Shown here piece by piece: positions 1 through 10,822 of a stretch of DNA of 10,822 nucleotides. This DNA comes from Parcubacteria group bacterium Gr01-1014_20. Its GTDB lineage: Bacteria > Patescibacteriota > Minisyncoccia > UBA6257 > 2-01-FULL-56-20. Below the pieces are notes generated by a model. That model saw only the letters and a program-made list of their open reading frames with translations, had not been told where the DNA came from and ran no database searches. The DNA lies in NCBI GenBank assembly GCA_007376265.1, contig VMFW01000006.1:74930-85751 (forward strand), written 5' to 3'. Each line of letters opens with the position of its first letter. Within the stretch, counting starts at the first letter, position 1. The translations under genes were made by a program, and so were the position numbers.

Positions 1-479
1 AGGTTGATTACACGGTCGGGTGGACCCTCAAAGATATGAACGTTGGCTTGTCGTTTCTTGACTATGCCACAGTCTTCGGCACCCAAGAACCGGATTTCTT
101 TCGCCCATTCGCAGAGATTCCCCTGCCCCCGATCCAGTTTCCAGGACACAGGATCCAATTGTACTCACGATTTGAGTATTATGCCGCCACCCATGACTTT
201 GATTTAAATTCGGGTGGCTGGGTGATGCTCGGTATCCGTCACTGCTACGAGATTTCGAAGAGGTGGGCGTTTCGTCATCAAGCCAAGATGGTTTACGATG
301 GCGGCGTGTTTGGATCAATGCCGGGATTTCTTGGGATGTATGACGCCGGAGTGGACTACGCTCTTGGCTCAATGACCTGGAACATCCTGTCGGTGAAGCA
401 ATCGATGATCTCCGCCTCAATGACGGATCGGGAAAATCTCACGATTGTCAGCACCAGCGTGAGCGCTCCGATCTATTAG
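1..479 (+). CDS. Hypothetical protein, 3' portion only. The reading frame is open from nt 3, so the gene starts upstream of the window (the ORF track's M at 36 is internal). Possibly an outer-membrane beta-barrel.
   Basis: Frame 3 has no stop from nt 3 to the TAG at 477-479. The protein ends ...LTIVSTSVSAPIY, an alternating hydrophobic/polar pattern with an aromatic last residue as is typical of OM beta-barrels. An intrinsic terminator follows. The antisense ORF 28-420 is Arg/Ser-rich junk. Confidence 0.6.
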   Translation, partial: VDYTVGWTLKDMNVGLSFLDYATVFGTQEPDFFRPFAEIPLPPIQFPGHRIQLYSRFEYYAATHDFDLNSGGWVMLGIRHCYEISKRWAFRHQAKMVYDGGVFGSMPGFLGMYDAGVDYALGSMTWNILSVKQSMISASMTDRENLTIVSTSVSAPIY

Positions 480-498
480 CTATTTTGTTTTGTAAATT

Positions 499-530
499 TA
501 AGCCCCGTTCTTGCGAGCGGGGCTTTTTTG
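499..530 (+). terminator. Rho-independent terminator for the 1-479 gene
   Basis: AAGCCCCGTTC-ttg-CGAGCGGGGCTT hairpin (500-525) followed by TTTTTTG. Confidence 0.8.
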
Positions 531-562
531 TACTTCGCACTGGTGTGCTCAGCATTTTGTCG

Positions 563-589
563 CCTTCGCCCCCTCGAAGGCCCTTCGAG
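563..589. repeat. Palindromic element CTCGAAGG-c-CCTTCGAG, with an extra upstream CCTTCG copy that allows an alternative pairing
   Basis: CTCGAAGG at 573-580 is the exact reverse complement of CCTTCGAG at 582-589. CCTTCG also occurs at 563-568 and could pair with 575-580 instead. The element lies in a 215-nt non-coding island between convergent terminators. Confidence 0.4.
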
Positions 590-743
590 TGATGACGAAA
601 ATAATAAGGAAATCCTTCGACTTACTCAGGATAATTGAATCGCTAAACTCGCAAACTCATTAATTGTAATCCCTCACATTCGTTCGGGATGATTGATTTT
701 CTAAACTTGCGTGACTAACGGGCTTCGTTAAGAAAATCTAATC

Positions 744-771
744 AAAAAAGGGGCGACATTGCTGTCGCCCC
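744..771 (-). terminator. Rho-independent terminator closing the long minus-strand ABC operon
   Basis: On the minus strand: GGGGCGACA-gcaa-TGTCGCCCC followed by TTTTTTGAT (+ coordinates 771-741). It lies 15 nt downstream of the stop at 786. Confidence 0.75.
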
Positions 772-785
772 TTGAAGAGCTAAAT

Positions 786-989
786 TTATCCCTTTCTTTC
801 GGGTGAGTTCACCTGACCGCGTCGCCACACGATGATGACGATCCAGGCGATAAGCGCAGTGACAAGCACCGCCATCACGGCTCTCACGAGCCAGAAGGTG
901 GCAATGAAGACTGCGCTTACTATCGGTTGCACAAGAAGCAAACCGACCAGGATGCAGATGGCCCAGAAAATAATGGTGCCTGTTTTCAA
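786..989 (-). CDS. 67-aa two-TM micro-protein with a TTG start: (M)KTGTIIFWAICILVGLLLVQPIVSAVFIATFWLVRAVMAVLVTALIAWIVIIVWRRGQVNSPERKG
   Basis: A perfect SD AAGGAGG (1002-996) starts 1 nt after the ATPase stop TAA (1005-1003). A 6-nt spacer TCGGAG precedes TTG at 989-987. The ORF is open to TAA at 786-788 and encodes two hydrophobic helices plus a basic tail. The 146-aa track ORF 786-1226 is the same frame extended back over the ATPase gene and is not credible. Confidence 0.45.
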   Translation of the reverse strand: MKTGTIIFWAICILVGLLLVQPIVSAVFIATFWLVRAVMAVLVTALIAWIVIIVWRRGQVNSPERKG

Positions 990-1002
990 CTCCGACCTCC
1001 TT

Positions 1003-1854
1003 TTAGAGTGTTCTGAAACGAAGTTTAACTTCGCGGACAAGATCATGGAAGGCCGGCATGGCTTGAATGTCGGGATGCCAGGCCAGATCCATATCGATGA
1101 GATTGTAGGTATCCTGAATCCTGGCGCCGGGAATGATGGCGCCACTCGCATCGTGATCCCGACCCATGAGCCACAAGGTGTCGGAGACACTGATGGCGGC
1201 CGAGACATCGTGAGTGACGACCACAATTGTCATATGTTCATCAAGAGCTGAAACCTCATTGATGAGTTTCGCAACTTGATCCACCATGACGGGATCGAGA
1301 CCAGAGAAGGGTTCATCCATGAGTAAGACGGTGGTGGAGCAGAGCAGTTGTTGCGCGATGGCTACACGCTGGCGCTGACCGCCGGAGAGTTGACAGGGGT
1401 AAAAACTGGCTCTGTCCCGGAGACCGAAACGCTCAAGCAGAGCCACGCATTCCACCTTTGCCTCTTGCTTGGTGTAGCCACCTTTTCGAGCCGCAACCAT
1501 GAGATTGCTCAACACCGTTCGATGTTCGAAGAGACGATAGTCTTGGGCGACCACTCCAGCCAATCCGCGTTTTACGGGAACCAGCTGGTCGGATCCGGAA
1601 ACTGCGACCAGAATTTCGCCGCTCACTTTTGCATCCTTAGCGGCTGGATCTAGCCCGGCCATCAGATTAAAGAGTTGGGTTTTGCCAACTCCCGATGGCC
1701 CCAGAAAACCAACCACCTGTCCCTGGGTTAGCCCGGGTCGCGTGATGTTTCGAACTTCGGCGTTGACACCGGCAAGGATCTGCTTCCCCCCTAGTTGCAA
1801 GTGAACATCTTTCACCTGCAGGAGGGGCTCTGCCAAGTCATATTGGAATGGCAT
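1003..1854 (-). CDS. ABC transporter ATP-binding protein (TauT/NitT family, SsuB/TauB/NrtD-like)
   Basis: Walker A GPSGVGKT, ABC signature LSGGQRQR, Walker B LLMDEP, H-loop VTHD. An AGGAGG SD sits 5 nt upstream of the ATG (1854). The start lies 2 nt from the permease stop, consistent with translational coupling. Confidence 0.92.
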   Translation of the reverse strand: MPFQYDLAEPLLQVKDVHLQLGGKQILAGVNAEVRNITRPGLTQGQVVGFLGPSGVGKTQLFNLMAGLDPAAKDAKVSGEILVAVSGSDQLVPVKRGLAGVVAQDYRLFEHRTVLSNLMVAARKGGYTKQEAKVECVALLERFGLRDRASFYPCQLSGGQRQRVAIAQQLLCSTTVLLMDEPFSGLDPVMVDQVAKLINEVSALDEHMTIVVVTHDVSAAISVSDTLWLMGRDHDASGAIIPGARIQDTYNLIDMDLAWHPDIQAMPAFHDLVREVKLRFRTL

Positions 1855-1856
1855 TC

Positions 1857-2669
1857 CTACCTCCTATCCAGGGTTAGTCCTGCATGTGGGCACGCGAGAT
1901 TTTTCAATCCGCCCCAGCCGTAGTCTTGAATGAGACCAACGGTGATGATTATAAACTGAATGGCGAAGACCGCGCCTAGATTGAGATGCTTGTTTTCGTC
2001 CAAGAGCAGTTTACCAATACCACCGCCAGAGCGCACCAAACCTTCGACCATGGTGAGCATCATCCAGCCAATAGCAGCGTTGTCACGAATGACATCAAAC
2101 GCTTTGTCGAGAGTGCCACGAACGTGGACCTCCCAGACTACTTCCCACTCACTCATGCGAAGGGTGCGAGCGTGGTCCTTTTGGTTCTTGGTGATTCGTT
2201 CGAGAACGTTCGACATGTTGGCGATGTTGAAAGCGCTCATGCCAAATGTCATCAGTGCAAGTTTTAAAGAATGTCCACCTGCAAAGACGCTCATGAAAAT
2301 CACTAAAAGGCCGGTGAGACCCAAGAACCTCGCCTTTGAAAGCGCTTCGGCGACTGGCCGCATAATGGGCATAGCCGTGGAGTAGCAAATCAAAAGCGAA
2401 AGAACTGTTGAGAGCGCGACCACTTGAAAGTTAGTCATTAAGCTCTTCCAAAGCTCAAAGGCCAGGCCTTCGTTTTGGTAGAGACTTATGAACGACTGGA
2501 AAACCTCCAAGGGCCGAGGGATGATGTCTGGTGCCCAGTAGATCCAAATCAGGAAAGCGCAAGCAATCCAGAACGTGATGAAAATTCCCAGGGTCCTTTT
2601 GGAGATGGCCCTGTTCGGAGCGAAGGCGTTTTTTAATTCAAACCAAACGCCGTTTCCGTTTCCGTTCAT
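1857..2669 (-). CDS. ABC transporter permease, TauT family (SsuC/TauC/NrtB-like); proposed start at the internal ATG 2669 (MNGNGNGVWFEL...), 271 aa
   Basis: Multiple TM segments. EAA-loop region DHARTLRMSEWEVVWEVHVRGTL...AIGWMMLTMVEGLVRSGGGIGKLL is typical of SsuC/TauC-type permeases. The ATG at 2669-2667 is preceded by GAAAGGAGAAGAA (SD with about 7-nt spacing). The 39 codons the track adds upstream (to 2786) lack an RBS and run through a hairpin. Confidence 0.88.
   Translation of the reverse strand: MNGNGNGVWFELKNAFAPNRAISKRTLGIFITFWIACAFLIWIYWAPDIIPRPLEVFQSFISLYQNEGLAFELWKSLMTNFQVVALSTVLSLLICYSTAMPIMRPVAEALSKARFLGLTGLLVIFMSVFAGGHSLKLALMTFGMSAFNIANMSNVLERITKNQKDHARTLRMSEWEVVWEVHVRGTLDKAFDVIRDNAAIGWMMLTMVEGLVRSGGGIGKLLLDENKHLNLGAVFAIQFIIITVGLIQDYGWGGLKNLACPHAGLTLDRR
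2652..2666 (-). repeat. Short tandem hexamer (GGAAAC/GTTTCC, about 2.5 copies) encoding NGNGNG at the permease N-terminus
   Basis: + strand reads cgTTTCCGTTTCCGTTcat. Confidence 0.5.
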
Positions 2670-2672
2670 TTC

Positions 2673-2698
2673 TTCTCCTTTCTTTCTGCTAGTTGCTG
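2673..2698 (-). promoter_or_regulatory. Conserved 26-nt translation-initiation cassette AGCAACTAGCAG(A)AAGAAAGGAGAAG upstream of the permease gene (copy 2)
   Basis: Matches the element at 6559-6584 at 25 of 26 positions; both end in the SD 7-9 nt before an ATG. Confidence 0.4.
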
Positions 2699-2762
2699 AT
2701 ATGAAATTGTTAAATGGCAGGAATTTCTCCCAGCCTCCCTTTATCGCTAAAGAGAAGCTCGG

Positions 2763-2805
2763 AAAAATGCCCAACTCATAAATCATAAAGACTTTATGAG
2801 TTGGG
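2763..2805 (-). terminator. Weak intrinsic terminator or attenuator hairpin between the SBP-OmpA gene and the ABC permease gene
   Basis: Minus strand: CCCAACTCATAAA-gtctttatga-TTTATGAGTTGGG (13-bp AT-rich stem) followed by CATTTTTCC. Probably only partial termination, giving read-through to the transporter genes. Confidence 0.4.
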
Positions 2806-2810
2806 CGGTG

Positions 2811-2826
2811 TTGCTAGACAATTACG
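2811..2826 (-). promoter_or_regulatory. Third copy of the AATTGTCTAG(C) motif, in the intercistronic region upstream of the ABC genes
   Basis: Minus strand reads gtAATTGTCTAGCAAC. Compare gAATTGTCTAGAAcc at 6992-6978 and aTTTGTCTAGCt at 6928-6938. Confidence 0.3.
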
Positions 2827-2838
2827 GCGGAACTTTCG

Positions 2839-4662
2839 TTACCGCTGGGGTGTGCCCATCACGATCTGAACGCGACGATTTTCAGCCAAAGCGGCCGAAG
2901 TGTTCGCGTGATTGATCGGATCGAGTTCGCCGTGCGGAACGATCTGAATACGGCCTTGTGGGAAGGTGGTCGAGCCTCTCGACTCAAGCCACGACTTCAC
3001 CGCGCGGGCGCGCTTGTCAGACAGGAGCAAGTTGGTCTCGTCAGTGCCGACGCTGTCGGTGTGACCGTGAATAACCAACTGGAGATCACCAGCCACAACA
3101 GCCGAGTTGTTGATCGCCTCCAAGATTGGGTAGGCGTCAGCCATGAATTCGGCCGAACCGCTTCGGAAGTTGATGGTGTAATCTCTACTGGAAACCATCT
3201 GCTTCAAAGAAGTCGTGGTGCCGGCAAACGAAGGCACTTCCGCTTTACCGACCGTCTTTACGAGGCGTTGAGCCGCGAGTATGTACTGCGGATCAAAGAC
3301 TTCGGAGATCGGAGGATAAGATGGAACCAGGTTCGGATACTGCTGGACGACGATATCGCCGAAGACCTTGTAGGTCGCGGCATAGATATTCGGTCCACCA
3401 GCTAATCCGAAGAGGTGCAAGTTGTCGGCCAAGTTATTGACCTTCGAACCGCCAAGCTCCACTCGTAAGCCCTGGATGTCGGTTTCGGTAACGCCATGGA
3501 AGTAGCGTTCCCAGTAGGCCGGACCTGTTTCGGCTTCGTTGTAGAGAATGTCAGAAATCTCGGCGGCTTTCCGAAGAGCACGAGGATAGGTTTTCACCTG
3601 ATCGCCACCCTCGAAGATACCGGCCAACATATTGGCGACGATTTCTTTGTTCTCACTGCACCAGCGCTTGATGCCGACGATAGTGTTTGGCATTTGGTAA
3701 CTGTACTCCTTGGTCGAAACAATAGAGACAATGCCACCACGTTGCCGAGCCACGATGACATCACCGGGAGTCCACGTTACCACTCCCTGAACGGTGATGG
3801 TGGTATCGCGACCAGTTTTCTTGCCGGCAATGACGATTGGACGAGTTTCGCTGTAGCCCTGCACATAGAGCAGAGCCGCATGCTTGTAGTCGTCCGCGGC
3901 CACCCAGTTAAGAGCGGTCGGATCGTAGGTGGTAACATCGGGATTGTTTGGAATCCCATTGTCCCCGCACCACTTGATCGCGATGTTCCAGTCGCCGTCA
4001 GTTAGGTAACCAGCAACGACACCACCGCGAGCCTTTTGAGCGATGCGTTTCCACTCTTCGGGGCCCATGAACTTGTCTTCGCCACGTGAATATCCGTGAC
4101 TACCAACAATCACAGCAGTGTATTCTGGGCCGAGCTTGATCAAGGACTTGTTGACTCCGGCGATAAAAGCTGGAGCTCCATCACCCATGATCGAAACAAA
4201 GGCACAGGTGGTGGCTGGATCTGGGTAGGGGTTACCGTCCTTTACGGCTTGGGCGAAATTGAGCAGCTCAAGCTTCATCTTGTCGGCGTTGTCTTCTCGC
4301 CGATAATTCAGGTTGACACTGCGTTCCGCCATGATTGATCCCTTGGTAGGAGCCAGCCCACCGTTGGCGAGCGCTCCTCCCATTTGAGAGTTCCAAGCCC
4401 AAATGAGCGTGGTGAAGGGCGGTGTGCTTAGATAGGCTGGTTCGATCGAAGGCAAAGGGCGCTCCGGAATGTTTGAGGCACTCGGGGCGCTCGGATCCTG
4501 ACCCTGGGGCAGATTGGCCTTTTGAGGCACGATCGCCTGCTTGATCTTGGCCTTGGGCAAACTGATGAAATCAAGTTGCACGGCGGCGAAGAACAACCCT
4601 CCAACAACCACGGCAATGATGAGGAAACGCGAGAACCCCGTCAAGTTTTTCCAGAAAGACAT
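2839..4662 (-). CDS. 607-aa envelope protein: N-terminal TM anchor, NMT1/NrtA/SsuA-like (TauT-family) substrate-binding core, C-terminal OmpA/MotB-like peptidoglycan-binding domain
   Basis: SD AAAGGAG lies 8 nt before the ATG at 4662. One hydrophobic helix FLIIAVVVGGLFFAAV follows residue 10. The core segment CAFVSIMGDGAPAFIAGVNKSLIKLG resembles the N-terminal beta-strand/helix of NrtA/SsuA SBPs (GFIALTDAAPLIIAKEKGFF). The C-terminus FRSGSAEF...LVIHGHTDSVGTDETNLLLSDKRARAVKSWLESRG...NRRVQIV is a classic OmpA_C/MotB motif. The gene sits immediately upstream of TauT-family permease and ATPase genes. The CDS call is firm; the domain calls are by-eye homology. Confidence 0.8.
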   Translation of the reverse strand: MSFWKNLTGFSRFLIIAVVVGGLFFAAVQLDFISLPKAKIKQAIVPQKANLPQGQDPSAPSASNIPERPLPSIEPAYLSTPPFTTLIWAWNSQMGGALANGGLAPTKGSIMAERSVNLNYRREDNADKMKLELLNFAQAVKDGNPYPDPATTCAFVSIMGDGAPAFIAGVNKSLIKLGPEYTAVIVGSHGYSRGEDKFMGPEEWKRIAQKARGGVVAGYLTDGDWNIAIKWCGDNGIPNNPDVTTYDPTALNWVAADDYKHAALLYVQGYSETRPIVIAGKKTGRDTTITVQGVVTWTPGDVIVARQRGGIVSIVSTKEYSYQMPNTIVGIKRWCSENKEIVANMLAGIFEGGDQVKTYPRALRKAAEISDILYNEAETGPAYWERYFHGVTETDIQGLRVELGGSKVNNLADNLHLFGLAGGPNIYAATYKVFGDIVVQQYPNLVPSYPPISEVFDPQYILAAQRLVKTVGKAEVPSFAGTTTSLKQMVSSRDYTINFRSGSAEFMADAYPILEAINNSAVVAGDLQLVIHGHTDSVGTDETNLLLSDKRARAVKSWLESRGSTTFPQGRIQIVPHGELDPINHANTSAALAENRRVQIVMGTPQR

Positions 4663-4733
4663 TGTGTTGCTCCTTTCTCGTTTCTTGCTGCTGGTTTGCT
4701 TTCACAAACTGATTGCTTTTAGAGCTTCTCGAA

Positions 4734-5810
4734 CTAGTTGCCGAGGAGACGACGATTACGAGCCTGACCAGAACTTGATTGAGCACCGGCCTGTCTCAGT
4801 AAGCTTCCAACCTGTTCAGGTTTAGCGGTGGCTATTGCCTGACCCTCAATGGCGCTTTGAGCTGCGAGCTGAGCCGTATGCTGCTTTTTCTCGCGGATCC
4901 TTTGCAGTAATTCCCGCGAGGCAGATGCGTCTTTGAGCTTGCGGACAGCAGTGACGTCTTTGACCATCGACATGACGGATTCTACTTCGCCCATGGACTG
5001 GTGAATGCGTCGCCGCATAAAGTCCATAGACATTTCGTACATTTCCTTCATGCTGTCTCCACCGATAACGTCACCAACCTGACGGGCGAGCTTTGCGGTT
5101 CTTTTCGCCGCTTCATATTGGCTGATGAGTTTTTGAGTGAAGAACTTCATGGTCTGAAGCTCGTTTTTCAAAAACTGTTCGAGCTCCTTTAGGACGTCTC
5201 GCCAACCCTCGAGAAGCTCTCGATGGCTGCTAATCGCCGGAGCAGTTTCCTTACAGAAGGCTAACTGCTGGGCGAGCGAATTGAAAAGCATCTCGTCTTC
5301 GCTGCTTGCCCAAACATCGTTGGGGCATGAGCGATGAACAAGCTCTTCAATCATGCGCTCGAATTCCGCAATCTGCTTATTGTTTTTCTCCTCCTCCGCG
5401 ATAGCCATCTCAAGTTCTCCGTTGGCTGCAGATTTTGCTGCAACCGCACTTTGAAGCTTGGGCTGAACGTGATCGGAGACGTAGCTCTGAGAGACTTCCT
5501 GTGGAAGCGCCTGAGCGATTGTTTTGGCGGCCATTCTAGCGAATACATTAAAAAGCGTTCGCCCGATGGCCCAGGTTTGTTTTTGCGATAGGACAAAGAG
5601 AACGATGATCGTCGTCACTGCCAAGCCGATAAAAGCAAGCAGGGCGCCGAACATGTCTGTCGCACGCGTGAAGAGTTCCGTTAGCCAGGGAAGGGCTTTG
5701 TAAAGAGCCGTCCCCCCGACCGCGAAAACTCCCAAGGTGCCGAGAAACCCCCAGAACTTTTGTTCTTTCGTGAAAATATCTGGGAGCTTGAACTGCACTC
5801 CTGTTTCCAT
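4734..5810 (-). CDS. 358-aa membrane protein with two N-terminal TM helices and a long helical cytoplasmic domain (start at METGVQF...)
   Basis: SD AAGGAAGGAG lies 6 nt before the ATG at 5810-5808. The ORF track's extra 44 N-terminal residues would overlap the upstream gene's stop and have no RBS. TM1 is FWGFLGTLGVFAVGGTALY and TM2 is ALLAFIGLAVTTIIVLFVL, followed by about 250 aa rich in E/K/Q/L/A. Family unknown (TelA/XpaC-like is only a guess). Confidence 0.8.
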   Translation of the reverse strand: METGVQFKLPDIFTKEQKFWGFLGTLGVFAVGGTALYKALPWLTELFTRATDMFGALLAFIGLAVTTIIVLFVLSQKQTWAIGRTLFNVFARMAAKTIAQALPQEVSQSYVSDHVQPKLQSAVAAKSAANGELEMAIAEEEKNNKQIAEFERMIEELVHRSCPNDVWASSEDEMLFNSLAQQLAFCKETAPAISSHRELLEGWRDVLKELEQFLKNELQTMKFFTQKLISQYEAAKRTAKLARQVGDVIGGDSMKEMYEMSMDFMRRRIHQSMGEVESVMSMVKDVTAVRKLKDASASRELLQRIREKKQHTAQLAAQSAIEGQAIATAKPEQVGSLLRQAGAQSSSGQARNRRLLGN

Positions 5811-5838
5811 TGGTGCTCCTTCCTTTCTGCTCTTAGAG

Positions 5839-6552
5839 TTAGATGTGTGCCGAGATGGCGCTGGCCAAATCTGACAACCGCCCCGAGATGACGTCGTAGG
5901 CACTCTTGATTCGAGTTCCCACGGCTTCTTTCTCGGTATCAATGCGCCCGACTTCGTTCTGGAGATTGGCCTCTTCAGTTTTCAAGGCTGCGATCTCCTC
6001 TTGAAGTTCGCGGATGGATTGCTCGTGAGCAGTGACCTCTTTCGAGATCGCGTTCAAGCGAGCATTCTTATCCTGAGCGTTTCCACGAGCTTCGGTTTCC
6101 AGCTGGGTGCCGAAATCCTGATTCAAGTTTTCGACAATCTGGATACACTCGCGAACAGAAGCCAGAATCTCGTTTGGCCTTACACCGTGCACGCTGTTTA
6201 AAGCCGCCGGAATCAGCTTGTCTTCTTCGGTGATATAGACACCGAGAGTCGTTTTCTGCTGAAGGAACTCCGCGTAACCTCGTTTGGTCACTCCTTTGAG
6301 TGCGTCTTCGAAATCACGCAGGAACTCTGGATCCGGCGTCGCGACACTTAATTTGGCTGTTGCCAAACCCGTTCTTGCCGACGGAGGCGGGACCACCGTT
6401 TTCGACGGTGTTCCACCGGCCAAAAATGTTCGGCGGGTTCGCGCGGGGGGCATTGTGGATGGAGCAATATTCGACGATCGTGGCGGAGCTTCCGGAGTAC
6501 CAGAGCCCACGTCCGACTCGGTGCTTTTCACGAACAGATCCTTGAAAGCCAT
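5839..6552 (-). CDS. 237-aa protein with a Pro/Ser/Thr-rich disordered N-terminus (about 75 aa) and a C-terminal coiled coil
   Basis: SD AAAGGAGAAG lies 7-8 nt before the ATG at 6552. The N-terminus MAFKDLF...PPARTRRTFLAGGTPSKTVVPPPSARTG... has low complexity. The C-terminal segment NARLNAISKEVTAHEQSIRELQEEIAALKTEEANLQNEVGRIDTEKEAV has heptad character. The stop TAA at 5839 lies 28 nt before the next start. Confidence 0.8.
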   Translation of the reverse strand: MAFKDLFVKSTESDVGSGTPEAPPRSSNIAPSTMPPARTRRTFLAGGTPSKTVVPPPSARTGLATAKLSVATPDPEFLRDFEDALKGVTKRGYAEFLQQKTTLGVYITEEDKLIPAALNSVHGVRPNEILASVRECIQIVENLNQDFGTQLETEARGNAQDKNARLNAISKEVTAHEQSIRELQEEIAALKTEEANLQNEVGRIDTEKEAVGTRIKSAYDVISGRLSDLASAISAHI

Positions 6553-6558
6553 ACCGCT

Positions 6559-6584
6559 TCTCCTTTCTTGCTGCTAGTTGCTCT
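6559..6584 (-). promoter_or_regulatory. Conserved 26-nt translation-initiation cassette AGCAACTAGCAG(C)AAGAAAGGAGAAG upstream of the coiled-coil gene (copy 1)
   Basis: See the copy at 2673-2698. Related but degenerate versions precede the starts at 4662 (CAGCAGCAAGAAACGAGAAAGGAG) and 5810 (GAGCAGAAAGGAAGGAG). Confidence 0.4.
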
Positions 6585-6590
6585 GGTTTA

Positions 6591-6845
6591 CTAAGCTTTT
6601 TTCCCTGGGGGTCGAACGAACTTTGCGTTGTGAGCTCGCCAACCGGCGGCTTTTCCACGAATATCGCTAAGTTCGACTTTCGATCCACACTCGGGTTCGG
6701 CCACTTCTTTCCAGACACTTTTGTCCAGAGAAAAAGTAACTGAACCACCTTCCAGTTGATCAGATCGCGCCACGGCGTATTTGCCGTGAGGCCCATCGAT
6801 GACTTCCTGGACAATGCCTATGAATGCTTGGTTACGCTTAGCCAC
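6591..6845 (-). CDS. 84-aa soluble beta-rich (OB/SH3-like?) protein with a GTG start; first gene of the operon
   Basis: SD AGGAGG lies 6 nt before GTG (6845-6843). An overlapping ATG two bases upstream is out of frame. The sequence VAKRNQAFIGIVQEVIDGPHGKYAVARSDQLEGGSVTFSLDKSVWKEVAEPECGSKVELSDIRGKAAGWRAHNAKFV has alternating beta-strand character and no TM segment. Confidence 0.6.
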   Translation of the reverse strand: MAKRNQAFIGIVQEVIDGPHGKYAVARSDQLEGGSVTFSLDKSVWKEVAEPECGSKVELSDIRGKAAGWRAHNAKFVRPPGKKA

Positions 6846-6992
6846 ATTCTCCCTCCTTCTCCTGTGGGTTTTTGGGTTAGCGTTTTCAAAGGAAAACCAT
6901 TGCCTCCTTTCTTGGTTTCTTCCGTTATTTGTCTAGCTTTTATTTCAAAGAGCTAAACTATCTTTGAACCCAATGAGGGTTCTAGACAATTC
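6846..6992 (-). promoter_or_regulatory. About 147-nt structured 5' leader of the four-gene operon, with three stem-loops and a decoy SD/mini-ORF
   Basis: Hairpins lie at 6966-6982 (GAACCC/GGGTTC), 6944-6968 (TTCAAAG/CTTTGAA, whose arm overlaps the previous hairpin by 3 nt) and 6882-6897 (GTTTTC/GAAAAC). On the minus strand AAGAAAGGAGG lies 2 nt before ATG (6900-6898), followed by GTT TTC CTT TGA. Confidence 0.35.
6929..6989. promoter_or_regulatory. Inverted pair of TTGTCTAG / CTAGACAA motifs flanking about 45 bp at the start of the leader; candidate operator
   Basis: TTGTCTAG at 6929-6936 (+) and TCTAGACAA at 6981-6989 (+, equal to TTGTCTAGA on the minus strand). The latter sits at about +4 to +12 of the predicted minus-strand TSS. 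Confidence 0.35.
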
Positions 6993-6999
6993 GACTAAT

Positions 7000-7028
7000 A
7001 TATTACACGATTTATTTAAATTTGTCAA
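7000..7028 (-). promoter_or_regulatory. Sigma70-type promoter for the minus-strand operon (TTGACA-17-TAATAT)
   Basis: Minus strand: TTGACA (7028-7023), 17-nt spacer, TAATAT (7005-7000). The predicted TSS is near 6993. Confidence 0.5.
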
Positions 7029-7049
7029 GTAATGCCGGGGTAGCTGAAT

Positions 7050-7078
7050 TTGACATTTCTATTGTTTAATGTTATATT
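7050..7078 (+). promoter_or_regulatory. Sigma70-type promoter for the AAA+ gene (TTGACA-17-TATATT with an extended -10 TG)
   Basis: TTGACA at 7050-7055, 17-nt spacer, TGtTATATT at 7070-7078. This leaves a 34-nt leader to the SD ACAGGAGG and the ATG at 7119. It is back-to-back with the minus promoter (the -35 boxes are 22 bp apart). Confidence 0.55.
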
Positions 7079-7118
7079 TCCAGACAGTTTTTTCACTCGT
7101 TAACACAGGAGGTCTTAT

Positions 7119-8729
7119 ATGAAAAAAGTGGAGAAGCCCCAAGAATCTATTCTTGCCGGCTTTGCTCGTGAAACTGGGGAAATGATTGGCCGAATTCAGA
7201 GCATGCTTGAACCGAAGGAGGCAACTTTTACCCGAAAGCCTGGGGATGAATCATTACCAGTCGATCGGGAGGTAATCGAAGCTCAGCTTGACTTGCTTGG
7301 AGAACACCAAAAAATGCTTTCACAGATCGGTGAATCCCCGAGAATCTTGGCCACCGTGCTTGAGGTTTTGAGAACGGATGGCGAGGAAGCGAAAGTCATT
7401 ATTTTTTCGAGTGGGCGGAAACTAAGCGTCCCCCTTCTGGAGGGTCTTGAGGATCGCCAAGGCAAACTTCAAGCCGGTGATCTCGTAGAAGTTTCTCTCG
7501 ATACGGAACAGATCATCCAAAAGGCGAATTTCTTACCGAGAGGCGACGTGGTGACAGTAAAAAACATCATATCCCCTTCTCTCATTGAAGTTCAACACGG
7601 AGACACTCCGAAGGTCGTCTATCGAGGCAGGTTTTCTGACAATGGTCAGGCAATCGAAGCCGGAGACAGGGCATACCTAGACGAAGGTGGAATGATCGTC
7701 GTTGCAAATCTCGGAAAAGATGAAAGTCGATTCCGGGTTACTGATTTCCGTCGAGTGGAATGGGACGAGATTGTTGGGCTTGACCGCGTTAAGCAGGAAC
7801 TAATGGACGCGGTCATCTACCCAGCCCTTCACCCCGAACTCTATCGACGTTACCGTCAGACCTTTGGTCGCGGAGTGGTTCTGCTTGGACCTCCCGGATG
7901 CGGAAAGAGTATGCTCGCAAGAGCCGTCATCACCGAGATCGCGAATCGATATGGTCCCGAAGGACTAGCTTCTGGAGCGATCTTTCTCAAAGGTCCCGAA
8001 TTTCTAACAAAATACGTCGGGGATTCCGAGGAGATCATTCGCTCGATTTTCGAGAGGACCAGGCGCCACAAGAAGAAGTTTGGTTGGCCAGCGATCGTGG
8101 TGGTGGATGAAGCGGAGGCGGCCTTTCGCAAACGCGGAAGTGGTAAGAGTTCCGACGTTGAAATTACCACAACCACAACCTGGAACGCGGAAATGGACGG
8201 CATGGAGGAGTCTGGCGCGTTTTTTATCCTAGCGACCAACAGAGTTGATCTCATTGACGGGGCAATCCTGCGAGATGGGCGAGTTGATTTGAAAATCACA
8301 ATCGACCGGCCGAACCAGGAGAGCGTTCGAGGAATCTTTGAGAAAAACTTCACCGGCCTTCCTCTTCAGGAGACAGCAGCCGAACTCGCAGCTTTCGCGG
8401 CGCATGAATTTTTCTCTGACCAATTCCCACTTTTCGAGATTAAGCGAATCTCCGTTCCGGAGCCACTCAAGTTTTCACTTCGTGACATCGTAAACGGAGC
8501 GATGATTGTGGCCATCGCGAGTGCGGCGGCCAAGGTCTCGATTCGTCGAGAACGTGAAACCGGAAAGGAATCGGCGATTACCCGAGAGGACGTCCGGCGG
8601 GCCATTGCCGACAAGCAAGCAGAGTGTTTGCGTCTCGACTGGAGTGACGAATTGGCTGACTTTACCCACGATTTTAACCTGGATGTCATTGACATCAGCA
8701 AGGTTGTCCAGGGTCAAACTACGAAGTAA
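7119..8729 (+). CDS. arc: AAA+ ATPase of the ARC/Mpa (proteasome-associated ATPase) type: N-terminal coiled coil, tandem OB-like interdomain, one AAA module; no GQYL tail
   Basis: Walker A GPPGCGKS, Walker B VVVDEAE. The segment GKSSDVEITTTTTWNAEMDGMEESGAFFILATNRVDLIDGAILRDGRVDLKITIDRPN closely parallels the Mpa/ARC segment [20 protein letters not shown]...[28 protein letters not shown]. Residues 1-70 are helical (LEPKE...QLDLLGEHQKMLSQIG). Residues about 75-215 are beta-rich with G/D turns (OB-like). The C-terminus is ...VVQGQTTK. Confidence 0.9.
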   Translation: MKKVEKPQESILAGFARETGEMIGRIQSMLEPKEATFTRKPGDESLPVDREVIEAQLDLLGEHQKMLSQIGESPRILATVLEVLRTDGEEAKVIIFSSGRKLSVPLLEGLEDRQGKLQAGDLVEVSLDTEQIIQKANFLPRGDVVTVKNIISPSLIEVQHGDTPKVVYRGRFSDNGQAIEAGDRAYLDEGGMIVVANLGKDESRFRVTDFRRVEWDEIVGLDRVKQELMDAVIYPALHPELYRRYRQTFGRGVVLLGPPGCGKSMLARAVITEIANRYGPEGLASGAIFLKGPEFLTKYVGDSEEIIRSIFERTRRHKKKFGWPAIVVVDEAEAAFRKRGSGKSSDVEITTTTTWNAEMDGMEESGAFFILATNRVDLIDGAILRDGRVDLKITIDRPNQESVRGIFEKNFTGLPLQETAAELAAFAAHEFFSDQFPLFEIKRISVPEPLKFSLRDIVNGAMIVAIASAAAKVSIRRERETGKESAITREDVRRAIADKQAECLRLDWSDELADFTHDFNLDVIDISKVVQGQTTK

Positions 8730-8732
8730 CTT

Positions 8733-8766
8733 TAAGCCCCGTGCATTACGCGCGGGGCTTTTTCTA
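8733..8766 (+). terminator. Rho-independent terminator of the AAA+ gene
   Basis: AAGCCCCGTGC-attac-GCGCGGGGCTT followed by TTTTCT. The stem motif is the same as in the terminator at 500-525. Confidence 0.8.
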
Positions 8767-8790
8767 TCCCCACCAACAAATAGCGAAAAA

Positions 8791-8826
8791 CAAAAAGCCC
8801 CACTTAACGGGGCTTGTTCTTTTTGC
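8791..8826. terminator. Bidirectional intrinsic terminator: a backup for the + strand and the terminator for the minus-strand cyclase-tgt unit
   Basis: aAAAAGCCCC-acttaac-GGGGCTTgttcTTTTTg. A-run before and T-run after, so it works on both strands. Confidence 0.7.
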
Positions 8827-9025
8827 TGCGTGGGAAACTGGGAATAATGGCTCGAATGCCGTTGATCAGGTCATTAACGATTCTCACGAACCGATCCGGA
8901 GAGTTAATAGCTTGAAGTGAAAGCGGGGTCCAATAAGTTTTAATAGGATCTCTTCCCGTGGCAGGAACTTCGTTTTTGCTGGTTTTACTTTCCGTTGGTT
9001 CTGGTACGGTTTCCTGACCCTCCAT
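8804..9025 (-). CDS. Possible 73-aa hydrophilic small protein (MEGQETVPEPTESKTSKNEVPATGRDPIKTYWTPLSLQAINSPDRFVRIVNDLINGIRAIIPSFPRSKKNKPR)
   Basis: An AAGGTGG SD lies 7 nt before the ATG at 9025. A TTG six nt upstream is the alternative start given in the ORF track. The stop TAA (8806-8804) lies in the loop of the bidirectional terminator. There are no TM segments and no recognisable motif. Confidence 0.3.
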   Translation of the reverse strand: MEGQETVPEPTESKTSKNEVPATGRDPIKTYWTPLSLQAINSPDRFVRIVNDLINGIRAIIPSFPRSKKNKPR

Positions 9026-9104
9026 AGTCAACCCACCTTGATAAGGGTGATCTGTCTGCTTGGTGAACTAAATCCAGCTTAATACTCTCGGGAATAAATT
9101 TCAA

Positions 9105-10298
9105 CTATTCAACTCGATTTTTCTTCTCTGCCAACGAAGTTAAATAGGATTTTTTGAAGTTCTTAAATTCACCGAATTTAATGGAATCTCGGACTTGACT
9201 CATCAGATGGTTAAAGAAGTAGATGTTGTGAATGCTCGCGTATCTCGGGGCTCGGGGATCACGATCTTTAAAAAACTGGTAGATGTCTTTTTTGGTGATG
9301 TTCTTTTCGTCACAGACCGGACAGGAGCAATCGATGACCAAAGGACTTTCGTCGTGCATGTATTTTCCCTTCACGACGTCAAAACGACCTGAGCTGCCCC
9401 AAATTGAGCCGTGGCGACCCTCTCGGGTGGGAATAACACAATCCATCGTGTCCACTCCTCTTTCCACGGCTTCAAAGATGTCATCAATTCGGCCAATCCC
9501 CAAAAGATGGCGGGGCTTATTTTTTGGTAAAAATTGATTAACCCATTCAAGTTCCACAAAGGTGTCGTTTTTTTGACTGCCAAAGGAGGATCCGAATGCG
9601 CCACCGATGGCGAACCCGTCAAATGGCATGGCGCCAATCACCTTAGCGCTTTCTTTCCGCAAGTCCTCGAAAGCACCCCCTTGAACAATTCCGTAGATAA
9701 ATTGCTTGGAGATTTTGGCGTCAAGCGAACGAGTGGCCCAGGCGTGGGTTCTTTCCATGGCTTTTTTGGTGTATTCGTAGTCGTGCAGGGGCGAACTGGG
9801 CTCATCAAAAGCCAACACGATATCGGCCCCAAGTTGCTCCTGGATTCGAAGCGAAAGTTCGGCGTCCAAGTAAATCTCTTCACCAGTTTCAGCGGTAAAA
9901 TAAACTCCGGAATCAGTAACCCGAACCAAATTTTTGTCTTTCATTTCTTTCCCCGCGTTTTCCGCTTTAGCAATTTTGCCGGAGCCTAGCTCTCTCGCAT
10001 AGCCCATGCTAAAAACCTGAAAACCACCACTATCGGTCATGATTGGTCCGTCCCACTCCATAAATTCGTGGAGGCCGGGAAAAGCGTTCAACCCCTCCTC
10101 GCCAAGTGACCGCCAGAGGTGGTAGGTGTTTGATATGACAATTTGCGTGCCGCTCGGCTTAACATCTTCTGGTTCTAGACAACGAATGTGACCGTCAGTA
10201 CCCACCACAACGTAACTAGGGGTTTCAACCTGACCGTGTTTGGTTTTAATAACTCCAAGACGAGCTTGGCCGTCTTCCTTTAGGAGATCAAAAATCAT
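9105..10298 (-). CDS. tgt: Queuine tRNA-ribosyltransferase (tRNA-guanine transglycosylase)
   Basis: [49 protein letters not shown], and the zinc site CSCPVC...H all align with bacterial Tgt (E. coli VETPCFMPVGTYG / ILGNTFHLW / [22 protein letters not shown] / CDCYTC). There is no SD. The start lies 31 nt after the upstream gene's stop. Confidence 0.9.
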   Translation of the reverse strand: [397 protein letters not shown]

Positions 10299-10329
10299 GA
10301 ATTAGGAAAGGTGAGGGTAGCTCAGAAAA

Positions 10330-10822
10330 TTAACTTTTTATAAGGATGGCCCGCACCGGTGAAGCTTCTCCTCCGACTATCTTTAGGGGTAGTCCAAAAA
10401 AATAGTACAATCCCGCCTTAACATTTCGGAGAAAAAGGCCTTCGTAAATTAACACTCCCCTCTTTAAAAGAAGTGGGTGAACGGTGTCGGGTCGAAGCCC
10501 AAATTTTCTGATGGAAGGCCCATCAATACCTACAGCCTTGACACCACTCTTAATTAGGGCTTTGGCGGCTGATTCGTTGAGATGGACAAATTTTTTATCG
10601 AATTTTTTAGAATGCCGTGAAGAGTTCCTGGTTTTGATAAGGAGAATTTCGTCTACTTTGGGTTTGATTCGGTTGATTTCTTTAGCGGAAATTTCTGTTT
10701 TAACTTTGCTCATATCTACCACTCTCGCCCAACCAAAGCATTTTTCTAGATTAATTTTTTCAGCCGAGAGCGCGCTTTTAGAGTAGTGGGGTGGGAGATC
10801 TAGGTGCGAGGCGGTGTGAAGG
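10330..10822 (-). CDS. Cyclase-family protein (kynurenine formamidase-like, PF04199-type), with the 5' end outside the window
   Basis: The minus-strand frame stays open from the track's GTG (10722) up to the window edge. The extra 33 codons read LHTASHLDLPPHYSKSALSAEKINLEKCFGWAR and contain the H-x-x-x-H-x-D-x-P-x-H metal motif of cyclase/KynB proteins. The C-terminus GLPLKIVGGEASPVRAILIKS matches the family's PLKxxGGDGSPxRAxA ending. Confidence 0.75.
   Translation of the reverse strand, partial: LHTASHLDLPPHYSKSALSAEKINLEKCFGWARVVDMSKVKTEISAKEINRIKPKVDEILLIKTRNSSRHSKKFDKKFVHLNESAAKALIKSGVKAVGIDGPSIRKFGLRPDTVHPLLLKRGVLIYEGLFLRNVKAGLYYFFGLPLKIVGGEASPVRAILIKS

Follow-up and report, generated by a model that had tools for sequence, protein, structure and literature searches.

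A divergent PspA-like membrane protein encoded with a putatively wall-tethered ABC importer in a Parcubacteria-assigned contig and in huge phage contigs

What do four tightly packed genes directly upstream of an ABC importer encode, and do they form a system of their own or a part of that importer? The question is raised by a 10,822-nt stretch of DNA (the window) from a contig assigned to Parcubacteria, in which a sequence-only reading had described four minus-strand genes, a to d, as an uncharacterised operon. Their open reading frames, the intergenic gaps of 38 (a/b), 28 (b/c) and 71 nt (c/d) and the SD sites were all confirmed, and a, b, c and d are real genes, since they are conserved in related contigs. 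The proposals that the products span the cytoplasm, the membrane and the peptidoglycan, and that the tightly packed operon is read into a NitT/TauT-like ABC importer, were supported as well. What had been missed is that the transcription unit continues past d, and that d itself holds an ABC substrate-binding domain (residues 80-470). As such, the four genes are the front part of a seven-gene operon with b, c, d, the permease and the ATPase as its conserved core, and we consider it probable that this core joins a membrane-anchored PspA-like protein, c, and its partner b to a wall-tethered ABC importer.

The operon (786-6845, minus strand) consists of a, b, c, d, an ABC permease gene, an ABC ATPase gene and a small membrane ORF. 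All seven are bracketed by a promoter-like site at 7000-7028 (minus strand; TTGACA, a 17-nt spacer and TAATAT, with a score of 10/12 that reflects a consensus match only) and the sole strong minus-strand terminator, an intrinsic terminator-like hairpin at 748-773 with an 11-bp stem, seven G-C pairs and a T run; no comparable site was found on the minus strand between gene a and this hairpin. The -35 and -10 blocks are invariant across three related leaders. Downstream of them lies a conserved leader of about 148 nt (6846-6993, minus strand), for which a comparison of only three sequences predicts three hairpins, one of them pairing GAAAGGAGG with UUUUCCUUU, and which matches no Rfam family. 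An SD of the same type precedes every one of the seven genes: AGGAGGGAG for a, GAAAGGAG for b and d and again just 5' of the permease ATG, and GAAAGGAAGGAG for c, while the last gene starts at a TTG after AAAGGAGG. This 67-aa ORF (786-989, minus strand) encodes two hydrophobic helices and has a 68-aa counterpart in close relatives; elsewhere among the 56 cassette loci compared it is not conserved.

Gene d (2839-4662, minus strand) encodes 607 aa, has more than 2,656 homologues and gave a structure model with a pLDDT of 88.5. The sequence-only reading had described a TM-anchored protein with an OmpA-like C-terminus, and both elements were found. The N-terminal signal-anchor helix (residues 12-30, 4573-4629; helix 9-29 in the model) leads into a roughly 50-aa Pro-rich linker, with low pLDDT over residues 34-59. 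The OmpA-like peptidoglycan-binding domain (residues 495-605, 2848-3180) scores 53.1 bits against PF00691, for which the cut-off is 27.2, and matches Pal/OmpA structures in the PDB, to which the C-terminus of the model also corresponds in Foldseek; D536 and R551 do not vary among 42 homologues. Because the N-terminal anchor looks uncleaved and the C-terminus is OmpA-like, d should be tethered at both ends. Between them, residues ~80-470 (3253-4425) form a class II periplasmic-binding-protein domain of the TauA/NrtA/CmpA/SsuA/ThiY type, matching PDB entries 6ssy, 2g29, 2i48, 3ix1, 3uif, 3ksj and 2x26 with a Foldseek probability of 1.0 and target-normalised TM-scores of 0.63-0.74. The window's own d has no Pfam NMT1 match; in a distant homologue (locus L095), Pfam recognises NMT1/NMT1_2/Phosphonate-bd plus OmpA. 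Like the binding proteins of NitT/TauT importers, d adjoins a BPD_transp_1 permease and an ABC ATPase, yet unlike TauA, SsuA, NrtA, CmpA and ThiY it carries the anchor and the OmpA-like domain. The permease (270 aa, 1857-2669, minus strand) scores 28.1 bits against PF00528 (cut-off 26.4) with weak TauC, SaoP and NtrB matches, and the ATPase (283 aa, 1003-1854, minus strand; PF00005, 84 bits) has a conserved C-terminal extension of about 50 aa. No other binding-protein gene lies beside these two; the adjacent NitT/TauT-like importer has d as its substrate-binding protein.

This assignment bears directly on the idea that a, b, c and d form a novel trans-envelope complex, comparable to Tol-Pal or MotAB, that merely precedes an unrelated importer. 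The topology does cross cytoplasm, membrane and peptidoglycan, and standard libraries hold no family for a, b or c. However, d has the fold of a TauA/NrtA-type binding protein for a permease and ATPase that otherwise have none; these three genes are found together at practically all loci, whether b and c are there or not; conservation does not extend to gene a; and Pfam and NCBIfam searches revealed no TolQ/R/A/B or MotA homologue. The fold of d and its co-occurrence with the permease and ATPase thus largely refute a separate complex, which we now regard as extremely unlikely. The conserved unit is b-c-d-permease-ATPase rather than a-b-c-d.

So what is c? Read from its ATG, gene c (4734-5810, minus strand; the mechanical ORF extends upstream to a TTG at 5942) encodes 358 aa, 59-74% identical in related contigs, and a HMMER search of the full library returned 53 relatives of the same length. 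The all-helical structure model bears out the earlier description of two hydrophobic helices followed by a helical domain. Residues 19-76 (5583-5756) form a two-helix transmembrane hairpin, evident from the sequence and from model helices 15-51 and 56-75, in which G21 and P41 are nearly invariant across the family; positive charges flank the hairpin on either side, which predicts a cytoplasmic location for both of its ends. Residues 77-328 (4827-5582) comprise a PspA-like helical domain, identified by the structure model, hhalign and Foldseek, with an alpha0-like helix (77-101), a long hairpin (103-161 and 170-249; pLDDT above 90) and two further helices (254-291 and 295-328). The tail (4734-4760) ends in RNRRLLGN, where many relatives carry a terminal motif of the aromatic-x-[D/E]-L-[L/F]-K type behind a variable linker.

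The sequence-only reading had left a, b and c without a family, and had named confident profile hits to PspA as evidence against its view. For c such hits were partly obtained, although every line of this evidence falls below curated thresholds. The window's own c has no Pfam match, and PF04012 is matched by three of 47 relatives (best E 8.4e-5). In hhalign, c aligned with bona fide PspA at 83.6% and then 90.4% probability (E 1.4e-6), with residues 87-160 placed on PspA 5-79, while other helical families, used as controls, gave 2-13%. Furthermore, the c-family HMM matches, in 13 bacterial loci, the PspA gene that immediately precedes d (E 2e-6 to 1e-4), Vipp1 provides the top two hits in a profile search of 177,635 PDB sequences (E 0.002), and Vipp1 accounts for eight of the top nine Foldseek hits to the model, at probabilities of 0.99-1.0 but E-values of only 0.07-0.16. 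We conclude that c is a two-helix membrane hairpin joined to a divergent cytoplasmic domain of the PspA/IM30/Vipp1 (ESCRT-III superfamily) type, and the earlier comparison with Psp was apt. The likeness covers the profile similarity over helices alpha0 to alpha3, the predicted long hairpin followed by shorter helices, and association with the membrane. Classical PspA and Vipp1, however, are soluble and bind the membrane through the amphipathic helix alpha0, whereas c is integral, and the window lacks the PspB, PspC and PspF partners of the Psp system.

Gene b (5839-6552, minus strand) encodes a putative cytoplasmic partner of 237 aa, 77% identical to its closest full-length relative. Its Pro-rich head and coiled-coil tail had been noted correctly; the full architecture runs from a short N-terminal motif (MAFKDLFVK) through a Pro-rich linker and a helical domain to a coiled coil. 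In 48 of 56 loci a b-family gene immediately precedes c, and homologues of b occupy the same place, upstream of PspA, in bacterial operon versions. Comparison with the bacterial 'cluster 5' partner gave an hhalign probability of 95.5% (E 1.4e-8), and HMM matches are as good as E 4e-12; judged by these profiles, b is homologous to the ~230-aa partner protein of bacterial PspA-ABC operons. Pfam, NCBIfam, PADLOC and PHROGs offer no real family for a, b or c; b is placed by its operon, and a and b remain without a named family. Gene a (6591-6845, minus strand, GTG start) is lineage-specific: its 84-aa soluble product is 73-89% identical in close relatives, matches nothing in the four libraries or the PDB, and the gene is absent from all other cassette loci.

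Of the 56 loci, every one has d, 55 have the ATPase, 51 the permease, 50 c and 48 b, always on one strand and in fixed order, with unrelated flanks. Among loci with complete flanks, all 42 bacterial and all 45 viral ones have the permease and ATPase behind d, and an ESCRT-III-like gene adjoins the transporter in 40 and 44 of them, respectively. Bacterial genomes combine the same transporter with a soluble PspA, and both their membrane-anchored helical protein and their AAA+ ATPase differ from those in the window. This bacterial form has already been described, by computer analysis only, as an operon of PspA, a PBPb+OmpA binding protein, a permease, an ABC ATPase, 'TM+Snf7' and an inactive-AAA+AAA protein, exemplified by OGG56892.1 of Candidatus Handelsmanbacteria, with no mention of phage-borne copies (Ravi et al. 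2024, mSystems, PMC11237479). We recovered that arrangement in Acidobacteriota, Armatimonadota and Myxococcota loci. The window shares with it the OmpA-domain binding protein followed by the same permease and ATPase, the PspA-family gene directly upstream of the binding protein with the coiled-coil b homologue before that, and an associated AAA+ ATPase. It differs in that its PspA-like protein has its own two-helix anchor and is too divergent for Pfam, in having gene a and the 67-aa ORF, and in lacking a separate 'TM+Snf7' gene, to whose product c shows no detectable similarity.

The AAA+ ATPases differ as well. The window's gene (7119-8729, plus strand, divergent from the operon) encodes an ARC-like protein with one active AAA domain, scoring 268 bits against TIGR03689 over residues 58-502, below the cut-off of 504.75, and carrying the motifs GPPGCGKS and VVVDEAE and the pore loop KYVG; the bacterial operons have a two-domain AAA of another family. 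In a distant locus (L094), the b-c-d-ABC genes are immediately preceded, on their own strand, by a clear homologue (E ~1e-117), and another is found near the cassette in L123. Near the cassette the ARC-like gene is thus confined to three lineages and is absent from most loci. Across loci, b, c, d and the ABC genes stay together, a is missing beyond close relatives and the ARC-like ATPase is mostly missing.

Who carries the cassette? Among the collections searched, the membrane-anchored PspA-like type occurs mainly in huge-phage contigs: 53 IMG/VR viral contigs, many between 100 and 530 kb long, and LR756500.1, a GenBank phage of 462 kb, share it, all of them among the 56 loci compared, and it is found in none of the 42 full-flank bacterial loci. 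Genes that flank the cassette in these contigs strongly match PHROG families (phrog_2426, E 1e-180 and 1e-153; clamp loader; DNA ligases), and among the window's neighbours are a PolB-exonuclease-like gene (phrog_403) and a gene for a 141-aa protein similar to cell-wall peptidases of phages. The window might thus belong to a huge phage mis-binned as a Parcubacteria genome, and the cassette, expressed during infection, would preserve the integrity of the host membrane and bring in a nutrient while a long replication cycle runs its course. Against this, the NCBI record names a Parcubacteria MAG, the 21 kb examined hold no capsid, terminase or tail gene, and L094, of the b/c type with an ARC-like ATPase, adjoins ribosomal proteins S12, S7 and L28, so that cellular carriers of this type do exist. 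We hold an auxiliary phage module to be a real possibility that falls somewhat short of an even chance; it addresses where the DNA comes from and what the cassette is for, and does not conflict with the molecular assignments of b, c and d.

A defence system had also been raised. It could serve in anti-phage defence or superinfection exclusion, with a wall-tethered sensor and a membrane scaffold that would detect or block incoming phage. Exclusion genes are frequent in huge phages, PspA responds to phage-induced envelope stress, and the OmpA domain of d resembles that of ZorB (PADLOC, E 1e-8). PADLOC matches are, however, limited to this generic domain, to AAA cores and to coiled-coil noise; effectors such as a nuclease or toxin are absent, and the permease and ATPase look like those of any ordinary type I importer. 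We found no support for a defence system, and consider it very unlikely.

Returning to the importer with its PspA-like partner, how might the parts work together? The binding domain of d would be held at a fixed place between membrane and cell wall, from where it would pass a small solute to the permease. At the cytoplasmic side of the membrane, c may polymerise into a scaffold like that of ESCRT-III and thereby stabilise or reshape the membrane surrounding the transporter, while b, by way of its short N-terminal motif and its coiled coil, would link c to another component. Where present, the ARC-like ATPase could disassemble or remodel the c/b assembly, as Vps4 acts on ESCRT-III. As in that pair, a helical-hairpin protein, presumably polymer-forming, is encoded beside a classical-clade AAA+ ATPase, and the conserved short C-terminal motif of c could serve as a docking site; unlike Vps4, the ATPase has ARC-type N-terminal domains instead of an MIT domain, and the association occurs in few lineages. 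Transport may in this way be coupled to membrane remodelling, by a gene set that also recurs, in compact form, across many huge phage genomes.

The first four genes of the minus-strand operon, a to d, lie at 6591-6845 (84 aa, GTG start), 5839-6552 (237 aa), 4734-5810 (358 aa counted from the ATG) and 2839-4662 (607 aa). The sequence-only reading had described these four ORFs accurately, including the gaps of 38, 28 and 71 nt between them and their GAAAGGAG-type ribosome-binding sites, and the conservation of all four in related contigs shows that they are real genes. While their tight packing holds as well, the unit does not end at d, where that reading had placed its limit, but appears to run on through a permease gene (1857-2669, minus, likewise preceded by a GAAAGGAG site), an ABC ATPase gene (1003-1854, minus) and an ORF of 67 aa that encodes two hydrophobic helices (786-989, minus), the last gene, just ahead of the terminator. 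A promoter-like site that matches the consensus (TTGACA, 17 nt, TAATAT; 7000-7028, minus) and the sole strong minus-strand terminator (748-773) bracket these seven genes, and from these consensus matches and the gene spacing they are predicted to form a single operon. Back to back with this site lies a second promoter-like site, for the divergent AAA+ gene (7119-8729, plus). The 67-aa ORF has a 68-aa counterpart in close relatives only.

The genes a to d had been regarded as an envelope-spanning set located upstream of an ABC importer. Here we show how instead d is the binding protein of that very importer. An AlphaFold model of d, built on 42 homologues (pLDDT 88.5), has a central domain that in Foldseek resembles TauA, NrtA, CmpA, SsuA and ThiY (6ssy, 2g29, 2i48, 3uif, 3ksj and 3ix1; probability 1.0, target-normalised TM-score 0.63-0.74), and as modelled this domain is a class II periplasmic-binding-protein fold of the TauA/NrtA/SsuA type. 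The C-terminus resembles the peptidoglycan-binding domains of OmpA/Pal in Foldseek and matches PF00691 with 53.1 bits (cut-off 27.2). Furthermore, D536 and R551, which we take to be the peptidoglycan-contacting residues of OmpA/Pal, are invariant across 42 homologues. This OmpA domain is all that Pfam recognises in d of the window, with no match to NMT1, NMT1_2 or Phosphonate-bd; in the distant cassette homologue of locus L095, a shorter binding protein of 515 aa, Pfam recognises NMT1 plus OmpA. The genes for d, permease and ATPase occur together in 42/42 bacterial and 45/45 viral loci with full flanks, the latter two being located 3’ of d nearly without exception in the loci fetched, and the window operon carries no second binding-protein gene. 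On account of the fold match, this co-occurrence and the lack of another binding-protein gene in the operon, we conclude that d is the binding protein of the importer, with its N-terminus tied to the membrane and its C-terminus, by inference, to the peptidoglycan. Querying with residues 60-490 retrieved over 2,656 homologues, each around 600 aa long and 53-61% identical; they come from Acidobacteriota, Armatimonadota and further phyla, and their only annotation is as OmpA proteins. When one genome per species was scanned, relatives turned up in 453 stretches. The ABC ATPase has an extension of about 50 aa at its C-terminus, past the nucleotide-binding domain (1003-1160, minus), which reads alike in the bacterial homologues inspected (e.g. 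GRD..D..G.IIPGA.I...YNL...LAW), and this extension is a candidate regulatory or docking domain.

In bacteria, an arrangement of cluster 3, cluster 5, PspA and AAA+ genes around d has been noted in two sentences and a supplementary table by Ravi et al. 2024 (PMC11237479). Our own clustering of bacterial loci likewise yielded four recurrent neighbours of d: the membrane-anchored helical family cluster 3, the ‘TM+Snf7’ of that study (~305 aa; a membrane hairpin and a helical domain), the partner family cluster 5 (~233 aa; a short motif at the N-terminus, then a Pro-rich linker and a coiled coil), PspA (PF04012) immediately before d, and an AAA+ ATPase of ~590 aa. In an Armatimonadota locus with the bacterial-type operon (L006), the genes for ABC ATPase and membrane-anchored helical protein are separated by an inserted full-length homologue of phage T4 gp30.3 (PF08010, E 3.5e-54; 11504-11965).

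The sequence-only reading could assign none of a, b and c to a named family. Standard libraries bear this out, since Pfam, NCBIfam, PADLOC and PHROGs returned coiled-coil noise only for all three, and the statement still stands for a, which is confined to close relatives of the window and has no family or PDB match. It does not stand for c, which is PspA-like, and b, which like a has no named family, is homologous to cluster 5. The c protein of the window has no Pfam match to PF04012 (gathering score 33.9 bits), and the matches in 3/47 and 1/45 of its relatives are all sub-threshold, with a best E of 8.4e-5. A full HMMER search with the c alignment as query, across 1.84 billion representatives, identified 53 relatives, equal in length and about 20% identical. 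In hhalign, the c family reached 83.6% probability against the PspA genes adjoining d, and 90.4% (E 1.4e-6, 106 columns) with a larger, mostly viral c alignment, compared to 2-13% for the same query against three other helical families of these loci. Against cluster 3, c was negative in hhalign, at 0.3% with early alignments of 4-5 sequences, which were too weak, and again at 8% with larger ones. Furthermore, the c-family profile (hmmsearch) matches 13 PspA genes of the Pfam-confirmed type directly upstream of d in bacterial loci, with E-values of 2e-6 to 1e-4, and in a profile search of all PDB sequences Vipp1 ranks both first and second (E 0.002), with a match from residue 23 of Vipp1, the start of its long hairpin, onwards. 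Mainly because of these sequence profiles and the conserved gene position, we conclude that c is probably a divergent, membrane-anchored member of the PspA/IM30 family. In its AlphaFold model (pLDDT 78 overall), the membrane hairpin is succeeded by a short helix, then by a long hairpin (103-161 and 170-249, where pLDDT exceeds 90) and finally by three more helices, and Vipp1 accounts for 8 of the top 9 Foldseek matches of this model, with weak E-values; as such, the predicted fold is consistent with, but not diagnostic of, PspA/IM30 membership.

For b, an early hhalign comparison to cluster 5 gave 34%, based on alignments of 4-5 sequences that were too weak. A b-family alignment of 46 sequences matches cluster 5 with a probability of 95.5% (E 1.4e-8), the b profile matches cluster 5 proteins with E-values down to 4e-12, and an intermediate protein from locus L094 is matched by both the b and the cluster 5 profiles. 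At the level of sequence profiles, this shows b to be homologous to the bacterial partner family. Because b matches cluster 5, the Acidobacteriota order of cluster 5, PspA, d, permease and ATPase is colinear with b, c, d, permease and ATPase in the window. Other searches gave little: BLAST of b, c and the AAA+ protein against three proteins of an Acidobacteria locus (L007), its PspA, a 234-aa protein and its AAA, found the AAA core only, and a word-indexed search found only three relatives for either of b and c; as the contigs of all of these have the entire neighbourhood in common, they say little about functional linkage. The N-terminus of the b family carries an x-K-D-L-F-V-x-E-E-type motif (6526-6552, minus) ahead of a Pro-rich linker, and many c proteins end, after a variable linker, in a motif of the type aromatic-x-[D/E]-L-[L/F]-K (4734-4760, minus). 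These short terminal motifs resemble each other, and may be docking motifs, perhaps for one common partner.

The cassette of b, c, d, permease and ATPase also appears beyond the clade of the window. In locus L094, with a c relative that is 22% identical, the genes for an ARC-like AAA, b-like and c-like proteins, d, permease and ATPase lie on one strand and adjoin ribosomal protein genes. The c relative of L095 is located on a 351-kb scaffold with phage-like content, which looks like a huge phage; most genes in L095 1-16984 are unannotated, and RlaP, an ART-PolyVal ADP-ribosyltransferase and a ClpP-like protease lie around the cassette. When used as query, this c protein found nothing in the viral collection. 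A scan of IMG/VR with the d alignment identified 53 viral contigs, their GC content ranging from 25 to 65% and many of them 100-530 kb long. GenBank phage LR756500.1 (462 kb; 368086-389696) carries genes for c, d, permease and ATPase, and in it the ORF upstream of c groups with the b family. Across 56 loci, b is present in 48, c in 50, d in 56, the permease in 51 and the ATPase in 55, strand and order being the same throughout. Their flanks are unrelated, no flanking gene family being common to more than 5 of the 56, and genes flanking the cassette match PHROG families strongly.

Among loci with full flanks, none of the 42 bacterial ones has an anchored PspA-like (c-type) gene, while a b-family gene is present in two, cluster 5 in 24, PspA in 13 and a two-domain AAA in 15; of the 45 viral ones from IMG/VR, 43 have a c-type gene, 41 a b-family gene and one a gene of cluster 5, and none has PspA or a two-domain AAA. 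The cluster 3 HMM matches 39/42 bacterial loci versus 1/45 viral loci and none of the window clade. Bacterial and viral loci thus differ cleanly in cassette type, and the window carries the type of the viral loci. In 40/42 bacterial and 44/45 viral loci, the transporter occurs together with some kind of ESCRT-III-like gene.

Whether the contig itself stems from a phage or a cell is not decided by the gene content of its 21-kb neighbourhood, as scanned for PHROGs, Pfam families and tRNAs, nor by searches of phage records with TGT and AAA. The 124-kb metagenomic contig to which the window belongs (ERZ27284378 k139_246723) bears the NCBI name ‘Parcubacteria group bacterium Gr01-1014_20’. Outside the window, the same contig encodes a 141-aa protein similar to phage L-alanyl-D-glutamate peptidases or 3D-domain proteins (2769-3194 of stretch L001) and a PolB-exonuclease/RNase H-like protein (phrog_403; 16177-16884), two neighbours that could suggest a viral origin. 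SOD, TGT and a sigma-70 factor are encoded on this stretch as well.

The divergent ATPase scores 268.3 bits against TIGR03689 (ARC/Mpa) over residues 58-502 and does not reach the equivalog cut-off of 504.75. Its Walker and pore-loop motifs read as intact, and the architecture is predicted to be ARC-like, without the protein being an equivalog. Such a gene adjoins the cassette of L094 and those of the window clade, is nearby in another locus (L123), and is found nowhere else among the loci; it is plausible that it belongs to the cassette system. The ~148 nt of leader that separate the promoter-like site from gene a (6846-6993, minus) are conserved to an unusual degree in three relatives, with long stretches invariant, and are predicted to fold into three hairpins, in one of which a GAAAGGAGG sequence pairs with UUUUCCUUU. 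This leader matches no Rfam family, and could be a regulatory RNA, which would then give a hint of the ligand of the transporter. A leader peptide, MVFL (five-codon ORF, 6886-6900, minus), behind a perfect GAAAGGAGG site was considered and rejected because its ATG is not conserved in relatives; this stretch is probably part of a leader hairpin.

So how does this locus compare to named systems? As had been claimed, Tol-Pal and MotAB are not matched by sequence: the likeness is limited to the OmpA domain, and no window protein has a Pfam or NCBIfam match to TolQ/TolR or MotA-type proton channel subunits. In common with the operon of Ravi et al. 2024, the window has a PspA-family gene immediately ahead of the one for a PBPb+OmpA binding protein, and permease and ABC ATPase genes after it. 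In contrast to that operon, the window lacks a separate membrane-anchored ‘TM+Snf7’ gene 3’ of the ATPase, and its AAA+ protein is not of the classical two-domain type (inactive plus active), sharing with that family only the AAA core, at 26% identity over 182 residues, and instead matching ARC/Mpa along its full length. The bacterial form is already in the literature, as a computational observation only. In the literature searched, we found no report of the cassette, or of its abundance, in large phage genomes, nor of the anchored PspA-like family, of b as a conserved partner, or of the five genes as a mobile unit; as far as that search goes, these points appear to be new.

The domain identities of d, permease and ATPase, the profile relationship between c and PspA, the homology of b and the gene order were each established by the comparisons described, and we are fairly confident of the identity of the parts and of the unit taken together. 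That the c/b assembly is coupled to the importer we hold with considerably less confidence. In the mechanism that we have in mind, the binding domain of d would be held between membrane and wall, passing a small solute to the permease, while c would build an ESCRT-III-like assembly on the inner membrane face, at or around the transporter, b would connect c to another component, and the AAA+ enzyme, where present, would recycle the c assembly. The full proposal is tentative, and by our own estimate rather unlikely to hold in its entirety: a portable five-gene cassette of huge phages and some ultra-small bacteria, in which an anchored ESCRT-III-like polymer and its adaptor would be coupled, mechanically or regulatorily, to a wall-tethered ABC importer, in some lineages with an ARC-like AAA+ unfoldase servicing the polymer, and with which phages would remodel or protect the host membrane in infection.

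Only recently have PspA and Vipp1 come to be seen as bacterial ESCRT-III proteins. Since a Vps4-like ATPase appears to be absent in bacteria (2025 review, PMC7619361), the regulation of their polymers is an open question. For this question the locus offers a compact, genetically linked set: a PspA-like protein integral to the membrane, a conserved adaptor, an importer that almost never occurs without an ESCRT-III-like neighbour and, for certain lineages, an adjacent AAA+ unfoldase. If the proposal is true, the ARC-like AAA+ together with the polymer would correspond, in bacteria and viruses, to ESCRT-III with Vps4. Furthermore, over 2,600 proteins of one family, so far annotated only as ‘OmpA family protein’, gain a function, and the recurrence in phages would bring a wall-tethered importer and machinery for membrane remodelling into the known repertoire of huge phages.

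Follow-up and report, generated by a model that had tools for sequence, protein, structure and literature searches.

Bacterial proteasomes are placed in actinobacteria, where Mpa/ARC is treated as the regulator of the proteasome, acquired together with the 20S core, and requires a GQYL motif for docking (PMC6466877). Mpa/ARC comprises an N-terminal coiled coil, tandem OB domains and one AAA module, and the GxYx (GQYL) motif that docks on the 20S core lies on a flexible tail. Mpa binds Pup by way of the coiled coil and translocates pupylated proteins into the 20S core. The PAN and Rpt1-6 ATPases share the layout of coiled coil, OB and AAA; they have one OB domain and end in an HbYX tail. Cdc48, VAT, p97 and the actinobacterial Cpa have a double-psi-barrel N-domain and tandem AAA domains.

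We have analyzed an ATPase gene related to these in a stretch of 10,822 nucleotides (the window) from a tiny groundwater CPR bacterium. We infer that its product is a proteasome-independent, membrane-proximal unfoldase acting on p358/p237, proteins encoded in the divergent envelope operon, a reading to which we assign a probability of about 0.5.

Architecture and family of the ATPase

The gene (7119..8729, + strand) is monocistronic and encodes an Mpa/ARC-like AAA+ ATPase of 536 aa, identified from its ORF, the TIGR03689 profile and Foldseek. An AGGAGG Shine-Dalgarno sequence lies upstream of the start at 7107-7112. In the AF2 model (pLDDT 81.5) the N-terminal helices (7140..7328, +) consist of residues 8-30, a low-confidence linker and a coiled-coil helix of residues 50-70. 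The latter terminates at the conserved proline of GESPR (residues 71-75), a point that in the alignment matches the terminus of the coiled coil and the proline junction in Mpa; the family consensus here is L..P...ATV. Two OB-like beta domains follow (7341..7715, +; residues 75-136 and 144-199), defined by the AF2 strands and by single-stretch Mpa alignments. The classical AAA module (7746..8363, +; residues ~210-415 in the AF2 model) matches Pfam PF00004 with E=6e-27, and AAA (residues 253-396) was the sole domain detected in a Pfam scan. On the + strand it carries Walker A GPPGCGKS (7887-7910), pore loop 1 KYVG (8010-8021), Walker B VVVDEAE (8097-8117), sensor-1 ATNR (8232-8243) and the arginine fingers RDGRVD (8271-8288), all supported by invariant columns in the family alignment. 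The C-terminal lid with a beta insert and the last strand DVIDISKVV (8376..8708, +) is in the AF2 model the equivalent of the Mpa C-terminal domain. As judged by its motifs the ATPase appears catalytically intact, and its predicted architecture is that of Mpa/ARC over the full length.

Comparison with known families places Mpa first. TIGR03689, the NCBIfam proteasome ATPase model, aligns query residues 58-502 with model positions 29-481 of 512 (E=1.3e-79). It is the best-scoring model, yet 268.3 bits is well below its equivalog cutoff of 504.75. A first reading made from the sequence alone held that the AAA module and the preceding coiled-coil and OB region match the Mpa family closely; the architecture stands, and "closely" overstates the likeness because the score falls under that cutoff. 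All 30 of the 30 best Foldseek matches in the PDB were M. tuberculosis Mpa chains, ahead of the Rpt subunits, with E ~1e-35, ~480 aligned columns, TM 0.67-0.76 and 26-29% identity. The Mpa profile aligns as a single stretch (Mpa 69-568). The ATPase shares with Mpa/ARC (PDB 7PX9, 5KWA, 5KZF) a collinear architecture over the full length, the aromatic pore loop and the C-terminal lid/beta domain, but it has a shorter coiled coil and lacks both the Mpa-specific OB2 insert and the GQYL tail of ~20 residues. An identical protein in a Parcubacteria MAG bears the NCBI annotation "proteasome-associated ATPase".

Other AAA families are more distant. The PAN-type profile PRK03992 (E=4e-42) comes in a second tier behind TIGR03689, as do the PAN and Rpt1-6 fold matches (E ~1e-23). 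Scores of 144.8 against a cutoff of 500 bits (PRK03992) and 134 against 500 (TIGR01242), together with two OB domains and the lack of both HbYX and a penultimate tyrosine, set the ATPase apart from PAN. It shares a classical-clade AAA module with Cdc48, VAT, p97 and Cpa. These give the top summed PDB sequence scores because each has two AAA domains; the query has one, only its residues 207-417 align, and TIGR01243 scores 141 against 803 bits. They also fall outside the clade of the family plus Mpa.

The ATPase is, on these comparisons, not an Mpa orthologue and belongs to a tail-less sister family of Mpa/ARC. This family contains at least 150 clusters, from CPR bacteria, Bacteroidales and IMG/VR contigs, in contrast to Mpa/ARC, which is found in Actinobacteria. 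The query scores 254-351 bits against the best 150 cluster representatives but 166-176 bits against Mpa, and the family alignments reach query residues ~528-533, so including the C-terminal domain. The sequence-only reading had proposed a phylogeny of the AAA domain, and this was achieved in part: in a neighbor-joining tree with a single Mpa sequence and with PAN and Rpt sequences left out, the family grouped with Mpa as its sister in 99/100 bootstraps, and its members, to the exclusion of Mpa, formed a clade in 87/100. The query/window clade lies on a long basal branch. Full-length closeness and clade thus agree on membership of the tail-less family.

The C-terminus reads ...DVIDISKVVQGQTTK. 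Using a PDB-validated Mpa sequence as reference, the alignment is collinear up to the Mpa strand RIVYIRTLV. The ATPase stops 6-7 residues past the equivalent of this strand with the short end QGQTTK (8709..8726, +), while Mpa runs ~20 residues further to GQYL; the docking tail is therefore missing, and with it any GQYL or HbYX motif. Orthologues with 73% and 71% identity terminate alike (...QGQTTK and ...QTQTTK), which excludes a sequencing artefact. The ending ...VVQGQTTK without a docking motif, noted at the outset, is thus confirmed by the alignment to Mpa and by close orthologues. Across the family a penultimate tyrosine is present in 2/169 members and absent in 167/169, and the query too lacks it. 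The family end motif is G-I-x-K-[LV]-x-Q-x-x-x with a conserved C-terminal strand, and the conserved residues form the last strand of the folded domain and are not part of a flexible tail.

These C-termini bear on the possibility that the ATPase feeds an unlinked protease (ClpP, HslV, an Anbu/BPH-type proteasome homologue, Lon or an HtrA-like protein) by docking other than through HbYX. Unfoldases of Mpa-like architecture do normally feed a peptidase, the strand and end motif are conserved, and Trypsin_2 genes lie upstream in two loci. Yet that linkage is confined to the two loci, no peptidase was recognized among the annotated conserved neighbor clusters, and the conserved residues belong to a folded strand rather than a flexible tail. 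We consider this explanation quite unlikely, and prefer an unfoldase acting on the envelope proteins.

Proteasome genes and a small protein with a Pup-like helix

Neither the window nor 27.7 kb of its contig gave a Pfam match to 20S subunits, Dop/PafA or Pup. The absence of dop, pup and prcAB from the window, seen in the first reading, was therefore borne out and extends to the wider contig. For the family, no Pup-ligase or proteasome genes were found in the Pfam-annotated stretches of the family loci or in the annotated conserved neighbor clusters, a scan outside which ~50 other loci lie. Neighbor clusters C2 and C10 (DUF1360, small protein) were identified separately. In contrast to Mpa, then, the ATPase shows no linkage to dop, pafA, pup or prcBA in the 27.7 kb or the annotated neighbors, and adjoins membrane/envelope genes. 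Two other ORFs near the 3' end of the gene were rejected. One of 73-75 aa (8804-9031, -) is not Pup; it ends ...KKNKPR, has no family match and lies on the opposite strand beyond the terminator. The other (8741-8920, +) overlaps the terminator and was not accepted as a gene.

Could the protein be a true proteasomal ATPase whose Pup- or UBact-proteasome locus lies in another part of the genome? Its best profile and fold matches are Mpa, the NCBI annotation says as much, and the gene search spanned 27.7 kb of contig rather than the whole genome. Lehmann et al. in 2017 are said to have found UBact/proteasome-type genes in some Parcubacteria and Yanofskybacteria. Against this stand the score below the equivalog cutoff, the absence of the tail both here and in nearly all of the family, and the lack of any PPS gene within the 27.7 kb or other annotated family loci. 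Moreover the family is concentrated in CPR bacteria, Bacteroidales and viral contigs, where we know of no 20S proteasomes. A proteasomal role is thus most improbable. That the role is unrelated to the proteasome, as first suggested for this gene, is well supported, and on the evidence of missing tails and missing linked PPS genes this independence very probably holds for the whole family and not for the gene at 7119..8729 alone.

In at least 32 distinct related loci a small protein is encoded directly downstream of the ATPase. These proteins resemble Pup in their length of 55-84 aa, a charged and probably disordered N-terminus, and a gene beside that of the ATPase. They contain an acidic amphipathic helix (~IDDvL~EID~~L) that aligns with Pup 35-49 (ETDDLLDEIDDVLEE), and these residues lie within the helix by which Pup binds Mpa (PMC6466877). 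Alignment of the small-protein family to a Pup alignment in HHalign gave a score of 26.6, a probability of 67.5% and a pairwise E=5e-5 across Pup 35-49; none of 30 shuffled controls scored above 10.2. The match spans 15 residues of acidic amphipathic helix. Searches of the small proteins in Pfam, NCBIfam and the PDB returned Pup below threshold, at E=0.03-0.6, so that a specific signal came from the HHalign comparison alone. Unlike Pup, the small proteins lack a GGQ/GGE C-terminus and end in CxC (CGCW, CGC, CTC) or an acidic tail, and no Pup ligase or deamidase was found near their genes. Every CxC form (17/17) is accompanied by a DUF1360 CxxC membrane protein.

The small protein gave no match in the window, L001, L014, L037, L031 or L033, even at E<=10. 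In the window an intrinsic terminator (8734..8760, +; 11-bp stem with 8 GC, and a T-run) follows 5 nt past the ATPase stop. Among cultured phages we found no tractable system with the triad of ATPase, small protein and DUF1360. A Brevundimonas phage "proteasome-associated ATPase" was rejected as a case of the family, having neither OB domains nor a small partner.

The divergent envelope operon

The ATPase gene is divergent from an operon on the - strand, described at first as having four genes. We count six: p84, p237, p358, OmpA-607, an ABC permease and an ABC ATPase. The first, p84 (6591..6845), is a small soluble protein with no family match, 72% identical in locus L168 and 89% in L173. p237 (5839..6552) is soluble, with a Pro-rich, probably disordered N-terminal region of ~90 aa and a coiled-coil C-terminal part. 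The long disordered N-terminus first proposed for this protein agrees with its composition, the fraction of Pro/Ser/Thr/Ala/Gly being 0.53 in those residues and 0.31 in the remainder. Syntenic counterparts occur in L014, L037, L007, L168 and L173.

p358 (4734..5810) has one or more N-terminal TM segments, a cytosolic helical hairpin (residues 77-244), a disordered tail and a conserved motif, RRLLGN, at the extreme C-terminus. Its AF2 model was built from three sequences and is weak outside the hairpin (pLDDT 61.5 overall, 80-92 in the hairpin). A deeper search for homologues yielded two close relatives only, and the fold search returned generic helical-bundle and BAR matches alone (E>0.05). 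By HMM and HHalign, p358 was not detected as a TelA homologue, nor p237 as a Type B "C6" protein; no homology of either protein to TelA, C6 or a solved fold could be detected, nor any similarity of p358 to ESCRT-III or PspA. We regard p358 as a candidate partner or substrate of the ATPase.

OmpA-607 (2839..4662) has an N-terminal membrane anchor with predicted TM, a large extracytoplasmic domain and a C-terminal OmpA-like peptidoglycan-binding domain (Pfam OmpA, E=4e-14). It has at least 384 metagenomic relatives, and HHalign relates it to Type B C7/C9 with a probability of 96-98%. The operon ends with a TauC/NtrB-like ABC importer permease (1857-2669) and ATPase (1003-1854), both assigned from profile matches; in nearly all loci these adjoin the OmpA-607 homologues.

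The intergenic spacer (6846-7118) measures 273 bp, in agreement with the 270-bp bidirectional control region first proposed, and contains two divergent sigma-70-like promoters. That of the ATPase (7050..7078, +) is a TG-extended TTGACA-17-TATATT (11/12), and that of the operon (7000..7028, -) is TTGACA-17-TAATAT (10/12); their -35 boxes are 21 bp apart. Both are kept in L168, and the divergent layout with both promoters is conserved in L168 and L173. An Rfam search of the region gave no match, and the fold of the leader RNA is not significant (z=-1.6).

Association of the ATPase family with this module of p237-like, p358-like, OmpA-607, permease and ABC genes is recurrent, and occurs in several independent lineages in various orders. 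The ATPase is divergent from the module in the window, L168 and L173. It comes first on the same strand in L014 and L179, last on the same strand in L037, and is ~5 kb away in L007. A related cluster of nine genes (TelA/VWA/OmpA/SBP/ABC) containing the ATPase is found in Bacteroidales and two CPR lineages. Conversely, only 2/80 OmpA-607 loci contain a family ATPase (1/20 where each flank covers 6 kb or more), so that the module can do without one, and most family ATPases lie in contexts other than the OmpA-607 module. The conserved divergent synteny that the sequence-only reading had proposed to look for holds in L168 and L173, with the module recurring elsewhere in rearranged form, but applies to few of the modules. 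The link between the ATPase and the envelope operon is real but facultative. One apparent conserved neighbor, cluster 13, proved to be an antisense-ORF artefact.

Such a distribution is what might be expected of a general cytosolic unfoldase or chaperone whose position beside the operon is circumstantial, with no specific envelope link. Besides the modules without an ATPase and the ATPases in other contexts, the gene is monocistronic, having a promoter and a terminator to itself. Against this, the same module recurs beside family ATPases, rearranged, in several independent lineages, for which chance position does not account. The back-to-back promoters are conserved, and the p358 hairpin diverges alongside the ATPase allele. 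We think such a general role unlikely, and an unfoldase tied to the envelope proteins the better explanation.

The last point comes from L173, a near-identical relative, where the flanks are 82-94% identical to the window and the ATPase ORF 42%. DNA similarity ends at 7113 and resumes at 8690, so the ORF behaves as a sharply bounded hypervariable cassette. In the single allele pair compared, window against L173, the cytosolic hairpin of p358 diverges alongside the ATPase allele, being 44-52% identical against 78% for the TM part. L168 has an ATPase allele of the window's own lineage (73%), and there no part of p358 is better conserved than the hairpin (73-84%). Envelope-protein quality control and substrate delivery by the coiled coil, the roles first suggested, are conjectural; this co-variation of the hairpin is their best indirect support.

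A hypervariable cassette also raises the possibility of a conflict/defence or phage-derived unfoldase, where the ATPase and p358 would be fast-evolving parts of a phage-host or inter-microbial conflict system and the envelope module a mere platform or neighbor. The sharp boundaries of the cassette, the long branch of the window clade and the accessory-like, facultative presence beside the module all fit this. Family members abound on IMG/VR contigs, several of them carrying phage genes, and also occur in phage-like contexts, and there are weak generic matches to anti-phage IteA/IetA and TRIP13. But the PADLOC matches of the ATPase are to the AAA core only (E 1e-9 to 1e-14), with IteA at 36.5 against a cutoff of 510 bits, and no IetS- or CD-NTase-type partner is present. 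Applied to the ATPase and its neighbors, PHROGs and PADLOC returned generic AAA, OmpA or coiled-coil matches alone. The surroundings are ordinary chromosomal genes (Tgt, SOD, AP endonuclease and a sigma factor), with no linked nuclease, toxin or other effector, and a number of the IMG/VR contigs may in fact be CPR fragments. This explanation is unlikely, if the strongest of the alternatives to a membrane-proximal unfoldase.

Proposed mechanism and significance

If the ATPase does act on p358/p237, it would presumably be a hexameric AAA+ unfoldase independent of both proteasome and Pup ligation. In the window lineage it may be an accessory of a widespread envelope module, with its own promoter back-to-back with that of the module. 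The latter would supply an ABC importer, an extracytoplasmic protein anchored to peptidoglycan, and two helical proteins that are cytosolic or held in the membrane by an anchor. The coiled-coil/OB face would dock on the p358 hairpin and/or terminal tail, perhaps also on the disordered p237 N-terminus. The KYVG pore loops would then thread a disordered end, and ATP hydrolysis would unfold, extract or disassemble p358/p237, so that the membrane complex is reset or turned over. Both the identity of the substrate and the outcome, whether remodeling or hand-over to an unlinked protease, are conjectural. In most relatives recognition appears to run via the small protein with the Pup-like acidic helix; this adaptor is absent in the window, and so recognition would be direct.

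Vps4/CdvC with ESCRT-III, FtsH and Msp1 offer a functional analogy only, that of an AAA ring acting on a membrane-associated helical protein. The shared logic would be recognition of a terminal motif or helical hairpin leading to disassembly or extraction. Homology is limited to the AAA core (the CdvC model scores 99 against a 650-bit cutoff), and unlike these proteins the ATPase has no MIT domain, protease domain or TM anchor. In the literature we found no description of the tail-less family, of DUF1360 or of TelA/VWA/OmpA/AAA neighborhoods.

A broader reading, which we put forward tentatively, is that the family might be a widespread proteasome-free and ligase-free membrane counterpart of Pup-Mpa. 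As a possible part of it, in most members the unconjugated small protein, with a basic N-terminal handle, might dock on the coiled coil while its CxC tethers it to the CxxC of DUF1360. Just as speculatively, the window lineage could have lost the adaptor and had its motor rewired directly onto p358, so that matched alleles of ATPase and target diversified together. Were this true, the principle of Pup-Mpa recognition would be older than pupylation and the bacterial proteasome, or of separate origin, and would serve CPR bacteria, Bacteroidales and large phages.

The analysis indicates that the Mpa motor architecture also occurs in a large family of its own, on viral contigs and in organisms such as CPR bacteria and Bacteroidales, which are not known to possess proteasomes. 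The genes of this family are linked recurrently, if not invariably, to membrane and cell-wall modules, and in many cases they are accompanied by one for a small protein with a helix like the Mpa-binding helix of Pup. The swap of the ATPase cassette together with the divergence of the p358 hairpin leads to a prediction of allele-specific binding that is testable in vitro. If confirmed, the proposal would open the origin of Pup-Mpa recognition to testing, assign a function to many genes automatically annotated "proteasome-associated ATPase", and provide a first handle on a widespread uncharacterized five-gene envelope/ABC module.

The Mpa-like ATPase and its C-terminus

The ORF at 7119-8729 (+) encodes an ATPase of 536 aa, with AGGAGG upstream at 7107-7112. 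An identical protein is present in a database record of Parcubacteria group bacterium Gr01-1014_20, automatically annotated as 'proteasome-associated ATPase'. Pfam finds the AAA domain alone (residues 253-396), and NCBIfam TIGR03689 (proteasome ATPase) covers residues 58-502, corresponding to 29-481 of the 512 model positions (E = 1.3e-79). An AlphaFold2 model built from 23 homologues (pLDDT 81.5) begins with helices at residues 8-30 and 50-70, continues with a pair of beta domains (75-136 and 144-199) and the AAA module, and closes with a C-terminal lid that bears a beta insert and a terminal strand. The top 30 matches of this model in a PDB fold search were all chains of M. tuberculosis Mpa (E ~1e-35, ~480 aligned columns, TM 0.67-0.76), and Rpt subunits came next (E ~1e-23). 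The coiled-coil, tandem-OB and AAA architecture of the proteasome-associated type, proposed in the sequence-only reading, is borne out by the TIGR03689 match, the model and the Mpa fold matches. The profile of the query and its tail-less sisters (hereafter the family) aligns with Mpa in a single stretch (profile 7-466 of 490 = Mpa 69-568 of 609), whereas VAT and p97 align only over their AAA cores.

The catalytic and pore motifs are all intact: Walker A (GPPGCGKS, residues 257-264), the pore loop (KYVG, 298-301), Walker B (VVVDEAE, 327-333), sensor-1 (N374) and the arginines of RDGRVD (385-390). At residues 344-361 (window 8148-8201), in the region of pore loop 2 and the following helix, the clade of the window carries the unusual run SSDVEITTTTTWNAEMDG in place of ...T.VP.FLAEMDG, the form seen in the family and Mpa; the run is kept in orthologues of 73% and 71% identity.

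We aligned the C-termini of the query and family members with an Mpa sequence that is 100% identical to PDB 7PX9_A. The query and Mpa are collinear to the end, DVIDISKVV in the query corresponding to the last strand of Mpa, RIVYIRTLV. After this strand the query stops with QGQTTK, whereas Mpa runs on for ~20 residues to ...NLGQYL, so the earlier claim that GQYL is missing holds against a validated Mpa sequence. The 73% and 71% orthologues are also tail-less, terminating in ...QGQTTK and ...QTQTTK, and a local sequencing artefact is therefore excluded. A penultimate Tyr occurs in only 2/169 family members examined, and many of the 169 share the C-terminal pattern G-I-x-K-[LV]-x-Q-x-x-x.

Dop, pup and prcAB had been noted as missing from the window, and when 27.7 kb of the source contig were annotated with Pfam no 20S subunit, Dop/PafA or Pup came to light, nor were there any in the other Pfam-annotated family loci. 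What surrounds the ATPase on the contig is of an ordinary chromosomal kind, for instance Tgt, a cyclase, SOD, AP endonuclease, a sigma factor and UvrD. UBact systems are reportedly present in some Parcubacteria, which qualifies the negative result from these 27.7 kb. On clustering the neighbours at 58 family loci, no conserved cluster was recognized as a ligase or peptidase. With no such peptidase cluster at these loci, it is improbable that the ATPase feeds another protease as its unfoldase. A true proteasomal ATPase, for which the annotation and the Mpa-like fold might speak, is very improbable in a protein with neither a docking tail nor proteasome genes within 27.7 kb. The data support an intact, tail-less, proteasome-independent Mpa-like unfoldase.

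A sister family of Mpa

The TIGR03689 score of the ATPase, 268 bits, is well under the equivalog cutoff of 504.75 bits. When 1.84 billion cluster representatives were searched exhaustively, at least 150 clusters matched it at 254-351 bits and 34-42% identity, and in most of them the alignment reached almost to the last residues of the query; Mpa scored 166-176 bits. In a tree of AAA domains built by neighbour joining, with a single Mpa sequence and without PAN or Rpt, the family is united with Mpa in 99/100 bootstraps, and the family without Mpa forms a clade in 87/100. Cdc48 D1/D2 and FtsH fall outside and the query is a long basal branch. The kinship with Mpa noted from the sequence alone stands. 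The ATPase is not an Mpa orthologue, however, but belongs to a large family that is sister to Mpa.

The family occurs in many CPR lineages (Peri-, Woese-, Parcu-, Yanofsky-, Sung-, Uhr- and Saccharibacteria), in numerous MAGs of Bacteroidales and in a small number of Proteobacteria. Many IMG/VR contigs, some of 180-530 kb, also carry members. Some have clear phage genes, such as the phage-type DNA polymerase in L093; others may be misclassified as viral. A related subfamily, annotated 'proteasome-associated ATPase', occurs in cultured phages (L171:2566-3978 of Brevundimonas phage vB_BpoS-Strzyga, and P0035). It retains the AAA and C-terminal domains, with a Cys-rich N-terminus (CGDPNCMECNP) in place of the coiled-coil/OB region.

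The ATPase gene is followed directly, on the same strand, by one for a protein of 55-84 aa at no fewer than 32 distinct family loci. This small protein has a basic N-terminus (M-x-Q-D-R-F-R-K-K...), an acidic helix (~IDDvL~EID~~L) and a C-terminal end that is CxC (CGCW, CGC, CTC), or acidic in Bacteroidales. Single-sequence and profile-to-sequence tests against Pup were sub-threshold (E 0.03-0.6). Profile-profile comparison with 100 genuine Pup sequences aligned the helix to Pup residues 35-49 (ETDDLLDEIDDVLEE) with a score of 26.6, a probability of 67.5% and a pairwise E = 5e-5; the maximum for 30 column-shuffled controls was 10.2. Pup 35-49 lies within the helix that binds the Mpa coiled coil (PMC6466877). 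Loci whose small protein ends in CxC are exactly those with a DUF1360 CxxC membrane protein downstream (17/17 loci with DUF1360, 0/15 without), which suggests a Cys-mediated membrane tether, through metal or disulfide. In CPR genomes and IMG/VR contigs ATPase, CxC protein and DUF1360 protein (with CPYCTSHW) form a three-gene unit, often with overlapping genes (for example L010:6408-6968, L017:11078-11663, L029:8058-8631, L088:11407-12043). Neither small protein nor DUF1360 is present in the window, L014, L031, L033 or L037. No description of the family, its neighbourhoods or this triad was found in the searchable literature.

The divergent operon and its module

The spacer between the ATPase and the divergent operon is 273 bp (6846-7118), confirming the proposed bidirectional control region of ~270 bp. 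It has two divergent sigma-70-like promoters with -35 boxes 21 bp apart, that of the ATPase at 7050-7078 (+; TTGACA-17-TATATT, extended TG, 11/12 matches) and that of the operon at 7028-7000 (-; TTGACA-17-TAATAT, 10/12 matches). Both fall within blocks conserved in L168, a relative of divergent layout whose spacer is unusually well conserved. Long blocks of the spacer and operon leader (6846-7118) are identical to L168, such as a ~44-nt run at 6920-6965 (TTCCGTTATTTGTCTAGCT.TTATTTCAAAGAGCTAAACTATCT), and their conservation exceeds that of the flanking coding DNA. Rfam gave no match in the spacer/leader, and the leader has no significant fold (z = -1.6); the conserved block may be an operator or other regulatory site. 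With a strong terminator behind its stop codon (8734-8760), the ATPase gene is monocistronic. Two adjacent GC-rich hairpins at 8734-8815 have a common arm AAGCCCCG/CGGGGCTT (8734-8760; 8795-8815, read on both strands) and probably act as a pair that terminates transcription from both sides where the ATPase and p73/Tgt genes converge.

The operon is a divergent membrane/peptidoglycan unit as had been described, but of six genes and not four (p-numbers are lengths in aa): p84; the soluble p237, whose N-terminal ~90 aa are Pro-rich and which also has a coiled coil; p358, in which TM segment(s) are combined with a long helical hairpin in the cytosol and a tail; OmpA-607, made up of a membrane anchor, a large domain outside the membrane and an OmpA-like domain that binds peptidoglycan; a permease of the TauC/NtrB type; and an ABC ATPase. 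The mechanical ORF of p358 has 402 aa (4734-5942) from a TTG overlapping p237; gene callers and homologues favour the 358-aa ATG start at 5810. The last five genes (window 1003-6552; L173-L252) form a widespread module, found at no fewer than 384 metagenomic loci, some of them on high-GC contigs as long as 480 kb. In it an extracytoplasmic protein anchored to peptidoglycan and an ABC importer seem to make up an uncharacterised system. The two helical proteins of the module are downstream instead of upstream in L199 and L237.

Coupling of the ATPase to the module is conserved yet facultative. The ATPase is divergent in the window, L168 and L173, first on the same strand in L014 (Yanofskybacteria) and L179, last on the same strand in L037 (Gallionella) and ~5 kb away in L007. 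Upstream of the ATPase, the Bacteroidales loci have a related nine-gene cluster that contains NMT1-OmpA, VWA, OmpA protein, TM-plus-helical protein, TelA, NMT1 solute-binding protein, permease and ABC ATPase; in two CPR loci this cluster flanks the ATPase. Both OmpA proteins of the cluster are homologues of OmpA-607 (~270 columns, HHalign probability 96-98%). Such Type B loci (L021/L033 and others) have nine to ten genes conserved in Bacteroidales, Sungbacteria and Parcubacteria, with TelA, a secreted VWA protein, two OmpA-domain proteins, NMT1-type solute-binding proteins, an ABC importer and the Mpa-like ATPase; the acidic small protein is confined to Bacteroidales. Reciprocally, we inspected the neighbours of the best 80 of at least 384 OmpA-607 loci. 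Permease and ABC genes adjoin OmpA-607 in nearly all with enough downstream sequence. The family ATPase is within reach in only 2 of the 80 (L173 and L179), and in 1 of the 20 loci with ≥6 kb on both flanks. Divergent synteny is conserved in L168 and L173. The five-gene module is therefore autonomous, with the ATPase an accessory recruited in some lineages. The low counts would suit a general unfoldase that has no specific tie to the operon, but in view of the recurrent arrangements we consider this unlikely.

Allelic divergence and a possible mechanism

The synteny of L173 is exactly that of the window, and most genes are highly similar (cyclase 82%, Tgt 88%, p84 89%, OmpA 92%, permease 94%, ABC ATPase 90% identity; control region 80% at the DNA level). 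The ATPases are only 42% identical, uniformly across domains (AAA core 47%), that of L173 being a deep sister of the window clade. DNA similarity ends at 7113, six bases 5' of the ATG, and returns at 8690, ~40 nt 5' of the stop codon. Between these points (7114-8689, L173:2312-3940) none is detectable, and the flanks are 78-82% identical in DNA and 82-94% in protein. The sharp breaks mark the ATPase ORF as a swapped or hyperdivergent allele. A role in conflict or defence, to which this allele and the phage-borne relatives might point, is rather unlikely for a gene set among ordinary chromosomal neighbours.

The sole other gap in DNA similarity within the operon, 5122-5492, is the cytosolic hairpin of p358 (residues ~106-229), which is 44-52% identical between window and L173; the TM part is 78% identical. 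In L168, where the ATPase belongs to the lineage of the window (73%), no part of p358 is better conserved than the hairpin (73-84%). The best indirect evidence for a putative interaction of ATPase and hairpin comes from this one allele comparison, which is equally compatible with diversifying selection on both.

Returning to the proteasome-independent unfoldase, its coiled-coil/OB face would dock on the p358 cytosolic hairpin or tail, and possibly also on the disordered N-terminus of p237. A disordered end of the target would be threaded through the KYVG pore, and membrane-associated targets would then be unfolded, extracted or disassembled by the ATPase.
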